Part shown: positions 1-64,000 of the stretch, in pieces | Numbering within the stretch: position 1 is the stretch's first letter | How the letters are laid out: every line of letters starts with the position of its first letter | Source of the DNA: Candidatus Arcticimaribacter sp. | GTDB lineage: Bacteria; Bacteroidota; Bacteroidia; Flavobacteriales; Flavobacteriaceae | Assembly: GCA_965662875.1 (NCBI GenBank) | Contig: CBFIJA010000002.1 | Coordinates: 5,921 to 69,920, forward strand | Length of the DNA: 64,000 nucleotides | Reading direction: 5' to 3' | Notes under the pieces: generated by a model | Told to the model about the DNA's origin: nothing | What the model saw: the letters and a program-made list of their open reading frames with translations, nothing else | Databases searched by the model: none | Position numbers and translations under genes: made by a program

Positions 1-550
1 AAAGATGAGACACATAGGCCATATGTTTATCATGATCTGCAGCCTCCATAAAACGCAGATACATGCCCATTGATCTAAAGGTTGTTTTTGCCCAATTCAA
101 TAAATCGAGTCTTGTTTTTTTGGGTTCACACAAAATTTGTGGCTTCCCCTTAAATAGGCCTTTATGTGCCGCCTTGGGGCCTGAAAATTCCGTTCCTGCG
201 ATCGGATGTGCAGCCAGATACTGATCTCGTTTTGGGTGATCTTTAACCTGCATACACAATTTTTCTTTTGTTGACCCAACATCCCACAACAGCGCATCGC
301 TGTGCAGCTTTTCCAAAAGTTTGGGCAGCAACACCAAACTGGCTTTAACAGGAGTACTCATAATCACTCTATCTGCCTGTGAAATAGCATCAAAAGTATC
401 TATTTTATCAATGACGCCTAATGCCAATGCTTCTTCTAAATGAGTTGGATTTTCATCTACACCATGTATTTGAATGCTAGAATCCATGCCTTTTAGATCC
501 AATGCCATGGATCCCCCAATTAAACCTACACCGACAACAAATACTTTCAT
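1..550 (-). CDS. tyrA: prephenate dehydrogenase, N-terminal ~183 codons (C-terminus runs off window start)
   Basis: Not in the ORF track because it is open at the window edge. My translation from the ATG at 550 gives MKVFVVGVGLIGGSMALDLK (Rossmann GxGxxG) ... AAHPIAGTEFSG. ATGA overlap with the stop of the upstream aminotransferase. Lies in an aromatic amino acid operon. Confidence 0.75.
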   Translation of the reverse strand, partial: MKVFVVGVGLIGGSMALDLKGMDSSIQIHGVDENPTHLEEALALGVIDKIDTFDAISQADRVIMSTPVKASLVLLPKLLEKLHSDALLWDVGSTKEKLCMQVKDHPKRDQYLAAHPIAGTEFSGPKAAHKGLFKGKPQILCEPKKTRLDLLNWAKTTFRSMGMYLRFMEAADHDKHMAYVSHL

Positions 551-1701
551 TTTTTTAAACGTTGAATTGCGGTTTCAATTTTTTGTTCCTCTATACAGAG
601 TGAAAAACGAATGTAGCCTTCGCCTTGTGAGCCAAAAATGGTACCCGGCGTAATGAAGAGATCGTTCTTATAGAGAATCTGATCAATAAAGGCTTCTGCA
701 TTTGGGCTTCCCTCTGGAAGCTTACACCACAAAAACATCCCTACACTGTTAGGATCAAATGTAGTTCCCAGTGTTCTGGCAAGTTCTTCCACTTTTAATC
801 TACGTTTTCTATAGATTGTATTGAGTTCGTCTTGCCAAGATTTTTCTACCCCTAAAGCTGCAATAGCCCCTTGCTGAATTCCGTAAAACATACCCGAATC
901 CATATTGCTTTTTACCTTTAAAACAGCATGAATCAATTTTTCTTCCCCCAACAACATGCCTACACGCCATCCGGCCATATTAAATGATTTACTGAGAGAA
1001 TTGAGTTCCAATGCCACTTCTTTTGCGCCATCAACAGCTAAAATACTGCTGGGCCGATCGTTAAGAATAAAACTGTAAGGGTTATCGTTTATCAAAAGAA
1101 TATCGTTCTTTTTAGCCCATTCTATCAATTGCATGAATCTAAGTTCACTCGCCTGAGCTCCAGTAGGCATATTCGGATAATTGAGCCACATCAGTTTTAT
1201 GTTCGTGGTGTCTAATCTTTCTAGTGCTTCAAAATCTGGCTGCCAATTTTTTTCTTCCTTCAGTTCATAGAAAACGGGTTTTGCTTGGACCAATTCTGTC
1301 ACTGCGCTATAAGTTGGGTATCCAGGATTAGGAATCAATACTCCATCGCCAGGATTTAAAAAAGCCATGGATATGTGCATGATGCCTTCTTTTGATCCCA
1401 TCAACGGAAGTACTTCCTTGTCAGAATTCAGGCTTACACCGTATGCTCGTTGATAAAAATCCGCAATCGATTGGCGTAACTCAGGAAGTCCTTGATAACT
1501 TTGGTACATATGAGCTCTAGGATGTGCCATACCCTTGTCCAAGGCTTCTACTACTGCAGGATGGGGAGGCAAATCTGGACTTCCGATTCCCATATTGAGT
1601 ATAGGCTTTCCTTGCTGCTGAAGTTGAGCTACTTCACGCAACTTTTTTGAAAAGTAATATTCTTTGACACTCGCTAATCTGTCAGCTGTTGGAACATTCA
1701 T
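547..1701 (-). CDS. class I/II PLP-dependent aminotransferase
   Basis: 384 aa. NSLSKSFNMAGWRVG PLP-lysine motif and NPGYPTY motif. Translationally coupled between pheA and tyrA. Confidence 0.85.
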   Translation of the reverse strand: MNVPTADRLASVKEYYFSKKLREVAQLQQQGKPILNMGIGSPDLPPHPAVVEALDKGMAHPRAHMYQSYQGLPELRQSIADFYQRAYGVSLNSDKEVLPLMGSKEGIMHISMAFLNPGDGVLIPNPGYPTYSAVTELVQAKPVFYELKEEKNWQPDFEALERLDTTNIKLMWLNYPNMPTGAQASELRFMQLIEWAKKNDILLINDNPYSFILNDRPSSILAVDGAKEVALELNSLSKSFNMAGWRVGMLLGEEKLIHAVLKVKSNMDSGMFYGIQQGAIAALGVEKSWQDELNTIYRKRRLKVEELARTLGTTFDPNSVGMFLWCKLPEGSPNAEAFIDQILYKNDLFITPGTIFGSQGEGYIRFSLCIEEQKIETAIQRLKK

Positions 1702-2534
1702 TTTTTTGCGTTTTGGTATTCCCCTAATATTTTAAATTCAAGCGCCATGATCTTTAAAATGGAATGGGCTTTTTGATAATTACTGTACTCTTCAAAAGTA
1801 ACGTCTACAAAAAAAGCATACTTCCCCGGTGTTTCTATAACGGGTAAAGATTGAATTTTTGTGAGATTCAACAAACAATCACTCATCACGTTTAAAACGG
1901 TTGCCAGGCTACCGCGTTGATGATCTAAAACGAATTTCATGGAAGCTTTGTTGATTGCCTGATTTGTTTCTTCAATTGATCGCTTTTTTATAATCACAAA
2001 TCGAGTAACGTTGTTTTTAATCGTTTGGATAGAGCTTCCTAGGGTCTTTAAACCATAAATTTCAGCGGCTTTTGAACTGGCAATCGCAGCAATACCCTTT
2101 GCATTTTCTAGAGCAATTTTCTGCGCAACAGCAGCAGTATCCTCTGCCTCTACCAAGCGAATATGAGGGTAAGCCTTGAAGTAATTTTTACATTGAAGTA
2201 AAGCCATTGGATGTGAATGCACCTCCTGGATATCCATTACAGTTTGACCCGACAAGGCCATAAAATCATGATCAATGGAAAGATGATACTCTCCAACAAT
2301 GGCAAGATTGTTCTGATCGAGCAAAGCATAATTAGGAATAATAGACCCTGCGATTGAGTTTTCTATGGCCATAACCGCCTGTTGTGCATTGCCCTGCAGC
2401 AACTGCTCTACTAAAACATCAAAGCTAGAACACTCAACCAATTCAATTGCATCACCAAAGTAGTCTAACGCTACTTGATGATGAAAAGAGCCTTTGATCC
2501 CCTGAATTGCTATATGTTGTTTTTTTTGCATCAT
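1698..2534 (-). CDS. pheA: prephenate dehydratase
   Basis: 278 aa. PDT domain (IAIQGIKGSFHH, ENSIAGSI) plus a C-terminal ACT-like region. 4-nt overlap with the next gene. Confidence 0.85.
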   Translation of the reverse strand: MMQKKQHIAIQGIKGSFHHQVALDYFGDAIELVECSSFDVLVEQLLQGNAQQAVMAIENSIAGSIIPNYALLDQNNLAIVGEYHLSIDHDFMALSGQTVMDIQEVHSHPMALLQCKNYFKAYPHIRLVEAEDTAAVAQKIALENAKGIAAIASSKAAEIYGLKTLGSSIQTIKNNVTRFVIIKKRSIEETNQAINKASMKFVLDHQRGSLATVLNVMSDCLLNLTKIQSLPVIETPGKYAFFVDVTFEEYSNYQKAHSILKIMALEFKILGEYQNAKK

Positions 2535-2537
2535 ACC

Positions 2538-2570
2538 AAAAAAAAAGTCCTGAAAAACATTCAGGACTTT
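2538..2570 (-). terminator. intrinsic terminator (attenuator) 3 nt upstream of the pheA start codon
   Basis: Minus-strand RNA AAAGUCCUGAA-UGUUU-UUCAGGACUUU forms an 11-bp stem and runs into a U9 tract of which the last three stem U are part. Sequence then continues GGU-AUG. Confidence 0.7.
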
Positions 2571-2599
2571 AAATTGCTTGCTTTATACCACAAAAGTCC

Positions 2600-2689
2600 T
2601 TACTGCTCCTGAAAGAAGTAGTAAAAATTGTTGTAATAAAAGAAGCGTGTGTTCATTTGCTTAATAATTGGTACAAAAGTAAACTTCAT
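2600..2689 (-). CDS. candidate Phe/Tyr-rich leader peptide (29 aa) of the pheA operon
   Basis: Hand translation gives MKFTFVPIIKQMNTRFFYYNNFYYFFQEQ*. The stop codon abuts AGGACUUU, which can pair with the 5' arm of the downstream terminator. Confidence 0.6.
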   Translation of the reverse strand: MKFTFVPIIKQMNTRFFYYNNFYYFFQEQ

Positions 2690-2766
2690 TTGGATAAAAA
2701 CAAATTATTAAGAAACTTTTGTCCTTTTGTAAAATATGCTCTACCTTTTGGATAAAGACCAAACCG

Positions 2767-4344
2767 ATGAAATATTACATCCCTATTGTTGCCCTTCTTC
2801 TCGTTTTTTCATGTGCACAAGAAAACCAAAAATCAACAACCGATTGGAACGATTTCCCCTTACTGGAAACTGACATTAAAAGTCTTCAAGAAAGCTATGA
2901 AAACGGAACCAAAACCATTGAAGAAGTTACACAGCTGTATTTAAATCGAATCGAAGAAATTGATCAGAATGGGCCAGCACTACGCTCAATCATTTACATC
3001 AACCCCAATGCACTTGGCATTGCCAAAAAACTAGATCAAGAACTGAAGGAGGGAAAATCCAGAGGGCCACTCCACGGTATTCCTGTAGTACTAAAAGACA
3101 ATATAAACACCTATGATCAACCCACCACTGCCGGTTCTAGAGCACTTGCAGGTTCTATCCCTGAATTAGACAGCGAAGTGGCGAAAAAACTTAGAATTGC
3201 AGGAGCAGTGATTTTAGGAAAAGCCAACTTAAGTGAATGGGCAAATTTTAGGGGTCAAAACTCCAGTAGCGGCTGGAGTGGTATCCAAGGGCAAACCAAA
3301 AATCCATACGTTTTAACCCGTAATCCCTGCGGTTCAAGTTCTGGATCTGGGGTTGCTGTTTCAGCCAACCTAACCCTTTTGGCCATAGGAACTGAAACCA
3401 ATGGATCTATAGTTTGTCCTTCGCACGCCAATGGGGTTGTGGGAATAAAACCTACAGTAGGCTTGATCAGTAGAAGCGGTATCATCCCAATTTCATTTAC
3501 TCAAGACACTGCAGGTCCAATGGCCAGAAGCGTTACAGATGCAAGCATAGCCCTAGGTCTTATGGTAGGGGTAGATTCCACAGACCTTAAAACCCTTGCC
3601 AGTGCTGAAAAGTACAGTACTGACTACAGTGTGTTTTTAAACAAAAACGGACTAGAAGGCAAACGAATTGGGATTTACACTCCCCCCTTTGGTCAAAACA
3701 AAGATGTAGATAACCTCAGCAATAAAGCCATCGCCTTGATGAAAGAAAAGGGGGCTATATTGATTGAAATTGACAAGATCGCTCCAACCGGAACAGGAAG
3801 ACATTCTTTTCAAGTCATGCTGCACGAATACAAAGCTGGACTCAATGAATATTTTGCAGCCTTGGGGGAAAATGCACCTATAAAAACCTTAGAAGAACTG
3901 ATTGCATTCAATGCAAAAGACAGTATTGAATTAAAATACTTTAATCAAGCTTACCTCAAAATGGCTGCCGAGAAAGAAGGCCTGGACAGTGATGCCTATA
4001 AAACAGCATTGGAAAACCTTGAGCGCATGAGTCAACAAGAGGGAATTGACCGGGTGATGAAAGAACACAGCTTAGATGCCTTTATTGCGCCAACAGGGAG
4101 TCCTGCATGGAGTACTGATTGGTTGAATGGAGATAATTTTCACTTGGGGAGCTCATCTCCAGCAGCTTGGGCAGGATACCCAAACATTACCGTTCCTATG
4201 GGCAATGTTCATGGATTACCGGTCGGGCTATCAATATTTGGAACGGCTTGGTCCGAAGGAAAATTAATTGAAATTGCCTATGCTTTTGAGCAAGCAAGTC
4301 AAGCCCGTATCGTTCCCAGCTTTCGAAAAAATGATGCGGAATAA
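2767..4344 (+). CDS. amidase (amidase-signature family), lipoprotein-type signal
   Basis: Amidase signature GSSSGSGVAVS. The start was moved to MKYYIPIVALLLVFSCAQ (signal peptide plus lipobox Cys). The ORF-track start at 2719 looks like an N-terminal over-extension. Confidence 0.85.
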   Translation: MKYYIPIVALLLVFSCAQENQKSTTDWNDFPLLETDIKSLQESYENGTKTIEEVTQLYLNRIEEIDQNGPALRSIIYINPNALGIAKKLDQELKEGKSRGPLHGIPVVLKDNINTYDQPTTAGSRALAGSIPELDSEVAKKLRIAGAVILGKANLSEWANFRGQNSSSGWSGIQGQTKNPYVLTRNPCGSSSGSGVAVSANLTLLAIGTETNGSIVCPSHANGVVGIKPTVGLISRSGIIPISFTQDTAGPMARSVTDASIALGLMVGVDSTDLKTLASAEKYSTDYSVFLNKNGLEGKRIGIYTPPFGQNKDVDNLSNKAIALMKEKGAILIEIDKIAPTGTGRHSFQVMLHEYKAGLNEYFAALGENAPIKTLEELIAFNAKDSIELKYFNQAYLKMAAEKEGLDSDAYKTALENLERMSQQEGIDRVMKEHSLDAFIAPTGSPAWSTDWLNGDNFHLGSSSPAAWAGYPNITVPMGNVHGLPVGLSIFGTAWSEGKLIEIAYAFEQASQARIVPSFRKNDAE

Positions 4345-4397
4345 AACCCAACCAAACTTCATAAAACACGAAAACTCTTATCTTTAAATCAAAAAAA

Positions 4398-5294
4398 GTG
4401 AGCTTAAATTTAGTAGAAGTAAACAAATCCTATGGAGAAGTTCAGGCCCTAAAAGCCGTAACATTCAACTTGAAGAAAGGGGAAATTGTAGGCTTATTGG
4501 GTCCTAACGGTGCTGGGAAATCTACCTTGATGAAAATATTAACCGGCGCTTTGCACCAATGGGAAGGCACAATCACATATGATCAAAAAAACCTACAAGA
4601 AAACTTAGCTTTTGTACAAGCCAAGACAGGCTATCTCGCAGAAAATAATCCGTTGTACAAAGAAAAAAATGTACAAGAATACCTTTCTTTCATTGCATCT
4701 TTATACAAAATAAAAAATACTACCCTAGACCAGACGCTTGCTGAAGTAGGCCTACAAGAAAAAAAGCACGCTAAAATAGCAACGCTTTCTAAAGGCTACC
4801 AACAAAGGGTAGGTCTTGCAGCTGCACTATTGCACAATCCTTCTTTATTAATTTTGGATGAACCCAGCACAGGGCTTGACCCGAACCAGATGGTCGAAAT
4901 TAGAGCTTTGATTCGGAAATTAGGAAAAGATAGGATGGTCTTGTTTTCTACTCACATTTTATCAGAAGTAGAAAGTGTTTGTGATAGGGTCATCATCATC
5001 AACAAAGGAGAAGTAGTTGCAAATCAGTCAATGGAAGAATTACGAAAAAATCAGCGGCAAATTATTGAAGTAGAATTTGACTATCGCGTAGAAACAGAAG
5101 CAATAGCAAGAATGGAAGGCATTGAGAAAGTTGTAAATACCTTTGACTTCAAATACGAGATTCACTGCAAAAGTGATTTTGATTTACGCCCTAAAATCTT
5201 TGACTTTGCGCACGACAATCAGCTGAAAATTTTAACACTACAACAAAAAAACATCAAGCTAGAACAACTGTTTCAATCTTTGACCGAGAATTAA
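4398..5294 (+). CDS. gldA: ABC transporter ATP-binding protein, GldA-like (gliding motility)
   Basis: 298 aa. Walker A GPNGAGKST, signature LSKGYQQR, Walker B LLILDEP. The C-terminal region (EVEFDY ... FDFAHDN-LK) resembles Flavobacterium GldA as I recall it. GTG start. Confidence 0.65.
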   Translation: MSLNLVEVNKSYGEVQALKAVTFNLKKGEIVGLLGPNGAGKSTLMKILTGALHQWEGTITYDQKNLQENLAFVQAKTGYLAENNPLYKEKNVQEYLSFIASLYKIKNTTLDQTLAEVGLQEKKHAKIATLSKGYQQRVGLAAALLHNPSLLILDEPSTGLDPNQMVEIRALIRKLGKDRMVLFSTHILSEVESVCDRVIIINKGEVVANQSMEELRKNQRQIIEVEFDYRVETEAIARMEGIEKVVNTFDFKYEIHCKSDFDLRPKIFDFAHDNQLKILTLQQKNIKLEQLFQSLTEN

Positions 5295-6277
5295 AAAACA
5301 GCCTGCGCAATGGCTTTTATGTTGTCAGATTTCCCCATTGAGTAATAATGTAAAAAGGGAACTCTAGCAGCTTTTAATTCTTTGCTTTGTTCGATGCACC
5401 ATTCTATTCCAACTTGCCTAACTTGGGAATTGTCTTTACATTCCAATACCGCTTTTATAAGATCATCCGGGAGATCTACATGGAAACGATGTGGCAGGGC
5501 ATTCAATTGTTTTTTTGTTGCTAGTGGTTTTAAACCGGGGATAATGGGAACATCAATTCCAGCATCCTTGCATTTGTCTTGAAATTCAAAGAACTTTTTG
5601 TTGTCAAAAAACATTTGTGTAATGATATAATCTGCGCCTGCATCAATTTTCTTTTTCAAGAAATGCAAATCGCTTTCCAAGCTTGGAGCTTCCATATGCT
5701 TTTCTGGATAACCAGACACGCCAATGCAAAAGTCTGTTTTAGACGTATTTTGAATTTCGTCATCCAAATATTTCCCTTGATTTAAATCTGTTATTTGCCC
5801 AACGAGTTCATTGGCATAGGTATGACCGTCTTTATGGGGTTTGAAATACACTTCAGATTTTACAGCATCACCACGAAGGGCTACAACATTGTCGATCCCT
5901 AAAAAATCTAAGTCAATTAAGAAATTTTCTGTATCCTCTTTTGTAAATCCACCACATAATATATGAGGAATGGCATCTACATTGTATTTATTTTGCAAGG
6001 CTGCACAAATCCCCACTGTCCCAGGTCGTTTTCGAATGACATGTTTTTCCAGTAACCCATTTTCCAACTCCTTGTAAACGTATTCTTCTCGATGATAGGT
6101 AACATCAATAAAAGGGGGATTGAATTCCATCAACGGGTCAATCGCAGAATAAATAGACGCTATGTTTTGCCCTTTTAACGGAGGGAGAATCTCAAAGGTG
6201 AATTGAGTGTTGTTCTTTGCTTTGGCAATGTGCTCTGTTACTTTCACGAGGTTTATTTTAGGTTGGGCCTGAGCCAT
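5291..6277 (-). CDS. metF: methylenetetrahydrofolate reductase
   Basis: 328 aa. Motifs FEILPP, VALRGD and ITQMFFD are typical of MetF. Last gene of the methionine cluster. Confidence 0.85.
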
Positions 6278-8934
6278 TTTTCGGCTTCTTGGCGCGTAAT
6301 GTTTTTTCTTTTTGAATAGCTTTCAACTTGATCTTTGGTGATTTTTCCAACCCCAAAATAATGTGCTTCCGGTTGGGCAAAATAATATCCTGAAACAGAT
6401 GCCGCAGGCCACATGGCTAAACTTTCTGTCAAGGTTACACCAATATTTTCTTCCACCTGCAAGAGCTTCCAAATGGTTTCTTTTTCCAAATGATCTGGGC
6501 AAGCTGGATAACCAGGGGCTGGTCTAATTCCTTTGTATTTTTCTTTAATCAAAGCGTTGTTATCCAAAGCTTCATCAGCAGCATACCCCCAATGCTTTTT
6601 TCTTACTTCCTGGTGCAGGTATTCCGCAAAGGCTTCCGCAAGACGATCTGCCAAGGCTTTAACCATAATGGCATTGTAATCGTCATTTTCGGCCTCATAC
6701 TTTTCAGCTAACGCCTTGGTTCCAAATCCTGTTGTAACACAAAAACAGCCCATATGATCTGGAATGTTTGTGGATTTTGGTGCAACAAAATCTGCTAGCG
6801 CCACATTGGTTTTTCCTTCTCGCTTTTTTAGCTGCTGGCGTAATGTGATGAATTTTGCTGCAGCAACCGTTCTACTTTCATCTTCATAAATTTCAATGTC
6901 ATCTTCTTCAATGCTATTGGCTGGAAATAGACCAAATACGGCTTTGGCTTTTAATGATTTTTTGTCTAAAATTTCAGACAATATCACTTGTGCATCCGCA
7001 AAAAGCTCAGTGGCTTGCTCGCCAACGATTTCATCGTTTAATATTTCGGGGTAATGCCCATGCAAATCCCAAGAACGGAAAAAAGGACTCCAATCTATAT
7101 AGGGCACCAATTCATCTAAATTTTGATTTTCAATGACTTGAACGCCTAAAGCATTCGGCTTCGCCGGGAGATAGCTTTCCCAATTGCATCTGTATTTTTT
7201 TTCTCTTGCCGCAGGCAGTGAAATGTATTCTTTGCTGCTAGAGCGATCTAAAAACTTTTCGCGAAACTGTGTGTATTCTTCATGTATAGACTTGGTGTAA
7301 TCGTCTGATAGGTCTTTGTGTAGTAAATTTCCCACAACGGTTACCGCTCTCGAAGCATCGTTTACATGAACAACCGTGCTATTGAGCTCAGGGGCAATTT
7401 TTACAGCCGTATGCGCTTTTGAGGTTGTGGCTCCGCCTATGAGAAGGGGAATGTGTAAATCTTGTCTTTTTAGCTCCTGGGCGATGTAAATCATTTCATC
7501 CAAAGAAGGAGTGATTAAGCCGGACAAACCGATAATATCGACTTGCTGCTCTACAGCAGTTTGGATGATTTTTTCTGGCGGCACCATGACCCCAAGGTCA
7601 ATGATTTCATAATTGTTACAGGCCAGAACTACACCCACTATATTTTTTCCAATGTCGTGGACATCTCCTTTTACGGTGGCCATAAGAATTTTACCCGCTG
7701 CTTCTTGCTTCCCGTCTTTTTCGGCTTCGATGTAAGGGAGTAAATAGGCTACCGCTTTTTTCATGACCCGAGCCGATTTTACGACCTGAGGAAGAAACAT
7801 TTTTCCTGCTCCAAAGAGATCACCAACCACGTTCATGCCGTTCATTAAATGTCCTTCAATTACTTGAATCGGAGCATTTACACTTTGTCTGGCTGTTTCA
7901 ACGTCTTCTTCAATAAACTCATCAATGCCTTTTACTAGCGCATGGGTGATGCGGGATTGCAAATCTTCATTTCGCCAAAGTTTTACAGCTACCTTTTTGT
8001 CTTTGGTGTCTTGTACAATGCTTTCGGCATACTCCAATAGGCGCTCGGTAGCGTCCTCTTTTCGGTCTAAAAGAACGTCTTCCACAAAGGTTAAAAGCTC
8101 TTTCGGAATCTCATCGTATACTTCTAAAAGGCTGGGGTTTACGATACCCATCGTCATTCCGTGTTGAATCCCGTGGTATAAAAAAGCGGAATGCATGGCT
8201 TCGCGTACAGGGGTATTTCCGCGGAAAGAAAAGGAAACATTACTCACTCCACCGCTGATGTGGGCGTGGGGAAGATTTTCTTTGATCCATTTTGTGGTTT
8301 TGAAAAAATCAATTGCATTGGTACGGTGTTCTTCCATCCCTGTTGCTACAGGAAACACATTGGGATCAAAAATAATATCCTCTGGCGGGAAATTTACCTT
8401 TTGCGTAAGCACCTCATAAGAGCGTTTGCAAATTTCTATTCTACGCTCTAGCGTATCTGCCTGGCCTTGTTCATCAAATGCCATGATGATCACAGCGGCT
8501 CCGTATCTTCGGATGGTTTGGGCTTGCGCAATAAAATTTTCTTCTCCTTCTTTTAAGCTTATTGAATTAACAACACACTTGCCCTGAACTACTTTTAGTC
8601 CCGCTTCTATGATTTCCCATTTAGAACTATCAATCATAATAGGGATACGCGAAATATCGGGTTCTGCAGCAATAAGATTAAGAAAAGTAGTCATGGCTTT
8701 TACCCCATCGATCATTCCCTCGTCCATGTTAACGTCTAGAATTTGTGCTCCCCCTTCTACTTGCTCTCGTGCTACTTCTATAGCGGTATTGTAATCTCCT
8801 TGTTCAATAAGGCGTAAAAACTTTCGTGATCCGGTGACATTGGTCCGTTCTCCGACATTGACAAAATTGGTCTCCGGAGAAATCACCAAGGGCTCTAAAC
8901 CCGATAAACGAAGTGGTCTAAAGTTATCTTTCAT
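6253..8934 (-). CDS. metH: cobalamin-dependent methionine synthase: pterin-binding, B12-binding and AdoMet-activation modules
   Basis: B12 motif [10 protein letters not shown], a pterin-binding barrel and a C-terminal activation domain. Start set to [16 protein letters not shown] (ATG 8934) rather than the ORF-track start at 9012. Confidence 0.9.
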
Positions 8935-9931
8935 CGTGTAACACCGTTTTTCTGGGAGAATATTTTTGCGCCACTTCTGCAATAAGGGCAATGTGTTCTG
9001 GCGTAGAACCACAACAGCCTCCTATAATGTTTACAAGATTTTCAGCTAAATACTTTTCAATTAGATCGCTCATTTCTTCAGGGGTTTGATCATAGGCACC
9101 AAAAGCATTGGGTAAACCGGCATTTGGATGAGCAGAAGTCAAGTATTCTGTTGCCATAGAGAGTCTTCTTAAATAGGGTAAAAGCTGATCTGCTCCCAAG
9201 GCACAGTTAAAGCCTACACTCAATAAGGGTATGTGAGAAATGGACACTACAAACGCTTCAACCGTTTGCCCTGAAAGGGTCCTTCCACTGGCATCTGTAA
9301 TGGTACCGCTAATCATAACAGGAATGTCCCAGTTGTTATCTTGCTTAAGCTGATCTATTGCAAAGAGTGCGGCTTTGGCATTCAGGGTATCAAAAACCGT
9401 TTCTACCAGCAAAACATCTGCCCCACCCGCAACAAGAGCTCGGGTTTGTTCTGCGTACGCTTCGACCAGCTGATCAAATGTAACCGCTCTATAGCCTGGA
9501 TCATTAACATCCGGAGACATACTGGCTGTTCGGTTGGTTGGACCAATAGAACCGGCTACAAATCGTGGCTTAGCAGGATTTTTGGCCGTTGTTGCATCGG
9601 CAACTTCCCGCGCGATTTTTGCCGACTGGAAATTGAGCTCATATACCCAATCCTCCATTTGGTAATCTGCCATACCTATAGAAGTGGAAGAAAAAGTATT
9701 GGTTTCAACGATATCCGCTCCTGCGTCAAAATATTTTTGATGAACGGCTTTGATGGCCTCGGGCTGGGTAATGGACAACATATCATTATTCCCTTGAACA
9801 GGACAGGGGTGATCTTTGAAGGTTTCTCCCCTAAAATCGTCTTCCGAAAAAGAATAGGCCTGCAACATGGTCCCCATGGCGCCATCCAAAACAAGAATTC
9901 TTTCCTTTAAGATTTCTTCGATTCTAGTCAT
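8924..9931 (-). CDS. metH: homocysteine S-methyltransferase module (separate N-terminal MetH polypeptide)
   Basis: 335 aa. Hcy-binding domain with the zinc-ligand context FNCALG and [13 protein letters not shown]. The stop overlaps the next metH ORF by 11 nt. Confidence 0.85.
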
Positions 9932-11100
9932 GCATTCTTTGTTAGGGCTTGATTGATGTCCTCAAAAATATCTTCATGGTGTTCTAATCCTACCGATAAA
10001 CGAATCATCCCGTCCGTTATTCCAACTTCAAGCCGATCCTCTTCCGACAATTTGCTATGGGTTGTAGAAGCAGGATGTGTTACAATGGTTCTAGAGTCGC
10101 CTAAGTTTGAAGAAAGGGACAACCACTGGATTGCGTTTAAAAAATTACGGCCAGCGTCTAAGCCGCCTTTTATCTCAAAAGAAACTATGCTACCCCCTTG
10201 GGACATTTGTTTTTTGGCAATCTCATACTGCGGGTGCGACGGTAAAAAAGGATATTTTACCCACTCTACCTGCGGATGACGCTCCAGTTCCTGCGCAATT
10301 TTTAAAGCAGTGGAGCAATGGCGGTCTACACGTACAGGCAAGGTTTCTAAACTTTTTGAAAGCACCCAAGCATTGAAGGGTGATAATGCAGATCCGGTAT
10401 TGCGAGCGAATAAATATATTTCGCGAATCAAGTCTTTCTTCCCTACAGTGATTCCTCCTAAGACACGCCCTTGACCGTCCATTAGTTTTGTAGCGGAATG
10501 AATGACTAAATCGGCTCCGTATTTTATAGGTTGCTGCAGGTATGGGGTTGCGAAACAATTGTCGATGACTAAAATCAAATTATGTTTTTTTGCAATCTCC
10601 CCCAGGTACTCTAAATCCAAAACATCTACGCCAGGATTGGTAGGCGTTTCCGCGTATATTATTTTTGTATTGGGCTGAATCAATTCTTCTATACCTTCAG
10701 GATTCTCTATCTTAAAATAAGACGTGCTGATGTTCCACTTTGGTAAATACTTGGTAAATAAAGTATGTGTAGAACCAAAAATAGAACGCGCTGAAACGAT
10801 ATGGTCTCCGCTGTCTAATAAAGCTGAAAATGTACCAAAAATAGCCCCCATCCCTGAAGCAAAGGCTACGCCATCTTCTGCAGCTTCCATTTGAACAACT
10901 TTTGAAATAAATTCAGAGGTGTTTGGGTTTGTAAAACGCGAATAAATGTTCCGTTCTTTTTCCTCGGCAAAAGAAGCGCGCATGTCTTCTGCATCTTCAA
11001 ATACAAAACTTGACGTTAAATGCAAAGGGGTAGAATGCTCTAAAAAAGAAGAACGCTCCATTTGTGTCCGAACCGCTTTGGTTTCTAATTTATGGTTCAT
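9928..11100 (-). CDS. PLP-dependent trans-sulfuration enzyme (O-acyl-homoserine sulfhydrylase / cystathionine gamma-synthase family)
   Basis: 390 aa. Cys/Met-metabolism PLP family with [10 protein letters not shown] (PLP Lys). Lies in the methionine cluster. Confidence 0.8.
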
Positions 11101-11525
11101 ACCGGTAAACCGTTTAAAATAATTTTGAATTGAATGTTTGCGACGCTGTCAATCATTTTAGAGACTGAACAATATTTTTCGTAAGATAACTTGGCCGCAC
11201 GATTGGCTTTTTCAGGGGTAATGTCTTCTCCTTCTAAATGGATGACAATGTCTATGGTGTGAAAAAGTGCGGGCACCTCTCCTTCTTTTCGTAGCCCGTG
11301 AACTTCCATTTTCAAGGCTTTGGGGTTTATTTTTTGTTTTCCTAAAATAGCGACAATATCAATGCTGCTGCATCCTGCAACGCCCATTAACAGAAGTTCC
11401 ATGGGACTTATACCTTCTACTGTTCCAACCGATTTTGATTTGTTGTCTAAACGAACACTGCGCCCGTCTTGATTTTTTACTTCAAATAAATAATCCTCAT
11501 TGATGCGTTCCAATACAACTTTCAT
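11097..11525 (-). CDS. OsmC family protein
   Basis: 142 aa. OsmC-like motifs PMELLLMGVAGCSSIDI and a second Cys in YEKYCSVS. Confidence 0.7.
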   Translation of the reverse strand: MKVVLERINEDYLFEVKNQDGRSVRLDNKSKSVGTVEGISPMELLLMGVAGCSSIDIVAILGKQKINPKALKMEVHGLRKEGEVPALFHTIDIVIHLEGEDITPEKANRAAKLSYEKYCSVSKMIDSVANIQFKIILNGLPV

Positions 11526-11527
11526 AG

Positions 11528-12475
11528 CTAGTCTATTATTTGTTCTAAAATTTCAATCACTTTATCGTATTCCATCAAAAAAGCATCGTGCCCAAAATCT
11601 GATGAGATGATGTGGTGGTGTATTTTTCGACCTATCCCCTCTGCTCTCTCCACCGTTTCGTAATCCTCATCCACAGGGAAAAACAAATCACTGTCAATGG
11701 AAAGGATATGAATATCTGCCGAAATTGTTTGAAGCAGCTCTTCAAGAGATTTCCCATCGCTGGTTATGTCTATAGTGCCTAAAATATGGTTCATGTTTTT
11801 ATAGGCTTGCAATGAAAAGCGTTGGGCTAATTTCTCTCCATGATGCGCCATCCACGATTGAACGTTAAACATGTTTTTATCTCCATTCCACGAACGGTTA
11901 AAACGCAATTTAAAGGACTGTGGTGTTCTGTAGCACAACATTGCATGCATACGCGCAATTTCAAGCGGTTGGGGGTTTGTTTCTAAAATTTGCTTTTGAA
12001 GAAAAACATTCGCCAACATCCAATCTGTAGCTTTCCAATCCCCTGAAACAGGAATGAGCTTTTCTGTAATGTTTGGAAATTGAGCAGCCATTTCCCAAGC
12101 AATCCCCGCACCGATAGACCCACCGATTATTGCATAGAGTTTTTCAATCCCCAACAACTGTATTCCATCGTGAAACACTTTAGCAATGTCTTTTGCTGAC
12201 AAAGGTTTGGGTAGATTTACAGCTCCCCCTTCATAGCCGTTTCCCGGAATGTTAAAGGCCAGTACTGCGTACTTCTTTGTATCGATGACTCTGCCCTCTC
12301 CAATAACGCAATTCCACCATCCTGTTTCTCCTGCAACATTTGAATCCCCAGTCAATGGATGATTGATCAAAATGACAGGAGCCTGGGTGTAGGATTGCCC
12401 AAAATGTTGATAGCTAAGTTCTATCCCACTTTGGAGCTTTAAGATTTGCAATACGTTTGTTTTAACCGTTGCCAT
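11528..12475 (-). CDS. metX: homoserine O-acetyltransferase (alpha/beta hydrolase)
   Basis: 315 aa. Nucleophile elbow GGSIGAG, the INHPLTGDSNVAG...WW pattern, and methionine-operon context. Confidence 0.75.
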   Translation of the reverse strand: MATVKTNVLQILKLQSGIELSYQHFGQSYTQAPVILINHPLTGDSNVAGETGWWNCVIGEGRVIDTKKYAVLAFNIPGNGYEGGAVNLPKPLSAKDIAKVFHDGIQLLGIEKLYAIIGGSIGAGIAWEMAAQFPNITEKLIPVSGDWKATDWMLANVFLQKQILETNPQPLEIARMHAMLCYRTPQSFKLRFNRSWNGDKNMFNVQSWMAHHGEKLAQRFSLQAYKNMNHILGTIDITSDGKSLEELLQTISADIHILSIDSDLFFPVDEDYETVERAEGIGRKIHHHIISSDFGHDAFLMEYDKVIEILEQIID

Positions 12476-12495
12476 TTATACCGATTTGATGCAGT

Positions 12496-13752
12496 CTAAA
12501 GATTAAATTTTGCTTTCACCTTTTCTACATGGTCTAACTTTTCCCATGTAAAAAGCTCTACTTCTTTTGTGATTTCTCCGTTGTAAGGAGAATGGAATTT
12601 TTTTGTTACCGTTTCAGGCTGTCTTCCCATATGACCGTAAGCAGCCGTTTCCGTATAAATTGGGTTACGAAGTTTTAGGCGTTGCTCTATGGCGTAAGGA
12701 GTTAAATCAAATAGGTCATGCACTTGATTCGCAATTTCGCCATCAGTTAGCTGAACTTTAGCTGTTCCGTAAGTGTTTACAGCAATAGAGGTAGGCTTGG
12801 CTACTCCAATAGCGTAGCTGAGTTGTACTACAATCTCGTCAGCTACGCCTGCAGCGACAAGGTTTTTGGCAATATGGCGTGCCGCATAGGCTGCGCTTCG
12901 GTCTACTTTACTAGGATCTTTTCCACTAAAAGCACCACCACCGTGGCCGCCTTTCCCGCCATAGGTATCGACAATTATTTTTCTTCCAGTCAGTCCTGTA
13001 TCCCCATGGGGTCCTCCAATAACGAATTTCCCTGTCGGATTTACGTGATAGGTAATGTTCTCATCGAAAAGTGCCTGAATGTCCTTCGACAATTTGTTTT
13101 TCACCCTTGGAATTAGGATCTCGATTACATCTTCTTTGATCTTTGCGAGCATGGCTTGGTCGTCTTGATCAAAAGCATCGTGCTGAGTGGATAAGACAAT
13201 GGTATCAATGCGAACAGGTTTACCCGCTTCGTTGTATTCTAGTGTTACCTGGGATTTAGCATCTGGACGCAAATAACGCACCGCTTTATTTTCTCTACGC
13301 AAAGCAGCCAGTTCTATGAGTAGTTTATGTGAAAGATCCAATGCCAAAGGCATATAGTTTTCCGTTTCGCTAGAAGCATAGCCAAACATGATTCCTTGAT
13401 CCCCAGCTCCTTGACTTTCTTTACTTTCACGATCTACCCCTTGGTTGATGTCTTGTGACTGTTCATGAATCAAGGAAATTACCCCACAAGAATCTCCACT
13501 AAATTGATATTCGCCCTTGGTATACCCAATGGTATTAATGGTGTCACGTGCGATTTGTTGCACGTCTAAATAGGTATTGCTTTTTACTTCCCCTGCTAAA
13601 ACTACCTGACCTGTGGTAACCAGAGTTTCACATGCTACTTTACTTTCGGGATCAAAAGCTAGAAAATTATCCAATAATGCATCACTAATCTGATCCGAAA
13701 CTTTATCGGGATGTCCTTCGCTAACGGACTCTGAGGTAAAAAAATATGACAT
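12496..13752 (-). CDS. metK: S-adenosylmethionine synthetase
   Basis: 418 aa. [25 protein letters not shown] and [16 protein letters not shown] are canonical MetK motifs. Confidence 0.95.
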
Positions 13753-13860
13753 TTAAATAAGTTGCTTTGGGGAAGGATTTGATGATACATCTTGAAAGCA
13801 ACACTGCTTTAGCATTTTTTTTTCGAGGTTTGCAATCAGTCAAATCCTTCCTCGTTTGTG
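13753..13860 (-). promoter_or_regulatory. structured 5' leader of the metK operon (candidate SAM-responsive riboswitch, class unassigned)
   Basis: RNA GGAAGGAUUUGA (13782-13771) and UCAAAUCCUUCC can form a 12-bp helix. An inner hairpin is AAAGCA-GUGU-UGCUUU. GUUGCUUU can instead pair with AAAGCAAC just upstream of the AUG. Confidence 0.4.
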
Positions 13861-13864
13861 GTTA

Positions 13865-13872
13865 CAAATTTA
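13865..13872 (-). promoter_or_regulatory. Bacteroidetes -7 box TAAATTTG for the metK operon
   Basis: Exact TAnnTTTG on the minus strand. A TTTG lies 20 nt further upstream (GTTTTGCC). Confidence 0.45.
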
Positions 13873-13999
13873 AAGCCTTTATCCCATTTGGCAAAACTTT
13901 AGCTGAAAGAAAAAACTTTTTTACGTTGGGCCTTTCCTTTCATCTTAATAAAAATGATAGTATTTTAGTGCTTGTAGATTTGAAAATACTATAATCATT

Positions 14000-14617
14000 A
14001 TGCACATTGCCATTGCAGGAAACATCGGCTCCGGTAAAACCAGTTTAACAGAATCATTGTCCAAGCATTACAAATGGAATGCACATTATGAGGAAGTATT
14101 AGAAAACCCTTATTTAGATGACTTTTACCATCAGATGGAACGCTGGTCTTTTAACCTTCAAGTGTATTTTCTAAAAAGTCGTTTTGGTCAATTATTGGAA
14201 ATCCAAAAAAGCAATGCGAATATCATTCAAGACAGAACGATCTATGAAGATGCTTATATTTTCGCTCCCAACCTCCACGCCATGGGATTAATGTCTCAGC
14301 GCGATTTTCAAAACTACTCTTCTTTATTTGAATTGATGCAAACCTTGGTAAAGGGTCCAGACCTTATGATCTACCTTAGAAGCAGCATTCCCAATCTGGT
14401 GAAGAACATTCATAAACGCGGAAGGGAATTTGAAAACTCAATCAGCATAGAATACCTCAGCCGATTAAATGAACGTTATGAAGCTTGGATTGAAGGCTAT
14501 ACGCACGGAAAACTACTCATCATTGATGTTGACGAGGTAAACTTTGTCGACAATCAGGAAGATTTGGGCACCATTATCGAACGTATTGATTCTGAAATCA
14601 ACGGTTTATTTGAATAA
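14000..14617 (+). CDS. deoxynucleoside kinase
   Basis: 205 aa. P-loop IAGNIGSGKTS and the dNK-family pattern (ERS-like FNLQVYFL, DR-IYED). Confidence 0.85.
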   Translation: MHIAIAGNIGSGKTSLTESLSKHYKWNAHYEEVLENPYLDDFYHQMERWSFNLQVYFLKSRFGQLLEIQKSNANIIQDRTIYEDAYIFAPNLHAMGLMSQRDFQNYSSLFELMQTLVKGPDLMIYLRSSIPNLVKNIHKRGREFENSISIEYLSRLNERYEAWIEGYTHGKLLIIDVDEVNFVDNQEDLGTIIERIDSEINGLFE

Positions 14618-14620
14618 AAA

Positions 14621-14650
14621 AAGGCCAGCAATGGCTGACCTTTTTGTTTT
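14621..14650. terminator. bidirectional intrinsic terminator between the dNK gene and hppA
   Basis: Imperfect hairpin AGGCCAGC-AAT-GGCTGACCT, flanked by an A-run upstream and a T-run downstream. Confidence 0.55.
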
Positions 14651-14674
14651 ATTAAACAACTCTAAGTATCTATA

Positions 14675-17044
14675 CTATTTGTCTTTACTTAGATTTACCT
14701 CTACATCACTCATTTCTTTTAAGGCAGCTTCTACTTCTTCTTGAGTTCCGGAAATCACTTTTTCTTCTACAACCGATTCACCATTTTCAAAGGTTGTTTT
14801 CTCAATCGTTGCTTCCATCAATCCATCTTCTGAGGCTTGAACTTCAACACGGATTTCTTTTTTTACTTCTTGCGAAGAACTAGCGTCAGTAGCGTGACCT
14901 GCACCTAAGAGTGGAGCAATCACAAGGCCAACCAAGCAAGTAAGCTTTATCAATATATTCATGGAAGGACCAGAAGTGTCTTTAAACGGATCCCCAACAG
15001 TATCTCCTGTTACAGCAGCTTTATGTGCGTCTGATCCTTTAAATGTCATTTCTCCATTTATCTCAACTCCTGCTTCAAAAGATTTTTTAGCGTTGTCCCA
15101 AGCTCCACCAGCATTGTTTTGGAAGATGGCCCACATAACTCCGCTTACACATACCCCTGCCATATACCCCCCGAGTGGCTCTGCACCAAAGAAAAGACCA
15201 ATGATGATTGGTGTAATGATGGTGATTAAACCGGGTAAAAGCATTTCTTTTAAGGCCGCTTTGGTAGAAATATCAACACATTTTGCGTATTCAGGCGTTC
15301 CCTTTCCTTCCATGATTCCAGGAATTTCACGGAATTGTCGACGCACTTCTTCCACCATTTCCATCGCAGCTTTTCCAACAGATTCCATTGCCAAAGCAGA
15401 GAATACAACGGGGATCATTGCCCCGACAAACAACATGGCTAAAACATCTGCTTTAAAAATATTGATCCCATCAATTCCTGTAAACGTAACGTAGGCAGCA
15501 AATAATGCCAAAGCGGTTAATGCGGCAGATGCAATGGCAAATCCTTTTCCTACTGCAGCCGTAGTATTTCCTACAGAATCTAAAATATCTGTACGTTCTC
15601 TAACTTCAGGTGCTAGTTCACTCATTTCAGCTACACCTCCTGCATTATCAGCAATAGGACCAAAAGCATCAATGGCCAACTGCATTGCTGTAGTAGCCAT
15701 CATGGCGGATGCAGCAAGTGCTACCCCGTAAAACCCTGCAAGGGCATACGATCCAAATATTGCTGCAGCAAACAAAATCACTGACAAGAAAGTAGATTTC
15801 ATTCCAACCGCTAAACCGGCGATAATATTGGTAGCAGCTCCAGTAGAACTATTTTGGACGATGTCCAAAACAGGTTTCTTTCCTAAACTTGTATAATATG
15901 ACGTAACAGAAGAAATCAACGCACCAACTGCCAAACCAATACAGGCTGCGTAAAATACATTCATCGCAGGTATGGCTTTACTTCCTTCTCCAAAGAAATT
16001 CATTGTCAGCGTTTCAGGCAACATCCATCGAATTAAGAAAAAACTTGCAACTAATGTAATGGCTATAGACATCCAGTTTCCTAAATCTAGAGCTGCTTGC
16101 ACCTTTGCTTCTTTCGCATCATTGCTTGAAATCTTTACAAAGAAAGTTCCAATAATGGACGCCAAAATACCAACCCCTGCAATAACCACAGGTAGTAAAA
16201 TAGGTCCCATATTATTAAAAGCATCTGTATATTGTTCATTGACGGACATGTCTCTAATGACATAATTCCCAAGAACCATTGCTGCAAGAACAGTAGCTAC
16301 ATAAGAACCAAACAAATCTGCACCCATTCCGGCAACATCTCCAACATTATCCCCTACGTTATCTGCAATCGTAGCGGGGTTACGGGGATCATCTTCTGGA
16401 ATACCGGCTTCTACTTTCCCTACCAGGTCTGCACCTACATCTGCCGCTTTGGTATATATTCCACCGCCTACACGGGCGAAAAGTGCAATGGATTCTGCAC
16501 CAAGAGAAAAGCCTGCAAGGGTTTCCAACACAATTGTCATGTTGGTATAAAACGTTCCTTCTTGCCCCATAAATTGCCCTACAAAGAACATAAAGAACAA
16601 GGTCAATCCAAGTACTGCCAAACCGGCAACACCGAGTCCCATAACAGTACCTCCACCAAAAGACACTTGAAGTGCTTTTGGTAAACTTGTTTTTGCGGCT
16701 TCCGCAGTTCTAGCGTTGGCTTCCGTCGCAATTCTCATTCCAATATTTCCGGCAAAGGCAGAAAATACCGCTCCAAAGATAAATGCGGGAACTATCATCC
16801 AACTGGTTGTTTCTACTGCCAAAGAGATTCCGTACAAGGCAGCAGAAGCTACCACTACAAAAATCAATAGCAAACGGTACTCTGCATTTAGAAATGCAAG
16901 TGCTCCTTCTTTAATCGCAGTTGAGATCTCAACCATTCGTTCATTGCCAGCATCTTGCTTACGTACCCAATTGGCACGAATTAACATGTAAATTAACCCT
17001 ACCAATGAGAGTACTAAAGGGACATAAATGATATTAGTTTCCAT
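14675..17044 (-). CDS. hppA: membrane-integral pyrophosphatase (H+/Na+-translocating) with a C-terminal acidic tail
   Basis: 789 aa, polytopic. Motifs [27 protein letters not shown] and [10 protein letters not shown]. Confidence 0.92.
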
Positions 17045-17086
17045 AAAATTTCTAGTTAATAATCAGAAAATCAAACACTGAATTTC

Positions 17087-18070
17087 TTATTTTTTTTGGT
17101 ACATTACTTTTTTGACAGACTTCACTACATCTTGGCTGTTGGGCAACCACTCTTCTAAAAGTACTGGAGAGAAAGGTGCAGGTGTATCTGCTGTATTTAT
17201 TTTTTCGACAGGGGCATCTAGGTAGTCAAACAACTCGTTTTGCACTTGAAAGGTGATTTCTGTAGCCACATTTCCAAATGGCCATGCTTCTTCAAGAATC
17301 ACAAGACGATTGGTCTTTTTCACGGATTCAAAAACAGTAGCATAGTCCAAGGGACGAACGGTTCTAAGGTCAATAATTTCGCATTGAATGCCTTCTTTTT
17401 CCAGAACTTCAGCTGCTTTAAATGCCTCTTTGATGATTTTTCCGAAGGATACGATAGTTACATCATCGCCTTTACGCTTTACATCTGCAACTCCTATAGG
17501 AAGGATGTACTCTTCTTCTGGCACTTCTCCTTTATCGCCATACATCTGTTCTGATTCCATAAAAATCACGGGATCATCATCACGGATGGCTGCTTTTAAG
17601 AGTCCTTTAGCATCGTATGGATTTGAAGGCACAATCACTTTTAGACCGGGACAATTGGCGTACCAGCTTTCAAAGGCCTGAGAGTGGGTCGCAGCCAACT
17701 GACCAGCAGAAGCGGTTGGACCTCTAAAGACGATTGGGCAAGGAAATTGACCTCCAGACATTTGTCTGATCTTTGCGGCATTGTTGATGATCTGATCGAT
17801 TCCGACCAAAGCAAAGTTAAAGGTCATGAATTCAATGATCGGACGATTTCCAGTCATGGTAGACCCTACACCAATTCCTGCAAAGCCCAATTCAGATATA
17901 GGAGTATCTAAAACACGCTTTTCTCCAAATTCATCCAGCATTCCTTTTGAGGCTTTGTATGCTCCATTGTATTCAGCTACTTCTTCCCCCATGAGATATA
18001 TACTCTCGTCTCGGCGCATTTCCTCTGACATGGCTTGTGCAATGGCCTCTCTAAATTGAATGGTTTTCAT
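17087..18070 (-). CDS. pdhB: pyruvate/2-oxoacid dehydrogenase E1 component beta subunit
   Basis: 327 aa. Transketolase-like pyrimidine-binding and C-terminal domains (VLDTPISELGFAG, RPLD). Confidence 0.8.
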   Translation of the reverse strand: MKTIQFREAIAQAMSEEMRRDESIYLMGEEVAEYNGAYKASKGMLDEFGEKRVLDTPISELGFAGIGVGSTMTGNRPIIEFMTFNFALVGIDQIINNAAKIRQMSGGQFPCPIVFRGPTASAGQLAATHSQAFESWYANCPGLKVIVPSNPYDAKGLLKAAIRDDDPVIFMESEQMYGDKGEVPEEEYILPIGVADVKRKGDDVTIVSFGKIIKEAFKAAEVLEKEGIQCEIIDLRTVRPLDYATVFESVKKTNRLVILEEAWPFGNVATEITFQVQNELFDYLDAPVEKINTADTPAPFSPVLLEEWLPNSQDVVKSVKKVMYQKK

Positions 18071-18243
18071 GTGTTATTAGTTCAAATCGACTGCAAATTT
18101 AAAATTTTCGACGGACTTAATTTCATTTTTCGAAACTTTTCGTTTTATAAAATTGAGGCTGCTGGATTCTATTTCATTGAACTTATAATTTTAGACAAAA
18201 AACATCAACCAAAAACAGTATCTTTGGTTTAAGGAATTTAGAC

Positions 18244-18864
18244 ATGGTTTTGGTAGAACTCTCCATAAGCGGCATCTCATACAGTCAAGCGCAGACCGGT
18301 GCCTACGCACTTATTTTAACGGAAAAAAAAGGGGTGCGAAATTTACCCATCATCATTGGATCATTTGAAGCACAGTCCATTGCCATAGGATTGGAGAAAG
18401 AAATCAATCCTCCACGGCCTTTGACCCATGATTTATTAAAAAATTGTTTTGATCGGTTTGATGTTCACGTCAAGCAAGTGATCATTCACAAATTGGTTGA
18501 CGGAGTATTTTATTCCAGTTTAATCTGTGAACGAGACGAAATAGAGGAAATTATCGATGCCAGAACATCAGACGCTGTAGCCCTTGCCATTCGTTATCAA
18601 GCGCCTATTTTTACCTATGAAAATATCCTTGCAAAAGCTGGGTATACAAAAGAACCGGGGTCCGATAAAAAAAATCCAGAAAAAGAAGATTGGATTAAGA
18701 CCTTTATAGAAGAACAAAAACCTTTAAAAAACATTCCTGCAGACCTTAGCAGTGTGAGCACTGGAGAATTAACCAAACTGTTGGAAAAATTGGTGAAAAG
18801 CGAAGATTACGAAGCCGCAGTGAGAGTACGTGATGAATTGACTAAACGTGAAAATTCAAAATAA
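18244..18864 (+). CDS. bifunctional nuclease (DUF151) family protein with a C-terminal UVR motif
   Basis: 206 aa. LPIIIGSFEAQSIA...RPLTHDL...IDARTSDAVALA, plus the UVR-like EDYEAAVRVRDEL. Confidence 0.7.
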   Translation: MVLVELSISGISYSQAQTGAYALILTEKKGVRNLPIIIGSFEAQSIAIGLEKEINPPRPLTHDLLKNCFDRFDVHVKQVIIHKLVDGVFYSSLICERDEIEEIIDARTSDAVALAIRYQAPIFTYENILAKAGYTKEPGSDKKNPEKEDWIKTFIEEQKPLKNIPADLSSVSTGELTKLLEKLVKSEDYEAAVRVRDELTKRENSK

Positions 18865-18949
18865 TTATCAACGACCGGATTGAATAACTATTTGAAAATT
18901 TGACGCTTCCGCCCTTCTACATTTTTTACTTTTACAAAAAGCCATTTAG

Positions 18950-19774
18950 ATGAAACAATACCTAGATCTAATACGTCACATTCAAGAAAACGGAGTAGAA
19001 AAAACAGATCGTACCGGAACCGGGACCAAGAGTGTGTTTGGTTACCAAATGCGATTTGATCTTAGCAAGGGTTTTCCTATGGTGACGACTAAAAAACTCC
19101 ATTTAAAATCGATCATCCATGAGCTATTATGGTTTTTAAAAGGAGACACCAATATTGAATATCTTAAACAAAACGGGGTTAGAATCTGGAACGAATGGGC
19201 CGATGAAAACGGTAATTTAGGTCCCGTTTATGGATATCAATGGAGAAATTGGAATGGCGAGGAAATTGACCAAATCAAAGCTATTTTACACAGCTTAAAA
19301 ACCAATCCAGACAGCAGAAGAATGTTGGTTTCCGCATGGAATCCTAGCGTACTTCCTGATACTTCAAAAAGTTTTGCGGAAAATGTTGCCAACAACAAAG
19401 CGGCTTTGCCCCCTTGTCACGCTTTCTTTCAATTTTATGTAGCTGACGGAAAATTATCTTGTCAGCTCTATCAAAGAAGTGCAGACGTTTTTCTTGGCGT
19501 TCCTTTCAATATTGCTTCTTATGCCCTGCTCACCCTCATGATGGCACAAGTTTGTGCATTAGAAGCAGGAGAATTTATTCATACCCTCGGAGATGCTCAT
19601 ATTTATGCAAACCACAAAGAACAAATAGAACTTCAACTAACGCGGGAGCCTAAAAGTCTTCCAAGCATGAAAATGAATCCGGAAATAAAAGACTTATTCG
19701 CCTTCACCTACGATGATTTTGAATTGATGGATTATCATCCGCACCCCTTGATTAAAGGAGCGGTTTCAGTCTAA
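18950..19774 (+). CDS. thyA: thymidylate synthase
   Basis: 274 aa. DRTGTGT, the LPPCH active-site Cys and DAHIYANH. Confidence 0.95.
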
Positions 19775-20805
19775 TCCAATTGTGATAAAATCGCGATAAA
19801 AGCATCTACATCAGATATAGTATTGTAGTGATGAACCCCAATGCGTACTCCCTTTCCGCGTTGTATACAATCCACTTTGTTTTTCAACAATTCGCGATAG
19901 GCTGTTTCGTTTAGACTTAAATTATAAAAAGAGGCGTGTTGTTTCCTTTTTGCAGCAAAAGCAGGCAATCTGTCAAGGTCTTTCAATTGACTGCAAAGGT
20001 ATTCATTGACTTGTTTTTTTTGGTGCATTAAAGCTTCAAAACCTGAGGTCTCTATTTGATGAAGTGCTGTCCTAAGCGCTGCTATACTCTGAAGTGCCAA
20101 ATGCCCACGATCGTATCTGTCGTCAAAAGCATTGGGATTTATACCTAGGGCTGAAAATACAGAAGAACGAATACAAGCCAGCCCGGTGCCATACCCTGCC
20201 AAAAACCATTTGTAAGTACTCGCAAAAATAGCATCTGCAACGCAATCATCACACGAATACTGCTCTGCAGCTAGAAACTGCGTCCCATCTAGAAGAATTA
20301 AAACCTCTGGGTATAGCACTTTTATTTTTTTCAACACCTCCAAGTCAAAATACAAGCCTGAGGCGTATTGTACAACACTAAATGCCAACACCTGATAGTT
20401 TTCTTCAGCCAGTTTCTTGATCAACTGTTCCTCTACATTAATGGTGATTTTAAGGGTGTCAGAATTAAACCCATGGTCTGCAACCAAGGTGCTTAGAGAA
20501 GGATAATCGTCTTCGAGAAGCAGGAATTTATAGGTTTTGGGAAGCGCAAAAAGAAAGTTTGAAAACCCACTTGAAAAGCTTTGTGTCAGGTAAACACGCG
20601 CTTTTTTGGCATCTAAAAATTCACCTAATGCTTTTTCGGTTTCTGTTTGAAATGTAGAGATGTATTGTTTCTTGTACGCATCTCCACTTGAAAAATAGCG
20701 CTCCAATTGTTGGTCAATAGCTGCTTTTACAGGAGTAGACAACAAGCCTGTATACGGAGTGTTTAAATAAATTCTCTCCTCCAAGATTGGAAATTGTTCT
20801 CTCAC
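19771..20805 (-). CDS. class V-fold PLP-dependent aminotransferase / desulfurase-like protein
   Basis: 344 aa. Weak class V aminotransferase resemblance (ASTYKW Lys region). Function unclear. Confidence 0.6.
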
Positions 20806-20992
20806 GTTAGTTGTTTTACTAAAGTTACAAAAACCTATGCAAGGCTTTTCAAAAAAGTAAGAGCAAGTCCCATATTAAATTTTATTTTTGCAATAGAAAT
20901 TAGAATTACAGCTCTTGACTGCGCAAATTATCCGAAAGAAAAACGAAGCCTTGCTTCTAGAAAAAGACGAATCGATAAAAATCTCAAATAAT

Positions 20993-21496
20993 ATGCCCAC
21001 ACAACGTACTCTGACTATGATTGCTGCTGCGGCAGAAAACAATGCTCTTGGCAAAGACAATGATTTAATATGGCATATCTCTGAAGATTTGAAACGGTTC
21101 AAGCGCTTGACTACCGGTCATGCCATCATCATGGGAAGAAAAACTTTTGAGTCGATGCCAAAAGCTTTACCCAACCGGACAAACATTGTATTGACCCAAA
21201 AGAAAGACTATACTGCTGAAGGGGCAGAAGTAGTGCATACCCTAGAGGACGCCCTTGCTTTGGTCAAAAATGACATGCAGCCTTTTATTATAGGAGGGGG
21301 GCAAATTTATTCTCTTTTTATGCCCCTTTGTGATCGAATAGAGCTGACGCGGGTACATCATGAATTTGATGCCGATGTGTTTTTTCCCGAAATAGATACG
21401 ACAGCTTTTGAAATTATTTCAGAAGAACGTATTGAACAATCCGAAAACCAACCATACAATTACACTTATTTAACGTACCAAAAAATAAAAAAATGA
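20993..21496 (+). CDS. folA: dihydrofolate reductase
   Basis: IAAAAENNALGKDNDLIWH...DLKRFK..T.GH.IIMGRKTFES is a canonical DHFR N-terminus. Start moved to ATG 20993 (ATG 21017 is also possible) from the ORF-track start at 20915. Confidence 0.85.
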   Translation: MPTQRTLTMIAAAAENNALGKDNDLIWHISEDLKRFKRLTTGHAIIMGRKTFESMPKALPNRTNIVLTQKKDYTAEGAEVVHTLEDALALVKNDMQPFIIGGGQIYSLFMPLCDRIELTRVHHEFDADVFFPEIDTTAFEIISEERIEQSENQPYNYTYLTYQKIKK

Positions 21497-22374
21497 AAGC
21501 CTTTATTTTTCCTGGCCAAGGGGCCCAATTCCCTGGAATGGGACAAGACTTATACGAATCTTCTTCCGTAGCCAAAGCACTTTTTGACACTGCAGATGAT
21601 ATCTTGGGATTTAAAATTACAGCGGTAATGTTTGGAGAAGATGCAGAAGCACTAAAACAAACGCAGGTAACCCAACCGGCTATTTTTCTACATTCTGTAA
21701 TCTTAAGCAAATGCCTTGGGGAAGAATTTCAGCCCAATGCTGTAGCGGGTCATTCATTAGGGGAGTTCTCTGCCTTGGTTGCAGCAAACTCACTTTCCTT
21801 TGAAGATGGTTTGCGTTTGGTTCATCAAAGAGCTTTGGCAATGCAAACGGCTTGTGACCAAGTTCCTGGGACCATGGCTGCTGTTTTAGGCTTGGAAGAT
21901 GCGCAAGTAGAAGAGGTATGCAAAAACACGCCCGGTACAGTAGTAGCAGCAAATTATAATTGTCCTGGTCAGTTGGTTATTTCAGGGGAGAAAAATGCTA
22001 TTGCAACAGCTTGTGAAGGCATGAAAGAAGCGGGTGCAAGAAGAGCCCTTCCCTTGCCTGTAGGAGGCGCATTCCACTCGCCTTTAATGGAGCCTGCTCG
22101 GGAACAATTGGCAGAAGCCATCTCCAAAACTCCCTTTAAAAACCCCATTTGCCCCGTTTATCAAAACGTGGTAGCAAAAGGAATCAGCACTAAAGAAGAC
22201 ATTCAAAAAAATCTAATTGCGCAATTGACTGCACCCGTTAGGTGGACGCAAAGTGTACAACAAATGGCGCAAGATGGCGTTACTGATTTTATAGAACTAG
22301 GTCCAGGAAAGGTGCTTCAAGGGTTGGTCAAAAAAATTGATCGCTCTCTGAATACGACTTCCGGAAGTCTTTAA
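21493..22374 (+). CDS. fabD: malonyl-CoA:ACP transacylase
   Basis: 293 aa. FPGQGAQ, the GHSLGEFSA active-site Ser, and GGAFHS. Confidence 0.92.
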   Translation: MKAFIFPGQGAQFPGMGQDLYESSSVAKALFDTADDILGFKITAVMFGEDAEALKQTQVTQPAIFLHSVILSKCLGEEFQPNAVAGHSLGEFSALVAANSLSFEDGLRLVHQRALAMQTACDQVPGTMAAVLGLEDAQVEEVCKNTPGTVVAANYNCPGQLVISGEKNAIATACEGMKEAGARRALPLPVGGAFHSPLMEPAREQLAEAISKTPFKNPICPVYQNVVAKGISTKEDIQKNLIAQLTAPVRWTQSVQQMAQDGVTDFIELGPGKVLQGLVKKIDRSLNTTSGSL

Positions 22375-22378
22375 GCCC

Positions 22379-23653
22379 CTATTGTTTTTCAACAACTCCG
22401 TTCTTCATTACAAAACTAATGCCTTCTAATGTATGGATGTTTTCTAAAGCATTTTCATCTGAGGCGACTATGTCTGCGTAAAAACCAGGAGCCAGTTGAC
22501 CCAAGTTATTCTCTTCTTCTAATATTTTAGCATTGACTACGGTTGCCGCTTGGATCGCCTCTACTGCTGGCATTCCTACCGCTGTCATGAACCCAAATTC
22601 CTTTGCGTTTTCACCATGGGGAGATACCCCTGCGTCTGTTCCAAAAGCAATGGGAACCCCTGCCTTATAGGCATTGGCAAAAGTAGCCTGTATTTGTGCC
22701 CCAATTTTTTTCGCCTTTGGGACAATAACCTCGGGGTAATATCCTTTTATTTTGGCTTTTTCTGCAACAAATTTTCCAGCGCTAATGGTGGGAACCAAAT
22801 ACGCATTTTTTTGGATCATTAAATTCATTGTTCGTGCAGAAATAAGTGTCCCATGTTCAATGGTTTTTACTCCGTTGGCTACTGCACGAAACATGCCTTC
22901 ATCTCCGTGTGCGTGCGCAGCAACTTGCATCCCATAATCTTTTGCAGTTTGCGCGATGACCCGAATTTCTTCATTGGTGAATTGAGGGTTTTCCCCACTC
23001 TTTGCAACACTTAGCACACCACCTGTGGCAGTAATTTTAATCCAATCTGCTCCGTTCTTATAACGTTGACGTACTGCCTTTCTAGCATCATCTATGGAAT
23101 TCACAACGCCTTCTTTAGGTCCAGGATCTCCCTGTATTGATGCTTTATTTCCATTGGTAGGATCTCCATGTCCTCCGGTTGACGATAATATTTTACCCGC
23201 AGTATAAATTCTTGGACCTTTTACCTTACCCGCCTGAATTGCATTGCGTAAAGCAATATTAACTCCTGAACCGCCCAAATCACGAACCGTTGTAAATCCC
23301 CCTAACAATGTACGCTGAGCAAAGACCTGTGCATCGTAAGCTATATCAGCATCGTTTAAACGATATCGGTCCAAGTATTTTTGAGGATTACTTTCACTTT
23401 CTATATGAACATGCAAATCTATAAAACCAGGATACACCGTTTTATCTTTTAAGTTTATTACTCTATCCTCAGCGCCAGGGGTGATGTAACCTGGAACAAC
23501 ATCTTTTATTCTTTCTCCTTCAACGATAATGGTTTGCTGATTTTTAATTTGGCCGGATGTGCTGTCAAATAGTTTCCCACAATGAAGATATGTGTTCTGT
23601 GCCGTAAGGCTGAGCGTAAAGAGAGTAACTAAAAGGCTAAGCTTATTTTTCAT
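22379..23653 (-). CDS. secreted metal-dependent amidohydrolase
   Basis: 424 aa. Signal peptide, the FIDLHVHIE metal-binding motif and the AHAHG region. Confidence 0.8.
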   Translation of the reverse strand: MKNKLSLLVTLFTLSLTAQNTYLHCGKLFDSTSGQIKNQQTIIVEGERIKDVVPGYITPGAEDRVINLKDKTVYPGFIDLHVHIESESNPQKYLDRYRLNDADIAYDAQVFAQRTLLGGFTTVRDLGGSGVNIALRNAIQAGKVKGPRIYTAGKILSSTGGHGDPTNGNKASIQGDPGPKEGVVNSIDDARKAVRQRYKNGADWIKITATGGVLSVAKSGENPQFTNEEIRVIAQTAKDYGMQVAAHAHGDEGMFRAVANGVKTIEHGTLISARTMNLMIQKNAYLVPTISAGKFVAEKAKIKGYYPEVIVPKAKKIGAQIQATFANAYKAGVPIAFGTDAGVSPHGENAKEFGFMTAVGMPAVEAIQAATVVNAKILEEENNLGQLAPGFYADIVASDENALENIHTLEGISFVMKNGVVEKQ

Positions 23654-23715
23654 TGTTTAAATTTTCCGTGGAAGATAACATTTTCTTGTAGCTTTGCCCT
23701 TAAACCATTCCTCTT

Positions 23716-24528
23716 TTGAAGAAAAAAATATTGAATCTGTTTGCACGATTGTTTCCCAATCTATTCATTAACAGAGCCTATAAAGCCCTAACAACACCTC
23801 GAAGCTTCCCTTTAAAATCCCATGAAAAAGAACTTTTAGAAAAATCCGAATGCCGTCGTTTTTCCTTTGAAGAATTTGACATTCAAACCTACCGCTGGGG
23901 AAAAGGTAAAAAAACCATTCTCTTGGTACACGGCTGGGAAGGCAATGCAGGAAACTTTGCGTATTTAATTCCGCTTTTGGTAGATAATGGCTTTACTGTA
24001 ATTGCGTTTGATGGGCCATCACATGGAAATAGCAGTAAAGGAAGTACGAGTTTATATGCTTTTATTCAGCTGACGAGACAGTTGTTAAAAAGTGAAAAGA
24101 TTCATCACGTTATCAGTCACTCCTTTGGCAGTGTGGCAGCTCTAATTTCTTTGGGGGGAGCACCTGAAATAAAAATCGAAAAATATGTTGGCATAACCGT
24201 CCCCAACAAATTCAAGGAACGAATGGAAGAAGTTGTTCAGTTTTTAGGATTGCCTTATCGTATTGTTACTGGATTGATAGCGAGAATCGAAGCCAACGGA
24301 AACATTGTTGTTGACGACATTAATGTTGCCGATTATGCCCCGAGATCTTCTGTAAAAAAAGCGCTGTTACTTCACGATGTAGATGATCGCGTCCTTCCCA
24401 TAAAAAAAACAGAAGAAGTAGCAAAAGCCTGGCCCATTGCAAAGCTTATTCGCATTAAAAACACCGGGCACTTTAAAATTTTAAAATCCGCAGAAGTAGG
24501 ACAACACATTATTGACTTCCTTCTTTAA
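23716..24528 (+). CDS. alpha/beta hydrolase
   Basis: 270 aa. HGWEGN oxyanion region and the SHSFGS nucleophile elbow. Confidence 0.7.
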   Translation: MKKKILNLFARLFPNLFINRAYKALTTPRSFPLKSHEKELLEKSECRRFSFEEFDIQTYRWGKGKKTILLVHGWEGNAGNFAYLIPLLVDNGFTVIAFDGPSHGNSSKGSTSLYAFIQLTRQLLKSEKIHHVISHSFGSVAALISLGGAPEIKIEKYVGITVPNKFKERMEEVVQFLGLPYRIVTGLIARIEANGNIVVDDINVADYAPRSSVKKALLLHDVDDRVLPIKKTEEVAKAWPIAKLIRIKNTGHFKILKSAEVGQHIIDFLL

Positions 24529-25658
24529 TGCGCTAAAAAGTCTAAGATATTTTGCGCTATACATTCAATTTGCTCAACCTCTAACTCCGAATGCATGGGC
24601 AATGAAATCACTTCTTTCACCAATTGATTTGTTACGGTAAAATTCTCTTCTTTAAAGCGTTCGTCTTGGTAGGCTTTTTGTGCATGCAAAGGAACAGGAT
24701 AATAAATTCCACACGGAATTTTTCGTTCATTTAAGTACTGTACCAATCCATCACGATCATGATTAATGATGCGTAAAGTGTATTGATGAAATACATGGGC
24801 GTCACAGTCCCAAGCGCGGTAAGGGGTGATGATATTTGGGTGACCTTCTAAAAGAGCAGTATAGCGAAGCGCTGCCTCTTTTCTTCGTTCATTGTAAAAG
24901 TCCAAATAGTTTAGTTTCACCTTTAAAACCGCAGCTTGCAAGCTATCTAAACGCGAATTTACTCCGACAACATCGTGGTAATAACGCTTGTACATGCCAT
25001 GGTTTACAATCCCCCGAATGTAATGCGCTAAATCATCATCTTGGGTGAAAATAGCGCCACCGTCTCCGTAAGCGCCTAAATTTTTTGAAGGGAAAAAAGA
25101 AGTTGCAGCTACATGGCCAAGCGTTCCTGTTTTTGCTTTTCTTCCGTCCTTAAAGGTATAGGTAGACCCGATGCCCTGCGCGTTGTCTTCTACCACATAT
25201 AAATTGTGTCTTTCAGCGATGTCTAAAATTGTTTCCATGTCCGCAACTTGTCCAAAGAGATGGACCGGTATAATGGCCTTTGTTTTGGGGGTAATGGCTT
25301 CTTCAATTTTTTTAGGATCAATATTAAACGTTTTGGGATCAACATCTACTAAAATCGGTTTTAACCTAAGTAGAGCAATAACTTCAACGGTGGCTGCAAA
25401 AGTAAAATCTGCAGTAATCACCTCATCACCTGGCTGAAGCCCCAAGCCCATCAATGCAATTTGAAGGGCATCCGTACCGTTGGCACAAGGAATTACATGC
25501 GCTACATCCAAGTATTTTTCCAAATCCTCCTGAAAGGCTTTGACAGCTGGGCCATTGATGAAACTTGTTGTTTCCAAGACTTTATTCATCTCTTCTGTGA
25601 CCTGAGGCTGGATAAAATCATACTGCCCCTTTAAGTCCACCATTCGGATTTCTTTCAT
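24525..25658 (-). CDS. DegT/DnrJ/EryC1/StrS family sugar aminotransferase
   Basis: Family pattern FE..L..Y...H.I.CANGTDAL and the SFFPSKNLG PLP Lys. Start set at MKEIRMVDLKGQY (ATG 25658). Confidence 0.85.
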   Translation of the reverse strand: MKEIRMVDLKGQYDFIQPQVTEEMNKVLETTSFINGPAVKAFQEDLEKYLDVAHVIPCANGTDALQIALMGLGLQPGDEVITADFTFAATVEVIALLRLKPILVDVDPKTFNIDPKKIEEAITPKTKAIIPVHLFGQVADMETILDIAERHNLYVVEDNAQGIGSTYTFKDGRKAKTGTLGHVAATSFFPSKNLGAYGDGGAIFTQDDDLAHYIRGIVNHGMYKRYYHDVVGVNSRLDSLQAAVLKVKLNYLDFYNERRKEAALRYTALLEGHPNIITPYRAWDCDAHVFHQYTLRIINHDRDGLVQYLNERKIPCGIYYPVPLHAQKAYQDERFKEENFTVTNQLVKEVISLPMHSELEVEQIECIAQNILDFLAH

Positions 25659-25734
25659 TGTAGAATCTTTTTGAACAAATTTAAAAAAAGGAAATCGCTT
25701 TTTCAGTCGAAGAGGAAAAACTATTTTTGTTACG

Positions 25735-26970
25735 ATGTTCCTCACCCTCTACTCCATTGTTTACGAGTTCGCCTTTCGCTTGGCACAAATCGCCTCTGTT
25801 TTTTCACCAAAAGTGAAGGAGTTTTTAAACCAGCGCAATCAATGGAAATCCAGCCTCTTTTTTCCTGAAAAATCAAAATACAATAAGACTGTTTTTTGGT
25901 TTCATACAGCCTCTCTTGGGGAGTTTGAACAAGCCCGCCCCTTGATTGAGAAATACCGGAAAACCTACCCAAATGCTTTTATTGCCCTCACTTTTTTTTC
26001 TGCTTCGGGCTACTCGGTTCAGCAAAAATATTCTGAAGTAGATTGGGTCGGCTACCTTCCCTTGGACCGAAAAAAAGATGCATCTGAATTTATTGATCGA
26101 TTGAATCCCAATGCCTTATTTTTAGTGAAATATGAATTTTGGCCACGTCTCATTTTAAGCCTCAAACAGAAAAACATCCCAGTCTATTCCATCTCTAGTA
26201 TTTTTCGACCCGCCCAACTTTTTTTTAAACCTTGGCATTTTGGAATGCGAAAAGTACTTAAAGCCATTGATCATTTTTTTGTACAGAATAAGACTTCCGT
26301 TCAATTACTTAATGGCATTGATATAGACAAGGTGACCCTAAGCGGTGATACACGTTTTGATCGTGTTTTGGACATTGCCGATCAAAAAATAGATTTACCC
26401 AAAATCAAAGCCTTTATACAGGGAGATTTTTGTTTTGTCGCTGGAAGCACTTGGCCAGAGGATCACGCTGTGATTTTACCTCCTGTACAAAAAGAGGAAA
26501 TTAAAATCATCATTGCCCCCCACAAAATTGATGAAAACACCCTTACAAACATTGAAGAAAAACTAATTCTTCCTTTCACCCGGTGGAGTAAATTCCAAGC
26601 ATCAGATTCAGCTAAAAATATTTTAATACTGGATTGCATAGGCCTTTTAAGCAAGGTATATGCATATGCAGATGCCGTTTATGTAGGGGGTGGATTGGGA
26701 AACAGTGGTTTACACAACACCTTAGAACCTGCTGTTTTTGGTATCCCATTAATTATAGGACCAAACTATGATAAATTTGACGAGGCTATTGCCTTGGTCA
26801 ATAATAAAGGAACTTTTAGCATCAACAACAGCAAAGATTTTGAAATTATCCTAAAAGAACTTTTGAGCTCAGGTGCCCAATGCAAAGCAATAGGAGAACG
26901 AAACATAAACCTTGTAAAAAAACGAGCTGGTGCGGTCAATCAGATATTTTCCGCCTTAAATCAAAAGTAA
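25735..26970 (+). CDS. waaA: 3-deoxy-D-manno-octulosonic acid (Kdo) transferase
   Basis: 411 aa. WFHTASLGEFEQARPLIE is the typical KdtA N-terminal domain, followed by a C-terminal GT-B fold region. Confidence 0.8.
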   Translation: MFLTLYSIVYEFAFRLAQIASVFSPKVKEFLNQRNQWKSSLFFPEKSKYNKTVFWFHTASLGEFEQARPLIEKYRKTYPNAFIALTFFSASGYSVQQKYSEVDWVGYLPLDRKKDASEFIDRLNPNALFLVKYEFWPRLILSLKQKNIPVYSISSIFRPAQLFFKPWHFGMRKVLKAIDHFFVQNKTSVQLLNGIDIDKVTLSGDTRFDRVLDIADQKIDLPKIKAFIQGDFCFVAGSTWPEDHAVILPPVQKEEIKIIIAPHKIDENTLTNIEEKLILPFTRWSKFQASDSAKNILILDCIGLLSKVYAYADAVYVGGGLGNSGLHNTLEPAVFGIPLIIGPNYDKFDEAIALVNNKGTFSINNSKDFEIILKELLSSGAQCKAIGERNINLVKKRAGAVNQIFSALNQK

Positions 26971-27012
26971 AGTTGAACTTATTGCGTATTTTGCAGTTAT
27001 AATTTTTTTATA

Positions 27013-28059
27013 ATGAATAAAGTAGCATTTTTTTCCTTTTTTCTTCTTAGCATTTCCATTTTATTTGGGCAAGATAAATCGCCTAATATTATTTTCATGA
27101 TCGGGGACGGAACCGGTCTATCTCAGATAACTGCAGGAATGTATGCCAACGGAAATCAAACTGCTTTAGAAGCTTTTGATGTCATTGGTCTTTCCAAAAC
27201 ACATTCGGCAAATAACCTAGTTACTGACTCTGCCGCAAGTGGTACAGCAATGGCTTGTGGAATAAAAACATTCAATGGTGTAATTGGAATAGATTTAAAA
27301 AACAAAAAGCAACCTTCCATTTTAGAAATTGCCACTGAAAAAGGATATTCCTCTGGACTCATAGCAACTTCTAGTATAGTGCACGCTACTCCTGCTTCTT
27401 TTTATGCTAAAGTAACTTCTAGAAGAAAATACCAAGAAATTGCGCGACAGCTGAGTGAAAGCGATGTTGATTTTTTTATCGGAGGTGGTAAAAAACATTT
27501 TATACGCAGAGACGACAAAAGAAATATTTTGGATGAGATGCCTTCTTTTGATTTTGTTGACCGCCTTGAAGATTTTGAAAAAAGTACCGCCGATAAAATT
27601 GGTCTTTTTACCAATATGGATGAACCTTTACCCGTTGTGGAAGGAAGAAAACCAGCACTGAAAGATGCGGTTAGCGCAATGCTAAAAAAATTAGATCAGC
27701 AGGAACAACCCTTTTTCTTGCTGGTAGAAGGATCTCAAATTGATTGGGGAGGACACGCAAACGATTTAAATTACATCCTATCTGAATTCAAGGATTTTGA
27801 TGGTGCAATTCAAGAAGTATTAAACTATTTAAAAGAGCACCCCAACACGCTTCTTGTGGTTACAGCAGATCACGAGACGGGTGGATTAGGCATCGACAGT
27901 GGGAACATAAAAAATTTTAAACCACGAGGTGGTTTCGTCACCAAAGGACATACTGCCACTATGGTTCCTGTGTTTGCTATTGGTGTAGGGGCAAAAAAAT
28001 ATAGCGGCATTTATGACAACACCGCTATATTTTCTAAAATGAAAGAAGTTCTAGAATAG
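27013..28059 (+). CDS. alkaline phosphatase family protein (secreted)
   Basis: 348 aa. Signal peptide, MIGDGTGLSQ, the DSAASGTAMA active-site Ser region and TADHETGG. Confidence 0.85.
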   Translation: MNKVAFFSFFLLSISILFGQDKSPNIIFMIGDGTGLSQITAGMYANGNQTALEAFDVIGLSKTHSANNLVTDSAASGTAMACGIKTFNGVIGIDLKNKKQPSILEIATEKGYSSGLIATSSIVHATPASFYAKVTSRRKYQEIARQLSESDVDFFIGGGKKHFIRRDDKRNILDEMPSFDFVDRLEDFEKSTADKIGLFTNMDEPLPVVEGRKPALKDAVSAMLKKLDQQEQPFFLLVEGSQIDWGGHANDLNYILSEFKDFDGAIQEVLNYLKEHPNTLLVVTADHETGGLGIDSGNIKNFKPRGGFVTKGHTATMVPVFAIGVGAKKYSGIYDNTAIFSKMKEVLE

Positions 28060-28062
28060 AAC

Positions 28063-29070
28063 TTATTTTGTTCTGGCTTCGCTAATCACTTTTTTCTTGA
28101 AGGAAGCTTCATTTTCAATGACCTCGTAAAAACTTTCAATGTAAGCATAAGCATCATTGAACTCTTTGGGATCATCAAAATCGCTTTCATAGCCTTTTAT
28201 AATGCCTAACATTTCTTCTTTTTTATCCAAAAAGAGTTGACGCACCGCCATAAAGTCTGCTTCATCTCTAGCAAAACCTCTATACTGGCGGTCGGTAATT
28301 TTTGTGATTTTCAATGTAGGATTTACGACAGCATAACTAGGATTGATAAATCCAGTCATATCAAAATCATACGGCAAAGGAATAATTTTCTTCCCGATAT
28401 ACAACAATTTCCCATTGTGCTGATAAGCCACTGAAAAGTCTGTATTCCCAACCATGTATTGAAATAAAGCATTTTTTATAGAAGACTGACTGTCCATTGC
28501 CAAAGGATGAATAAAACGCTCAAATACTTTTCCATCATGAGTTTTCGCAACATTTTTATCGTCTTCAATCAAAAAACCAACCAATTGTGAAGTCACTGGT
28601 TTTTTCTTATTCAAATCAGTAAATTCAATCGCTACTCTTCTTGTTCTAAAGTGATATGGGTTGATCAAAGCATACATTTTGTAAATCATCAACTCTTTAA
28701 GAATGTTGTCATTCTTATCTTTTTGCTGTAAACAAGGGAGCACTAATTTTAGTTTTTTCTGTCCTTTAAAAATAGTACCGCTTCGCTGATCTTTTTTAAT
28801 TTCGACTTTTATAGGAGGATAATAACAAGTGGAACGTCTGAAGTTTCCTCGAGCGCGAATTCCAATCTTAATGGAATTCCAATCCTCTCCAGATTCTTTG
28901 TACTCCATCTGAGCGTCATAAAATAAAGTATCTACTTTACTCTTCTTTAACTTTTTGGGTGAGAATGCCAGTTTTACCTCTAAAGGCTCGTTTGAGGAGA
29001 ATAATGCCGGAGTTTCCTTTTGCGCAAAGATTATTGCAGAACAAAAGAATAGGATTATAAATTGTTTCAT
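28063..29070 (-). CDS. secreted hypothetical protein (possibly CotH-like)
   Basis: Signal peptide MKQFIILFFCSAIIFAQ. The IRARGNFRR...KKLKLVL...LKE.MIYKMY pattern loosely resembles CotH. Low certainty. Confidence 0.45.
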   Translation of the reverse strand: MKQFIILFFCSAIIFAQKETPALFSSNEPLEVKLAFSPKKLKKSKVDTLFYDAQMEYKESGEDWNSIKIGIRARGNFRRSTCYYPPIKVEIKKDQRSGTIFKGQKKLKLVLPCLQQKDKNDNILKELMIYKMYALINPYHFRTRRVAIEFTDLNKKKPVTSQLVGFLIEDDKNVAKTHDGKVFERFIHPLAMDSQSSIKNALFQYMVGNTDFSVAYQHNGKLLYIGKKIIPLPYDFDMTGFINPSYAVVNPTLKITKITDRQYRGFARDEADFMAVRQLFLDKKEEMLGIIKGYESDFDDPKEFNDAYAYIESFYEVIENEASFKKKVISEARTK

Positions 29071-29077
29071 ATATTGC

Positions 29078-29857
29078 ATGTATATAGTTAATAAAGTTAA
29101 ATATACTAAATCTACATATAAAGTGAATCAGTATTTCTCGATTATAAACCACAGAACATTAATTACCCTTTTCATTTCGTTAGTTGTTCCTTATATCTGT
29201 TACCACTTTAAAATTGTCTATAACATTGACCTAACCCTAATTTCCATTGCCATTATTTTTCCCTTGGTTTTTGCGATTCGCGGTGCTTTTAAAAGAAGAG
29301 AAAAAGGTTTGGAACACATGAGTAAGTTTAGAAGTGCGTTAATCTCCATGCAGTACACTATAAATGGTTCTAAACTCATTGAAGAACAAAAAGCGGAAAT
29401 GAATAATATCGTTTTAAACATCAGCAAAACTTTATTGTCATACCTAAAGGGAGAAATCGAAAACCAATCAGCTGTTGACTTAGCCTTTCGTAAACTAGAA
29501 AGCTATTTATTGACAAATGAAGAAACCGTTTCCAACAGTACAAAAGGGAAACTCTATGGGTTTCTTCAAAAAGCACATGAAGGCGCGGAAAATTGCATGG
29601 CCATTCATATCCATAGAACACCCATCAGCTTAAAAGCCTATTGTAAAGTTTTTATTTATATATTTCCAATGATATATACCCCCACCATCATCAATAAAAT
29701 TGGGTTTGACAATCCTGAATGGCTCACCTATTTTGTTGTAATTTTAAGTGAATTTATTCTCATATCACTCTACAATATCCAAGATGACATGGAATATCCT
29801 TTTGATGATCAAGGGCTAGATGACATCAAATTAGATGAATTTAAATTGGAAAGATAA
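29078..29857 (+). CDS. membrane protein, bestrophin/UPF0187-like
   Basis: About 259 aa from ATG 29078. TM helices, the HRTPISLKAY region and the C-terminal EYPFDDQGLDDIKLD resemble bestrophin-family channels. The ORF-track start at 28955 overlaps the divergent gene. Confidence 0.45.
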   Translation: MYIVNKVKYTKSTYKVNQYFSIINHRTLITLFISLVVPYICYHFKIVYNIDLTLISIAIIFPLVFAIRGAFKRREKGLEHMSKFRSALISMQYTINGSKLIEEQKAEMNNIVLNISKTLLSYLKGEIENQSAVDLAFRKLESYLLTNEETVSNSTKGKLYGFLQKAHEGAENCMAIHIHRTPISLKAYCKVFIYIFPMIYTPTIINKIGFDNPEWLTYFVVILSEFILISLYNIQDDMEYPFDDQGLDDIKLDEFKLER

Positions 29858-29865
29858 GGCATCAC

Positions 29866-29890
29866 CCTTTAGCGTGCTAAAGGTTTTTTT
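29866..29890 (+). terminator. intrinsic terminator
   Basis: CCTTTAG-CGTG-CTAAAGG followed by T7. Confidence 0.6.
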
Positions 29891-30033
29891 ATTCTCTACC
29901 GACAATTTTTAGTGTTCTTGGACAATACGTAGCCCTCTTCATGCCCCATAAAATGTCCAATTTCAAGCATCAAGACTGCGGGAAAACAAGCGTTCATATA
30001 ACTTGCAATAGCTATATCCTTAAACTTATATTT

Positions 30034-30066
30034 AAATAAAAAAACCTCAGCTTTCACTGAGGTTTT
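30034..30066 (-). terminator. intrinsic terminator after tRNA-Leu
   Basis: Hairpin ACCTCAG-CTTTCA-CTGAGGT. On the minus strand it is followed by TTTTTTTATTT. Confidence 0.6.
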
Positions 30067-30067
30067 G

Positions 30068-30149
30068 TGCGGGTGAAGGGACTCGAACCCCCACGCCGTG
30101 AAGCACTAGATCCTAAATCTAGCGTGTCTACCAATTTCACCACACCCGC
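30068..30149 (-). tRNA. tRNA-Leu (anticodon TAG)
   Basis: Hand-folded sequence GCGGGTG-TG-GTGAAATTGGTAGACAC-G-CTAGA-TTTAGGA-TCTAG-long variable arm-GGGGGTTCGAGTCCCTT-CACCCGC-A. The acceptor and anticodon stems pair perfectly. Confidence 0.9.
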
Positions 30150-30257
30150 GTGTTTTATAGACGGGCACAAATATAAAGAAGTTTTTATTAAAAAAATTTT
30201 TTACTCTCTAAAAAACTCAAATATTTGTTGTGTAAAGATAATTTATACATTTTCTAT

Positions 30258-31649
30258 ATGGTACACCTGAATAAAGATGAAAAAGAGCGCTACTTGGCCG
30301 AACTGATTGCATTGTTAAAAATCCCTTCGATTAGTGCAGATTCACACTATACCCCACAGATCAGAGAAACAGCTGAATGGGTAGAAAAAGCCTTACAAAA
30401 AGCTGGCTGTACCACCACTGAAATCATCGAAACCAAAGGTCATCCTATTGTTTATGGAGAGCGTATTTTTGATCCCTCTGCTCCTACTGTTTTGGTCTAT
30501 GGTCATTATGACGTACAACCCCCAGATCCACTTGACCTATGGGACAGTGCACCCTTTGAACCAGTGGTAAAACCGACAGCATTGCATCCGGAAGGTGCAC
30601 TATTTGCACGTGGCGCATGCGATGATAAAGGACAAATGTATATGCACATCAAGGCGTTTGAATGGATGGTGAAAAACAATCAGCTTCCTTGCAATGTGAA
30701 ATTTATGATCGAAGGTGAAGAAGAGGTCGGAAGCGACAACTTGGAAACCTTTATCGTTGATGCAAAAGAAAAACTCACCAATGATGTTATTCTGATTTCG
30801 GATACCGGAATGATCAGCAATGATCAACCCTCTATAACAACGGGCTTGCGCGGGCTAACCTACATGGAAGTAACCCTTACAGGACCCAACAGAGACCTTC
30901 ACTCCGGCTTGTATGGAGGTGCAGTTGCCAACCCAATCAATATTTTGAGTAAAATGATCGCTCAATTGCATGACGAAGACAACCACATTACAATTCCAGG
31001 GTTCTATGAAGGTGTCACTGAACTTTCATTGCAAGAGCGAAAAGAAATGGCCCAAGCCCCTTTTGATCTTGAACACTATAAAAATGAAATTGGCTTAGGC
31101 GATATATGGGGAGAGAAAGGATACACCACGGCAGAACACACCTCAATACGTCCTAGCTTAGATGTCAATGGCATTTGGGGAGGATATACTGGGGAAGGCG
31201 CTAAAACGGTTATTCCAAGTAAAGCCCATGCAAAAATATCAATGCGCTTGGTACCGGGACAAGACTGGGAAAAAATTGCCGATCTTTTTGAAGCACATTT
31301 TAAAGCAATAGCTCCTAAAAGTGTAAAGGTAGAGATTACCCGTCACCATGGAGGAGAACCCTATGTTACACCCATTGACAATATCGGTTATCAAGCAGCA
31401 CATAAAGCCTATAGCGATACCTTTAGCACAGCTCCTATCCCTGTCCGAGGGGGTGGAAGTATTCCGATTGTTCCTTTATTTGAAAAAGTACTGGGCAGTA
31501 AAAGTGTATTGATGGGTTTCGGACTGGACAGTGATGCCATCCACTCGCCCAATGAACACTTTGGGCTTTTTAACTTTTACAAAGGCATAGAAACCATTCC
31601 TTTGTTTTACAAATACTTTTCCGCCCTAAAATCAGAAACTAAAGATTAA
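30258..31649 (+). CDS. M20 family dipeptidase / metallohydrolase
   Basis: HYDVQP and the GACDDKGQ metal-binding motifs, plus EGEEEVGS. Start set at MVHLNKDEK (ATG 30258). Confidence 0.85.
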   Translation: MVHLNKDEKERYLAELIALLKIPSISADSHYTPQIRETAEWVEKALQKAGCTTTEIIETKGHPIVYGERIFDPSAPTVLVYGHYDVQPPDPLDLWDSAPFEPVVKPTALHPEGALFARGACDDKGQMYMHIKAFEWMVKNNQLPCNVKFMIEGEEEVGSDNLETFIVDAKEKLTNDVILISDTGMISNDQPSITTGLRGLTYMEVTLTGPNRDLHSGLYGGAVANPINILSKMIAQLHDEDNHITIPGFYEGVTELSLQERKEMAQAPFDLEHYKNEIGLGDIWGEKGYTTAEHTSIRPSLDVNGIWGGYTGEGAKTVIPSKAHAKISMRLVPGQDWEKIADLFEAHFKAIAPKSVKVEITRHHGGEPYVTPIDNIGYQAAHKAYSDTFSTAPIPVRGGGSIPIVPLFEKVLGSKSVLMGFGLDSDAIHSPNEHFGLFNFYKGIETIPLFYKYFSALKSETKD

Positions 31650-32769
31650 TCAAAAATAAATCTGAAGCCAAGCCGTCAACCAAAAATTTCCCTTGACGGC
31701 TAACCCGCAAGAAATCGCCATCCCAAAAAAGAAAACGGTTTTGGACTCCTTCTTGAGCCATTTCTTCAAGTAGAGCCCCGTAACGCACTCCAAATTTTGA
31801 GTTTATTTCAGCCAAAGAAACTCCTGCTTGCGTCCTTAAACGTGTCATTATGTATTCGTTATAGTGGTCAATTAGACTGAGGTTTTCTCTTGTAATGGGT
31901 AAGGTGTCAGCGTTTATGGATTTGATGTATTTAGGATTATTGGAAACATTCCAACTCCTTTGATCCCCATCAAAACTATGCGCGGAAGGGCCAATCCCCA
32001 AATAAGGTTCTCCCTTCCAATAAGAAGAATTATTAACAGAATGAAAATTAGGTTTTCCAAAATTTGAAAGCTCATAATGCTCATAACCCGCTTTTTCCAA
32101 TACATCAACCATACGGTCAAATTGTTCTGCAACTTTTTCTTCTTCCAAAAGTGTGATGTCTTTTTTATCAACTTTATGCGCCAGAAGCGTTTTCGGTTCT
32201 ACCGTCAAAGCATAACTGGAAATATGAGGGGGTGCATAGGATAGTGCACGTGCTAAATTCTCTGTCCATGAATGCAGACTGCTTTGCGGCATGCCATAAA
32301 TAAGATCCAATGAGAAATTTTCAAAATGCGATGTCGCTGCTTTTAAAACTTCATGACACTGACTAACACTGTGCGCACGATTCATCATGTTCAATTCTTC
32401 TTCAAAAAAGGACTGCACTCCGATGCTTAAACGATTTACTCCCACCGTTTTCAGCTGGGAAAAATACCCTGACACATAATCGTCGGGATTCATCTCAAGG
32501 GATATTTCGGGGTTTGGAACAACAATAAAAAACTGATTAACAGCTTCAATAAATTCAGCAATCTCCTTGGGGGATAACAAAGACGGTGTACCGCCTCCAA
32601 AATAGATGCTCTCGATTTTGTGGTGTCGTAATTCATCTTTTCGCAAATCCAACTCTTTGAGCATACTCAAAAGCAGTTCCCGTTTATTTTTCATTTGCGT
32701 AGAGAAATGAAAATTACAATAGTCGCAAGCTTGTTTGCAAAAAGGAATGTGAAAATAAATACCGGCCAT
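31639..32769 (-). CDS. hemW: radical SAM heme chaperone HemW (HemN-like, oxygen-independent coproporphyrinogen oxidase family)
   Basis: 376 aa. The N-terminal IYFHIPFCKQACDYCNF contains a CxxxCxxC cluster motif. Confidence 0.85.
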   Translation of the reverse strand: MAGIYFHIPFCKQACDYCNFHFSTQMKNKRELLLSMLKELDLRKDELRHHKIESIYFGGGTPSLLSPKEIAEFIEAVNQFFIVVPNPEISLEMNPDDYVSGYFSQLKTVGVNRLSIGVQSFFEEELNMMNRAHSVSQCHEVLKAATSHFENFSLDLIYGMPQSSLHSWTENLARALSYAPPHISSYALTVEPKTLLAHKVDKKDITLLEEEKVAEQFDRMVDVLEKAGYEHYELSNFGKPNFHSVNNSSYWKGEPYLGIGPSAHSFDGDQRSWNVSNNPKYIKSINADTLPITRENLSLIDHYNEYIMTRLRTQAGVSLAEINSKFGVRYGALLEEMAQEGVQNRFLFWDGDFLRVSRQGKFLVDGLASDLFLINL

Positions 32770-32781
32770 ACGAATTTCCGT

Positions 32782-33330
32782 TTATTTCACTTTAGAGGGG
32801 TTTTGTGTGACAAAAGCTTTCCAACCCGTATATTTTTTATCTGGCCCGCCCTTACCAGCATTATAAAAATGACATACTGCAGCTGCCAAGCCATCTGTAG
32901 AATCTAAATTCTTTGGCAAGGTTTTTATTCCCAGTAAACTTTGTAACATCTTTGCTACCTGCTCTTTACTAGCGTTTCCGTTTCCGGTAATGGCCATTTT
33001 AATTTTTTTAGGCGAGTATTCTGTGATGGGAATGTCACGCGACAACCCGGCCGCCATAGCTACCCCCTGTGCTCTACCCAACTTTAGCATGGATTGTACG
33101 TTTTTCCCAAAAAAGGGTGCTTCAATCGCAATTTCATCGGGATGATAATTGTCGATCAACTCAAGAGTACGGTTGAATATGTGTTTTAGTTTCAAGTAAT
33201 GATGATCGTATTTAGAGAGTTGTAACTCATTGAGCATCATAAACTCCATGTTGTTGTTCACCACTTTAATCAATCCGAATCCCATGATGGTGGTTCCGGG
33301 GTCGATTCCTAAGATGATGCGTTCTGACAT
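32782..33330 (-). CDS. ruvC: crossover junction endodeoxyribonuclease RuvC
   Basis: 182 aa. [24 protein letters not shown] and the [11 protein letters not shown] catalytic acidic residues. Confidence 0.92.
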
Positions 33331-33331
33331 G

Positions 33332-33820
33332 TTATGTTTGTGGTGTAGCGATGATCCTTATGGGAACCTTAATGCTTGTTTTTACTTTTACTCCAACATT
33401 GGTTTTTGTAGCAGGCAAAGCCAAAGGCAATTGAGCAACAGCATTTGTCAGGATATTTTCAAGATCATTTACCGCATCAAACACCGTTGAAGCTCCTTCG
33501 GTATCGGTAAGACGAATGGCGCCATCAGTATCGATGAGAAGCGTTAAAATAATTTCTCTATCTATCTCTTGATTAGACACTAAAGGTTCTGCATAAAGTC
33601 CTTCTTCTAAAGAGGTGCGCAAAGTGTCTTTAAAACAGTTAAATTGTTCGTCCGATTCTAAATCTCCACACCCTTCAAAGCTTGGAGCTTGATCATTATC
33701 GGACCAAGACGAAGCTTGTTTTATTTGCTGTGGCGTATGGGTTGTGGTTTCAAAATATTCACAACTGACCATCGTTAAAGCGCAAATTGTAATGGACAAA
33801 AAAGAAAAGGATGATCTCAT
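33332..33820 (-). CDS. hypothetical lipoprotein
   Basis: 162 aa. Signal plus lipobox (LTMVSC). The C-terminal half is vaguely TonB-C-like. Confidence 0.45.
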
Positions 33821-33906
33821 GATATGTGTTTATTGTTCGGGTATTTATAATCATAAAATTACGACTTTTTTTTATATTTAGCTTCAAACCAAAAAACAAC
33901 AACTCC

Positions 33907-34386
33907 ATGGATCTTATTTATGAAATCGCGGGAATTATCCTTTTACTTTTAGGGGTTATTGGAAGTTTTTTACCGGTACTCCCAGGCCCACTAAGCGGAT
34001 GGCTTGGGCTATTTATAGCCAATCAAAGCACCCGAGTGGATTTTGAAACGTCTTTTATAATTACCACTTTTTGTATCGCCCTTGCTGTTTTTCTATTGGA
34101 TTATATCATTCCTGCCTTGGGAACAAAAAAATTCGGGGGATCCAAAAAAGGGGTTATAGGTTCTACAATTGGATTGGTTTTAGGCTTGCTTTTTTTAGGT
34201 CCCTTGGGTATTATTTTAGGTCCTTTTATAGGTGCATTTTCAGGAGAACTCCTAAATGAACCCGATAAAAAAGTGGCTTTTAAAGCCGCAATTGGCTCTT
34301 TTTTAGGTTTTATCACCGGGGTGATTCTAAAATGCCTTGTTGCTTTAGCCTTTTTGTTTTTGGGGATTTCAGAATATATGAACTAA
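33907..34386 (+). CDS. DUF456-family membrane protein
   Basis: About 159 aa from MDLIYEIAGIILLLLGVIGSFLPVLPGP. Gly-rich TM helices. The ORF-track start at 33826 looks over-extended. Confidence 0.65.
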   Translation: MDLIYEIAGIILLLLGVIGSFLPVLPGPLSGWLGLFIANQSTRVDFETSFIITTFCIALAVFLLDYIIPALGTKKFGGSKKGVIGSTIGLVLGLLFLGPLGIILGPFIGAFSGELLNEPDKKVAFKAAIGSFLGFITGVILKCLVALAFLFLGISEYMN

Positions 34387-34422
34387 TTTTTTTGCCTTTA
34401 AAGAAACCGCTTTTTCGTAACC

Positions 34423-34439
34423 TTCAATCAAACCACAAC
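34423..34439 (-). repeat. solitary CRISPR-repeat-like element (5' GTTGTGGTTTGATTGAA), complementary to the anti-repeat at 37934-37950
   Basis: Pairing with TTCAATCTTATCACAAT gives 13 Watson-Crick pairs, 2 G:U pairs and a 2-nt internal mismatch over 17 nt. It lies 68 nt downstream of the Cas9-like stop on the same strand. Only one copy was seen. The true 3' extent is unknown and could run to about 34404. Confidence 0.5.
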
Positions 34440-34506
34440 ACTATATTTATTTATGAAATCGTAATGGGTTAGGTAGTGTACAAAGCGAACAATGCACAAT
34501 GATGTT

Positions 34507-37500
34507 TTACGCGAAAAAACGGTTCTTTTCTAAAGCATAATCTGTTTTTTTTATTTGACCGATACAGTCTACCTCTACTTTGATGGGATTGTAATTAAAC
34601 CATCCTGTTTTTTTATCGCCAAAATTATTTATCCTTATGTAGTCCGGAAATTCTGTGCTATTGGATGTGGGTTTATAAGCCAATCGAAATTCATAGTATT
34701 TACTGGATAATTTTTGTACTCGGTATAAAATCTTCATCAAATAAGCGTTAGACTCTAAGGCTATGTTTTCCTCCAAACGATCTGCACCCATCAGAAATAA
34801 ATCGTTGGTTTTTAATACCGTAATCAAGGCGTTTTGTTCCGGTTGGGGCACCTCGACAATGGGTTTTCCTTTTGTCATTCTTTGAACTACTTCCCAAAAA
34901 CTGACTACATCTTCATGCAGCTGTCCAGCTATATCCTCATAAATCAATACATGGTGATTGTTTCTAGGGATAACAAATTGATTTTTATGGGCCTTTAATT
35001 TTACTTCCGTATTGAACGCTTCACGAATACGCACCTTTTTAATGGGAACAGGATCTCCCTTTGTGTTAGGCAAAAATAATTTGGGCTTCACCCTTCCTGC
35101 TTTATCTTTTTTGAAAAAAGTGTTTGGCGGGATTTGTTGTTTCCCGTCAAAGTTTTTTATGACCGCTTCTTGCACTAGTTTTTTAACTACTGGATCAACA
35201 ATTTTATCAACTTGATTGATTGATTTGATTTGATTTAAGGGTTTACGAATGTGAAGTGCAGTGACCTTGTTGGGGGAAGTTCGTTTTCCGTAAAAACTCT
35301 CTTTATGCAACATACCACGAACAGAGACATTGTTACTAAACACCTTGATGTCCTCTTTTTTAATCCATTTTTTTCGTGTTGAAAGGATTCTTTTTTGGCT
35401 TTTATAAGAGACTAAAATTTCGTTGAAATGCTTTGTGAAATCTTCAAAATAGTTGTTGTAAGGCCTAGGGAAACTCGTTTTATTTTGGGGCCATTTGTAT
35501 TTATTTCGCTGCTTCAAGCTTTCCAAATGCTCGGTTGTTTTAACTGCGTTGACAAAAGAACGCATAGCGCTCTGACGATAATCCAATGCTTTTGACTTTT
35601 CTTTGTATGAATTCAAAAGCAACCATTGCTCTATCAAATGCTGGGTGGTATTTCCCATAGAAATATTGACTTCTTGAAAAACAATGGACAACACACTTTC
35701 TAAACTTCTAGATATAATGTGCGGATCATTAAACTGTTGTTGTATGATATTGCGTTTGTTGTATTTTTTCACAAAACGCTGAAATTTTGTAAAACTTGCT
35801 GGATGCTGTCTAGTATTGGAGAATTGATACATCAACCGTTTTTTTATTTCCCCCCAATTTTCCATTTGAGTGTTCATAAAATATTCGTGTGGGGTTCTTC
35901 CCTCTAACTCTTCTGCGACTTCGGCAAAACAAAGAACTTTATTGAGGTGGCTGTCGTTCAAGGAAAACTCCCATGGATTGATGTATACAATTCTAATCTC
36001 TTGAGTAAAAAGGGAGGCAATTGGTATGGGTTTGTTTGTGAAAGGGCAAACTTTTTTACACTCTTCAAAGAGGTCGTATTTTAGGATATTCATAGGAGTG
36101 AGGTTCACACCTAATTTTTTGATGATATTGAAATATCGATCTCGGTTTCCTTTTATTCTTTTTTGATCAATTTTATAGATAAAGCGCTGCATCCGATTTA
36201 CTTTTAGGTCCACAGAAAGTTCACAATTGATACTGGATATTGATCCGTACTTTTTAAGCAAAGCATTCAAGACCTTTCGAAGTTCAAAAACACTTTGTAT
36301 TACAATGTTCTTATCTAATTTATGTATCAGTTTGTCCGTTTCTTTGGAAACCTCAAAATACTTTTCAAGGTTCTTATCCCTTTTTTTTGGGGGTATACCA
36401 TAAACTTTCTTGGATTTAAATTGCAATTCTGGACATGAAGCATCGAACCATGACTGAAGTTTTGAAAGTACTTCTTTGGTACTGTTTTCCTTTTTTATCT
36501 TCAATGCTGCAGTTGCAATTTCTGCTTTATTTTCTGCTGAAAGTGTCTCCCAATGGGGCGCAATAGCATTTTTTATACCGCCCAAAAAAACAGCGGTCTT
36601 GTATCGATACCCCTGACGTAAAAAAGGAAGTAAATTTCTACACGCCTTTTTACTCAACAAGGCATACGTTTTATCTAGACTAATTTTCGAAAACTGCTCT
36701 GCACAATATTCATCAAGACCAAACTTTTCTTCTGCATGTTGTTTTAACTTTTCAAGATCGTCAAAAAAATAAAGCGCATGAAAAACATCTTCTTTAAGTT
36801 TTGAATCCATGTTGAACCAATCGGTTCCAAAAAATTTATTTTTTGACATTTCATAGTCGATGAATATTCCTTTAAATATTTCATCATCTCTATAGTTGAA
36901 TGCCTTTTTATCTGGCAGTTGCAGTCTGTTTTTAAGATCTGAAAATTTAAATTTGTAGTTGGATCGTAAAAAAGCAAAAGTCACCCGTCTTTCTTCTTCT
37001 TCAAGGGGTTGGTTATTGTACTGTATTGAATTGATCCATTTCCAGGCTTCTACCTCTTGGCATTCAAAAGAAGATACACAAGCTCTTGTTTTATTTGGTT
37101 CAAGTGAACAATTGCCGACTTTGTGCTTTTGAGACTTTAAGCGCCTAAGAAAAAACACAGCCCCTTTTGGGGTTCTGTCATTTGGATTTCCGATCAGACG
37201 TTCCCTTAAACCCTCTTGGAAATGATAAAATCGAGATTGTATTTCCCATATTTTATGAATTTCATCAAAATACATTTGGGTAGAACAGATACGGTTTCGA
37301 ACCCGTTCCAACTGGTGTGTATAGCTCTTATTCTCTCTCGGCAATAGCTGAAATAAATACTCCCCTAAAGTGTTTTCTTTCACCGATCGTTGAGTTTGTT
37401 CGTAGCCAATTTTACCGTCTTCTTGACTTCCTTTATAGAGCACACTTCCTTTTAGTCTTGAATGGCGTTCGCCAAAACGATACCCCCTACGCTGTGTTAT

Positions 37501-37908
37501 TTGATAAAGTATTCGTCCCAATTCATTCAAGGAAAGCTTATCTGAAACGCCCTTTTTTCGAAGCGCATAGGGATTCATGGACAGCCATTGATCTAACTCA
37601 TCATGCGGAAAATGTTTTTTTTGTTTCCATTGTTTTAGACTTTCTAGAGCTACAGGACACATATTGTGCTGGGCTAAAATTCTAAGTAAATAATACTTCC
37701 TTGATCGAATCCTTGCATGACGGATTCTATGGAGTCGGTAATTTCGTTTACTCTTTTTTTTGGATTGTTCGCGCTTACCCCAACCGAAATTTTCACAGTC
37801 TGGATTGAACCGGTGCACTCCCATTCCCAAAATCTTCTTTCGATCGGTTTCATAAAGGGTCCAGCCGACAGCACTTGCATCCAAATAAATTCCTAGCTTT
37901 TTTGACAT
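34507..37908 (-). CDS. Cas9-like protein (type II-C-like architecture) with substituted HNH and RuvC-III catalytic residues
   Basis: 1133 aa. GIYLDASAVGW (RuvC-I), Arg-rich bridge helix RNYRLHRIRHARIRSRKYYLL, PYALRKK..LGRILYQITQRRGY, NCSLEPNKTRAC...AWKWIN, LSKKACRNLLPFLRQGYRY and INCELSVD (RuvC-II). The HNH-shaped segment is RIVYINPWEFSLNDSHLNKVL...GRTPHEYF. The RuvC-III-shaped segment is DYRQSAMRSFVNAV. Confidence 0.85.
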   Translation of the reverse strand: MSKKLGIYLDASAVGWTLYETDRKKILGMGVHRFNPDCENFGWGKREQSKKKSKRNYRLHRIRHARIRSRKYYLLRILAQHNMCPVALESLKQWKQKKHFPHDELDQWLSMNPYALRKKGVSDKLSLNELGRILYQITQRRGYRFGERHSRLKGSVLYKGSQEDGKIGYEQTQRSVKENTLGEYLFQLLPRENKSYTHQLERVRNRICSTQMYFDEIHKIWEIQSRFYHFQEGLRERLIGNPNDRTPKGAVFFLRRLKSQKHKVGNCSLEPNKTRACVSSFECQEVEAWKWINSIQYNNQPLEEEERRVTFAFLRSNYKFKFSDLKNRLQLPDKKAFNYRDDEIFKGIFIDYEMSKNKFFGTDWFNMDSKLKEDVFHALYFFDDLEKLKQHAEEKFGLDEYCAEQFSKISLDKTYALLSKKACRNLLPFLRQGYRYKTAVFLGGIKNAIAPHWETLSAENKAEIATAALKIKKENSTKEVLSKLQSWFDASCPELQFKSKKVYGIPPKKRDKNLEKYFEVSKETDKLIHKLDKNIVIQSVFELRKVLNALLKKYGSISSINCELSVDLKVNRMQRFIYKIDQKRIKGNRDRYFNIIKKLGVNLTPMNILKYDLFEECKKVCPFTNKPIPIASLFTQEIRIVYINPWEFSLNDSHLNKVLCFAEVAEELEGRTPHEYFMNTQMENWGEIKKRLMYQFSNTRQHPASFTKFQRFVKKYNKRNIIQQQFNDPHIISRSLESVLSIVFQEVNISMGNTTQHLIEQWLLLNSYKEKSKALDYRQSAMRSFVNAVKTTEHLESLKQRNKYKWPQNKTSFPRPYNNYFEDFTKHFNEILVSYKSQKRILSTRKKWIKKEDIKVFSNNVSVRGMLHKESFYGKRTSPNKVTALHIRKPLNQIKSINQVDKIVDPVVKKLVQEAVIKNFDGKQQIPPNTFFKKDKAGRVKPKLFLPNTKGDPVPIKKVRIREAFNTEVKLKAHKNQFVIPRNNHHVLIYEDIAGQLHEDVVSFWEVVQRMTKGKPIVEVPQPEQNALITVLKTNDLFLMGADRLEENIALESNAYLMKILYRVQKLSSKYYEFRLAYKPTSNSTEFPDYIRINNFGDKKTGWFNYNPIKVEVDCIGQIKKTDYALEKNRFFA

Positions 37909-37931
37909 TTGTATATTTTTTTATACATTTG
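37901..37931 (+). promoter_or_regulatory. Bacteroidetes-type promoter for the tracrRNA-like gene (TTTG-N19-TACATTTG)
   Basis: TTTG at 37901-37904, a 19-nt spacer, then an exact TAnnTTTG at 37924-37931. It overlaps the Cas9-like start codon on the opposite strand. Confidence 0.5.
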
Positions 37932-37933
37932 AA

Positions 37934-38004
37934 TTCAATCTTATCACAATAAGGCTTTATGCCGTAGATAAAATTCTTAAATCCCGCTTCGGTGGGATTT
38001 TTTT
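37934..38004 (+). ncRNA. tracrRNA-like small RNA (anti-repeat, nexus hairpin, UUCG-capped terminator)
   Basis: UUCAAUCUUAUCACAAU-AAGGCUUUAUGCCGU-AGAUAAAAUUCUU-AAAUCCCGC-UUCG-GUGGGAUUU-UUUU. The CACAAU-AAGGC..GCCGU module parallels the SpCas9 AAAAU-AAGGCUAGUCCGU nexus. The 5' end is inferred from the promoter only. Confidence 0.6.
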
Positions 38005-38413
38005 ATAAATTTTCATTGATTTTTCTCTCTTCCTCGCCCAGCATACCATAATGGTATTTTAATAACAAGGGGTAAAACCTCCATATTGAATTTCCTGTCA
38101 CTTCTTTGGCTTTGTGGAAGGCCAATTCGTTTTTTTCTAAAAAATCTAAAGTTTTACTTTTTACAGTCTCTTCCATATAATTTATGGGATCCAATAGACG
38201 TAATCTAAACCCTTTACGAACGGCTGTATACATATTTTGAGCGTCTAATTTTTGCAATAAAGAATGTTTCACTTTGTAAAATTTGGGAGAATTAACTTCT
38301 AATAACTTTTGCAATTGTTGTTCACTCATTCCTAAAGCATAGGAACGCAACATTAGAAACTCTTTTGTAGTTAATTTTTTTGAGTCATTTTGGGTCGGTA
38401 TATTTTTACTCAT
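38003..38413 (-). CDS. small LuxR/FixJ-type HTH protein
   Basis: 136 aa. LTTKEFLMLRSYALGMSEQQLQKLLEVNSPKFYKVKHSLLQKLDAQNMYTAVRKGF fits the LuxR C-terminal HTH pattern (LT.RE..vL.l.a.G.s..eia..L..s..TV..h...i..KL...n...av). No receiver domain. Confidence 0.65.
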   Translation of the reverse strand: MSKNIPTQNDSKKLTTKEFLMLRSYALGMSEQQLQKLLEVNSPKFYKVKHSLLQKLDAQNMYTAVRKGFRLRLLDPINYMEETVKSKTLDFLEKNELAFHKAKEVTGNSIWRFYPLLLKYHYGMLGEEERKINENL

Positions 38414-38608
38414 AAGTAGTGATATATATAGTGTTATAGCATCAAAAATGACACTCTTACCAAAACTTTCAATGCTACTTGTAAGGGCCGGTTGGTTTAA
38501 ATGGTTATCTGGTCAAATCGTGTTCTAGGTGGTTATAATTTTTTGTAAGCGTTGTTTCTTGTCGTATTTTGCATTTCGTTATCGTATTTTTTGGTGTATT
38601 TTAGCACC

Positions 38609-38812
38609 ATGGAACTTTTTCTAATCTCATTTGTTTTAATCGGTCTTGCTTTTGCGGGAATTGCCATCAAGATTTTGGTAAAGAAAGAAGGTAAGTTTGC
38701 AGGTACGTGTGCCAGTCAAAGCCCTTTTCTCAATAAGGACAATGAACCTTGTGGTTTCTGCGGAAAGCTCCCAGATGAACAGGAATGCCGAAATCCTGAA
38801 GTGATAAAATAA
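38609..38812 (+). CDS. small membrane protein with a Cys-rich tail (NqrM/DUF539-like?)
   Basis: 67 aa from MELFLISFVLIGLAFAGIAI. One TM helix, then GTCAS..x14..CGFCG..x8..C. The family assignment is tentative. Confidence 0.4.
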   Translation: MELFLISFVLIGLAFAGIAIKILVKKEGKFAGTCASQSPFLNKDNEPCGFCGKLPDEQECRNPEVIK

Positions 38813-38852
38813 AGCGGCATTCCACAAAAAAATCTCTATCTTCGGTTTAGGT

Positions 38853-39416
38853 ATGGAGGATAAAGCCATTGCGAACGCCATTTTACTTGCCAAAAAAAAC
38901 AATCAAAAAGCTTTTGCTCTGCTTTATGATGCCTATTGGGAGTATTTGTTTTCTTATTTGCTCAAAAAAAATATCCCTGAAGATCTAGCAGAAGACCTTG
39001 CCATTAAAACCTTTTCTAAAGCATTTGATAAAATAGCGACTTACGACGCTAAGTATACATTCAAAACTTGGCTCGTTACCATTTCCAAAAATCTTCACAT
39101 TGACCAACACCGAAAAGACAAAAAGCAAATTCAATCTAGAAATGAATCGCTAGAAATCAGTCAAATTCACAATGTGATGGATGAAAACCCTTCGCCAGAA
39201 GATTTGTTGATTACAACGCAAAACCTCAAAGGTTTACTAAAACAAATAAAAGGATTAAAACCGGTATACAGCAAGGTAATCAAGCTTCGCTATCTACAAC
39301 AGTTAAGCTATAAAGAAATAAGTGATGAGATGAATTTACCGCTCAACACAGTGAAAGTAACACTTCTAAGGGCCAAAAAAATATTGGCTGAAAAAATCAT
39401 CAATGAAAAAATTTAA
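38853..39416 (+). CDS. ECF-type RNA polymerase sigma-70 family factor
   Basis: 187 aa. Region 2 (DLAEDLAIKTF...FKTWLVTISKNLHIDQHRK) and region 4 (KLRYLQQLSYKEISDEMNLPLNTVKVTLLRAKK). Confidence 0.85.
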   Translation: MEDKAIANAILLAKKNNQKAFALLYDAYWEYLFSYLLKKNIPEDLAEDLAIKTFSKAFDKIATYDAKYTFKTWLVTISKNLHIDQHRKDKKQIQSRNESLEISQIHNVMDENPSPEDLLITTQNLKGLLKQIKGLKPVYSKVIKLRYLQQLSYKEISDEMNLPLNTVKVTLLRAKKILAEKIINEKI

Positions 39417-40614
39417 TCTTCAAAAACTGGGTCCAGGCTTACTCTTTGCTGGTGCGGCCATTGGGGTTTCGCATTTGGTACAATCAACACGGGCTGGAGC
39501 TGATTTTGGCTGGGGTTTGTTGTGGGCTTTAGTGTTGTCCAACCTTTTCAAGTATCCCTTTTTTCAATTTGGCCCACGGTTTGCCTTGGCGACAAATAAA
39601 AATTTACTGGAAGGGTATTTTCACCTCGGAAAGCATTATCTGTGGCTCTATTTTTTTCTAAACATGGCTACAATGTTTACCATTCAAACTGCGGTAACCA
39701 TTGTTACTGCAGGACTTGCCTCTTCCATTTTTGGAATAACGGCTGACTTGGTTGCATGGAGTGCATTAATTACCGCTCTTTGCCTAATTCTTTTACTTCT
39801 TGGGAAATATAAACTCTTGGACAAGGCCATAAAAGCCATTATTTTACTTTTGACCCTATGCACCCTAATCGCTGTAGTTTGGGCAGGACACAAAAACACA
39901 TCCCCTTTAGAATTTTCACAAATAATTCCTCACGGAAACGAACTTCTTTTTTTAATTGCATTTATGGGATGGATGCCTGCTCCTCTGGACATTTCCATAT
40001 GGCAATCTTTATGGGCTTTGGAAAAGAAAAAAACGGAAAAGCTCAGCTATAAAGAGGCTTTATTTGACTTTAATGTTGGCTATATCGTTACGGTAGTACT
40101 TGGAGTTTGTTTTGTTGGACTGGGTGCTTTTGTCATGTATGGATCGGGGACTCGTTTTTCTAACTCAGGAGGAGAATTTGCCAATCAGTTGGTTGCATTG
40201 TATACCCAAACACTTGGCGAAGAACTTTATGTTTTTATTGCCATCGCTGCCTTTACAACCATGTTTAGTACGACTTTGACAACGCTGGACGCCTCTCCCA
40301 GAGCAATGGAGAAAACCATGAATTTACTATTGCCAAAAATTAATTTTTTCACTTATCGCTTTTGGATTTTAGTTTTGGCCAGCGGAACCCTCTTTATTTT
40401 TGCTTTTTTAGCATCAGAAATGGGGAGATTAGTAGCTATAGCTACAACCTTGTCTTTTATCACTGCACCCTTGTATGCTTTTTTAAATTTCCGCTTGGTA
40501 ACAGGAGATCAAATGCCCCTAGATGCACGTCCTAAAAAAGGCTTATTGGTTTTAAGCTTAGTAGGTTTACTCTTTTTAAGCGGCTTTGCGATTGGCTTTC
40601 TCTTCACCCTATAA
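39403..40614 (+). CDS. polytopic membrane transporter, NRAMP-like divalent cation transporter family (tentative)
   Basis: 403 aa with about 11 TM segments. The N-terminal [25 protein letters not shown] resembles short Bacteroidetes Nramp-family proteins. Overlaps the sigma gene by 14 nt. Confidence 0.55.
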
Positions 40615-40651
40615 AATTGTTCGTATATTTGCGATAGAAAAAGAAGGATTT

Positions 40652-41530
40652 ATGGCTGTAGAGACTCCCGAAAAAAAACAAAACCCCATTACAGGAAAAC
40701 CCAAGTGGCTTCGCGTTAAATTGCCCACTGGAAAGAAGTATACGGAACTGAGAGGCTTAGTCGATCAGTATAAACTCAATACCATCTGTACATCAGGAAG
40801 CTGCCCAAATATGGGAGAATGCTGGGGAGAGGGGACGGCTACTTTTATGATCCTTGGAAATATCTGTACCCGTTCTTGTGGGTTTTGCGGTGTAAAAACC
40901 GGAAGACCCGAACAAGTAGATTGGGATGAACCCGAAAAAGTGGCTCGTTCCATAAAAATCATGAAAATTAAACATGCCGTTTTAACCTCCGTAGATCGTG
41001 ACGATCTAAAAGACGGAGGCTCTATTATATGGCAAGAAACCATCAAGGCGGTGCGAAGAATGAATCCCAATACCACCATGGAAACATTAATCCCCGACTT
41101 TCAAGGAAATACCCGTAATCTAGACCGAATTGTTGCGGCTGCCCCTGAAGTGGTTTCACACAATGTGGAAACGGTAAGGAGACTTACGCGTGAAGTACGC
41201 ATACAAGCCAAATACGACCAAAGCCTAGAGGTACTTCGCTATTTAAAACAAGAGGGTGTCAGAAGAACCAAATCCGGTATAATGCTGGGGCTGGGAGAAC
41301 AAGAGGATGAAGTAATCCAAACTTTACACGATTTAAGAGCAGCCGATGTAGATGTCGTTACCATTGGACAATATTTACAACCTAGCAAAAAGCATTTGGG
41401 TGTAAAAACCTTTATAACCCCAGATCAATTTGCTAAATACGAAGCCATTGGTAAAGATCTAGGCTTCCGGCATGTAGAAAGTGGTGCTTTGGTTCGTTCT
41501 TCCTACAAGGCACACAAACACGTTGACTAA
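40652..41530 (+). CDS. lipA: lipoyl synthase
   Basis: [13 protein letters not shown] and [10 protein letters not shown] are the two LipA cluster motifs. Start set at ATG 40652. Confidence 0.93.
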
Positions 41531-42546
41531 TGGGCTAAAGCTTCGGTTATTGCCAGATCAAAGGTCTGTTTGTCATCGCCATCAAATCCAAGAGTAATGG
41601 GGATGTAAAACAGTAAATCCGTTTTCATCAAGGGATAAAGGCGAGCGTAATCTTTCTCCGTGGTCAAAATCATATTCCCCTGGCTTTCTCTGCGGATTTT
41701 GGCCAAATCTTTAGAAGTGAAATTGTGATGGTCGCTGTAGTTTAAATGCTTAAATTTTAGAAATTTGCGCTTTAAAAATTCAACCAACAGCTCGGGTTGA
41801 GCAATGCCTGTCACCAATACAAAATTTATCTTATCCAAAACAGACAAGGAGAGTTCGCGTTGTGCATTTCGCATTTTTGTGGCGTATTGTATGTTGGCAA
41901 AACAAAGGGTTTGATGAGGAAGTAAGCCCAATTGTATCCCCATTGTTTTCCGTTGAGTAGCTGTTAACTTTTGTGGACATTTTGTAACCAGAACAAGCTG
42001 AGCTCTTTCTTTTGCACTAGAAAATTCGCGTAAGTCCCCCGTTGGCAAAAGGTAATCATCAAAATAAGGATTTTGAAATGTAGTCAATAGAATGTAAAAA
42101 TGGGCTTTTAATTTCCGGTGTTGATAACAGTCGTCTAATACAACCAAATTAGGGGAGTGCTCTGATTCTAACAAGGCATCAATTCCTTTGCTTCTATTTT
42201 CAGATACCGCTACTTTTATTTCTGGATGTTTATTAAAAAACATCAAAGGCTCGTCCCCAACATCCAGGGCTGTACTCTCTGCATTCGCAAAATAGAACCC
42301 CTTCGTTTTTCTCCCATACCCCCTACTTAAAGTAGCAAGCTTGTAGTTGGATTTTAGCATACCAATCAGATAATCTGCCACGACAGATTTTCCAGTCCCT
42401 CCGACAGATAGGTTGCCGATGCCGATTGTCTTTACCGCTGGTATTGTAGAATTAAGGACTCCTAAATTGTAGACTAAATTTCGGAAAGAAATGCCTAAAG
42501 CGTAAAGGATCGTCAAGGGAAAGAGCAGAAATCGAAAGAATCGCAT
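41527..42546 (-). CDS. lpxK: tetraacyldisaccharide 4'-kinase
   Basis: 339 aa. [12 protein letters not shown]-loop, LSRGYGR and LDDCYQH. Confidence 0.85.
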
Positions 42547-42608
42547 GTGTCGATTTAATAATTATCTTCGTAAAGATAAAGGAAGAAAAAAAGTAAGCTT
42601 CATATTTT

Positions 42609-43715
42609 ATGAAAATATCAAAAACATTTGGAGAGATCTCAGCCATCATGGACCAATGGGCTCCTACTTTTTATGCTGAAGATTTTGATAATGTTGGACT
42701 TTTAGTAGGAAGAAAATCAAGTGAATGCAACCGCGTACTTGTTACACACGATGTGACCGAAGCCGTTGTTGAAGAAGCCATAGCAAAGTCGTGTCAGTTG
42801 ATCATTTGTTTTCATCCCATAATTTTTTCGGGTTTAAAAAAAATCACAGGAGCCAACTACGTAGAAAAAACAGTGCTAAAGGCGATTGAAAATAAAATTG
42901 GAATCTATGCCACCCATACTGCCTTGGACAATCACAACAAAGGAATCAGTTATATCCTTGGGAAAGCTTTGGGGCTAAAAAATCAAAGCATTCTTGTCCC
43001 CAAAAAAAATACCTTAAGTTTATTGAGTACTTATGTTCCTAAAGAAGCGTCTGAGAAAGTATTGGCTGCGTTACATAAAGCAGGTGCAGGACAGTTAGGC
43101 AATTACGCGGAATGTAGTTTTACACATGCTGGGGAAGGACAATTCGTAGGCAATAAAAAGAGTACTCCGAGTGTAGGGGAAAAAGAAAAACGCACAAAAC
43201 TAGAAGAACATCACATCCAGGTCGTGTTTAAAAAACATTTGCAAAACAAACTTATCGCTGCATTGAAGGATGCGCATCCTTATGAAGAAATTGCACACGA
43301 AATCATTGCATTGGATAACAGCCAAAATGATATTGGATTGGGCAGCATTGGGATATTATCCACCCCTATGGAAACCTCTTCTTTTTTATCGCATGTAAAA
43401 AAAGAATTGAACCTTATATTTCTTCGACATTCAGGGGAAATGGATAAAAAAATAGAAAGAGTTGCAGTCTTGGGAGGCTCAGGAAGCTTTGCCATCGGTG
43501 CAGCAATCGCTAATGGAGCGGATGCCTATGTTACGGCAGATCTTAAATATCACGACTTTTTTCAGGCAGAAAATCAACTACTTCTGGTCGATGCAGGCCA
43601 CTATGAAACCGAACAGGGCACAAAAAAGTTAATCGTAGATTATCTCTCGAAAAAAATCCCTAATTTTGCAATCACTTTATCGGAAGTTAATACCAACCCT
43701 GTTAAGTATTTCTAA
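42609..43715 (+). CDS. Nif3-like dinuclear metal center protein
   Basis: 368 aa. DNVGLLVG, FHPIIF and YATHTALD, with an insertion domain and a C-terminal GHYETE. Confidence 0.85.
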   Translation: MKISKTFGEISAIMDQWAPTFYAEDFDNVGLLVGRKSSECNRVLVTHDVTEAVVEEAIAKSCQLIICFHPIIFSGLKKITGANYVEKTVLKAIENKIGIYATHTALDNHNKGISYILGKALGLKNQSILVPKKNTLSLLSTYVPKEASEKVLAALHKAGAGQLGNYAECSFTHAGEGQFVGNKKSTPSVGEKEKRTKLEEHHIQVVFKKHLQNKLIAALKDAHPYEEIAHEIIALDNSQNDIGLGSIGILSTPMETSSFLSHVKKELNLIFLRHSGEMDKKIERVAVLGGSGSFAIGAAIANGADAYVTADLKYHDFFQAENQLLLVDAGHYETEQGTKKLIVDYLSKKIPNFAITLSEVNTNPVKYF

Positions 43716-43717
43716 AT

Positions 43718-44497
43718 ATGGCAAAAAAGAAAGAAATTTCCATTGAAGAGAAGCTAAGAGCGCTTTACGATCTTCAAATTATTGACTCAAGAATTGATGA
43801 AATCCGAAACGTTAGAGGAGAACTTCCACTTGAGGTTGAGGATTTAGATCACGAAATTCAGGGTCTCAATAAGAAAAACAAAGAACTTCAGGCAGATTTA
43901 TCAGAATTTGATGCCAGCATCAAAGAGCATAAAAATGTAATTGAGCAAGCCAATGACTTGATCAAGAAGTATGCTGAAAAGCTTAAAAATGTCCGCAACA
44001 ATAGAGAATACAATTCTATTGTTAAAGAAGAAGAATACCAACAATTGGAAATCCAATTGGCTGAAAAGAAAATCAAAGGATTAAAAGCGCAAATTGAACA
44101 AAAAAAGGAAACCATAGGTTTACTTGAAGAGCGCATTGCCGAAAAGCAAAATCACTTGGATGCCAAAAAAGAGGAATTGGATTCTATCATGAAAGAGACT
44201 GAAAAAGAAGAACAACTCTTATTGGATCAGTCGACAAAATTTGAAAAGAAAATTGAAGATCGCTTAATCACTGCTTACAAACGCATTCGTGGCAGTGTAA
44301 AGAATGGTTTAGCCATTGTACCCATTGAAAGAGGGGCTTCTGGAGGTTCTTATTTTACCATTCCTCCACAAGTGCAAATGGAAATCGCTTCGCGTCAAAA
44401 AATCATCACTGACGAGTACAGCGGACGTATACTTGTTGACGCTGAGTTGGCAGAAGAAGAACGTGCAAAAATCAATAAATTGATCGGAGCCGTTTAA
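43718..44497 (+). CDS. coiled-coil protein of the COG1579 family usually paired with Nif3
   Basis: 259 aa, long heptad-rich, immediately downstream of Nif3. The C-terminal zinc-ribbon cysteines are not evident here. Confidence 0.55.
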   Translation: MAKKKEISIEEKLRALYDLQIIDSRIDEIRNVRGELPLEVEDLDHEIQGLNKKNKELQADLSEFDASIKEHKNVIEQANDLIKKYAEKLKNVRNNREYNSIVKEEEYQQLEIQLAEKKIKGLKAQIEQKKETIGLLEERIAEKQNHLDAKKEELDSIMKETEKEEQLLLDQSTKFEKKIEDRLITAYKRIRGSVKNGLAIVPIERGASGGSYFTIPPQVQMEIASRQKIITDEYSGRILVDAELAEEERAKINKLIGAV

Positions 44498-44521
44498 TCG
44501 ATTAAGAAATGTATAAAATTA

Positions 44522-44548
44522 AGGTGCGTTGATCGCACCTTTTTTTTT
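44522..44548 (+). terminator. intrinsic terminator
   Basis: AGGTGCG-TTGAT-CGCACCT followed by T8. Confidence 0.7.
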
Positions 44549-44586
44549 GCCCTAATGCCAATGCAAAGGCTTAGAACTTAAACGAA

Positions 44587-46281
44587 TTAGTCATCGCTTA
44601 CCGGAATACGGATGCTTTCTACCAATTCTTGAACATGAGGAGGCACAGGATTGGTAAACCGATGAACTGCCAATGCTACCGCAAAATTGGCCCACATGGC
44701 TATAAACCCAAATCCTTCTGGAGAAATCCCAAACCACCAGTGGGATTGTAAGGCTCCCACTGCGGTTTTACCCCCATCAAAAATACCAAACTTAAACTTT
44801 AGCATATAATAGAGCATTAGGAAAATCCCTACTAACATTCCTGCAATAGCCCCTTCTTTATTCATCTTTTTATAGAATATTCCCATTATTATCGCTGGAA
44901 AAATAGATGCTGCTGCTAAGCCAAAAGCGAGGGCTACAACTGCAGCAACAAACCCCGGTGGATGAATTCCAAAATACCCAGCAACAACAACTGCACCCGT
45001 TGCAGATAAACGAGCAGCAATCAATTCTTGCTTTTCTGTAATTTTTGGATGGAATACATTTTTAATTAAATCATGCGAAACAGATGAGGAGATAACCAGC
45101 AGCAATCCAGCTGCAGTAGACAAAGCCGCTGCTAAACTCCCGGCGGCTACCAAAGCAATCACCCATGCAGGTAAATCTGCAATCTCCGGATTGGCTAACA
45201 CCATAATGTCCCGGTCAACCGTTAATTCGTTTAATTGGCTGTCAGCGACGTATTGAATTATTCCATCTTCATTTTTATCCTCAAAGGTCAATAATCCTGT
45301 TTTTTCCCAATTAGAGAACCACACAGGCACATTAGCATACGACTGATGGCTAACGGTATTGATCAGGTTGGTTCGTGCAAAAACTGCGACTGCAGGCGCA
45401 GTAGTGTACAATATAGCGATGAACAACAAGGCTAGGCCTGCAGATTTTCGTGCATCACGCACACGCTTTACCGTAAAAAAACGAACAATTACATGAGGGA
45501 GTCCTGCTGTACCTACCATCAGTGCTGCAGTAATGGCAAAAATATCCAAGGTAGATTTTGTCCCTTTTGTATATTCCGCAAAACCCAGTTGTGTAGACAA
45601 CCCATTTAACTTTTCTAATAAATAAACGCCGTCAGCCCCCTTTGATCCCATTCCCAATTGCGGAATTGGGTTTCCAGTCATTTGAATGGAAATAAAAATC
45701 GCAGGTACCATAAAAGCAAAAATCAACACACAATATTGAGCCACTTGGGTATAGGTTATTCCTTTCATTCCGCCCAAAACAGCATAAAATAAAACGATGA
45801 CCATTCCGATGACAACACCTGTATTGATATCCACTTCTAAGAATCTTGAAAACACGACCCCAACACCGCGCATCTGTCCAGCTACATAGGTAAAGGAAAC
45901 TAGAAGCGCACAAAAGACCGCAACGATTCTTGCCGTTTTAGAGTAATACCGCTCCCCAATAAAGTCAGGCACCGTAAACTTGCCAAATTTCCTGAGATAA
46001 GGAGCCAATAAAAGAGCCAACAAGACATACCCTCCTGTCCATCCCATTAAATAAACTGAACCGTCAAACCCCATAAAAGAAATTAATCCGGCCATGGAGA
46101 TAAAAGAGGCCGCTGACATCCAATCGGCTGCCGTAGCCATCCCATTTGCTAATGGAGAAACACCCCCACCAGCAACATAAAACTCTTTGGTCGAGCCAGC
46201 GCGAGACCAAATTGCAATCCCTATATACAGGGCGAAGGTAATTCCTACCAATAAATAAGTCCATATTTGTACTGTCATCAT
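44587..46281 (-). CDS. sodium:solute symporter family transporter (large subunit)
   Basis: 564 aa, 13-14 TM, SSF family pattern. Paired with an upstream DUF4212 small subunit. Confidence 0.85.
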   Translation of the reverse strand: MMTVQIWTYLLVGITFALYIGIAIWSRAGSTKEFYVAGGGVSPLANGMATAADWMSAASFISMAGLISFMGFDGSVYLMGWTGGYVLLALLLAPYLRKFGKFTVPDFIGERYYSKTARIVAVFCALLVSFTYVAGQMRGVGVVFSRFLEVDINTGVVIGMVIVLFYAVLGGMKGITYTQVAQYCVLIFAFMVPAIFISIQMTGNPIPQLGMGSKGADGVYLLEKLNGLSTQLGFAEYTKGTKSTLDIFAITAALMVGTAGLPHVIVRFFTVKRVRDARKSAGLALLFIAILYTTAPAVAVFARTNLINTVSHQSYANVPVWFSNWEKTGLLTFEDKNEDGIIQYVADSQLNELTVDRDIMVLANPEIADLPAWVIALVAAGSLAAALSTAAGLLLVISSSVSHDLIKNVFHPKITEKQELIAARLSATGAVVVAGYFGIHPPGFVAAVVALAFGLAAASIFPAIIMGIFYKKMNKEGAIAGMLVGIFLMLYYMLKFKFGIFDGGKTAVGALQSHWWFGISPEGFGFIAMWANFAVALAVHRFTNPVPPHVQELVESIRIPVSDD

Positions 46282-46294
46282 CTAAATTGTTTGG

Positions 46295-46561
46295 TCATTC
46301 CCCCGCGTCATAACCGTATTTCTTATCCAGCCGATTCATCCAGAACACATAAACGAAGATTAAAATCACAAAAACATAAATGGCGCCTTGTTGTGCAAAC
46401 CAAAATCCCAAAGGGAAGCCTGCAATGTAAAATTGATCTAAAAAATCACGGAATAAAATCCCAGCGCCGTAAGACACCATAAACCAAATGGACAATAAAA
46501 GAATCAAACTCCTTAGGTTTTCCTTCCAATACTCCCGGGCTTTTTTCTCATTGTCTGTCAT
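46295..46561 (-). CDS. DUF4212 sodium:solute symporter small subunit
   Basis: 88 aa, two TM. YWKENLRSLILLL...GFPLGFWFAQQGAIYVFV is typical of DUF4212. Confidence 0.75.
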   Translation of the reverse strand: MTDNEKKAREYWKENLRSLILLLSIWFMVSYGAGILFRDFLDQFYIAGFPLGFWFAQQGAIYVFVILIFVYVFWMNRLDKKYGYDAGE

Positions 46562-46736
46562 GCGAATTTCATTCTATTGTTTAATGCTGTAGACTATACC
46601 TCAAGATAGAAAAAAATAAAGACTGTAGAACTAAGCATTCCGATCAACAAGTAAACTATGAAACAAAAAAATGTAACTTTTAGGTTACATATTAAGTTTT
46701 TTTGGTAAGTTTGCGTTACATTAAAAGAATTAAACC

Positions 46737-47132
46737 ATGGATCAACATCTTATTATCCCCATTTTCGGTATGCTCATTGGACTCATCATACCCATTGCTG
46801 TCTTCATCTGGCTCTATTTCGAAGGAAAGGGCAAGAGAGAAACAGTTTTAGAAATTTCAAAACACCTAGACGACCCGGCTAAATTAGAAGAGCTATTGAA
46901 CATCTTTGAAGAAAGAAAAAAAGCGCCTATTGATTATCGAAGAAATGGCGTGATTACCCTTTTTGTAGGCATCGGTCTCTATTTGCTTGGAAACATTGCA
47001 CTTGGGTTTATTCTCGAGGGTGTTGGGCTTTTAGTCGGAACGATTGGTATTGGAACATTGATTGCTGGATACCTTTACCCCAATACCGGAAAGGAATTGA
47101 CTGATGCGGTAGAACAATATGAAAAAAAATAA
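46737..47132 (+). CDS. small membrane protein (hypothetical)
   Basis: 131 aa with three predicted TM helices. Precedes and nearly abuts an XRE regulator. Confidence 0.5.
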   Translation: MDQHLIIPIFGMLIGLIIPIAVFIWLYFEGKGKRETVLEISKHLDDPAKLEELLNIFEERKKAPIDYRRNGVITLFVGIGLYLLGNIALGFILEGVGLLVGTIGIGTLIAGYLYPNTGKELTDAVEQYEKK

Positions 47133-47134
47133 TC

Positions 47135-47368
47135 TTGGGGAAGCACCACAAAAAACTTTTAAATAATCTGGAGGACCTGAGGAAATCTGCCGGACTCACC
47201 CAACAGGAATTATCAAAACACGCAGAAGTCTCAAGAAAAAGCATCAATGCCATTGAAAATGGCATTTACATTCCTTCAACTGTTTTGGCTTTAAAAATTG
47301 CTGAAACATTGGACTGTCATGTAGAGGAACTATTTCAACTGCCTTCGTTAGACAAAAAAGCCACCTAG
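47135..47368 (+). CDS. XRE-family helix-turn-helix transcriptional regulator
   Basis: 77 aa with a TTG start. LRKSAGLTQQELSKHAEVSRKSINAIENGIYIPSTVLALKIAETL is a classic Cro/C1 HTH. Confidence 0.8.
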   Translation: MGKHHKKLLNNLEDLRKSAGLTQQELSKHAEVSRKSINAIENGIYIPSTVLALKIAETLDCHVEELFQLPSLDKKAT

Positions 47369-47390
47369 TCCAGAAAGTATTGGGTGGGCT

Positions 47391-47423
47391 AAAAAAAAAC
47401 CTCACTAAAAAGTGAGGTTTTTT
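47391..47423. terminator. bidirectional intrinsic terminator (XRE operon / tRNA-Val)
   Basis: A9-ACCTCACT-AAAA-AGTGAGGT-T6. Confidence 0.65.
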
Positions 47424-47426
47424 CTG

Positions 47427-47501
47427 TGGGCGCTGAGGGATTCGAACCCCCGACCCCCTCGGTGTAAACGAGGTGCTCTGAACCAACTGAGCTAAGCGCC
47501 C
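47427..47501 (-). tRNA. tRNA-Val (anticodon TAC)
   Basis: Hand-folded sequence GGGCGCT-TA-GCTCAGTTGGTTCAGAGC-A-CCTCG-TTTACAC-CGAGG-GGGTC-GGGGGTTCGAATCCCTC-AGCGCCC-A. Confidence 0.9.
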
Positions 47502-47546
47502 TTGCGGGTGCAAAGATAAGCTACTTTTTTTATTTACAAAGGATAT

Positions 47547-48761
47547 TTAAAGAATTTCAGCAACAACAAAGGTGCTGCCACCAACATAAATCGTGTCTTG
47601 TTTTGCTGCGCTATTTTTGGCTGCAGCATAAGCCATGGTAACTTCCTCATAACATGCAAACTGCAGTTTATACGTAGAGGCTAAAGACATTAATTTTTCC
47701 AATTCCATCGCTCTATCGTTTTTTGCTTTACAAAAATAATACTGCCCCTCTTTTGGCAGTAACGCAAAAACAGCTTCAACAGCTTTGTCTTGAACAAAAC
47801 CAAGAACCATGTGTAAACTGCCTTTCGTTTTGTCTTTTAGCTGAGGGATTACCTCTTGAAAGCCTTCCAAATTGTGTGTAACGTCCGCTATAATCTTAGG
47901 TGCAGTGGCGAGTTGCTGCCATCGTCCTAAAAAATTAGTTTGTACCTGTACCTTTGAAAATCCTTCTTGTATATGTGCATCCGTTACCTTAAAACGCTTT
48001 AAAACCTTTAGGGCATGATATGCTGTATTCAAATTATAGCGTTGGTAGTAGCCCAACAAATCTGAAGTGAAGGAACGAAAACCTCCTTTATCTGCAAAGG
48101 AAATGGGGGCATTGCACCCTTTTGCTTTTTCTAAGAACACCCCTTTTGTTTCTGGATGGGTCTGTCCAATAATGACCGGAACTTCTTTTTTTATGATTCC
48201 TGCTTTTTCTCCAGCTATGGATGCCAGTGTAGTGCCTAAAAATTTGGTATGGTCTAATCCTATATTTGTGATGACACTCAATTCCGGTAAAATCACATTG
48301 GTAGCGTCTAAACGCCCCCCCAATCCAACTTCTATAATGGCTAGGTCTACCTTTTGTTTTGCAAAATAATGAAATGCCAATGCAACGGTCATTTCAAAAA
48401 ACGAAAGTGTTTCTGCTTCAAAATAGGATTTGTTTTCGCCTACAAACAAAATGACACTTTCTTGATCTATCGGAGCTCCATTTATTTTTATTCGTTCAGA
48501 AAAATCCTTTAAGTGTGGGGAAGTATACAACCCAACTGTATAGCCCGCCGTTTGCAAAACAGAAGCCATGGCATGCGCTGTAGATCCTTTTCCATTGGTG
48601 CCGGCGATGTGTACTGCTGGAAAATCATGATGTGGATTTTGAAGATGCGCCAATACATCTTTCATTTTTTCCAAACCCGGTTTATATGCCTTTTCCCCTT
48701 TGTTTTGGTACATCGGGAACCGCTGAAACATCCACTGTGTAACGGAAGTATAGGACTTCAT
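47547..48761 (-). CDS. folC: folylpolyglutamate synthase / dihydrofolate synthase
   Basis: 404 aa. IAGTNGKGST P-loop and the Mur ligase family pattern. Confidence 0.85.
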   Translation of the reverse strand: MKSYTSVTQWMFQRFPMYQNKGEKAYKPGLEKMKDVLAHLQNPHHDFPAVHIAGTNGKGSTAHAMASVLQTAGYTVGLYTSPHLKDFSERIKINGAPIDQESVILFVGENKSYFEAETLSFFEMTVALAFHYFAKQKVDLAIIEVGLGGRLDATNVILPELSVITNIGLDHTKFLGTTLASIAGEKAGIIKKEVPVIIGQTHPETKGVFLEKAKGCNAPISFADKGGFRSFTSDLLGYYQRYNLNTAYHALKVLKRFKVTDAHIQEGFSKVQVQTNFLGRWQQLATAPKIIADVTHNLEGFQEVIPQLKDKTKGSLHMVLGFVQDKAVEAVFALLPKEGQYYFCKAKNDRAMELEKLMSLASTYKLQFACYEEVTMAYAAAKNSAAKQDTIYVGGSTFVVAEIL

Positions 48762-49616
48762 TTACTCGCCCAATTTAAAGTTGATCACCACAAAGCCTAC
48801 TTGTTTCGATGGAGCGTTTGCATCGGGTGACCAGCGGTGTAAGAAAGCGGTTTTTCGGGCCGGTTCTAAAAGGCAGGGATGAACATTGGTACTCCCTTTT
48901 ACCCCAGGATTCGCTTCTATGACCTGACCGTCATTGTTTACAACAATGCGCACTACTACCACCCCTTCTTGATTGCATTCCTGGGTTACAGAACCGTTAG
49001 ACTGTAGATTTCTTCCGTTTAAACCATAGCCAGAACCGTTTCCTCCCAATCCCGCAGAACCGTAATAACTGCTTGCGTATGGGTTCCCTTCCTGTTTTCC
49101 TTTATCTCCAGATTCACGGTCGTCCCCTTCTCCTTCTATTGCAGGAGTTGGTTGCGTTTTCCCTTTTAGCAAATTGGACAACACATTCTTTGTTGCAGCA
49201 TCTACCTTAGGTTTTGGTGGAACAGGTTTGGGCTTCGGCGTTTCTTTGGGTTGTTCTTTCTGCTGTACTTTTTTGGGCGTTTCTTTCGGTTTTTCTTTTC
49301 TGACTTCCTTTTTCTTTACCACCGGAACATCAGCATTTTCCTGGGTTAAAATCTTTGAGGAAGACACATTTGGCTTTGCTGTTGATGTGGGGGGAGAAAC
49401 TTTTTGTTGTGCTTTGGGCGGAGGCGTTACCTTTACTTTGGGCTGCACCTTACCACTACCAACCGCTGAACTCCCAAAATTCACTTCCATCCCATAACTT
49501 ATTGGAGGATCGAAATAAGATAAACCTAACCATGAGAAAAAAAGCAAAAGCAGCAGGGTAATGATGCTTGTTAGCACAGCTGATTTTCGTTCATGTGGGG
49601 TTTTAAAGAATTTCAT
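48762..49616 (-). CDS. tonB: energy transducer TonB
   Basis: 284 aa. N-terminal TM, a Pro/Lys-rich spacer (KPKETPKKVQQKEQPKETPKPKPVPPKPK) and a C-terminal TonB domain. Downstream of exbB-exbD. Confidence 0.7.
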   Translation of the reverse strand: MKFFKTPHERKSAVLTSIITLLLLLFFSWLGLSYFDPPISYGMEVNFGSSAVGSGKVQPKVKVTPPPKAQQKVSPPTSTAKPNVSSSKILTQENADVPVVKKKEVRKEKPKETPKKVQQKEQPKETPKPKPVPPKPKVDAATKNVLSNLLKGKTQPTPAIEGEGDDRESGDKGKQEGNPYASSYYGSAGLGGNGSGYGLNGRNLQSNGSVTQECNQEGVVVVRIVVNNDGQVIEANPGVKGSTNVHPCLLEPARKTAFLHRWSPDANAPSKQVGFVVINFKLGE

Positions 49617-49621
49617 TTGAA

Positions 49622-50017
49622 TTATTGAGCATCGACGGCCAGCACAACCTTGATGGAGTTTTGATTGGCAATGTCCATAACATAGACCACTTGCTCTATG
49701 TCTACAGACTTTTCTGCACGTAAAATAATTACCCGTTTATTCTCTTTCTTCAGTTCTGAGAGCAAGGTGTTTTTTACATTTCTTTTTGACACGGCATTTC
49801 CGTCGATATAAAATCGATTGTTTTCATTTATCGTTACGGCAACCGCAGTTCTATTCTCAGTTTTCCCTTTGGCCTGTGGTAACTTTACATCTATAGTGTC
49901 AAGTTGCTTGGCCAAAGTGGATGCGATCATAAAAAAGATCAGCAACAAAAAGACAATGTCCGTCATGGAGGACATGTTAAATTCTGGCGATATTTTATTG
50001 CGTCCTTTTAAATTCAT
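49622..50017 (-). CDS. exbD: biopolymer transporter ExbD
   Basis: 131 aa. MSSMTDIVFLLLIFFM TM segment followed by the ExbD periplasmic fold pattern. Confidence 0.85.
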   Translation of the reverse strand: MNLKGRNKISPEFNMSSMTDIVFLLLIFFMIASTLAKQLDTIDVKLPQAKGKTENRTAVAVTINENNRFYIDGNAVSKRNVKNTLLSELKKENKRVIILRAEKSVDIEQVVYVMDIANQNSIKVVLAVDAQ

Positions 50018-50709
50018 CAGGCCGCAGGTTCGTTTAATAAGTCTAAAAATGCAAAAGAAGTGGCTTCCATTTGGTACACTACTTTACTTGTTTTTACCAC
50101 CAAGTGATTGTAAGTAATATACCCCAGAATCCCGACGATTAGCCCAGCTACTGTCGTCGTCATTGCAGTATATAAACCGTCTGACAAAAGCTTCATATCG
50201 ATGTTTCCACCAGCATTAGAAATTTCAAAAATGGACAATATCATACCAATAACTGTTCCGAGGAAGCCGATCATTGGTGCTGCCCCTGCAATGGTAGCTA
50301 AGACACTTACATTTTTTTCCAGCTTATAGACTTCCAGTCTTCCGGCGTTCTCTATGGTGGTATTGATGTCCTCTAATGGTTTTCCAATTCGGGTAATGCC
50401 TTTAGCGATCAATCGGGCCACAGGAACGTCTTCTTTTATGCACAAAGCTTGTGCAGCTTCCATTTTCCCTTGAGAAACGTAATGCTTGATCTGATCCATA
50501 AACCCTTTGTCTATTTTTGAGGCTGCACGAATGGCAAACCATCGCTCAAAATAAATGTATAAGGCCACTATCATCAGTAAAAAAAGCAACGCTATAATGA
50601 TCTGGCCACCCAAACCTCCATTTTGAATCAACTCAATGAGAGAGAGTGTTTTTTTAGCTTGTAAGGCTGGGGTTTCTTGCACCCCATAAAGGAAAAGAAC
50701 TTCGAACAT
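50017..50709 (-). CDS. exbB: MotA/TolQ/ExbB proton channel protein
   Basis: 230 aa. The APMIGFLGTVIGMI and TTVAGLIVGI motifs of ExbB. Confidence 0.85.
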   Translation of the reverse strand: MFEVLFLYGVQETPALQAKKTLSLIELIQNGGLGGQIIIALLFLLMIVALYIYFERWFAIRAASKIDKGFMDQIKHYVSQGKMEAAQALCIKEDVPVARLIAKGITRIGKPLEDINTTIENAGRLEVYKLEKNVSVLATIAGAAPMIGFLGTVIGMILSIFEISNAGGNIDMKLLSDGLYTAMTTTVAGLIVGILGYITYNHLVVKTSKVVYQMEATSFAFLDLLNEPAA

Positions 50710-50758
50710 ATTAAAAGGCTTTTTAATAGAACGAAATTAATCAAAAATAAGTATGTCG

Positions 50759-52087
50759 CTATGCGATATACGAACGTAAAAGCATAAAGACAATCGATCC
50801 GGAAAGAAATCCGAGGAAGGCCAACCAAGAAATCTTCTTTAAGTACCAAAAGAAGTCAATCTTTTCCATTCCCATCGCCACTACTCCAGCTGCAGATCCG
50901 ATGATTAACATACTCCCGCCTGTTCCCGCTGAAAAAGCAATAAAGTGCCACAAGGGATCGTCCGTAACTTGGGAAAACATCCCCATAGAGGCTGCTACTA
51001 GTGGGACATTATCAATGACAGCCGATCCTATCCCCAACAACATTACGACAATGTCTGTATTTGGTATTGCGGCATTAAGTCCGTCGGCAAATTCAAAAAG
51101 TAGTCCCAGCGACTCAAGTGCGGCAACCGCCAGTAAAATCCCTAAAAAGAAAAGAATACTGGGCAATTCAATTTTTGATAACGATTTATGAACAGGACTG
51201 TGATGCGCTGCGGCCTCACTTTCTGCATCAATGGATGTAATGTTGATTTTTGCTGCAGAATAGATTTCCGCAAAAGTTGCTACAATGGCTAGAGAGAACA
51301 TCATGCCTACATAAGGAGGAAGATGCGTTACCGTTTTAAAAACAGGTACAAACACAATGGCACCAAGTCCTAAAAACAACATTGTCCCGCCCCTTTTGTG
51401 TGTGGATTCTTCATCTGCTTCTACCGCCTCAGGGATATCCCCCTTAAACGCGGGTAAAAGAGAAGCGATAAAAACCGGAACTACTACACATACAATTGAA
51501 GGAATCAAAAGATAAGAGATGAGTTTGAGGGTTGTTACCTTATTCCCTATCCACAACATGGTTGTTGTAACGTCTCCAATGGGTGACCATGCCCCTCCAG
51601 CGTTTGCCGCTACAATAATCAATCCGGCAAACCACAGTCGGGATTCTTTATCAGAAATTACTTTTTGTAATATGGTAATCAATACGATCGTGGCCGTTAG
51701 ATTGTCTATAATAGCGGATAAAATGAACGCTAAAACAGCAAAGATCCACAGCAAGGATTTTTTGGATTTGGTTTTTATAAACGATTTAATGGTGGCAAAG
51801 CCATTGAAATAATCAATGATTTCTACAATGGTCATTGCTCCCAACAGGAAAATGATAATTTCTGCTGTTTTCCCTAAATGGTGTAGAAGTATTTCTTCAA
51901 TATGCGTGGGAACCAATTGTTTTAGAGCCGTATCAACCTCAAATACAGGAAGGTGCCACAAGGCAATTATCGCCCATAAAAGTGCCATCATTGCCAATGC
52001 AGGAATGAGTTTGTCTACTTTTAGATTGTGTTCTAAAGTAATGGCCAAATAGCCTAAAACAAATATCGAGATTAATACAATTTCCAT
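50759..52087 (-). CDS. NhaD/ArsB-family Na+/H+ antiporter
   Basis: 442 aa, polytopic. IDNLTATIV and the repeated VIDNVPLVAA motif are typical of NhaD. Confidence 0.7.
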   Translation of the reverse strand: MEIVLISIFVLGYLAITLEHNLKVDKLIPALAMMALLWAIIALWHLPVFEVDTALKQLVPTHIEEILLHHLGKTAEIIIFLLGAMTIVEIIDYFNGFATIKSFIKTKSKKSLLWIFAVLAFILSAIIDNLTATIVLITILQKVISDKESRLWFAGLIIVAANAGGAWSPIGDVTTTMLWIGNKVTTLKLISYLLIPSIVCVVVPVFIASLLPAFKGDIPEAVEADEESTHKRGGTMLFLGLGAIVFVPVFKTVTHLPPYVGMMFSLAIVATFAEIYSAAKINITSIDAESEAAAHHSPVHKSLSKIELPSILFFLGILLAVAALESLGLLFEFADGLNAAIPNTDIVVMLLGIGSAVIDNVPLVAASMGMFSQVTDDPLWHFIAFSAGTGGSMLIIGSAAGVVAMGMEKIDFFWYLKKISWLAFLGFLSGSIVFMLLRSYIA

Positions 52088-52162
52088 AATTAATTAGTTG
52101 ATCTACCCTAAAGGATTTGGTTTCTGAAAAACGAAAATATAAATTCTTATCAAATAAGCCCG

Positions 52163-53224
52163 TTAAAATGTGAAAATCTTACCACTAGAATGATCGCAAG
52201 AAGCACCTGTAACACTAGACAAACAATTGTTTTCTTCTCGTAACCGGAGCACACCTAAAAAAGCAAAAATTAAGGCTTCTTTAAAGTCAATTAAGGTTGC
52301 TGAAGGCACAACCAATTGACATAGGGTATTTTGATTTAAACAGTCCAATAAAAAGCTGTGATAAGTTCCTCCGCCGGTGACTAATGTTTTTTCATTTTTT
52401 GGCAAATGCTCTTTTATAATCCCGGCAGCATGAACAACATAGGTATGCAGGAGATTGGGAATTCCTTCAGAAGCATACTGTTCCATTAACGGCAATACAT
52501 CCGAAAGAACCCACTCTTTTCCTAAAGATTTTGGGGGCGCTTGTGCATAAAAAGGAAGCCGATCCAGTTTCGCTTTCAACTCTGGAATCAATTTTCCTTT
52601 TCGAGCGATCTCTCCCTTATTATCGTATAAAAGCCCAAGTTTGTTTGCCCAATGATTCAAAACAATATTTACACCACATAGGTCATAGGCTTGAATCGGG
52701 TTTTTGTCTAAACGCGTAATGTTGGCAAAACCGCCTAAATTCAAACAGGCAGCATGGGTAGAAAACAGATGCACTTCACCTCCTGGAACCAAAGGAGCCC
52801 CCTGGCCACCCAATGCAACATCCGCTACCCGAAAGTCACAGATCACTTTTGTTTTAAGGGCTGCTGCCAAGGAGGGTAAATTTCCGATTTGTAAAGTCAC
52901 TCCCCGCTCGGGTTTATGAAAAAGGGTATGCCCATGCGAACTCACAAAATTTACTTTTGGATGTACAGACGACTGGGTATAGGGACGCAAAAGTTTCGCT
53001 AAAAAAGCAGTATAATCCTCGTTTAATAAGGATATTTTTTCCTCAGATAAATCCATTGCATTGGAAAGTCTTCTTTCCCACTCCTTTGGATACGGATGCG
53101 TAGCAGCTTCCAATATTTTATACGTCCAACACTCCCTTAAATTAAATTCTACACGCACAACATCTACCCCATCAAGAGAAGTGCCCGACATAACGCCCAA
53201 AACAATGTGTTTTTTTAAAGACAA
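52163..53224 (-). CDS. anmK: anhydro-N-acetylmuramic acid kinase
   Basis: 353 aa. GVMSGTSLDGVD and NLGGFANI motifs. Confidence 0.85.
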   Translation of the reverse strand: MSLKKHIVLGVMSGTSLDGVDVVRVEFNLRECWTYKILEAATHPYPKEWERRLSNAMDLSEEKISLLNEDYTAFLAKLLRPYTQSSVHPKVNFVSSHGHTLFHKPERGVTLQIGNLPSLAAALKTKVICDFRVADVALGGQGAPLVPGGEVHLFSTHAACLNLGGFANITRLDKNPIQAYDLCGVNIVLNHWANKLGLLYDNKGEIARKGKLIPELKAKLDRLPFYAQAPPKSLGKEWVLSDVLPLMEQYASEGIPNLLHTYVVHAAGIIKEHLPKNEKTLVTGGGTYHSFLLDCLNQNTLCQLVVPSATLIDFKEALIFAFLGVLRLREENNCLSSVTGASCDHSSGKIFTF

Positions 53225-53415
53225 CCTGAAATTTTTCCTAAAAATAGACTCAAAATTACACTTATCGCAAGGATCAAAACAAATATTTGTGAATTTTAAA
53301 ACAAATGGCTTTTAGAAATCGAAAGGCAACAAAAACTAAAAGATTTGAGCCAAAAGGGAGGGATTCTAGCACACAATTCCTATATTTTTGTGTTTCCTAA
53401 AAAAAGAACGAGAAT

Positions 53416-56400
53416 ATGCTACCTGAAAAACAAGGACTTTACTCCCCTGATTTTGAACACGATAACTGTGGCGCAGGATTTATCTGTAGTCTGCAAGGCA
53501 AGAAAACCAATGACATCATTGGAAAAGCCCTAGACATCTTGGTAAAACTTGAACACCGCGGTGCAGTAAGTTCAGATGGCAAAACGGGTGACGGAGCTGG
53601 AATTTTAATTGAAATTCCCCACGATTTTTTAGTCAAAAACGTATCCTTCGACCTTCCAGAAGTGCATCAATACGCTGTTGGGATGACCTTTTTACCTCAA
53701 AAAGAAAATCAACGTCAGTTTTGTGTTAATGTCTTTGAAGAAGAAGTTAAAAAGCAAGGATTATCTCTTTTAGGATGGAGAAAAGTTCCTGTCAATAAAT
53801 CCGTAGTAGGTCGCATTGCCGGACAAACAGAGCCCTACATTGCTCAGGTCTTTGTTGGAAAAGGAGAAAAAGAGATCTCGGATCATGAATTTAACGTAAA
53901 GCTTTTTATCGCCCGTAAAATCGCCGAACACAAGGTCATCGAATCAAAATTATCTGAAAGTAAATATTTCTATTTCCCATCCTTATCGACGCATACCCTC
54001 ATTTATAAAGGACTTCTGGTCCCCGAAGACATTGAACCGTATTACACCGATCTCTCAGATCCTTCTGTAGTGACACGTTTGGCTTTGGTGCACCAACGTT
54101 TTTCCACCAACACCTTCCCTACATGGGATTTGGCTCAACCTTTCCGCTACATGTGCCACAACGGCGAAATAAACACTTTCCGCGGCAACTACAGCAGAAT
54201 GCAAGCGCGGGAAGAGTTATTCAAAAGTGATTTGTTTGGCGAAGACATTAAAAAAATACTCCCTGTTATCTTAAAAGGGAAATCCGATTCTTCTTCCATG
54301 GACATGGCTGTAGAATTATTATTGGCTACCGGTCGTTCCCTCCCAGAGGTCATGATGATGATGGTGCCAGAGGCTTGGGAAAAACACAAGTCAATGGATC
54401 CTGCTAAAAAAGCTTTCTATCAATACAATGCATGCATCATGGAGCCTTGGGACGGTCCTGCATCCATCCCCTTTACGGATGGAAAATACATCGGTGCGTT
54501 ATTGGACAGAAACGGTTTGCGCCCTTCACGTTATACGGTAACCAAAGACGGTTATGTCGTGATGTCTTCTGAAGTTGGTGTTTTGGATATTGCTCCAGAA
54601 AATGTAGAAAAACACGGTCGTCTAGAGCCCGGAAGAATGTTCTTGGTAAACATGGACGAAGGACGCATTATAGAAGATGAAGAAATCAAAAGCCAAGTGG
54701 TCAACGCACGCCCTTACCAAGAGTGGTTAGACAATAACTTGCTCCCGCTGAAAGACGTTCCTTATACCGGAAATCACTTGCCGGTTGAATCTGAAGATTT
54801 TGAAACACGCTTGCGTGTTTTTGGGTACACCCAAGAAGACTTTAAAACACTAATACTCCCAATGAGTATCCAAGGAAAAGAAGCCATTGGATCCATGGGA
54901 ACAGACACCCCTTTAGCGATTTTATCAGATCGCCCTCAATTATTATTCAACTACTTTAAGCAACTTTTTGCTCAGGTTACCAACCCTCCCTTGGATGGAA
55001 TTCGCGAGGAAATTGTTACCGACACCTCTTTGAGCATCGGAAACGACCTTAACGTTTTTGAAATCAGTGAGAATCATGCTAAGAAATTAATGATTCAAAA
55101 TCCTGTGATTTCAAATGAGGATTTAGATAAGATCAAACACCTAAAGCACAAAGATTTTAAAGCCATCACCATTCCAACCTTGTACGAGGTGCATAAAGGT
55201 GTAAACGGCTTGGAAAGCGCTTTGGATCAAATGATCAAAAGCATAGAAAAGGAAGTAGATAACGGAGCAAACATTGTGATTTTATCTGACCGTGGTGTAT
55301 CAAATTTCTTTGCACCCATCCCAATTCTGTTGGCTTGTGCTCATACACACAATGCGCTGAAACGTTTGAAAAAACGTTCCGATTTTGGGATTGTAATCGA
55401 ATCTGCAGAACCGCGTGAACCCCACCACTTCTCTTGTTTATTTGGTTATGGCGCCAGTGCAATCAATCCTTACATGGTGAATGAGATCATCGAAAAACAA
55501 GTTGAAAACGGAAGCATTACGGGTATTGACGCCAACGCTGCCATTGAAAATTTCAACCAAGCCATTGCCAAAGGCATCATCAAGGTGATGAACAAAATTG
55601 GTATTTCTACGCTTCACTCTTATCGTGGTGCTCAAATTTTTGAAGCACTCGGTCTGAGCGAGCAGTTTGTCGACACCTTCTTCTGTGACACGGCCACTCG
55701 AATTGAAGGGATTGGACTTTACGAAATTGAAAAAGAAATTTCAAGACGTTACGACAAGGCCTTTAGCAAAGAAGGACTTGCAGGTCTTGATTTAGAAATT
55801 GGTGGAGAATACCGCTGGAGAAGAGATGGAGAAGCGCATATGCTAAACCCAACAACCATTGCCAAACTGCAGCAAGCAGTAAAGCAAAACAACTGGGAAA
55901 GCTACGATGTGTATTCAAAAATGATCAACGAACAGACAGAGAAATTAATGACCATTCGTGGGTTGTTTGAGTTTTCAAGTTATGATCCAATTCCTATCGA
56001 AGAGGTGGAACCTTGGACAGAAATTGTAAAGCGCTTTAAAACCGGGGCGATGTCATTGGGATCCATTTCCGCCGAAGCACACGAAAATCTGGCCATTGCC
56101 ATGAACCGTATAGGAGGAAAAAGCAACTCTGGCGAAGGAGGAGAAGACCCACAACGTTTCCAACCGGACAACAATGGAAACTGGAGAAACTCTGCCATTA
56201 AACAAGTGGCCTCTGGACGTTTTGGTGTCTCTAGCCACTATTTGAGTTCAGCCAAAGAAATACAAATTAAAATGGCCCAAGGAGCCAAGCCTGGAGAGGG
56301 AGGACAACTCCCAGGACCCAAGGTAAATCCATACATCGCATCGGTTAGAAACTCTACACCTTATGTAGGGCTAATTTCCCCACCGCCGCACCACGATATT

Positions 56401-57924
56401 TATTCAATCGAGGATTTAGCACAGCTCATTTATGACTTGAAAAATGCCAACCGCGAAGCGAGAGTCAATGTGAAACTCGTTTCAGAAGTAGGCGTTGGAA
56501 CCATTGCTGCTGGAGTTGCAAAAGCAAAAGCAGATGTTATTTTGGTTTCCGGTTTTGATGGAGGAACAGGAGCATCTCCACTAACATCCTTGAAACACGC
56601 CGGTCTTCCTTGGGAATTAGGTATTGCAGAAGCGCAACAAACCTTGGTTATGAATGACCTTCGTAACCGCATCGTATTGGAATGTGACGGACAAATGAAA
56701 ACAGGTAGAGATGTAGCCATCGCTTGTTTGTTGGGGGCAGAAGAATTTGGATTCTCTACTGCACCATTAGTGGCCTCTGGATGTATCATGATGCGTGCTT
56801 GTCACCTCAACACCTGTCCAGTAGGTATTGCAACGCAAGATCCTGAATTGCGTAAAAACTTTAAGGGACAACCCGAACACGTCATCAACTTCATGTATTT
56901 TGTTGCAGAAGAGTTGCGTCAAATCATGGCACAACTCGGTTTCCGTACCGTAAATGAAATGGTCGGTCAATCGCAAAAAATCAACATGAAAAAAGCGGTA
57001 GACCACTTTAAGGCACAAGGAATTGATTTATCAAAAATCCTTTACAAGCCTGAAGTTAGTCCTAAAACAAAGCTTTACAATACAACAAAACAAGACCACG
57101 GACTGGAAAAAGTGATTGACTTTAAAATTATTGAAGCAGCCCACCCAGCCATCTACAGAAAAGAGGAACAACATCTTGAGTTTCCGATCAAAAATACAGA
57201 CCGTACGGTTGGAGCCATTTTATCCAATGAAATTTCTAAAATGCACGGTGCGCCTGGATTACCAGAAGACACGTTGAGTCTTAAGTTTACAGGTACGGCA
57301 GGACAAAGTTTTGGCGCATTTGCTGCAAAAGGACTCTTCATGAAAGTATCCGGTACCTGTAATGACTATTTTGGAAAAGGATTGTCTGGTGCGAAATTAA
57401 TTGCCCAGGTCCCTGAGGAAGCAACGTTTAAAGCACACGAAAACATCATTGTTGGAAATGTTGCCTTGTACGGTGCGACTTCCGGAGAGGCTTACATCAA
57501 TGGTATTGCAGGAGAGCGATTCTGTGTACGTAACTCAGGTGCAACTGCCGTAGTAGAGGGAATTGGAGATCACGGTTGCGAATACATGACCGGAGGAATT
57601 GCTGTTGTCTTAGGAGAAACAGGAAGAAACTTTGCTGCAGGAATGAGCGGGGGTATTGCCTACCTCTACAGCCCTGACGGAACGTTTGATGAGAAAAAAT
57701 TCAATCTGGAAATGGTAGAATTAGAAGACCTCACAGAGCAAGATAGAGAAACGGTTTTTGGATTACTCAACAACCACAAAGACTATACGAAAAGTGAAAA
57801 AGCTGCAAGCATTCTTAAAGACTGGCCAGACAGTTCAAAGAACTTCATTAAAGTAATGCCAACGGACTATAAAAAAGCATTGGCGATGTTAGCAGCACAA
57901 AAAGAAAACGAATTAAAAGCATAA
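53416..57924 (+). CDS. gltB: glutamate synthase large subunit
   Basis: 1502 aa. N-terminal Cys after Met-processing context (HDNCGAGF), followed by FMN/Fe-S and GXGXG domains. A candidate -7 box TATTTTTG lies at 53383-53390. Confidence 0.95.
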   Translation: MLPEKQGLYSPDFEHDNCGAGFICSLQGKKTNDIIGKALDILVKLEHRGAVSSDGKTGDGAGILIEIPHDFLVKNVSFDLPEVHQYAVGMTFLPQKENQRQFCVNVFEEEVKKQGLSLLGWRKVPVNKSVVGRIAGQTEPYIAQVFVGKGEKEISDHEFNVKLFIARKIAEHKVIESKLSESKYFYFPSLSTHTLIYKGLLVPEDIEPYYTDLSDPSVVTRLALVHQRFSTNTFPTWDLAQPFRYMCHNGEINTFRGNYSRMQAREELFKSDLFGEDIKKILPVILKGKSDSSSMDMAVELLLATGRSLPEVMMMMVPEAWEKHKSMDPAKKAFYQYNACIMEPWDGPASIPFTDGKYIGALLDRNGLRPSRYTVTKDGYVVMSSEVGVLDIAPENVEKHGRLEPGRMFLVNMDEGRIIEDEEIKSQVVNARPYQEWLDNNLLPLKDVPYTGNHLPVESEDFETRLRVFGYTQEDFKTLILPMSIQGKEAIGSMGTDTPLAILSDRPQLLFNYFKQLFAQVTNPPLDGIREEIVTDTSLSIGNDLNVFEISENHAKKLMIQNPVISNEDLDKIKHLKHKDFKAITIPTLYEVHKGVNGLESALDQMIKSIEKEVDNGANIVILSDRGVSNFFAPIPILLACAHTHNALKRLKKRSDFGIVIESAEPREPHHFSCLFGYGASAINPYMVNEIIEKQVENGSITGIDANAAIENFNQAIAKGIIKVMNKIGISTLHSYRGAQIFEALGLSEQFVDTFFCDTATRIEGIGLYEIEKEISRRYDKAFSKEGLAGLDLEIGGEYRWRRDGEAHMLNPTTIAKLQQAVKQNNWESYDVYSKMINEQTEKLMTIRGLFEFSSYDPIPIEEVEPWTEIVKRFKTGAMSLGSISAEAHENLAIAMNRIGGKSNSGEGGEDPQRFQPDNNGNWRNSAIKQVASGRFGVSSHYLSSAKEIQIKMAQGAKPGEGGQLPGPKVNPYIASVRNSTPYVGLISPPPHHDIYSIEDLAQLIYDLKNANREARVNVKLVSEVGVGTIAAGVAKAKADVILVSGFDGGTGASPLTSLKHAGLPWELGIAEAQQTLVMNDLRNRIVLECDGQMKTGRDVAIACLLGAEEFGFSTAPLVASGCIMMRACHLNTCPVGIATQDPELRKNFKGQPEHVINFMYFVAEELRQIMAQLGFRTVNEMVGQSQKINMKKAVDHFKAQGIDLSKILYKPEVSPKTKLYNTTKQDHGLEKVIDFKIIEAAHPAIYRKEEQHLEFPIKNTDRTVGAILSNEISKMHGAPGLPEDTLSLKFTGTAGQSFGAFAAKGLFMKVSGTCNDYFGKGLSGAKLIAQVPEEATFKAHENIIVGNVALYGATSGEAYINGIAGERFCVRNSGATAVVEGIGDHGCEYMTGGIAVVLGETGRNFAAGMSGGIAYLYSPDGTFDEKKFNLEMVELEDLTEQDRETVFGLLNNHKDYTKSEKAASILKDWPDSSKNFIKVMPTDYKKALAMLAAQKENELKA

Positions 57925-57928
57925 AGCC

Positions 57929-59395
57929 ATGGGAAAATTAAGAGGATTTATGGAATACGATCGCGTCAATGAAAAAGCGATCGACCCAAAAGAGCGGATT
58001 GAAAATTACAAAGAGTTTACCCTAGCTCCAAAAACAGAAGTGTTGCAAGAACAAGGAGGACGATGCATGGATTGCGGTGTTCCTTTTTGTCACAGTGGAT
58101 GTCCCTTAGGAAATTTGATCCCTGACTTTAACGATGCTGTATACAAAAACGAATGGGAAAAAGCTTTACACATTCTTCATTCCACCAATAACTTCCCAGA
58201 ATTTACCGGACGTTTGTGCCCAGCACCATGCGAGGAAGCGTGCGTTTTGGGAATTGTAAACCCCCCAGTATCCATTGAAATGATCGAAAAATACATCGTA
58301 GAACGTGGGTTTTCTGAAGGATGGATTAAAGCGAATCCCCCAGAACAACGTACCGGTAAAAAAGTTGCCGTGGTTGGATCTGGACCTGCAGGATTGGCGG
58401 CTGCACAGCAGTTGAACCGTGCAGGACACAAAGTGACTGTATACGAAAGAGACAATAAAATTGGCGGTCTATTGCGTTACGGCATTCCTGATTTTAAGAT
58501 GGAAAAAAATGTCATTGATCGACGTTTGGCACAACTTGAAGAGGAAGGCATTGAATTTGTCATAAATACTGAAATCGGTAAAGACATTTCAGCAGCACAA
58601 TTGGAAGCGGATAACGATGCTGTACTTTTGTGTATGGGGGCTACCGTTCGTAGAGGATTGCCTATCCCAGGAGCAGATCTCAACGGCGTAGTTCAAGCGA
58701 TGGATTTCTTGCCACACAACAACAAAGCCGTTGATGGACAGCACGATAGAGAAGCTAAATATTTGGCGACCGATAAGAACGTGATTGTAATCGGGGGTGG
58801 AGATACAGGATCTGACTGTATAGGAACTTCTAACCGACACGGTGCAAAGAGCGTGACTAACTTTGAAATCATGCCAAAACCCGCTGACGGAAGAACAGAA
58901 GATAACCCTTGGCCCTATTGGCCCTTTAAACTAAAGACGTCTTCTTCTCATGAAGAAGGAAGCCACCGTGAATGGTCTATCTTGACCAAAGAGTTTATTG
59001 GCGATGGAAAAGGAAATCTTAAAGCCTTGAAAACAGTAGAGGTGCAATGGAAAAAAATTCCAGGAGAGCGTCCACAACTTATTGAAAGAGAGGGAAGTGA
59101 AAAAGAATGGCCGTGTGAACTTGCCCTTTTGGCGCTTGGGTTTACTGGACCAGAATTGACCATTCCTGAACAACTGGGGCTTACCTATGACAACAGAGGG
59201 AACATTAAAGGTGAAAATAAATACCAGACGACCAAGCCAAATATATTTGCTGCAGGAGATGTTCGTAGAGGCCAATCCTTGATCGTATGGGCCATCTCTG
59301 AAGGTAGAGAAGCTGCACATCAAGTGGATACGCATTTGATGGGACATTCCACTTTACCACAGAAAAACACAGCAGGAGATTTAATCTCGGTTTAA
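57929..59395 (+). CDS. gltD: glutamate synthase small subunit (NADPH)
   Basis: 488 aa. CxxCGxPFC...C Fe-S motifs and VAVVGSGPAGLAAA. Confidence 0.93.
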   Translation: MGKLRGFMEYDRVNEKAIDPKERIENYKEFTLAPKTEVLQEQGGRCMDCGVPFCHSGCPLGNLIPDFNDAVYKNEWEKALHILHSTNNFPEFTGRLCPAPCEEACVLGIVNPPVSIEMIEKYIVERGFSEGWIKANPPEQRTGKKVAVVGSGPAGLAAAQQLNRAGHKVTVYERDNKIGGLLRYGIPDFKMEKNVIDRRLAQLEEEGIEFVINTEIGKDISAAQLEADNDAVLLCMGATVRRGLPIPGADLNGVVQAMDFLPHNNKAVDGQHDREAKYLATDKNVIVIGGGDTGSDCIGTSNRHGAKSVTNFEIMPKPADGRTEDNPWPYWPFKLKTSSSHEEGSHREWSILTKEFIGDGKGNLKALKTVEVQWKKIPGERPQLIEREGSEKEWPCELALLALGFTGPELTIPEQLGLTYDNRGNIKGENKYQTTKPNIFAAGDVRRGQSLIVWAISEGREAAHQVDTHLMGHSTLPQKNTAGDLISV

Positions 59396-59415
59396 AGCTA
59401 TTTTACAAAAGAAAA

Positions 59416-59440
59416 AGCCCGCTAAATGCGGGCTTTTTTT
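59416..59440. terminator. bidirectional intrinsic terminator
   Basis: AGCCCGC-TAAAT-GCGGGCT with an A-run upstream and T7 downstream, between convergent genes. Confidence 0.75.
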
Positions 59441-59455
59441 ATGATCTTACTTTAT

Positions 59456-60058
59456 TTATTCTTCATTCAATGCACGATCAATCAGATCAGCAACATTGAT
59501 TCTTGCTCCTTTAGAAATGGTATCCGTTACCGTTAAAATAAGGAGGTCTTTCCCTTTGGCATTTAGATAGATCTTTTGCCCTATTGCCAAATCCACACCA
59601 CTTTTTGAGTAAGGAGAAAGGTTGGGATTCATGACCCCTGGGATACGAAGGGGTAAACTTTGGTTGGTGGTATTCACCAAATAAAATCCACGCTGCGGAG
59701 TTAACTCCCCAGGTTTTTTCTTTCCTTTTGGCGTTTTATAAATGATGTATTCAATTTTTTGAGGAGCTAAAAAACGATTTTCCAATTGCAAGTACATGTT
59801 TGAAGGAACACTCAAAATTGCATTGGCGCCTTTGGCTAAACCAAAACCTTTTTTCAGGGAATCCGTTTCATGCATACGCGCAGAAACGCCCAGGTCAAAC
59901 TTAGACTTGTTCCATAATTTAACTGTAAACCCCTTAAAATAAGGATAATCAATTTGAACGACTTGCTTCGGCGGAATGACAAGGGTAGATTTTTCCCATT
60001 TGCCCTGGGCAGTCATTGCAGTAGAAAAAAGCACAAGAAGTAATAGAATATGTTTCAT
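59456..60058 (-). CDS. secreted hypothetical protein
   Basis: 200 aa. Signal peptide MKHILLLLVLFSTAMTAQG. No recognisable motifs. Confidence 0.5.
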   Translation of the reverse strand: MKHILLLLVLFSTAMTAQGKWEKSTLVIPPKQVVQIDYPYFKGFTVKLWNKSKFDLGVSARMHETDSLKKGFGLAKGANAILSVPSNMYLQLENRFLAPQKIEYIIYKTPKGKKKPGELTPQRGFYLVNTTNQSLPLRIPGVMNPNLSPYSKSGVDLAIGQKIYLNAKGKDLLILTVTDTISKGARINVADLIDRALNEE

Positions 60059-60081
60059 GACCTAAAAATACAATCCTATCT

Positions 60082-61320
60082 TTGAATGCCATGAAAAAAG
60101 AGAAAAAAGTAGCAATTATTGGTGCAGGAGCAGCAGGGTATTTCGCAGCGCTATCCGTTGCCAAGCATCATCCAGAGGCGAATATAAGCGTGTTTGAAAA
60201 ATCCAGTAAAGTACTTGCTAAAGTAAAAATTTCTGGCGGTGGGCGATGCAATGTCACCCACAATTGCGGGGATCCCAACACCTTGATGAAAGCCTACCCT
60301 AGGGGAGGAAGAAAACTAAAACATCTCTTTCATCAATTTGCCCCAAACGATACCGTACAATGGTTTGAAGCCCGTGGAGTACCCTTAAAGACCGAAGAGG
60401 ACGGACGTATGTTTCCTACTTCAGATGATTCGCAAAGCATCATCGATTGTTTACAAAATGAAATTCAAAAATACAGGATAAAGTGTGTATTGGCTTCGGG
60501 GGTTAAAGCCTTAAAACCTGAATCAGATCAGTGGCGCATTGTGTTAGAGGATTCCGAAATCCTCTTTGATAGCGTTATTGTCACAACTGGAGGAAGTCCA
60601 AAACGCAAAGGCTTTGATTGGCTTGCCAATTTAGACCATGAAATCGTCTCCCCGGTCCCCTCTTTATTCACCTTTAACATGCCCAACCATCCCATTACCG
60701 CTTTAATGGGTGTGGTTGCAGAAAATGCAAAAGTGAGTCTTTCCGGAACAAACATTAAAACAGAAGGTCCTATTTTAATCACCCACTGGGGCATGAGCGG
60801 TCCCGCAATTCTAAAAGCCTCAGCGTTTGGTGCACGGATTTTGGCAGAAAAAAAATATCAGTTTTCCATTCAAGTAGCATGGATAACCACAGGAGTCCAT
60901 GCACTTCAACAGGAGCTGGACAAAACCGTTTTAGAGCACCCACATAAAAAAATAAACAACCACAATCCACTAAAAATTCCCAATCGCCTTTGGCGTTATC
61001 TCTTGGAACAACTTTCTATACCCCAGGAAAGACGTTGGAATGAAGTGGGACAAAAAAACCTAAGGCGTCTGGTGGAACGCCTCACCAATGACCGTTATGA
61101 AGTCAACGGAAAAACCACCTTTAAAGAAGAATTTGTAACCTGTGGCGGTATCGCACTAAGCGATGTGAATTTAAAAACCATGGAAAGCAAAAAACACAAA
61201 GGACTTTTCTTTGCTGGAGAAGTACTTGATGTCGATGCCATTACAGGAGGATACAACTTCCAAGCCGCTTGGAGCGGTGGCCATGTCGCCGGAAAACTTG
61301 GAACGGGTGGCACCCTTTGA
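60082..61320 (+). CDS. HI0933/BaiN-family FAD-dependent oxidoreductase
   Basis: 412 aa. VAIIGAGAAGYFAA, SGGGRCNVTH and ITGGYNFQ. Confidence 0.85.
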   Translation: MNAMKKEKKVAIIGAGAAGYFAALSVAKHHPEANISVFEKSSKVLAKVKISGGGRCNVTHNCGDPNTLMKAYPRGGRKLKHLFHQFAPNDTVQWFEARGVPLKTEEDGRMFPTSDDSQSIIDCLQNEIQKYRIKCVLASGVKALKPESDQWRIVLEDSEILFDSVIVTTGGSPKRKGFDWLANLDHEIVSPVPSLFTFNMPNHPITALMGVVAENAKVSLSGTNIKTEGPILITHWGMSGPAILKASAFGARILAEKKYQFSIQVAWITTGVHALQQELDKTVLEHPHKKINNHNPLKIPNRLWRYLLEQLSIPQERRWNEVGQKNLRRLVERLTNDRYEVNGKTTFKEEFVTCGGIALSDVNLKTMESKKHKGLFFAGEVLDVDAITGGYNFQAAWSGGHVAGKLGTGGTL

Positions 61321-61381
61321 TATCGTTTTAATTTTCCTATTTTAGTAGAGCATCCAGAACATAAGTTGAGTATAAAATCAT

Positions 61382-62782
61382 ATGCAGTCCCAGAAAGGCA
61401 GTGCCCACAGTAATCAAAACGTAGAACTTTTTCCAAAACTCCTACTCTTTTTGGGCCTCTTTCTTTTGGGGGGAAGTTTTAGCTACTTTCAACTTAAACT
61501 TCAACCTTTTACAACGCTGGACACCCTTGTGGTAAGAACTTCCTCCTTATTGGCCATAAGCCTCCTGCATTTTGTCCTACTCCTACGTCCTTTATCCAAA
61601 ATACACTCAGCCTTTTCTGTACTTCTCCCTTTGCGTAGCTCCGCAGAGGTTCTCCTTTTAATCTTTGGATCCTTACACGGTTTTTATAGTCTGATTCATT
61701 TTCATGGCGGTGGGAATAAATCGGCATTGACCAGTTTATTCTTATCAAATACTCAATACGGAAGCTTAACAGAATTCCCTTTTCAGACCTTAGGGTTTTT
61801 AGGGCTCTTGTTGCTGCTTACCTTTGGGGGGATTAGAATGTACGAGAAGAGTATAGGAAAGACATTGCGTTTTAAAAAGCAACTTCATCTTCTTGTCCAG
61901 ATCCTCTATGGGATCATCCTATTGCATGTTGCACTTGGGATTTTACAATACGACGCACATCCTTTTTATTGGACAGGACTTTGCCTTGGAGCCGTTCTGG
62001 TTTTTGGCACTATCGCCGTCGCACGGTTTATTCCAGCCCCCTTTTCCACAAAAACACCCTCCCCGTGGTGGATTCGAATGGGTACTTTGGCTGCATTGGT
62101 CAGTTTTCCGTTTATGACCTACGGGATTGTCTATTGGCAAAAACCCTTTTCTGCGCATGTCTATGAAAAAGAATACGAAAGAACCTTTGAAGGGTTTTAT
62201 TTTGATTATCCCGTACCATTGGTTCAGTTGGATTTCGGGTATTATGATCCTGCGCTCGACCCAGAAGCGCTCTTGGTAGGTCCCGAAAAAAGAGGACCCC
62301 AAGAAATGGTGAAAAAAGCAGAAGAAAAATGGGGAAGCCTAAACGGAAAAAAAGTACGCGTTACGGGAAAATTACTTTACGGAGACCGCAAGCAACTGAT
62401 TGAGTTAAGCGATACTGAAATGTCCATTGAAGTCATCTTAAACAGCAGCTACCCGATCACGCAGACCCGCCCAAAAACAAAAGTTTTACAAGGCGAAATC
62501 ATTGCGTCAAAATCCTGGTTTGGATACATGCAGCCCGCAGAAGGGAAAGCCCATAAAAGCACTGCCATTCGAAGCATTGAAAGCGGCATTCCCCCCGTAC
62601 TTCGAATTCAAAAAGACGGGCGCAATAACTATTACATTCTACAAGACAAAACACATAAAAACTTTGCGCGTTTTTTATCGCCCTATGTCGCTCAAGAAGT
62701 CGAAATCACAGGCGAAACCTTTTACCAAAACGGATGGAATGTATTGACCTTTAAAAAAGAAAATATTCGATTGTTAAACTAA
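61382..62782 (+). CDS. membrane protein: N-terminal polytopic His-containing domain plus a soluble C-terminal domain (hypothetical)
   Basis: 466 aa with about 6 TM helices containing conserved-looking His residues (ferric-reductase-like?). The C-terminal roughly 200 aa are unassigned. Confidence 0.45.
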   Translation: MQSQKGSAHSNQNVELFPKLLLFLGLFLLGGSFSYFQLKLQPFTTLDTLVVRTSSLLAISLLHFVLLLRPLSKIHSAFSVLLPLRSSAEVLLLIFGSLHGFYSLIHFHGGGNKSALTSLFLSNTQYGSLTEFPFQTLGFLGLLLLLTFGGIRMYEKSIGKTLRFKKQLHLLVQILYGIILLHVALGILQYDAHPFYWTGLCLGAVLVFGTIAVARFIPAPFSTKTPSPWWIRMGTLAALVSFPFMTYGIVYWQKPFSAHVYEKEYERTFEGFYFDYPVPLVQLDFGYYDPALDPEALLVGPEKRGPQEMVKKAEEKWGSLNGKKVRVTGKLLYGDRKQLIELSDTEMSIEVILNSSYPITQTRPKTKVLQGEIIASKSWFGYMQPAEGKAHKSTAIRSIESGIPPVLRIQKDGRNNYYILQDKTHKNFARFLSPYVAQEVEITGETFYQNGWNVLTFKKENIRLLN

Positions 62783-62788
62783 ACCCTC

Positions 62789-63751
62789 ATGAACAAATTT
62801 TTTATCCCCCTAGTCCTTTTCACACTTTTACTTCTTTCCAGTTGCAGCCCAACAAAATCATTTGACCAAGCTAGTGTACGGGAATACATTTCAGCGGCAG
62901 AAACCCAAGACATTATCTCTACTTTGGCCAGTGATGAAATGAAGGGAAGAGACAGTAAAAATGGAGGGTATTATGATGCCGCAAACTATGTTGTCGACTA
63001 TTTTAAAACCCACAACATCCAAGCGTTTTACCCCAAATACAGAGATAGCCTAGTCACAGACAGTCTGTTGTCCTACAATATCGTAGGCCAAATTGGGTCC
63101 TATGATCCCGACCGAAAAACCGTTTTGATTGGTGCACACCTTGACCATATCGGAATCCGTGGAACTGAAGGTGACACGATCTACAACGGTGCCAATGACA
63201 ACGCCTCTGGCAGTACTGCCGTATTGCAAATAAGTTCATTTCTAGCGCAATATCAGTGGGAACAAAACATAATCGTCGCCTTGTTTGCCGACGAAGAAAA
63301 AGGGTTAAAAGGAGCGGAGCACCTGGCCCAGCGCATGAAACGTGAGAACGTAAAGCTGGAATATCTGGTGAATTTTGAAATGCTTGGCACGGCTTTAACC
63401 ACAGGAGAAAATCAAGTTTATTTAACGGGCTATGAACACTCCAATATGGCCGATGTCTTTAACGCGGTCTCGCCAAATTTTGTGCAATTTCTTCCGGAAG
63501 CGAAAGAATACAATCTCTTTAAACGCTCTGACAATTATCCTTTTGCCGAAACCTTTGGTGTAGCGGCACAAACCTTCGCCACTTTTGATTTTAAAAACTA
63601 TGAACACTACCACGGGGCAGAAGACGAAGTAGAAAATTTGGACCTTGAAAACCTAAATAAGGTGATTGGGACAGCCGCCTATACCCTGGCAAGGGTATTG
63701 CAAAACAAAACCGCCATAGTTTGGGAAAAGAAAGAAGAAAAGAAAGACTAA
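62789..63751 (+). CDS. M28 family metallopeptidase lipoprotein
   Basis: 320 aa. Lipobox LLSSC, GAHLDHIG, GANDNASG and the DEEKGLKG metal ligand motifs. Confidence 0.8.
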   Translation: MNKFFIPLVLFTLLLLSSCSPTKSFDQASVREYISAAETQDIISTLASDEMKGRDSKNGGYYDAANYVVDYFKTHNIQAFYPKYRDSLVTDSLLSYNIVGQIGSYDPDRKTVLIGAHLDHIGIRGTEGDTIYNGANDNASGSTAVLQISSFLAQYQWEQNIIVALFADEEKGLKGAEHLAQRMKRENVKLEYLVNFEMLGTALTTGENQVYLTGYEHSNMADVFNAVSPNFVQFLPEAKEYNLFKRSDNYPFAETFGVAAQTFATFDFKNYEHYHGAEDEVENLDLENLNKVIGTAAYTLARVLQNKTAIVWEKKEEKKD

Positions 63752-64000
63752 CTAATCGCGTTGGGTTTGTTCGCGAAAAGTACTCTCAAAAATTTTGTCT
63801 GCATTTCCGGCTTCAAACCCCTCTCTTCTGTGCTCTCGGGTCAATGCTGTGGCAGGCAAATGCTTAAATTCTGGAAGCGGCAAGCGCTCTGCAAACTCAA
63901 CATAACTCCCGGGTATTTCCAGTTCTGTGCCGCAGGAAAAACGGGCTGTAATCATCTCCGCCACGGAACTCGACTGACGTAATAATCCATCTGGACTTAC
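63752..64000 (-). CDS. C-terminal fragment of an unidentified protein (frame open to window end)
   Basis: The frame of the 63752..63964 ORF stays open upstream to position 64000 (..VSPDGLLRQSSSV-AEMITARF..). No motif recognised. Confidence 0.35.
   Translation of the reverse strand, partial: VSPDGLLRQSSSVAEMITARFSCGTELEIPGSYVEFAERLPLPEFKHLPATALTREHRREGFEAGNADKIFESTFREQTQRD

Follow-up and report, generated by a model that had tools for sequence, protein, structure and literature searches.

A predicted nuclease-dead Cas9 with a single conserved guide in marine Flavobacteriaceae looks like a natural dCas9 regulator

The window, that is, the whole 64,000-nucleotide stretch of DNA analysed here, encodes a Cas9-like protein on the minus strand, with a short guide–repeat unit directly behind it and a divergent tracrRNA ahead of it. 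The features, in window coordinates, are as follows.

34404–34422, minus strand: degenerate 3' part of an ancestral 36-nt repeat, within a closing stem and a terminator-like tail (assigned by eye)
34423–34439, minus strand: repeat-derived segment of the putative fixed crRNA, GUUGUGGUUUGAUUGAA, which pairs with the anti-repeat and whose first 14 nt equal the repeat of active relatives
34440–34473, minus strand: putative fixed guide in spacer position, with the 14-nt seed UAAAUAAAUAUAGU at 34440–34453 (from conservation across loci)
34482–34488, minus strand: 5' arm of a long-range stem of 7 bp enclosing guide and repeat, weak in this window
34490–34500, minus strand: remnant of an upstream repeat, ATTGTGCATTG (by eye; clearer in locus L003, as ATTGTGTTGATAAGC)
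34507–37908, minus strand: predicted nuclease-dead Cas9 ORF of type II-C architecture, 1133 aa (Pfam HNH_4)
37924–37931, plus strand: probable Bacteroidetes -7 promoter box of the tracrRNA, TACATTTG (matches TAnnTTTG)
37934–38004, plus strand: tracrRNA, divergent to cas9 (from fold, conservation and covariation)
37934–37950, plus strand: anti-repeat, TTCAATCTTATCACAAT, complementary to the lone repeat
37951–37964, plus strand: nexus, AAGGCTTTATGCCG, directly 3' of the anti-repeat
about 37966–37978, plus strand: stem-loop 2, which covaries
37979–38004, plus strand: terminator hairpin, whose stem covaries, and U-run
38003–38413, minus strand: p136, a small HTH protein of LuxR/GerE type, encoded next to the tracrRNA on its upstream side (Pfam GerE)

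The Cas9-like protein qualifies as a Cas9 effector by its split RuvC, inserted HNH domain, bridge helix, REC lobe and C-terminal PAM-interacting region. Pfam recovers HNH_4 together with weak RuvC_III and Cas9_a matches, and the best PDB sequence match by phmmer is GeoCas9/ThermoCas9 (E = 1.6e-29, residues 2–337 and 533–825). The AF2 model, compared by Foldseek, matches Nme1Cas9, ThermoCas9, CbCas9 and SauCas9 over ~1100 columns (E <= 1e-29). The bridge-helix arginines R58/R61/R66/R70 are invariant. The catalytic residues of the window protein are replaced in RuvC-I (GLD to GIY, with F, S, H, R or T at the Tyr position elsewhere), in HNH ((D/E)H to VY) and in RuvC-III (DHRHHAxDA to DYRQSAMRS, with DYRxxAxxA as the general pattern). 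The RuvC-II Glu is retained in the window's clade and lost in deeper clades. The RuvC-I, HNH and RuvC-III replacements extend throughout a clade of ~45 proteins, whereas the sister clade retains all these residues. Lacking catalytic residues in both nuclease domains, this Cas9 is predicted to be nuclease-dead, in line with the non-cutting Cas9 assumed in an earlier note on this DNA.

The gene is under purifying selection, with dN/dS of 0.06–0.12 in three sub-clades (dS 0.8–2.9), and its 35 intact ORFs of 1118–1145 aa are distributed over deep clades. In 66 of 66 species-level loci (among them OZ255841.1, L005; CALSLW010000001.1, L016; and JAYQML010000004.1, L001), cas9 occupies a single chromosomal position, convergent with a DUF456 gene, which indicates long vertical inheritance. 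Cas1 and Cas2 of L309, an active relative, matched nothing by tblastn, either in the window or in the 66 loci together with their 6-kb flanks. Frameshifts occur in 8 of ~42 full-length cas9 loci, and most of the gene is deleted in about a quarter of species. In 15 species only a C-terminal cas9 stub is left and the tracrRNA is gone; the guide–repeat unit is conserved there as much as elsewhere, in a comparison biased by a search pattern that itself lies inside the C-terminal stub. Relaxed selection on the unit was not detectable in the species with cas9 remnants, the detection of remnants being biased toward recent deletions. The conservation of the unit in stub-only species may reflect recent losses together with this detection bias, or a Cas9-independent role of the conserved block.

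The tracrRNA folds with -17.9 kcal/mol (z = -3.39) and is conserved in every locus with a full-length gene. Covariation is seen in stem-loop 2, with AU replaced by GC in 7 sequences and CG by UA in 11, and also in the terminator stem. The fold z-score and the two covarying hairpins together identify it as a real tracrRNA by comparative prediction, although no Rfam family matches either it or the guide–repeat unit. A box comparable to TACATTTG lies 4–8 nt ahead of the anti-repeat in related loci; such a -7 box would probably set the tracrRNA start right at the anti-repeat, leaving a duplex of no more than about 17 bp.

The repeat segment GTTGTGGTTTGATTGAA (34439–34423 on the minus strand) begins 67 nt past the cas9 stop and occurs once in the window. 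It pairs with the anti-repeat at 15 of 17 positions without a gap, through 13 Watson–Crick and 2 G:U pairs around a central UU/UU mismatch, with a duplex energy of -16.1 kcal/mol. Recomputation thus returned the coordinates and the pairing given in the earlier note. Its nexus-side geometry was likewise recovered, AAGGCTTTATGCCG following the anti-repeat directly and leading into a hairpin and T-run, and so was its single repeat copy, as no second copy of the repeat core exists in the window at up to 2 mismatches and no tandem array lies in the 64 kb. Taken by itself, this window shows neither pairing nor unit folding beyond chance: 15/17 is also attained at two unrelated sites, shuffled sequences average 0.7 such sites, and the guide–repeat unit by itself folds no better than shuffles (z = +1.0). 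It is the comparison among loci that makes the pairing significant. Repeat:anti-repeat cells are paired in 90.9% of cases versus 35–47% in slid controls, nine pairs carry changes on both sides, and the 12-bp repeat core is paired in 33 of 33 distinct sequences. Relative to active relatives, the A to G change at repeat position 15 is accompanied by T to C in the anti-repeat, a compensated A:U to G:C exchange. The complementarity, for which the earlier note had proposed comparison of this flank in related genomes, is therefore both conserved and compensated.

The origin of the unit is given by the active Cas9 relatives P0039 (L307) and P0043 (L309), which carry arrays of 36 and 89 repeats, one of them with cas1–cas2 nearby. 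The first 14 nt of the lone repeat are identical to the 36-nt repeat of both arrays, the L307 array begins ~80 nt past the cas9 stop on the same strand, and the tracrRNA scaffold is nearly identical to that of the active relatives. The unit descends from such an array, as active relatives carry ordinary arrays with the same repeat in the same position. It is also non-random, since its first 14 nt form a genuine CRISPR repeat, since it shares position and strand with those arrays, and since every related locus long enough to include it has conserved it. Indeed, the unit is found in every related marine Flavobacteriaceae locus reaching that position (~60 loci), and tracrRNA and unit occur together in every full-length-gene locus whose contig is long enough.

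Around the lone repeat, further traces of the array are visible by eye. Counting into its degenerate 3' part, it agrees with the active repeat GTTGTGGTTTGATTAAAGATTAGAAAACACGATATT at ~24 of its first 29 positions, and the upstream repeat remnant lies ~61 nt before the functional repeat, where the canonical period is 65–66. In the deeper clade, ATTGTGATTTGATAC lies 52–74 nt upstream and forms a second unit that could pair with the tracrRNA. Spacers are conserved in the related loci, whether these hold one unit or two; in the deeper clade the pair of guides ends in ..AGTTAAAATTT and ..TAAGTATAGT.

Sixty units from the related loci were aligned. Guide and repeat show a pairwise identity of 0.90, versus 0.61–0.64 in the flanks and 0.66 in neighbouring coding DNA, as would befit the spacer position that the earlier note had assigned to the sequence 5' of the repeat. 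The 14 nt directly 5' of the repeat, UAAAUAAAUAUAGU, are nearly invariant, 25–34 nt are conserved within clades (in the window's clade as the block CCUAACCCAUUACGAUUUCAUAAAUAAAUAUAGU), and the flanks beyond are scrambled. With up to 1 mismatch, the 14-mer is present in 43 related loci and the window, always directly 5' of GTTGTGG; the sole exception to this context is an unrelated one-mismatch match in L040. Guide conservation declines with distance from the repeat, which matches expectation for a Cas9 seed, here a 12–14-nt seed, TAAATAAATATAGT. The conservation across loci points to a guide that is fixed.

These findings bear on the reading of the locus as a non-functional relic, a decaying CRISPR–Cas remnant whose orphan repeat would be the eroded edge of a lost array. 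The earlier note had named the eroded edge as a way in which its proposal could fail, and active relatives do possess the ordinary arrays that such erosion would start from; the deletions and frameshifts of cas9 also fit decay. However, a passive edge does not account for a unit and spacer that persist across lineages with Cas9 proteins only 31–50% identical, and the low dN/dS, the intact ORFs across deep clades, the compensatory changes in the tracrRNA and the contrast in identity between unit and flanks all argue against decay. On these comparisons the relic reading is disfavoured, and we regard it as very improbable.

A closing stem encloses guide and repeat by joining bases just past the cas9 stop to bases just past the repeat; in the window, the 3' arm AAAGCGG (34408–34414) pairs with 34482–34488. 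Cognate arm duplexes average -18.5 kcal/mol versus -12.0 for non-cognate ones in 35 loci, the window itself being at -12.5. The stem is conserved in structure, whereas its arms vary in sequence from locus to locus; the 3' arm is often followed by a T-run. No dedicated crRNA promoter was found, as no TAnnTTTG box stands at a consistent distance across related loci. The earlier statement that no strong box precedes the unit can stand, except that the nearest box, TCGCTTTG, lies at 34481–34488 and not at 34479–34486. Given the stop-to-repeat closing stem, the unit would be transcribed with the cas9 mRNA or just behind it, and an origin of the crRNA in the cas9 mRNA 3' UTR is plausible.

Among the neighbouring genes, p136 is the closest to the tracrRNA. 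Pfam GerE matches 14 of 20 orthologues (best 2.7e-8), and the family profile compared with PDB finds LuxR-type DNA-binding domains (E = 2.7e-7). By tblastn, p136 is present in 24 loci of the single-unit clade and missing in L005; it is absent from the Cas9-lost loci, except for partial pieces in L049, L056 and L063. By association only, it is a possible accessory factor. An ECF sigma gene was also considered as a partner and is a weak candidate: it is adjacent but divergent, and its linkage is weak because it is kept after Cas9 loss and is absent next to the deeper clade.

The guide complement ACTATATTTATTTA contains a near-consensus Bacteroidetes -7 box, so the target would most likely be a promoter. 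Within the window and ~850 kb of related loci, the 14-nt seed has no other copy at up to 1 mismatch, and a 15-mer scan at up to 3 mismatches gave no meaningful second site in the window or the 66 related loci. Three candidate targets were rejected. Autoregulation at the cas9/tracrRNA promoter, in the style of the long tracrRNA (tracr-L), would rely on a 9-nt seed match that is present in L001 only and is not conserved. The p136 5' region carries ACTATAT, complementary to the 7 nt that end the guide, ahead of the start codon of p136 by 5–25 nt in the window's clade. Elsewhere the sequence is ACTAAAT, with no matching change in the guide, and a -7 promoter box is the better reading. The tRNA-Leu promoter offers a 9-nt match, ACTATATTTG, in four loci; the window lacks it, and the matching sequence is itself a -7 box of consensus type.

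The same boxes enter an alternative in which the conserved block is mainly a Cas9-independent cis-acting DNA or RNA element and its likeness to a repeat is only ancestry. It might be an antisense promoter, its complement TATATTTA being near TAnnTTTG, or part of a structure for termination or processing that the convergent cas9 and DUF456 genes have in common. The T-run that often follows the closing stem and the equal conservation of the unit in the 15 species without tracrRNA and most of Cas9 agree with this, the latter subject to the bias of remnant detection toward recent deletions. Moreover, ACTATATTTG serves as the promoter box of tRNA-Leu in L003, L010, L013 and L066, and ACTAAATTTA/ACTATAT shortly precedes the p136 start, so sequences of this class are promoters in these genomes. 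A promoter would, however, hardly require all 14 of 14 positions to be fixed, including the free 'nn' of the box and bases beyond it. No -33 element stands at the right spacing, the box is out of register between the two units of the deeper clade, and an antisense transcript would cover 3.4 kb opposite cas9 and yield no obvious product. A cis-acting element also leaves the kept and compensated anti-repeat pairing unexplained. We therefore consider it unlikely and retain a guide for the dead Cas9 as the preferred reading of the block.

A metagenome scan for the target returned at least 120 matches; among the matches listed, one is a variant crRNA locus, and the best other is a 25/26-nt match in L251, which is within chance and not syntenic. 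As a separate observation, a GIY-YIG-like gene belonging to a defence island follows the L251 match at a distance of 1 nt.

Phage DNA was also considered as the target and rejected on viral scans: the 14-mer scan gave at least 120 matches, with random contexts among the matches listed, and the 18/19-mer scan gave 19, a number estimated to be at or below chance. Nine of these 19 fall in three contig groups, two of which (six contigs, GC 33–35%) are related phages. The two groups show 20- to 22-nt identities to the L014 and L010 guide variants, extra matching bases being expected by chance, and the matching site is a promoter-like gap between two structural-looking genes. Such identities would suit a hard-wired defence, with the machinery of the regulator reading but a foreign target, in which a fossil spacer against a conserved promoter of a phage or mobile element lets the dead Cas9 silence the invader without cutting. 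Invaders are the source of spacers, and the Cas12c and Cas12m effectors silence without cutting. Nevertheless, the 18/19-mer viral matches are estimated not to exceed chance, the locus has no adaptation module, and a guide fixed across 31–50% protein identity needs an equally stable target, which is unusual for phages. A defensive role is thus improbable.

Taken together, the locus has the appearance of a natural dCas9 regulator, not of an immune system. We think it rather likely that it is a domesticated type II-C system in which a dead Cas9 is directed by a tracrRNA and a single fixed crRNA to a conserved site in the DNA, probably a promoter; as part of the same reading, it would constitute a one-spacer mini-array (degenerate repeat, spacer, repeat) directly behind a Cas9 without nuclease active sites. 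Counting against this reading are the lack of a second seed site in the window and ~850 kb of related loci, the chance-level pairing and fold of the window taken alone, the conserved units of the stub-only species, the frameshifted cas9 copies, the promoter-like complement of the guide and the negative result for a consistent crRNA promoter. In this model, the unit would be transcribed as outlined above, and the closing stem may excise or terminate the RNA. The 16–17-nt repeat segment would then pair with the 5' end of the divergent tracrRNA, and the crRNA:tracrRNA pair would load into the dead Cas9. The complex would carry one fixed guide, whose repeat-proximal 14 nt are near-invariant, and would bind a conserved PAM-adjacent DNA site without cutting, altering transcription there. 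For a broader claim the balance is about even: that this is a family-wide, vertically inherited natural dCas9 and the first type II derivative to serve as a hard-wired RNA-guided transcription factor, with the complex placed over the -7 region of some promoter conserved among abundant marine Flavobacteriaceae, where a LuxR-type HTH partner or an ECF sigma might take part.

dCas9 is among the most used engineered tools in biology. A natural counterpart would provide a DNA-binding Cas9 that is compact, optimised by nature and served by a 17-bp crRNA:tracrRNA duplex, an example in which to study how a spacer turns into a fixed regulatory guide, and a tractable question, namely which gene this bloom-associated marine Flavobacteriaceae clade controls in this way.

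Compared with canonical type II-C systems (the active ones of Flavobacteriales, Nme1Cas9 and GeoCas9/ThermoCas9), the locus shares protein architecture and size, a divergent upstream tracrRNA with the same nexus and hairpins, and an RNA locus about 70–80 nt past the cas9 stop on the same strand. With the canonical relatives it also shares the first 14 nt of the repeat and a duplex with the same UU/UU interruption. It differs in that the RuvC and HNH catalytic residues are replaced, cas1/cas2 are missing, 36–89 variable spacers have given way to one apparently fixed spacer, the anti-repeat has shrunk to about 17 nt, from 25 nt or more in the canonical relatives, and inheritance is vertical at a fixed chromosomal position.

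The scaRNA/tracrRNA/Cas9 system of Francisella novicida and the long tracrRNA of S. pyogenes, a natural single guide, were reportedly described by Sampson in 2013, Ratner in 2019 and Workman in 2021. Those Cas9s are catalytically active and are spared cutting by short (11–15 nt) matches, and arrays and adaptation genes coexist with them. Common to both and to the present locus would be Cas9 with tracrRNA, a genome-encoded non-adaptive guide and host regulation, the last proposed here. By comparison, the nuclease here appears dead, the array is gone and the guide lies in a true spacer position; an autoregulatory match at the cas9 promoter, as in the long tracrRNA, was not found. The scaRNA analogy of the earlier note thus holds as a concept and not as membership: the locus is not a Francisella-type scaRNA system, and it may work similarly.

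The variant II-C2 comprises a phage Cas9 with a dead RuvC and an active HNH, linked to SNF2 and without a spacer of its own, and has been proposed to be an anti-CRISPR mimic (PMC10910872, PMC12669027). As an array-less, partly inactivated type II-C Cas9 with tracrRNA, it gives precedent for a decoy in which the dead protein and tracrRNA would soak up the crRNAs of another II-C system. The present locus has the array-less Cas9, the tracrRNA and the inactivated nuclease domain in common with it. Yet it is chromosomal and syntenic in all 66 species rather than phage-borne, both nuclease domains are dead where the phage variant keeps HNH, and it holds its own conserved spacer–repeat unit. No SNF2 gene was found among the cas9 neighbours, and the carrier assemblies showed no other type II system. 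A decoy is hardly credible here. The papers searched contained no natural, fully nuclease-dead Cas9 with its own guide, and in the 2025 CRISPR–Cas classification the only dead type II variant is the phage RuvC-dead one.

The closest functional parallels to a dCas9 regulator are TldR, derived from TnpB, and dCas12f–sigmaE, exapted dead RNA-guided transcription factors that occur in Bacteroidetes including Flavobacteriaceae and for which a 13–14 bp guide match suffices (PMC10705468, PMC13472631). Like them, the locus combines a dead effector under purifying selection with a guide beside the gene, whose fixedness follows here from conservation; the short match recalls the 14-nt near-invariant seed, and HTH and ECF sigma genes lie nearby, the ECF gene here being divergent and retained after Cas9 loss. 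The differences are of ancestry and architecture: TnpB or Cas12f descent, a single RuvC and an omega-RNA-like single guide there, Cas9 with HNH and a dual crRNA:tracrRNA here. If the regulator reading is true, Cas9 took the same evolutionary route as TnpB did with TldR and Cas12f with dCas12f–sigmaE, and every major RNA-guided nuclease lineage would have been recruited for gene control.

The guide unit, its tracrRNA and the genes beside them are arranged in the window as follows:
37908 to 34507, minus strand: Cas9-like open reading frame, 1133 aa
34439 to 34423, minus strand: repeat segment GTTGTGGTTTGATTGAA, starting 67 nt past the cas9 stop codon
37934 to 37950, plus strand: anti-repeat TTCAATCTTATCACAAT, 25 nt beyond the cas9 start codon
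38003 to 38413, minus strand: gene p136 for a 136-aa LuxR/GerE-type HTH protein, directly upstream of the tracrRNA

The repeat and anti-repeat 17-mers form 13 Watson–Crick pairs and 2 G:U pairs around a UU/UU interruption, and in the resulting duplex (–16.1 kcal/mol) a G:U pair adjoins AAGGC. The anti-repeat is followed on its 3' side by AAGGCTTTATGCCG, a small hairpin, and then a GC-rich hairpin with a T-run, and the 71–75-nt stretch from the anti-repeat (fold energy –17.9 kcal/mol, z = –3.4) is laid out like a Cas9 tracrRNA. GTTGTGGTTTGATTGAA is the sole such sequence within the 64-kb window, which has neither a second repeat copy nor a tandem array, and no cas1 or cas2. The earlier note had described a single orphan repeat with a guide-like segment behind the Cas9-like gene, and our analysis confirms its coordinates, pairing geometry and uniqueness. 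Judged from the window alone, such pairing is no better than chance (2 unrelated sites also reach 15/17, and shuffles give 0.7 sites), and the unit folded alone does not improve on shuffled sequence, so it is the comparison with other genomes that carries the argument.

A locus scan, in which each species was represented by one genome, yielded 66 loci, all of them (66/66) in metagenome-assembled genomes of marine Flavobacteriaceae or Flavobacteriales, e.g. Candidatus Arcticimaribacter. The cas9 gene is always convergent with a DUF456 gene, which indicates that it has long been inherited vertically at a single chromosomal position. Intact ORFs of 1118–1145 aa are present in 35 loci, the window counted, and cas9 is frameshifted in 8. 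By sequence, the closest solved structures are GeoCas9/ThermoCas9 (E = 1.6e-29), and the AlphaFold model (pLDDT 71) matches Nme1Cas9, ThermoCas9, CbCas9 and SauCas9 over ~1100 columns (E ≤ 1e-29). The 146 homologues aligned with the window protein fall into two groups by catalytic residues. In the catalytic-loss clade (31–100% identity), the RuvC-I Asp is replaced by Y/F/S/H/R/T, the HNH (D/E)-His by V-Y, and the RuvC-III motif DHRHHAxDA by DYRxxAxxA; the sister clade (35–40% identity) keeps all catalytic residues. The bridge-helix arginines are invariant in this alignment. The dN/dS ratio is 0.07–0.12 in three independent pairs (dS 0.8–1.4) and 0.06 in a fourth pair with saturated dS, so strong purifying selection acts on the dead protein. 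On these residues, the protein is predicted to be a naturally dead Cas9.

The RNA elements are conserved along with the protein. In all loci with a full-length gene, the tracrRNA lies upstream wherever the contig is long enough, a TAnnTTTG-like box is found 4–8 nt before the anti-repeat, and a repeat segment lies downstream of the gene. When the three RNA parts (guide, repeat and tracrRNA) from 33 distinct loci were joined in one alignment and the pairs counted, 90.9% of cells were paired, compared with 35–47% with partners slid, and nine pairs had changes on both sides. Stem-loop 2 of the tracrRNA switches from AU to GC in 7 sequences and from CG to UA in 11. The repeat:anti-repeat helix has a 12-bp core paired in all sequences of this alignment, with position 7 being G:U, A:U or G:C. 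The complementarity to the anti-repeat, whose conservation or co-variation the earlier note had made decisive, thus holds across the related loci.

The guide stands out most among these elements. TAAATAAATATAGT (≤1 mismatch) occurs in 43 related loci and the window, directly 5' of GTTGTGG, the exception to this adjacency being one unrelated one-mismatch match in L040. Guides are conserved within clades over 25–34 nt, and the deeper clade has two units separated by 52–74 nt, whose seeds are ..AGTTAAAATTT and ..TAAGTATAGT. Pairwise identity is 0.90 for the 45-nt block (28-nt guide and 17-nt repeat), as against 0.61–0.64 for its flanks (67 nt upstream, 43 nt downstream) and 0.66 for DUF456 coding DNA. 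Guide conservation drops with distance from the repeat, as would be expected for a Cas9 seed. The whole guide and repeat unit is tandemly duplicated, 185–237 nt apart, in L006 (9472, 9657) and L045 (9496, 9733).

Two active-Cas9 relatives, L307 and L309, were examined for the origin of the unit. One of their arrays contains 89 copies and the other 36 copies of GTTGTGGTTTGATTAAAGATTAG(A/G)AA(A)CA(C)CGATATT, spaced at a 65–66-nt period; the L307 array lies on the cas9 strand and begins ~80 nt past the stop codon of the gene, and cas1–cas2 are also present in L309. Each relative has a divergent tracrRNA upstream, in which the anti-repeat measures at least 25 nt and the scaffold is almost identical to that of the window. 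The window repeat is identical to the active repeat in its first 14 nt and agrees at ~24 of the first 29 positions (by eye), and where position 15 has gone from A to G, the anti-repeat shows the matching T-to-C change. The probable promoter box of the tracrRNA lies nearer in the dead clade than in the active relatives, thereby shortening the anti-repeat to the same 16–17 nt that still pair. A further feature lies on the other side of the guide:
34500 to 34490, minus strand: upstream repeat remnant ATTGTGCATTG, clearer in L003

Together with the spacer and the repeat, this remnant completes a degenerate repeat-spacer-repeat mini-array. The possibility that the repeat is the eroded edge of an ordinary array is borne out in one part, since active relatives do carry ordinary arrays with this repeat, but mere erosion does not describe the unit, which descends from such an array and has been retained and reshaped.

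In nearly every locus, bases after the cas9 stop are complementary to bases after the repeat, with sequences that vary between loci (e.g. CCCTTTCCTCAA with TTGAGGAAAGG in L008), and a T-run often follows this enclosing stem. The stem arms give a mean of –18.5 kcal/mol for cognate versus –12.0 for non-cognate combinations; that of the window is a weak one of 7 bp (34482–34488 with 34408–34414). No promoter box 5' of the guide is consistent across related loci. Both observations support the earlier suggestion that the crRNA may be made from the cas9 3' UTR, where the enclosing stem would serve excision or termination of the RNA.

Cas9 has been lost in 15 species (L049, L053–L066), which retain only a C-terminal stub of the last 40–290 codons (e.g. 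L062 5896–6300), with a different deletion junction in each and no tracrRNA. The guide and repeat block is intact in these species, conserved as well as elsewhere, and may play a Cas9-independent role. In L056 and L063, the deletion has produced an in-frame fusion between the HTH gene and the Cas9 tail. Because the pattern that found these loci lies in the tail, only young remnants are visible.

The guide complement ACTATATTTATTTA contains TATATTTA, one base off the Bacteroidetes –7 consensus, and –7-like sequences of this class occur in the tRNA-Leu promoter of four related loci and immediately before the neighbouring HTH gene. From this we place the probable target at the –7 region of a promoter. 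The main rival reading, in which the guide/repeat block is itself an antisense promoter, draws on the same near-consensus box. No second seed site was found in the window or related loci, nor a conserved guide match at the cas9 promoter, and among the matches listed, the viral and metagenome scans for the guide gave chance level.

Several individual sites are recorded here. The p136 5' region (window 38414–38445, plus strand) and its equivalents in L001–L025 carry ACTATAT (the window's clade) or ACTAAAT(TTA) (others), 5–25 nt before the HTH gene start codon; ACTATAT is the complement of the guide's last 7 nt and also resembles a –7 promoter box, and ATATAGTGTT is common to this region and the guide/repeat junction in the window. 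On metagenome contig Ga0307487_1000295 (L251, 5539–5557), a 25/26-nt match to the window clade's guide stops 1 nt short of the start codon of a GIY-YIG-like gene; our estimate puts this match within what the scan would yield by chance. The next gene is DUF262-like (GmrSD-type, by eye) and a type I R-M-like gene is nearby, in an apparent defence island. Two related phage groups (IMG/VR contigs L313, L316, L323, L327, L310 and L321; GC 33–35%) carry ACTATATTTATTTA(A/T)TGAA in a 45-nt gap between 629-aa and 280-aa genes, matching the L014 and L010 variants of the guide over 20 to 22 identical nt, in numbers at chance level.

The p136 protein has a C-terminal domain of ~65 aa of no known family, and its gene goes with the dead Cas9 in one major clade and is gone, bar partial pieces, where Cas9 is deleted. 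Other elements of the window are:
38609 to 38812, plus strand: small Cys-rich membrane ORF
38853 to 39416, plus strand: ECF sigma factor
39403 to 40614, plus strand: Nramp-type transporter
13799 to 13859, minus strand: SAM-II riboswitch (75.6 bits)
30067 to 30149, minus strand: tRNA-Leu(TAG)
47426 to 47501, minus strand: tRNA-Val(TAC)

The first three form an apparent operon divergent from the HTH/Cas9 side, an arrangement that persists in species without Cas9. The deeper clade (L023, L026–L036, L041–L044, L050) has a conserved non-coding block ~100–400 nt ahead of the cas9 start, with the tracrRNA on one side and a PpiD-like gene on the other; the block contains in order CCTTTTTTGCCC, a GTAGCA...TTTTTTGCTTTGATTGTTATGCTAC hairpin and a GGTCGGG...CTCGACC hairpin, and may be a further RNA or regulatory region.

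The comparative evidence favors the fixed guide feeding a non-cutting Cas9 that had been proposed from the window alone, and the locus is probably a derived type II-C system, non-adaptive and nuclease-dead, whose guide is hard-wired. In the scaRNA system of Francisella and with the long tracrRNA of S. pyogenes, an active Cas9 is combined with short matches; we propose a similar working mode here, with a Cas9 that, unlike theirs, is predicted to be dead. A natural fully dead Cas9 was not found in the literature searched. The 2023 survey (PMC10910872) and the 2025 classification (PMC12669027) list a single inactivated type II variant, phage II-C2, with dead RuvC and active HNH, which fails on every other feature of the window system. 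TldR and dCas12f–sigmaE are dead, use a fixed guide with 13–14-bp matches and have HTH and sigma neighbours (PMC10705468, PMC13472631); the window system is proposed to work in a similar mode, whereas its ancestry is different.

Follow-up and report, generated by a model that had tools for sequence, protein, structure and literature searches.

Engineered dCas9 (D10A/H840A) is used for CRISPRi. Among natural systems, TldRs are TnpB-like nuclease-dead repressors (PMC10705468), and dCas12f-sigmaE carries out RNA-guided transcription (PMC13472631). In Francisella novicida a Cas9-tracrRNA-scaRNA system represses endogenous genes (Ratner 2019, as cited in PMC13472631), and tracr-L mediates autoregulation in S. 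pyogenes (Workman 2021, as cited in PMC13472631). Type II-C2, a phage-encoded, SNF2-linked Cas9 variant in which RuvC is inactive and HNH active (Altae-Tran 2023, PMC10910872; Makarova 2025, PMC12669027), has been proposed to act as an anti-CRISPR decoy (PMC10910872; PMC12669027), and is the nearest catalogued case to the locus presented here; our search of the literature found no prior description of such a Cas9. We propose, with a probability of roughly 60%, that this locus descends by vertical inheritance from a Flavobacteriia type II-C system, has become nuclease-dead and now serves as a regulatory DNA binder with a fixed guide.

The gene occupies positions 34507-37908 on the minus strand of the window (the whole 64-kb stretch of DNA that was analysed) as an unbroken frame of 1133 aa, and was characterized from its Cas9 profile, catalytic columns, AlphaFold (AF2) model and purifying selection. 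TIGR01865, the Cas9 equivalog, covers residues 5-1117 (E=2.4e-103; 347 bits, cutoff 100); Pfam HNH_4 is matched too, RuvC_III scores under its cutoff, and every phmmer match in the PDB is a Cas9. The AF2 model (pLDDT 84, pTM 0.71) aligns over its full length in Foldseek with Sa, Nme1, Geo, Thermo and Cb Cas9 (TM 0.58-0.67), and has the bilobed Cas9 fold, with RuvC split by the bridge helix/REC and by HNH, and a C-terminal WED/PI. The product, here called dCas9, is a full-length type II-C Cas9 homologue. The original prediction of a Cas9 in an intact 3.4-kb frame is borne out by the end-to-end TIGR01865 match, and the fold expected of it is seen in the resemblance of the model to Nme1, Geo and Sa Cas9 (TM 0.6-0.67).

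Catalytic columns were read from an alignment of dCas9 with 17 active sister sequences and seven more distant Cas9s, and a second time from the phmmer alignment to GeoCas9. In HNH, the D/E-H pair is replaced by Val641-Tyr642 and the catalytic Asn by Ala665; in RuvC-III, DHRHHAxDA has become D776-Y-R-Q779-S780-A-M-R783, so that Ser780 stands for the catalytic His and Arg783 for the catalytic Asp; and in RuvC-II, Glu563 is retained. The multi-Cas9 alignment thereby returns the same HNH and RuvC-III substitutions, the missing HNH Asn and the kept Glu that had been picked out by eye, but settles the RuvC-I Asp, previously called ambiguous: Tyr8 holds the canonical Asp position, and Asp10 sits at the canonical Gly of D-x-G. 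All residue numbers of the original prediction were correct, although its nucleotide ranges were slightly off, RIVYINPWEF lying at 35965-35994 (formerly 35971-36000) and QSAMRSFVNAV at 35542-35574 (formerly 35542-35583). The substitutions are common to protein clusters P0001-P0029 and P0037 (about 30 clusters) and recur in 14 genomic copies, and this clade-wide pattern is far beyond chance; RuvC-I and RuvC-II residues are still drifting inside the dead clade. Catalytic residues are lost in both nuclease domains across this clade, and these replacements suggest that dCas9 no longer has nuclease activity.

The protein itself is nonetheless maintained in the lineages that carry it intact. Orthologues are full length even at 35-40% identity, with pN of 0.11-0.37 between pairs, synonymous sites saturated, and pN/pS of about 0.15-0.5. 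As the closest intact pair already shows saturated synonymous sites (pS about 0.75) with a pN of only 0.11, dCas9 is under strong purifying selection, which agrees with the earlier view of a maintained protein rather than a pseudogene. The REC lobe and the RNA-binding bridge helix remain conserved, the arginines of the latter being invariant in the alignment with active relatives, and WED/PI and even the HNH scaffold are under as much constraint as in active relatives (ratios 0.91 and 0.85, respectively).

The ancestry of the locus is apparent from a sister clade (P0030-P0048) that retains all canonical residues (D / E / (E/D)H / N / HH..D), and whose loci are complete II-C systems of antisense tracrRNA, cas9, array, cas2 and cas1; the arrays hold about 88 and 35 repeats. 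Flavobacterium sp. UBA6135 (L004) and locus L067 are examples. The sister Cas9 is 35-40% identical to dCas9, about equal in length and identical in domain order; its tracrRNA matches that of the dead clade in position, strand and sequence family; and the repeat family, GTTGTGGTTTGATT..., is shared. Whereas the sister has its catalytic residues, arrays of 35-88 repeats and both cas1 and cas2, the dead clade has two dead nuclease sites, a single fixed spacer, a shortened repeat and anti-repeat, and no adaptation module. In the 64-kb window, tblastn with sister Cas1, Cas2 and Cas9 found no cas1, cas2 or second Cas9, and TRF, a repeat finder and Rfam found no CRISPR array, in agreement with the original account; cas1/cas2 were likewise not found within +/-10 kb of three related loci (L001-L003). 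Both marks of a canonical system, an array of multiple units and cas1/cas2, are therefore missing from the dCas9 locus. The ancestral II-C system would have lost cas1, cas2 and every spacer-repeat unit except one.

The protein had been described as an 'orphan' Cas9, but a tracrRNA (about 37933-38004, plus strand) and a one-spacer crRNA (34421-34473) adjoin its gene. The former, a cognate tracrRNA with an anti-repeat as befits a Cas9 locus, was recognized by homology to the active-sister tracrRNA (its 5' end being approximate and inferred), and runs antisense to dCas9, directly upstream of the dCas9 ATG. It comprises the anti-repeat (about 37934-37950), a nexus hairpin (37953-37963), stem-loop 2 (37966-37977) and a predicted terminator consisting of a hairpin (37979-38000) and U-tract, all on the plus strand. 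Conservation of its 22-nt core extends to every locus in which the 5' end of the gene can be seen; of the 17 loci that yielded this core, 15 carry it unaltered and L029 has one mismatch. The consensus structure has double compensatory changes at three base pairs. The region's best promoter-like prediction is a candidate tracrRNA promoter of Bacteroidetes type, TTTG-N19-TACATTTG (37901-37931, plus strand), readable as sigma70-like TTGACA-16-TACATT as well, the -33 element of which falls within dCas9 codons 2-3. The exact composite motif occurs in the window and in L044, L053 and L058, with near-matches elsewhere at the same position.

The crRNA lies 3' of the dCas9 stop codon, as a spacer-plus-half-repeat unit on the minus strand (34421-34473). 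Its fixed spacer, CCTAACCCATTACGATTTCATAAATAAATATAGT (34440-34473, minus strand), is a conserved block across related loci and is predicted to be unstructured, while the repeat remnant, GTTGTGGTTTGATTGAAGG (34421-34439, minus strand), identified by homology to the sister-array repeat, is 19 nt long and equals the 5' half of the 36-nt sister repeat, the half that pairs with the tracrRNA anti-repeat. Spacer and repeat together are invariant in 54 GTDB species genomes, and equally so in all seven of the seven loci that were fetched by protein and not by sequence. Spacer conservation increases toward the repeat-proximal (seed) end: >55 species show no variation over the 3' (PAM-proximal) 12-14 nt, (TA)AATAAATATAGT, and the 5' half differs between subclades. 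In the repeat, conservation is limited to the part that pairs with the anti-repeat and ends exactly where pairing ends; moreover, between the active and dead clades, repeat A15G is accompanied by a T-to-C change in the anti-repeat, and this compensation suggests that the crRNA:tracrRNA duplex, for which the predicted cofold is -35.5 kcal/mol, is under selection. Two RNAs are thus present, conserved and structured, with repeat/anti-repeat co-variation, and one of them is a crRNA-like RNA outside any array that pairs, at the level of sequence, with the tracrRNA. A few genomes have the unit twice in tandem; otherwise it is a single spacer and half-repeat. The non-conserved crRNA 3' tail (34387-34420, minus strand), a weak hairpin and U-rich stretch that overlaps the convergent DUF456 gene at its 3' end, may act as the crRNA terminator, and a motif search across related loci found no conserved crRNA promoter.

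Both cutting sites were lost long ago, yet selection keeps the gene, the tracrRNA and an unchanging guide, and in this the locus resembles a natural dCas9. In the single crRNA, itself probably processed out of the dCas9 3'UTR, the 19-nt repeat remnant would pair with the shortened anti-repeat of the antisense tracrRNA. Once loaded with this duplex, dCas9 would form a PAM-dependent R-loop at a single conserved, AT-rich site in another part of the genome, guided there by the invariant spacer (its seed being AATAAATATAGT and its guiding portion up to about 20-30 nt). There the bound complex, incapable of cleavage, would impose a CRISPRi-like block on transcription or on another DNA transaction. 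The original inference that the protein binds but does not cut is strongly supported by the conserved tracrRNA and fixed crRNA, although RNA loading, DNA binding and repression are inferred; we read dCas9 as a natural DNA binder that a hard-wired RNA guide directs, probably a repressor. No protospacer was found in the 64-kb window or in about 540 kb of related loci, nor any beyond chance matches in IMG/VR or JGI metagenome contigs, the IMG/VR spacer scans giving two matches at chance level in unrelated contexts; the window, related loci and collections scanned likewise held no guide match to a host promoter or 5'UTR. We would accept at even odds the more specific proposal that dCas9, its own tracrRNA and its hard-wired crRNA form an RNA-guided transcription factor for a single ultra-conserved site in the chromosome, maybe in partnership with the LuxR-type HTH protein or the ECF sigma factor encoded alongside. 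It would be the first counterpart of TldR and dCas12f to come from the Cas9 lineage. If so, an RNA-guided factor spans a large clade of abundant marine Flavobacteriaceae.

In 31 fully assessable GTDB species loci, those with the whole upstream region visible, dCas9 is intact in nine, disrupted in five by nonsense or frameshift changes, and deleted in 17 by independent events, each of which removes the tracrRNA also; the crRNA block is kept in all 31, with or without dCas9, in a scan that required an intact block, so that these loss counts carry an ascertainment bias. Some of the frameshifts may be MAG assembly errors. Given 22 of 31 loci with dCas9 lost or broken and the block unchanged, many lineages can do without dCas9 function, and what constrains the block, which appears to outlive the protein in many of them, may have nothing to do with dCas9. 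Loss or disruption of the gene in most guide-block relatives weakens the idea of an indispensable domesticated function. It is conceivable, if unlikely, that the spacer-repeat block has its own role, as a cis promoter/terminator between DUF456 and the Cys86-sigma-Nramp operon or as a small RNA, with dCas9 and tracrRNA as accessory or historical passengers. The block is 93-100% identical in the 17 loci from which different events deleted dCas9 and tracrRNA, against about 70-80% in adjacent sequence; the L015 deletion took the native upstream region of the operon and put the block about 85 nt from the operon start, co-directional with DUF456; and the reverse complement of the spacer has, to the eye, near-matches to the Bacteroidetes -7 box TATATTTA. 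However, the 5' half of the sister CRISPR repeat is unmistakable in the 3' part of the block, which co-varies with the anti-repeat and is conserved only as far as pairing extends, and persistence after loss is not quantifiable from a scan that admitted only loci with the block intact. Remnant dCas9 stubs that are still open frames suggest recent deletions, and two versions of the locus in one MAG (L035 and L041) fit segregating presence/absence. 

The neighbours invite another possibility. The gene immediately upstream of tracrRNA and dCas9, on the same strand as dCas9, encodes a 136-aa protein with an N-terminal LuxR/GerE-type HTH (38003-38413, minus strand; fold match with TM about 0.8 to the LiaR, GerE and VraR DNA-binding domains), without a match in Pfam or NCBIfam. 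It is lineage-restricted, kept in most dCas9-bearing loci and without relationship to the ORF that precedes the active sister cas9, and may be a member of the system. The syntenic divergent neighbours (38552-40614, plus strand) are a small Cys-rich membrane ORF, an ECF sigma factor conserved beside dCas9 (38853-39416, plus strand) and an Nramp transporter, all retained unchanged where dCas9 is deleted. By analogy with dCas12f-sigmaE, dCas9 might, with the sigma factor and/or the HTH protein, recruit RNA polymerase to the guide site: the sigma (with no obvious anti-sigma partner) and HTH genes neighbour dCas9 in all loci examined, and Bacteroidetes dCas12f-sigmaE loci also hold rpoE and hth genes (PMC13472631). 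We regard activation of this kind as improbable, as the sigma gene is divergent, shares its operon with Nramp and not with dCas9, from which it lies about 1 kb off, and persists in every dCas9-deleted locus, none of the nearby operons is preceded by a guide match, and adjacency within a conserved housekeeping synteny (LpxK, NIF3, RuvC, HemN) may be mere inheritance. A slowly decaying II-C relic, its nuclease and adaptation gone and its present function nil, would account for the missing cas1, cas2 and array, the 22 deleted or disrupted genes and the drifting RuvC-I/RuvC-II residues, but is very improbable: a functionless AT-rich 3.4-kb ORF would not stay open to 35-50% identity under saturated pS and a pN/pS of about 0.15-0.5, both RNAs are invariant apart from compensatory changes, and conservation parallels that of active Cas9s domain by domain. 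Least credible is that dCas9 might bind and thereby silence a conserved mobile element, in the manner of Cas12m and Cas12c, or act as a decoy sequestering the crRNA/tracrRNA of another Cas9 as proposed for phage II-C2. Binding-only interference exists among Cas12 effectors (as cited in PMC13472631), and a putative anti-CRISPR role has been described for a RuvC-inactivated, array-free Cas9 (PMC10910872, PMC12669027); but one spacer fixed in >55 species despite saturated neutral divergence is unlike an immune memory, the viral matches were only the two chance-level ones, tblastn disclosed no second Cas9 in the window to be decoyed, and the locus sits in conserved synteny on the chromosome, not in a phage.

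The reading of dCas9 as a regulatory binder with a fixed guide can be set against each known system. Type II-C2 is likewise a II-C Cas9 with an inactivated nuclease domain, no array and a tracrRNA nearby, but in dCas9 HNH is dead too, the crRNA is its own and fixed, and inheritance is vertical. Assignment to II-C2 was rejected on the dead HNH, the chromosomal housekeeping synteny and the lack of SNF2. The scaRNA and tracr-L systems (as cited in PMC13472631) resemble our proposal in that a stand-alone crRNA-like RNA pairs with tracrRNA for regulation and not immunity, and the solitary spacer with its degenerate repeat is a scaRNA-like design; those Cas9s are catalytically active, avoid cutting via limited guide complementarity, and coexist with a working array and adaptation genes, whereas in dCas9 it is the protein that has lost the ability to cut, and immune function is gone. 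Engineered and natural dCas9 both have inactive nuclease sites and retained guide- and DNA-binding scaffolds, and presumably share a mode of action; the natural form, a II-C-sized product of evolution with a single hard-wired guide, has more sites changed (RuvC-I, RuvC-III, and the His and Asn of HNH). TldR and dCas12f-sigmaE, the targets and mechanisms of which were shown experimentally whereas the dCas9 locus is known here from sequence and model, are also chromosomal, nuclease-dead descendants of RNA-guided nucleases with a fixed dedicated guide, and dCas12f-sigmaE, too, occurs in Bacteroidetes close to sigma and HTH genes (PMC13472631). They belong to the TnpB/Cas12 lineage, with a single RuvC domain and a single chimeric guide RNA; dCas9, by profile and fold, is of Cas9 lineage without TnpB/Cas12f ancestry, and presents the same combination of a nuclease-dead RNA-guided protein kept by selection with a fixed guide, in this case a dual-RNA one.

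The original prediction, which had called for Cas9 profile searches and a structural superposition, took the intact frame at window 34507-37908 (-) to encode a nuclease-dead Cas9, and both analyses identify its 1133-aa product (dCas9) as a Cas9. NCBIfam profile TIGR01865, the Cas9 equivalog, aligns along its entire length (E=2.4e-103) and Pfam HNH_4 also matches, with RuvC_III and the Cas9 alpha-helical lobe scoring under their cutoffs, and every significant match in a sequence search of the PDB is a Cas9, led by GeoCas9 and ThermoCas9. A confident AlphaFold2 model built with 54 homologues as input (pLDDT 84, pTM 0.71) superposes over its full length on SaCas9, Nme1Cas9, GeoCas9, ThermoCas9 and CbCas9, at TM 0.58-0.67.

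Alignment columns from the 54 homologues uphold the catalytic residue assignments first proposed, the accompanying nucleotide ranges being off by a few codons. At RuvC-I, active relatives read LGLDLGTNSIGW and dCas9 reads LGIYLDASAVGW, such that the canonical Asp is Tyr8 and Asp10 falls on the canonical Gly; the RuvC-II Glu is retained as Glu563. The HNH His motif, Q-I-E-H-I-H-P-W in active relatives, is R-I-V-Y-I-N-P-W (Val641, Tyr642), the segment holding the HNH Asn (CFADENRKKG) is CFAEVAEELEG (Ala665), and RuvC-III (DHRHHAIDALV) is DYRQSAMRSFV (Ser780, Arg783). Rescue of RuvC by the shifted Asp10 was considered and rejected, because the His and Asp of motif III are likewise lost. The name 'type II CRISPR RNA-guided endonuclease Cas9', given to these proteins by public annotation, is probably wrong as to activity. 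Since sequence and fold make dCas9 a Cas9, but one that departs from the type in nuclease, array and adaptation alike, we class it as a new derived type II-C variant, and not as a full member.

Protein searches returned two tiers of homologues. Clusters P0001-P0029 are 41-100% identical to dCas9, span 1122-1141 aa and lack a Pfam RuvC_III match; P0030-P0048 share 35-40% identity with it and, P0037 excepted, contain all canonical catalytic residues. The orthologue comparison proposed at the outset was likewise informative, in that the substitutions are common to all of P0001-P0029 and to the more divergent P0037. Among 14 genomic copies recovered from related loci, HNH and RuvC-III are dead in every one, while RuvC-I and RuvC-II are variable; in the L007 copy the RuvC-I Asp is still present and the RuvC-II Glu has become Gln. 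This distribution suggests that HNH and RuvC-III were lost first, and that the remaining sites drifted later. Nei-Gojobori comparison of intact genes gave a saturated pS (~0.75) in every pair, so that an exact dN/dS is not obtainable; together with a pN of 0.11 in the closest intact pair (81% amino-acid identity), this places omega well below ~0.15, as an upper bound only. The bridge-helix arginines are without variation in dead and active sequences alike, and the dead/active ratio of mean pairwise identity per domain is 0.70-0.91, highest for WED/PI (0.91) and then HNH (0.85), which is also the best-conserved dead-clade domain in absolute terms (0.60). Such conservation is what a protein still binding guide RNA, PAM and DNA would show.

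dCas9 appears to be accompanied by a hard-wired guide. Directly after its stop codon, at window 34473-34421 (-), lies a crRNA remnant (...CCTAACCCATTACGATTTCATAAATAAATATAGT/GTTGTGGTTTGATTGAAGG...) in which one spacer-like segment precedes the 5' half of the 36-nt repeat of the active sister loci. A 44-nt block spanning the 3' part of the spacer and the 5' part of the repeat is invariant in the first four loci compared, among which protein identity is only 40-50%. A protein-pattern scan of genome contigs with dCas9 alone had no matches, and the crRNA block was taken as a DNA pattern instead: across GTDB, with each species represented by one genome, an exact 26-nt match occurs in 54 stretches, all at one constant syntenic position and all from MAGs of marine Flavobacteriaceae, Candidatus Arcticimaribacter among them. 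That search demanded part of the spacer; loci were therefore also fetched by protein only, and these (L063, P0026; L065, P0037; L066, P0028) carry the same seed, making seven of seven with the window and L001-L003. The repeat-proximal 12-14 nt of the spacer, (TA)AATAAATATAGT, is unchanged in every locus, changes are rare in the 6-10 nt that follow, the distal half falls into six subclade variants, and once anti-repeat pairing stops, at repeat position 17-19, the sequence varies freely. This gradient, at a divergence where neutral sites are saturated, is strong evidence at the sequence level that the block would act as a seed-constrained guide for an equally conserved site.

No conserved TTTG-N-TAnnTTTG crRNA promoter lies within 200 nt, and one recurrent candidate (TAATTTTG, ~180 nt upstream) was rejected as probably just the codons of a conserved NNFG motif; the crRNA may instead be cut from the dCas9 3'UTR. 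A short hairpin separates the dCas9 stop codon from the spacer (window 34477-34498 (-)) and recurs at the equivalent position in most loci, its sequence varying by subclade with pairing preserved, as judged by eye; it may help to process or stabilise a 3'UTR-derived crRNA. Some Arcticimaribacter-type genomes carry a tandem duplication of the whole unit (upstream segment, spacer, half-repeat and tail) with a 185-237-nt period and an identical spacer in both copies (L023 107-317; L039 7514-7724; L046 4834-5096; L061 ~820-1000); in L061, one copy has a repeat beginning ATTGTGG.

The description of dCas9 as an orphan does not stand, as two RNA elements survive in the window: the crRNA remnant and a tracrRNA. 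The observation of a dead Cas9 is confirmed and extended, and its interpretation stands in part. An ungapped, G:U-tolerant anti-repeat scan returned only the opposite strand of the repeat itself, and the tracrRNA was located via a gapped BLAST match upstream of the sister cas9 and then by its homologue in the window, at ~37933-38004 (+), just upstream of the dCas9 ATG. Besides an anti-repeat (TTCAATCTTATCACAAT) it has a nexus hairpin, another stem-loop, and a terminator hairpin with U-tract. A candidate promoter of Bacteroidetes type (TTTG-N19-TACATTTG) lies at a suitable distance, and is also the region's top sigma70-like match. Of the 17 loci in which the 22-nt core was located, 15 share it without a change and L029 has one mismatch, and in the predicted structure three pairs are altered on both sides with pairing preserved. 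Cofolding of crRNA with tracrRNA predicts the interrupted duplex expected of them, and from the active to the dead clade repeat position 15 changes from A to G as its pairing anti-repeat base changes from T to C; judged from this matched change, the duplex itself is under selection. The hairpin at window 38003-38005 / 37979-38004 is a bidirectional terminator, serving the upstream HTH gene (-) and the tracrRNA (+).

The two active sister loci examined, L004 (Flavobacterium sp. UBA6135) and L067, share an identical layout of tracrRNA (antisense, upstream of cas9), cas9, array, cas2 and cas1, with a 36-nt repeat (GTTGTGGTTTGATTAAAGATTAG...) and arrays of ~88 and ~35 units. In L004 an anti-repeat-like CAACCAAACCACAAC (13415-13429) lies on the cas9 strand between cas9 and array, 24 nt before the first repeat, with which it could pair; it was ruled out as a tracrRNA on the grounds of wrong topology and its absence from dead loci. 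A 15-nt GC-rich motif, CGACCTGTCCGTACA, occurs on both sides of the L004 CRISPR locus, as copies and a 7-unit tandem array (9750-9800 and 19470-19631), and in L067 cas9 and array are separated by an inserted HigB-toxin/HTH antitoxin pair (11425-12074).

All dead-clade loci occupy one conserved chromosomal neighbourhood, in the order LpxK, radical-SAM gene, Nramp, ECF sigma factor, small Cys-rich ORF (Cys86), HTH gene, tracrRNA, dCas9, crRNA and, beyond it, DUF456, a gene of unknown function, RuvC and HemN. This shared setting indicates vertical inheritance of the system, and not carriage on a mobile element. As originally noted, cas1 and cas2 are absent from the 64-kb window, where our search found neither, nor a second cas9. 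The 136-aa HTH gene (38003-38413 (-)) is restricted to this lineage, matches no Pfam or NCBIfam family and has no homology to the ORF that precedes cas9 in the active sister; the N-terminal 60 residues, modelled with confidence, are predicted to adopt a LuxR/GerE HTH fold, and in orthologues the ORF runs through the terminator hairpin, which read antisense encodes a conserved C-terminal KIPPKRD. Elsewhere the window contains a SAM-II riboswitch (13799-13859 (-); Rfam RF01726, 75.6 bits) and tRNA genes at 30068-30149 and 47427-47501.

Mapping of neighbours on all loci left 31 GTDB loci with the entire upstream region visible. dCas9 is intact in nine, interrupted by an in-frame TAA in two (L017, L053), frameshifted in three (L032, L044, L046), some of which may be assembly errors, and wholly deleted or reduced to a C-terminal stub in the remaining 17. 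The deletion junctions differ, which indicates independent deletion events. The tracrRNA is gone from all 17 except L028 (5129-5340), where both RNAs are retained with no ORF. In some remnants, as in L057 (415-1010), the HTH N-terminus is fused in frame to the dCas9 C-terminus; L011 (2746-3765) is a further example of deletion. In L015 (3178-3290) ~4 kb was lost, the deletion beginning ~15 nt ahead of the Cys86 start and ending shortly after the dCas9 stop, with the block intact. Elsewhere, the intact system is present in, for example, OZ255841.1 and JAYQML01, and dCas9 is missing from NZ_OU342399.1.

The crRNA block is the only sequence common to the 17 deleted loci at 93-100% identity, and in L057 the spacer variant is identical to that of the window, with flanking genes only 68-75% identical. 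The block may have a role independent of dCas9. Alternatively, it may have survived because dCas9 loss is recent and recurrent: the block search could find intact blocks only, dCas9 stubs remain open frames, and one MAG (CAJWGK01) contains two versions of the locus. These (L035, contig 58; L041, contig 1) both show the DUF456-RuvC side with the block, one with a dCas9 stub only, pointing to a mixed bin or to presence/absence polymorphism between strains.

No protospacer emerged when the window and L001-L003 were scanned with the seed as anchor, and 539 kb of oriented related loci, at <=1 mismatch in the 12-nt seed, held no recurrent or syntenic site. IMG/VR gave two 19-nt matches at chance level, in unrelated AT-rich intergenic DNA. 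Two matches among JGI metagenome contigs likewise yielded no protospacer, L061 being another crRNA gene with a mutated repeat, and L062 a eukaryote-like contig encoding BTB/TLDc-type proteins.

Taken together, a natural dCas9 with a fixed guide is the best-supported reading, held at moderate confidence chiefly because of the two ways in which persistence of the block can be explained. dCas9 would load the tracrRNA:crRNA duplex carrying this guide, bind a single conserved AT-rich DNA site, leave it uncut and, as the simplest outcome, repress transcription there.

Engineered dCas9 is the basis of CRISPRi, CRISPRa, base editing and imaging, and no naturally evolved counterpart was known. To our knowledge, the TnpB/Cas12 lineage (TldR, dCas12f-sigmaE) is the only one in which natural RNA-guided regulators with a dead nuclease have been demonstrated, and Cas9-based regulation is known only for catalytically active enzymes with short guides. 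If our reading is true, the Cas9 lineage has also been exapted, and offers a compact II-C scaffold tuned by selection for binding without cutting. The identity of the 12-30-nt site so well conserved among marine Flavobacteriaceae, and of whatever is controlled at it, then becomes a testable question, and the many independent dCas9 deletions provide a natural series for the study of system loss.

[quoted passage not shown] The only inactivated Cas9 on record in the portions covered of that classification and survey is a phage II-C2 variant (PMC12669027, PMC10910872), which is RuvC-dead and HNH-active, whereas here both sites are dead and the gene is chromosomal. Francisella Cas9-scaRNA and S. 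pyogenes tracr-L are alike in design to the present system, in which, however, catalysis is abolished and immune function discarded. TldR and dCas12f-sigmaE follow a similar evolutionary logic, which here is played out in the Cas9 lineage.

What the first reader, a model, noticed from the sequence alone, without database searches (positions are those of the whole stretch)
37934..38004. tracrRNA-like gene divergent from the Cas9-like ORF, with its own promoter, anti-repeat, nexus and UUCG terminator hairpin
Seen in sequence, on the plus strand right after the Cas9-like start codon:
- A full Bacteroidetes promoter, TTTG (37901-04), N19, TACATTTG (37924-31).
- Then UUCAAUCUUAUCACAAU | AAGGCUUUAUGCCGU | AGAUAAAAUUCUU | AAAUCCCGC-UUCG-GUGGGAUUU-UUUU.

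The CACAAU-AAGGC(loop)GCCGU module mirrors the SpCas9 sgRNA AAAAU-AAGGCUAGUCCGU nexus. The 3' hairpin is 9 bp with a UUCG tetraloop and a U7 tail. The 5' 17 nt are complementary to the solitary repeat at 34423-34439.

The hairpin also lies at the stop codon of the LuxR-like gene, so it could serve both strands. Even so, the U-tract is much better on the plus strand. An RNA of about 70 nt with all three tracrRNA modules next to an array-less Cas9-like gene is unlikely to be coincidence.
Basis: partly seen in the sequence, partly recalled or inferred. Interest (0 to 1): 0.82.

Follow-up and report, generated by a model that had tools for sequence, protein, structure and literature searches.

The report
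tracrRNA of a naturally dead Cas9
The flagged 70-base stretch is a genuine tracrRNA gene serving a Cas9 that has lost both DNA-cutting sites, its CRISPR array and its spacer-acquisition genes but keeps one fixed guide, which suggests a natural "dCas9" reused by marine Flavobacteriaceae for something other than immunity.

Summary
Window 37934-38004 (+) holds a small RNA gene with a Bacteroidetes-type promoter, a 13-17 nt anti-repeat, an invariant AAGGC-loop-GCCG nexus, a second hairpin and a UUCG terminator hairpin with a U7 tail.

The same gene sits at the same place in more than 40 orthologous loci of marine Flavobacteriaceae, whose Cas9-like proteins are only 31-50% identical. Of 14 base pairs, 5 show compensatory changes and 98.9% of cells pair. 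It is plainly homologous to the tracrRNA of active sister type II-C loci that carry 34-88-repeat arrays, one of them with cas1-cas2.

The adjacent 1133-aa Cas9 homologue lacks the RuvC-I Asp, the RuvC-III His and Asp, and the HNH Asp, His and Asn. There is no cas1/cas2 and no array. Downstream on the cas9 strand lies one truncated repeat (34423-34439) that pairs with the anti-repeat. It is preceded by a 20-22 nt guide that is nearly invariant across the close clade.

Most likely this is a hard-wired dCas9:tracrRNA:crRNA complex that binds a fixed chromosomal site. This function is inferred. No target was found. The guide-plus-repeat element also persists in species that have deleted the tracrRNA. 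I found no published description of a fully dead chromosomal Cas9.

The parts
37901..37931 (+). Promoter of the tracrRNA gene: -33 TTTG (37901-37904), 19-nt spacer, -7 box TACATTTG (37924-37931). The -33 box abuts the dCas9 start codon on the other strand.
   Evidence: Read directly in the sequence. A T[AT]nnTTTG box ends 3-7 nt upstream of the conserved RNA core in 35 of 45 dead-clade loci, against 27-28 nt in the two active loci. Promoter activity itself is inferred.
37934..38004 (+). tracrRNA gene, about 67-71 nt. The 5' end is inferred from the promoter position and lies somewhere in 37934-37938. The 3' end is the U7 tract.
   Evidence: The covariance model gives a hit at 37934-38005 with 94.8 bits and E = 5e-20, the only hit in the window. 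It is conserved in 39 distinct sequences. It is homologous to the tracrRNA of active loci L073 and L075.
37934..37950 (+). Anti-repeat UUCAAUCUUAUCACAAU. The core AUCUUAUCACAAU (37938-37950) is almost invariant in the family.
   Evidence: Alignment A3. It forms a duplex with the repeat of 8 bp, a UU/UU mismatch, then 7 bp, at -17.5 kcal/mol. Active loci show the same geometry with 8 + 15 bp at -28.4 kcal/mol.
37951..37964 (+). Nexus module: AA, then hairpin GGC-UUUAU-GCC (37953-37963), then G.
   Evidence: All three pairs are invariant in 39 of 39 sequences. Invariant pairs say nothing for or against the helix itself. The sequence is identical in the active-system tracrRNAs.
37966..37977 (+). 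Hairpin 2 (AGAU-AAAA-UUCU). It has only 3 bp in this window.
   Evidence: Three of its four pairs change on both sides among orthologues: A-U/G-C, A-U/G-C/G-U, and U-A/C-G.
37981..38004 (+). Terminator hairpin AUCCCGC-UUCG-GUGGGAU (37981-37998; two further A-U pairs are possible) plus a U tract to 38004.
   Evidence: Seven pairs, 99.6% of cells paired, two pairs with compensatory changes. The U run is 5-10 nt in all loci.
34507..37908 (-). Nuclease-dead Cas9 homologue (dCas9), 1133 aa, type II-C-like.
   Evidence: Pfam hit to HNH_4, with weak hits to RuvC_III and Cas9_a. PDB profile hits to GeoCas9, NmeCas9, CjCas9 and CbCas9. Catalytic residues are replaced: RuvC-I GLDLG becomes GIYLD, HNH (D/E)H becomes VY, the HNH Asn becomes Ala, and RuvC-III DHRHHAxDA becomes DYRQSAMRS. 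The RuvC-II Glu and the bridge-helix arginines are kept.
34423..34439 (-). Solitary truncated CRISPR repeat GUUGUGGUUUGAUUGAA, the tracrRNA-pairing handle of a crRNA-like RNA.
   Evidence: Its first 14 nt are identical to the first 14 nt of the 36-nt repeat of the active sister arrays. It is the only copy in the window. It is present downstream of the gene in all loci examined.
34440..34461 (-). Fixed guide (spacer-like) segment CGAUUUCAUAAAUAAAUAUAGU lying immediately 5' of the repeat. Conservation extends to about 34473 in the nearest relatives.
   Evidence: The stretch AAATAAATATAGT plus the repeat through GATT is invariant in 30 close-clade loci, and 29 of the 30 also keep the next G (L012 reads GATTAAT). 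Adjacent coding DNA is only about 63-66% identical. Its role as a guide is inferred, and no target was found.
34490..34500 (-). Tentative degenerate second repeat (ATTGTGCATTG) just after the dCas9 stop codon.
   Evidence: Distant-clade loci carry a well-preserved upstream repeat ATTGTGATTTGATAC. It is preceded by TTTG plus 17-19 nt, resembling a promoter. In this window only 9 of 11 positions match. Weak.
38003..38413 (-). 136-aa LuxR/GerE-type helix-turn-helix protein upstream of the tracrRNA gene, on the dCas9 strand. Its stop codon lies in the tracrRNA U tract.
   Evidence: Pfam GerE is found in 10 of 15 orthologues (best E = 2.7e-8). A PDB profile hits the NarL/VraR helix-turn-helix domain. 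It is found only in the close clade and was removed by the same deletions that removed the tracrRNA. Whether it belongs to the system is uncertain.

Best explanation
Window 37934-38004 (+) encodes a bona fide tracrRNA. [quoted passage not shown]

In this lineage the system has been reduced to three parts that are inherited vertically at one chromosomal site. The first is a Cas9 with both nuclease active sites destroyed. The second is the tracrRNA, whose promoter has moved so that only 13-17 nt of anti-repeat remain. The third is a one-unit mini-array downstream of the gene: a fixed guide of about 20-22 nt followed by the first 13-17 nt of the repeat.

Proposed mechanism:
- The tracrRNA is transcribed divergently from its own TTTG/TAnnTTTG promoter and ends at the UUCG hairpin and U7 tract.
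- Its 5' end pairs with the solitary repeat (8 bp, a UU/UU mismatch, then 7 bp).
- The nexus and two hairpins are bound by dCas9.
- The resulting complex uses the fixed guide to bind one conserved nucleic-acid site without cutting it. That site is most probably chromosomal DNA. The complex would then act as an RNA-guided regulator, in the manner of CRISPRi.

Shown here: the gene, its structure, its homology, the dead active sites, the loss of array and cas1/cas2, and the conserved partner repeat and guide. Inferred: transcription, binding to dCas9, DNA binding, and any regulatory output.
For: - The RNA is conserved in every orthologous locus that retains the 5' end of the gene, although the proteins are only 31-50% identical.
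- Its structure is supported. 98.9% of cells pair, against about 40% when partners are slid. Five pairs show compensatory change, and 0 of 500 shuffles reach the observed covariation score. RNAalifold independently predicts the same three helices.
- Active sister loci L073 and L075 have 88 and 34 repeats of GTTGTGGTTTGATTAAAGATTAG..., and L075 also has cas1-cas2. Both carry the same RNA with a longer anti-repeat.
- The duplex geometry, including the UU/UU mismatch, is inherited from those loci.
- Anti-repeat and repeat change together. U-A, U-G and C-G alternate at one position (L023). The 4-nt extension of the anti-repeat in the close clade is matched by UGAA in the repeat.
- The catalytic residues are replaced, but the RNA-binding bridge-helix arginines are invariant.
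- There is one repeat in the window and no cas1/cas2.
- Conservation upstream of the repeat extends about 20-22 nt, the length of a Cas9 guide.
- The gene order is syntenic in 60 or more species, so the system is old and vertically inherited.
Against: - No target for the guide was found in the 64-kb window, in 66 loci of 11 kb, in IMG/VR, or in a truncated metagenome scan.
- The guide-plus-repeat core stays 90-100% identical in 12 or more species that have deleted the tracrRNA and most of dCas9, while flanks are 48-89% identical. This could mean a dCas9-independent role for that element, or merely recent deletions.
- Several lineages carry frameshifted or truncated dCas9 genes, so the system is dispensable.
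- The short 13-17 bp duplex and the crRNA promoter and ends are untested.
- There are no expression data.
Confidence: 0.72

Rival explanations
1. The tracrRNA and dCas9 are real and work together, but the downstream guide-plus-repeat element is not their dedicated crRNA. It would have its own function, for example as a small RNA or as part of a bidirectional terminator between dCas9 and the DUF456 gene. The tracrRNA would then pair with other cellular RNAs that carry repeat-like stretches, or dCas9 would act with the tracrRNA alone.
For: - The element is retained almost unchanged in species lacking the tracrRNA and most of dCas9.
- It is enclosed by a covarying long-range stem followed by a U run. 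Cognate arm pairs give -19.3 kcal/mol against -11.1 for non-cognate pairs. This looks like an independent structured RNA.
- No target for the guide was found.
Against: - The repeat is clearly derived from the CRISPR repeat, with 14 of 14 nt identical, and lies where the array lies in active loci.
- Repeat and anti-repeat change together.
- Conservation stops about 20-22 nt upstream, as expected for a spacer.
- Most remnant ORFs are still open, so the deletions may simply be recent.
Confidence: 0.15
2. The locus is a decaying relic of a type II-C system. The dead Cas9, tracrRNA and lone repeat would be non-functional remains that have not yet been erased.
For: Catalytic residues are lost, and so are the array and cas1/cas2. 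Several orthologues are frameshifted or internally deleted.
Against: - Intact ORFs of about 1120-1145 aa are kept in about 35 species at 31-50% identity, with more than 150 invariant positions within the clade.
- The RNA helices are kept through compensatory substitutions.
- The promoter box is kept at a fixed distance.
- A neutral relic would not survive divergence of this depth.
Confidence: 0.05
3. The hairpin at 37979-38004 is only the intrinsic terminator of the LuxR-like gene, and the upstream similarity to an sgRNA scaffold is coincidence.
For: The stop codon of the 136-aa ORF lies in the U/A tract. In some orthologues the ORF reads through the hairpin.
Against: - Loci without the LuxR-like gene keep the entire RNA.
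- The anti-repeat and nexus are more conserved than any neighbouring sequence.
- The U tract is on the plus strand.
- The RNA is homologous to the tracrRNA of active systems.
Confidence: 0.02
4. The dCas9:tracrRNA pair acts as a decoy or interference factor against active type II-C systems, for example by sequestering crRNAs with the same repeat, like the phage-encoded II-C2 Cas9 proposed as an anti-CRISPR.
For: The anti-repeat core is identical to that of active sister systems, so it could pair with their crRNAs. There is a precedent in Altae-Tran 2023.
Against: - The locus is chromosomal, syntenic and vertically inherited, not on a mobile element.
- It carries its own invariant guide.
- No active type II system is seen in the window.
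Confidence: 0.04

Closest known systems
tracrRNA of active type II-C CRISPR-Cas systems of Flavobacteriia (for example the Flavobacterium sp. UBA6135 locus, L073, and L075)
   Same: - Same position and orientation relative to cas9.
- The sequence is near-identical from AUCUUAUCACAAU-AAGGCUAUAUGCCGUAGAU onward.
- Same three helices and U tail.
- Same 8-bp + UU/UU start of the repeat:anti-repeat duplex.
   Different: - The anti-repeat is cut down from about 25 or more paired nt to 13-17 nt, because the promoter sits 3-7 nt rather than 27-28 nt upstream of the core.
- The partner is a single truncated repeat with a fixed guide, not an array.
- The protein is nuclease-dead and has no cas1/cas2.
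Regulatory cr-like RNAs of type II systems: the F. novicida scaRNA:tracrRNA pair and S. pyogenes tracr-L (described in bioRxiv 10.1101/2023.03.03.530964)
   Same: A repeat-derived RNA with a fixed, non-acquired guide works with the tracrRNA scaffold and Cas9. It binds a chromosomal site without cutting it.
   Different: - Those systems use a catalytically active Cas9 and avoid cleavage through short (about 11-15 nt) complementarity. They coexist with a working array.
- Here cleavage is impossible by loss of the active sites, and the array is gone.
- The target here is unknown.
Phage-encoded II-C2 Cas9 with an inactivated RuvC domain (Altae-Tran 2023, PMC10910872; Makarova 2025, PMC12669027)
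   Same: A type II-C Cas9 that has lost its array association and keeps a nearby tracrRNA.
   Different: - That protein keeps an active HNH domain, is encoded by phages, and is proposed to be an anti-CRISPR.
- This one has lost both nuclease sites, is chromosomal, syntenic and vertically inherited, and has its own guide.
Exapted nuclease-dead RNA-guided proteins: TldR (from TnpB), dCas12f with an ECF sigma factor, and Cas12m/Cas12c (PMC10705468, PMC12259090, PMC12669027)
   Same: An RNA-guided nuclease turned into a DNA-binding factor with hard-wired or limited guides. Some of these are found in Bacteroidota.
   Different: - They belong to a different protein family (the TnpB/Cas12 lineage) and use a single guide RNA.
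- No Cas9-derived example is reported in those papers.
- The ECF sigma gene near this locus stays in place in species that lost dCas9. It is absent from the distant clade, so there is no specific link.

Membership tests
tracrRNA (type II CRISPR-Cas) | Encoded next to a cas9 gene | tested here: met
   The RNA lies 26 nt from the start codon of the Cas9 homologue and is divergent from it. The arrangement is the same in about 45 loci.
tracrRNA (type II CRISPR-Cas) | 5' anti-repeat complementary to the cognate CRISPR repeat | tested here: met
   It pairs with the solitary repeat at 34423-34439 (minus strand) at -17.5 kcal/mol. The geometry matches the active sister loci. Changes on the two sides are correlated.
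tracrRNA (type II CRISPR-Cas) | 3' scaffold of nexus plus hairpins ending in an intrinsic terminator, kept by selection | tested here: met
   There are 14 pairs, 98.9% of cells pair, and 5 pairs show compensatory change. The nexus pairs are invariant.
tracrRNA (type II CRISPR-Cas) | Homology to a tracrRNA of a working system with an array | tested here: met
   It aligns with the RNAs upstream of cas9 in L073 and L075, which carry arrays of 88 and 34 repeats. The model R1 recovers L074 at 95.9 bits.
tracrRNA (type II CRISPR-Cas) | Expressed, bound by Cas9, and required for crRNA use | not testable with these tools
   This needs RNA-seq, northern blots and RNA immunoprecipitation.
Rfam tracrRNA model and other Rfam families | Match to a curated covariance model | tested here: not met
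   No hit in window 33000-39500 at E up to 10, apart from a chance S15 match. No hit in six loci, including the active L073. This tracrRNA lineage is not represented in Rfam.
Type II-C CRISPR-Cas adaptive immune system | Cas9 with intact RuvC and HNH catalytic residues | tested here: not met
   The RuvC-I Asp, the RuvC-III His and Asp, and the HNH Asp, His and Asn are all replaced.
Type II-C CRISPR-Cas adaptive immune system | cas1-cas2 adaptation module | tested here: not met
   The neighbours are DUF456, RuvC resolvase, HemN-like, a LuxR-type protein, an ECF sigma factor and Nramp. The same synteny holds in the orthologous loci.
Type II-C CRISPR-Cas adaptive immune system | CRISPR array with many repeats and variable spacers | tested here: not met
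   The window has one repeat. Orthologues have one or two truncated repeats with a conserved spacer.
Regulatory cr-like RNA systems (scaRNA / tracr-L type) | Fixed guide complementary to an endogenous target near a promoter | tested here: inconclusive
   The guide is fixed and conserved. No target was found in the sequence available. The rest of the genome could not be searched.

The most novel reading that the evidence does not exclude
This would be the first natural, fully nuclease-dead Cas9. It is an old, vertically inherited chromosomal gene of marine Flavobacteriaceae that keeps a shortened tracrRNA and a single hard-wired crRNA. It would work as an RNA-guided transcription factor, or other sequence-specific binder, at one conserved genomic site. 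In one clade it may act together with the adjacent LuxR-type helix-turn-helix protein.
Probability: 0.45. Interest if true: 0.9.

Novelty: new variant of a known kind. Interest (0 to 1): 0.8.

Why it matters
Engineered dCas9 is one of the most widely used tools in biology, yet no natural counterpart is listed. The 2025 CRISPR-Cas classification (PMC12669027) mentions only a phage Cas9 with a dead RuvC domain and an active HNH domain.

The system described here would show that evolution also turned Cas9, not only TnpB and Cas12, into a non-cutting RNA-guided binder. It is widespread and vertically inherited, both nuclease sites are dead, the tracrRNA is conserved and the guide is fixed.

It also offers a compact natural guide scaffold, with a 13-17 nt anti-repeat, and a protein shaped by selection for binding without cleavage. 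The invariant guide makes the biological question directly testable: find the one site it binds.

Tried and rejected
1. Search for the guide's target.
- The 18-mer with up to 3 mismatches and the 12-mer with up to 1 mismatch gave only the locus itself in the window, plus a hit inside a MetH-like coding region.
- Seed and total-match scans of all 11-kb loci gave nothing that recurs, for both the guide and the sequence upstream of the first repeat.
- IMG/VR gave 6 hits at chance level with unrelated flanks.
The hits come from all kinds of habitats and look essentially random.
- My W-variant of the pattern does not correspond to any real guide, so half of that scan was wasted.

2. The promoter of the LuxR-like gene as target. 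A conserved ACTATAT/ACTAAAT motif lies 15-25 nt upstream of its ATG, and its complement equals the 7-nt guide seed in one subclade. Complementarity stops at 7 nt, and the other subclade has a seed mismatch while keeping the same guide. Rejected as too weak. The motif may be the -7 box.

3. Link with the neighbouring ECF sigma factor, by analogy with dCas12f-sigmaE. The sigma gene stays in species that lost dCas9 and is absent from the distant clade. Rejected.

4. The guide as a homologue of the CRISPR leader. The active loci have different sequence upstream of their first repeat. Rejected.

5. Rfam gave no family.

6. Literature searches found no description of a fully dead chromosomal Cas9. 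Paywalled papers are not covered.

Full report
**1. The observation**

The sequence is as described.
- TTTG lies at 37901-37904, followed by 19 nt and TACATTTG at 37924-37931.
- Then comes TTCAATCTTATCACAAT | AAGGCTTTATGCCG | TAGATAAAATTCTT | AAATCCCGC-TTCG-GTGGGATTT-TTTTT, ending at 38004.
- The Cas9-like ORF is 34507-37908 on the minus strand (1133 aa). Its ATG is 26 nt from the RNA's 5' end.
- The stop codon of the upstream 136-aa ORF (38003-38413, minus) lies in the T tract.
- The RNA folds better than all 200 shuffles (z = -3.27).
- Rfam has no matching family.

One correction is needed. On the plus strand, 34423-34439 (TTCAATCAAACCACAAC) is a direct near-copy of the RNA's 5' end. It is complementary only as the minus-strand transcript GUUGUGGUUUGAUUGAA. 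That gives 15 of 17 pairs, including two G-U, around a UU/UU mismatch (-17.5 kcal/mol). Two unrelated sites in the window pair equally well in this simple count. So the pairing alone is not beyond chance, and the case rests on comparison with other loci.

**2. The protein is a Cas9 with both nuclease sites destroyed**

Pfam finds HNH_4, with weak RuvC_III and Cas9 alpha-helical lobe matches. A profile of the clade hits solved GeoCas9, NmeCas9, CjCas9 and Chryseobacterium Cas9 structures.

A database search found 146 relatives. In an alignment with active relatives and with GeoCas9, the clade at 40-100% identity to the window protein shows these replacements:
- RuvC-I: GLDLGTNSIGW becomes GIYLDASAVGW. 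The catalytic Asp is replaced by Tyr, Phe or Ser.
- HNH: (D/E)H becomes VY. This Tyr is invariant within the dead clade.
- The HNH Asn of ENRxKG becomes Ala or Val.
- RuvC-III: DHRHHAxDA becomes DYRQSAMRS.

The RuvC-II Glu and the arginines of the bridge helix, which holds the guide RNA, are kept. The next clade out (36-40% identity) has every catalytic residue intact.

**3. Orthologous loci**

A scan of one genome per species returned 66 loci, all from marine Flavobacteriaceae MAGs such as Candidatus Arcticimaribacter. The neighbourhood is syntenic throughout: DUF456, RuvC resolvase, a HemN-like gene and a 474-aa gene on one side. In the closer clade, a LuxR-type gene, a small Cys-rich membrane protein, an ECF sigma factor and Nramp lie on the other. 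None of the dead-clade loci examined shows cas1, cas2 or an array. The gene is therefore old and vertically inherited at one chromosomal site.

About 35 loci have full-length ORFs with dead sites. A few branches keep the HNH His or the RuvC-III His and Asp while still lacking other catalytic residues. Six are frameshifted. Sixteen retain only a C-terminal remnant.

**4. The RNA gene is real and is a tracrRNA**

The RNA is present in every locus that retains the 5' end of the gene. It has the same position and orientation, and far higher conservation than the protein.
- The core ATCTTATCACAAT-AAGGC...GCCG is almost invariant.
- For the three helices I specified, 98.9% of cells pair, against 38-49% when the partners are slid.
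- Five of 14 pairs show changes on both sides, and no shuffle in 500 reaches the observed covariation score.
- RNAalifold predicts the same structure unaided.
- Hairpin 2, which is weak in this window, is the most strongly covarying helix. Examples are AGAUGAUAAUCU, AGACUUAAAAGUCU, GGACUUUUGUCC and AGGUGAAAAACCU.

The decisive point is homology with working systems. The active sister loci L073 (Flavobacterium sp. UBA6135) and L075 have arrays of 88 and 34 copies of a 36-nt repeat, GTTGTGGTTTGATTAAAGATTAG(A/G)AA... L075 also has cas1-cas2. Upstream of cas9 and divergent from it, both carry ...TTCTAATCTTTAATCTTATCACAATAAGGCTATATGCCGTAGATGAAAATCTTTAGTCCTGC...GGGACTTTTTTT. That is the same RNA with a longer anti-repeat.

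A covariance model of the family finds one copy in the window (37934-38005, 94.8 bits). It also finds the expected copy in loci not used to build it, and none in the truncated loci.

A T[AT]nnTTTG box ends 3-7 nt upstream of the core in 35 of 45 dead-clade loci, but 27-28 nt upstream in the active loci. The anti-repeat was therefore shortened by relocation of the promoter.

The "terminator of the LuxR gene only" reading fails, because the distant clade lacks that gene yet keeps the whole RNA.

**5. The partner RNA**

Every locus examined has a conserved unit downstream of the stop codon, on the cas9 strand, where active loci have their array.
- In the close clade, including the window, it reads ...CCTAACCCATTAC(A/G)ATTTCAT(A/T)AATAAATATAGT | GTTGTGGTTTGATTGAA.
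- The first 14 nt of the repeat equal the first 14 nt of the active 36-nt repeat.
- The duplex with the anti-repeat has the same 8 bp + UU/UU start as in active systems.
- The two sides change together. Repeat position 7 paired with anti-repeat U or C gives A-U, G-U and G-C (the last in L023). The 4-nt 5' extension of the anti-repeat in the close clade is matched by UGAA in the repeat.
- The stretch AAATAAATATAGT plus the repeat through GATT is invariant in 30 close-clade loci, and 29 of the 30 also keep the next G (L012 reads GATTAAT). The adjacent coding DNA is about 63-66% identical.
- Conservation fades about 20-22 nt upstream of the repeat, the length of a Cas9 guide.

Distant clades have two short repeats...TTTG-N17-19-ATTGTGATTTGATAC, then 35-50 nt ending in (A/G)TATAGT, then ATTGTGATTTGA. 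The sequence around the first repeat resembles the tracrRNA promoter of the same loci. This suggests a repeat-embedded promoter, as in other type II-C systems. That last comparison rests on established knowledge of type II-C systems and is not tested here.

A long-range stem encloses the unit: one arm directly after the stop codon, the other after the repeat, followed by a U run. Cognate arm pairs average -19.3 kcal/mol against -11.1 for non-cognate pairs. The stem is weak in this window (-9.4). It could be a terminator or a processing stem.

**6. How it most likely works**

Shown here: a conserved tracrRNA, a dead Cas9 that keeps its RNA-binding helix, a repeat-derived handle with a fixed guide, and no array or adaptation genes.

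Inferred: the three parts form a complex that binds, without cutting, one conserved site and regulates it. The guide is essentially the same in species that diverged long ago. This argues for an endogenous conserved target rather than a virus.

I could not find the target. Only 64 kb of this genome and 11 kb of each related genome were available.

**7. Caveats**

The guide-repeat core is 90-100% identical in 12 or more species that have deleted the tracrRNA, the LuxR-type gene and most of dCas9. Their flanks are 48-89% identical.
- Most remnants are still open reading frames, so many deletions may be recent.
- My sample only contains loci that keep a C-terminal peptide motif, which is an ascertainment bias.
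- In one pair that probably shares a deletion (L049 and L065), the element has 1 difference in 41 nt, against 11-15% in the flanks. This hints weakly at selection without dCas9.
- I therefore give 0.15 to the rival in which this element has a role of its own.

Frameshifted and deleted copies show that the system is dispensable in some lineages.

**8. Comparison with known systems, and novelty**

The RNA meets every testable criterion of a tracrRNA. The system fails three defining criteria of a type II-C immune system: active nuclease sites, cas1-cas2, and an array. Functionally it most resembles scaRNA:tracrRNA and tracr-L regulation, but with a protein that cannot cut. Conceptually it resembles the exapted TldR and dCas12f proteins.

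The 2023 survey of rare systems and the 2025 classification describe only a phage II-C2 Cas9 with a dead RuvC domain and an active HNH domain. Six literature searches found no fully dead chromosomal Cas9. Papers behind paywalls were not searchable.

I rate it a new variant of a known kind, with interest 0.8.

Noticed in passing
window 38003-38413 (-): The 136-aa ORF is a LuxR/GerE-type helix-turn-helix protein with a conserved C-terminal helical domain of about 60 aa. In several orthologues the ORF reads through the tracrRNA terminator on the other strand, giving C-termini KKIPPKRD or KKSHRSGI. It occurs only in the close clade and was lost in the same deletions as the tracrRNA.
   Followed up: partly
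L049, L052-L066 (for example L062 = Candidatus Arcticimaribacter forsetii chromosome, about 3400-4800): Sixteen species carry internal deletions with different end points. These remove the LuxR-type gene, the tracrRNA and the N-terminal 640-1090 residues of dCas9. In L049 and L055 the start of the LuxR-type ORF now directly abuts the dCas9 C-terminal coding remnant. The guide-plus-repeat element remains intact.
   Followed up: partly
L006 7485 and 7670; L045 7509 and 7746; metagenome contig L149: The guide-plus-repeat unit is tandemly duplicated, about 185-237 nt apart. In L006 the duplication includes the stop-codon-proximal stem arm. In L149 one copy has a variant repeat (GTTATGG).
   Followed up: no
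L029-L035, L041, L050, about 3700-3900 (between a ppiD-like 700-aa gene and the tracrRNA): A conserved non-coding block: CCTTTTTTGCCC ... GTAGCAGTGAACC ... TTGCTTTGATTGTTATGCTAC ... GGTCGGGAA..CCCGACC hairpin. It replaces the LuxR-type gene of the close clade. It has no Rfam match and may be another small RNA.
   Followed up: no
L073 9418-9432: In the active Flavobacterium locus, an inverted copy of the repeat's 5' end (AACCAAACCACAAC) lies 24 nt upstream of the first repeat of the array. It could be a second anti-repeat-like element.
   Followed up: no
window 34386-34510 and the equivalent region in all loci: A long-range stem encloses the guide-repeat unit and covaries between loci. Its 5' arm overlaps the dCas9 stop codon, and its 3' arm lies just after the repeat and before a U run. 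It is 13-25 bp long in most loci and weak in this window.
   Followed up: partly
window 38552-38812 (+): A small Cys-rich membrane protein (86 aa, ...CASQSPFLNKDNEPCGFCGKLP...) lies between the LuxR-type gene and the ECF sigma gene. Like the sigma and Nramp genes, it is retained in the dCas9-deleted loci I read in full (L049, L055, L058, L062, L065).
   Followed up: no
L071 (IMG/VR contig) 2385-2402 and metagenome contig L175: Two related contigs share a 19-nt match to the guide (TTTCATAAATAAATATAGT) followed by A(A/T)CTTGTAG. This is probably chance given the AT-rich sequence and the size of the collections.
   Followed up: no
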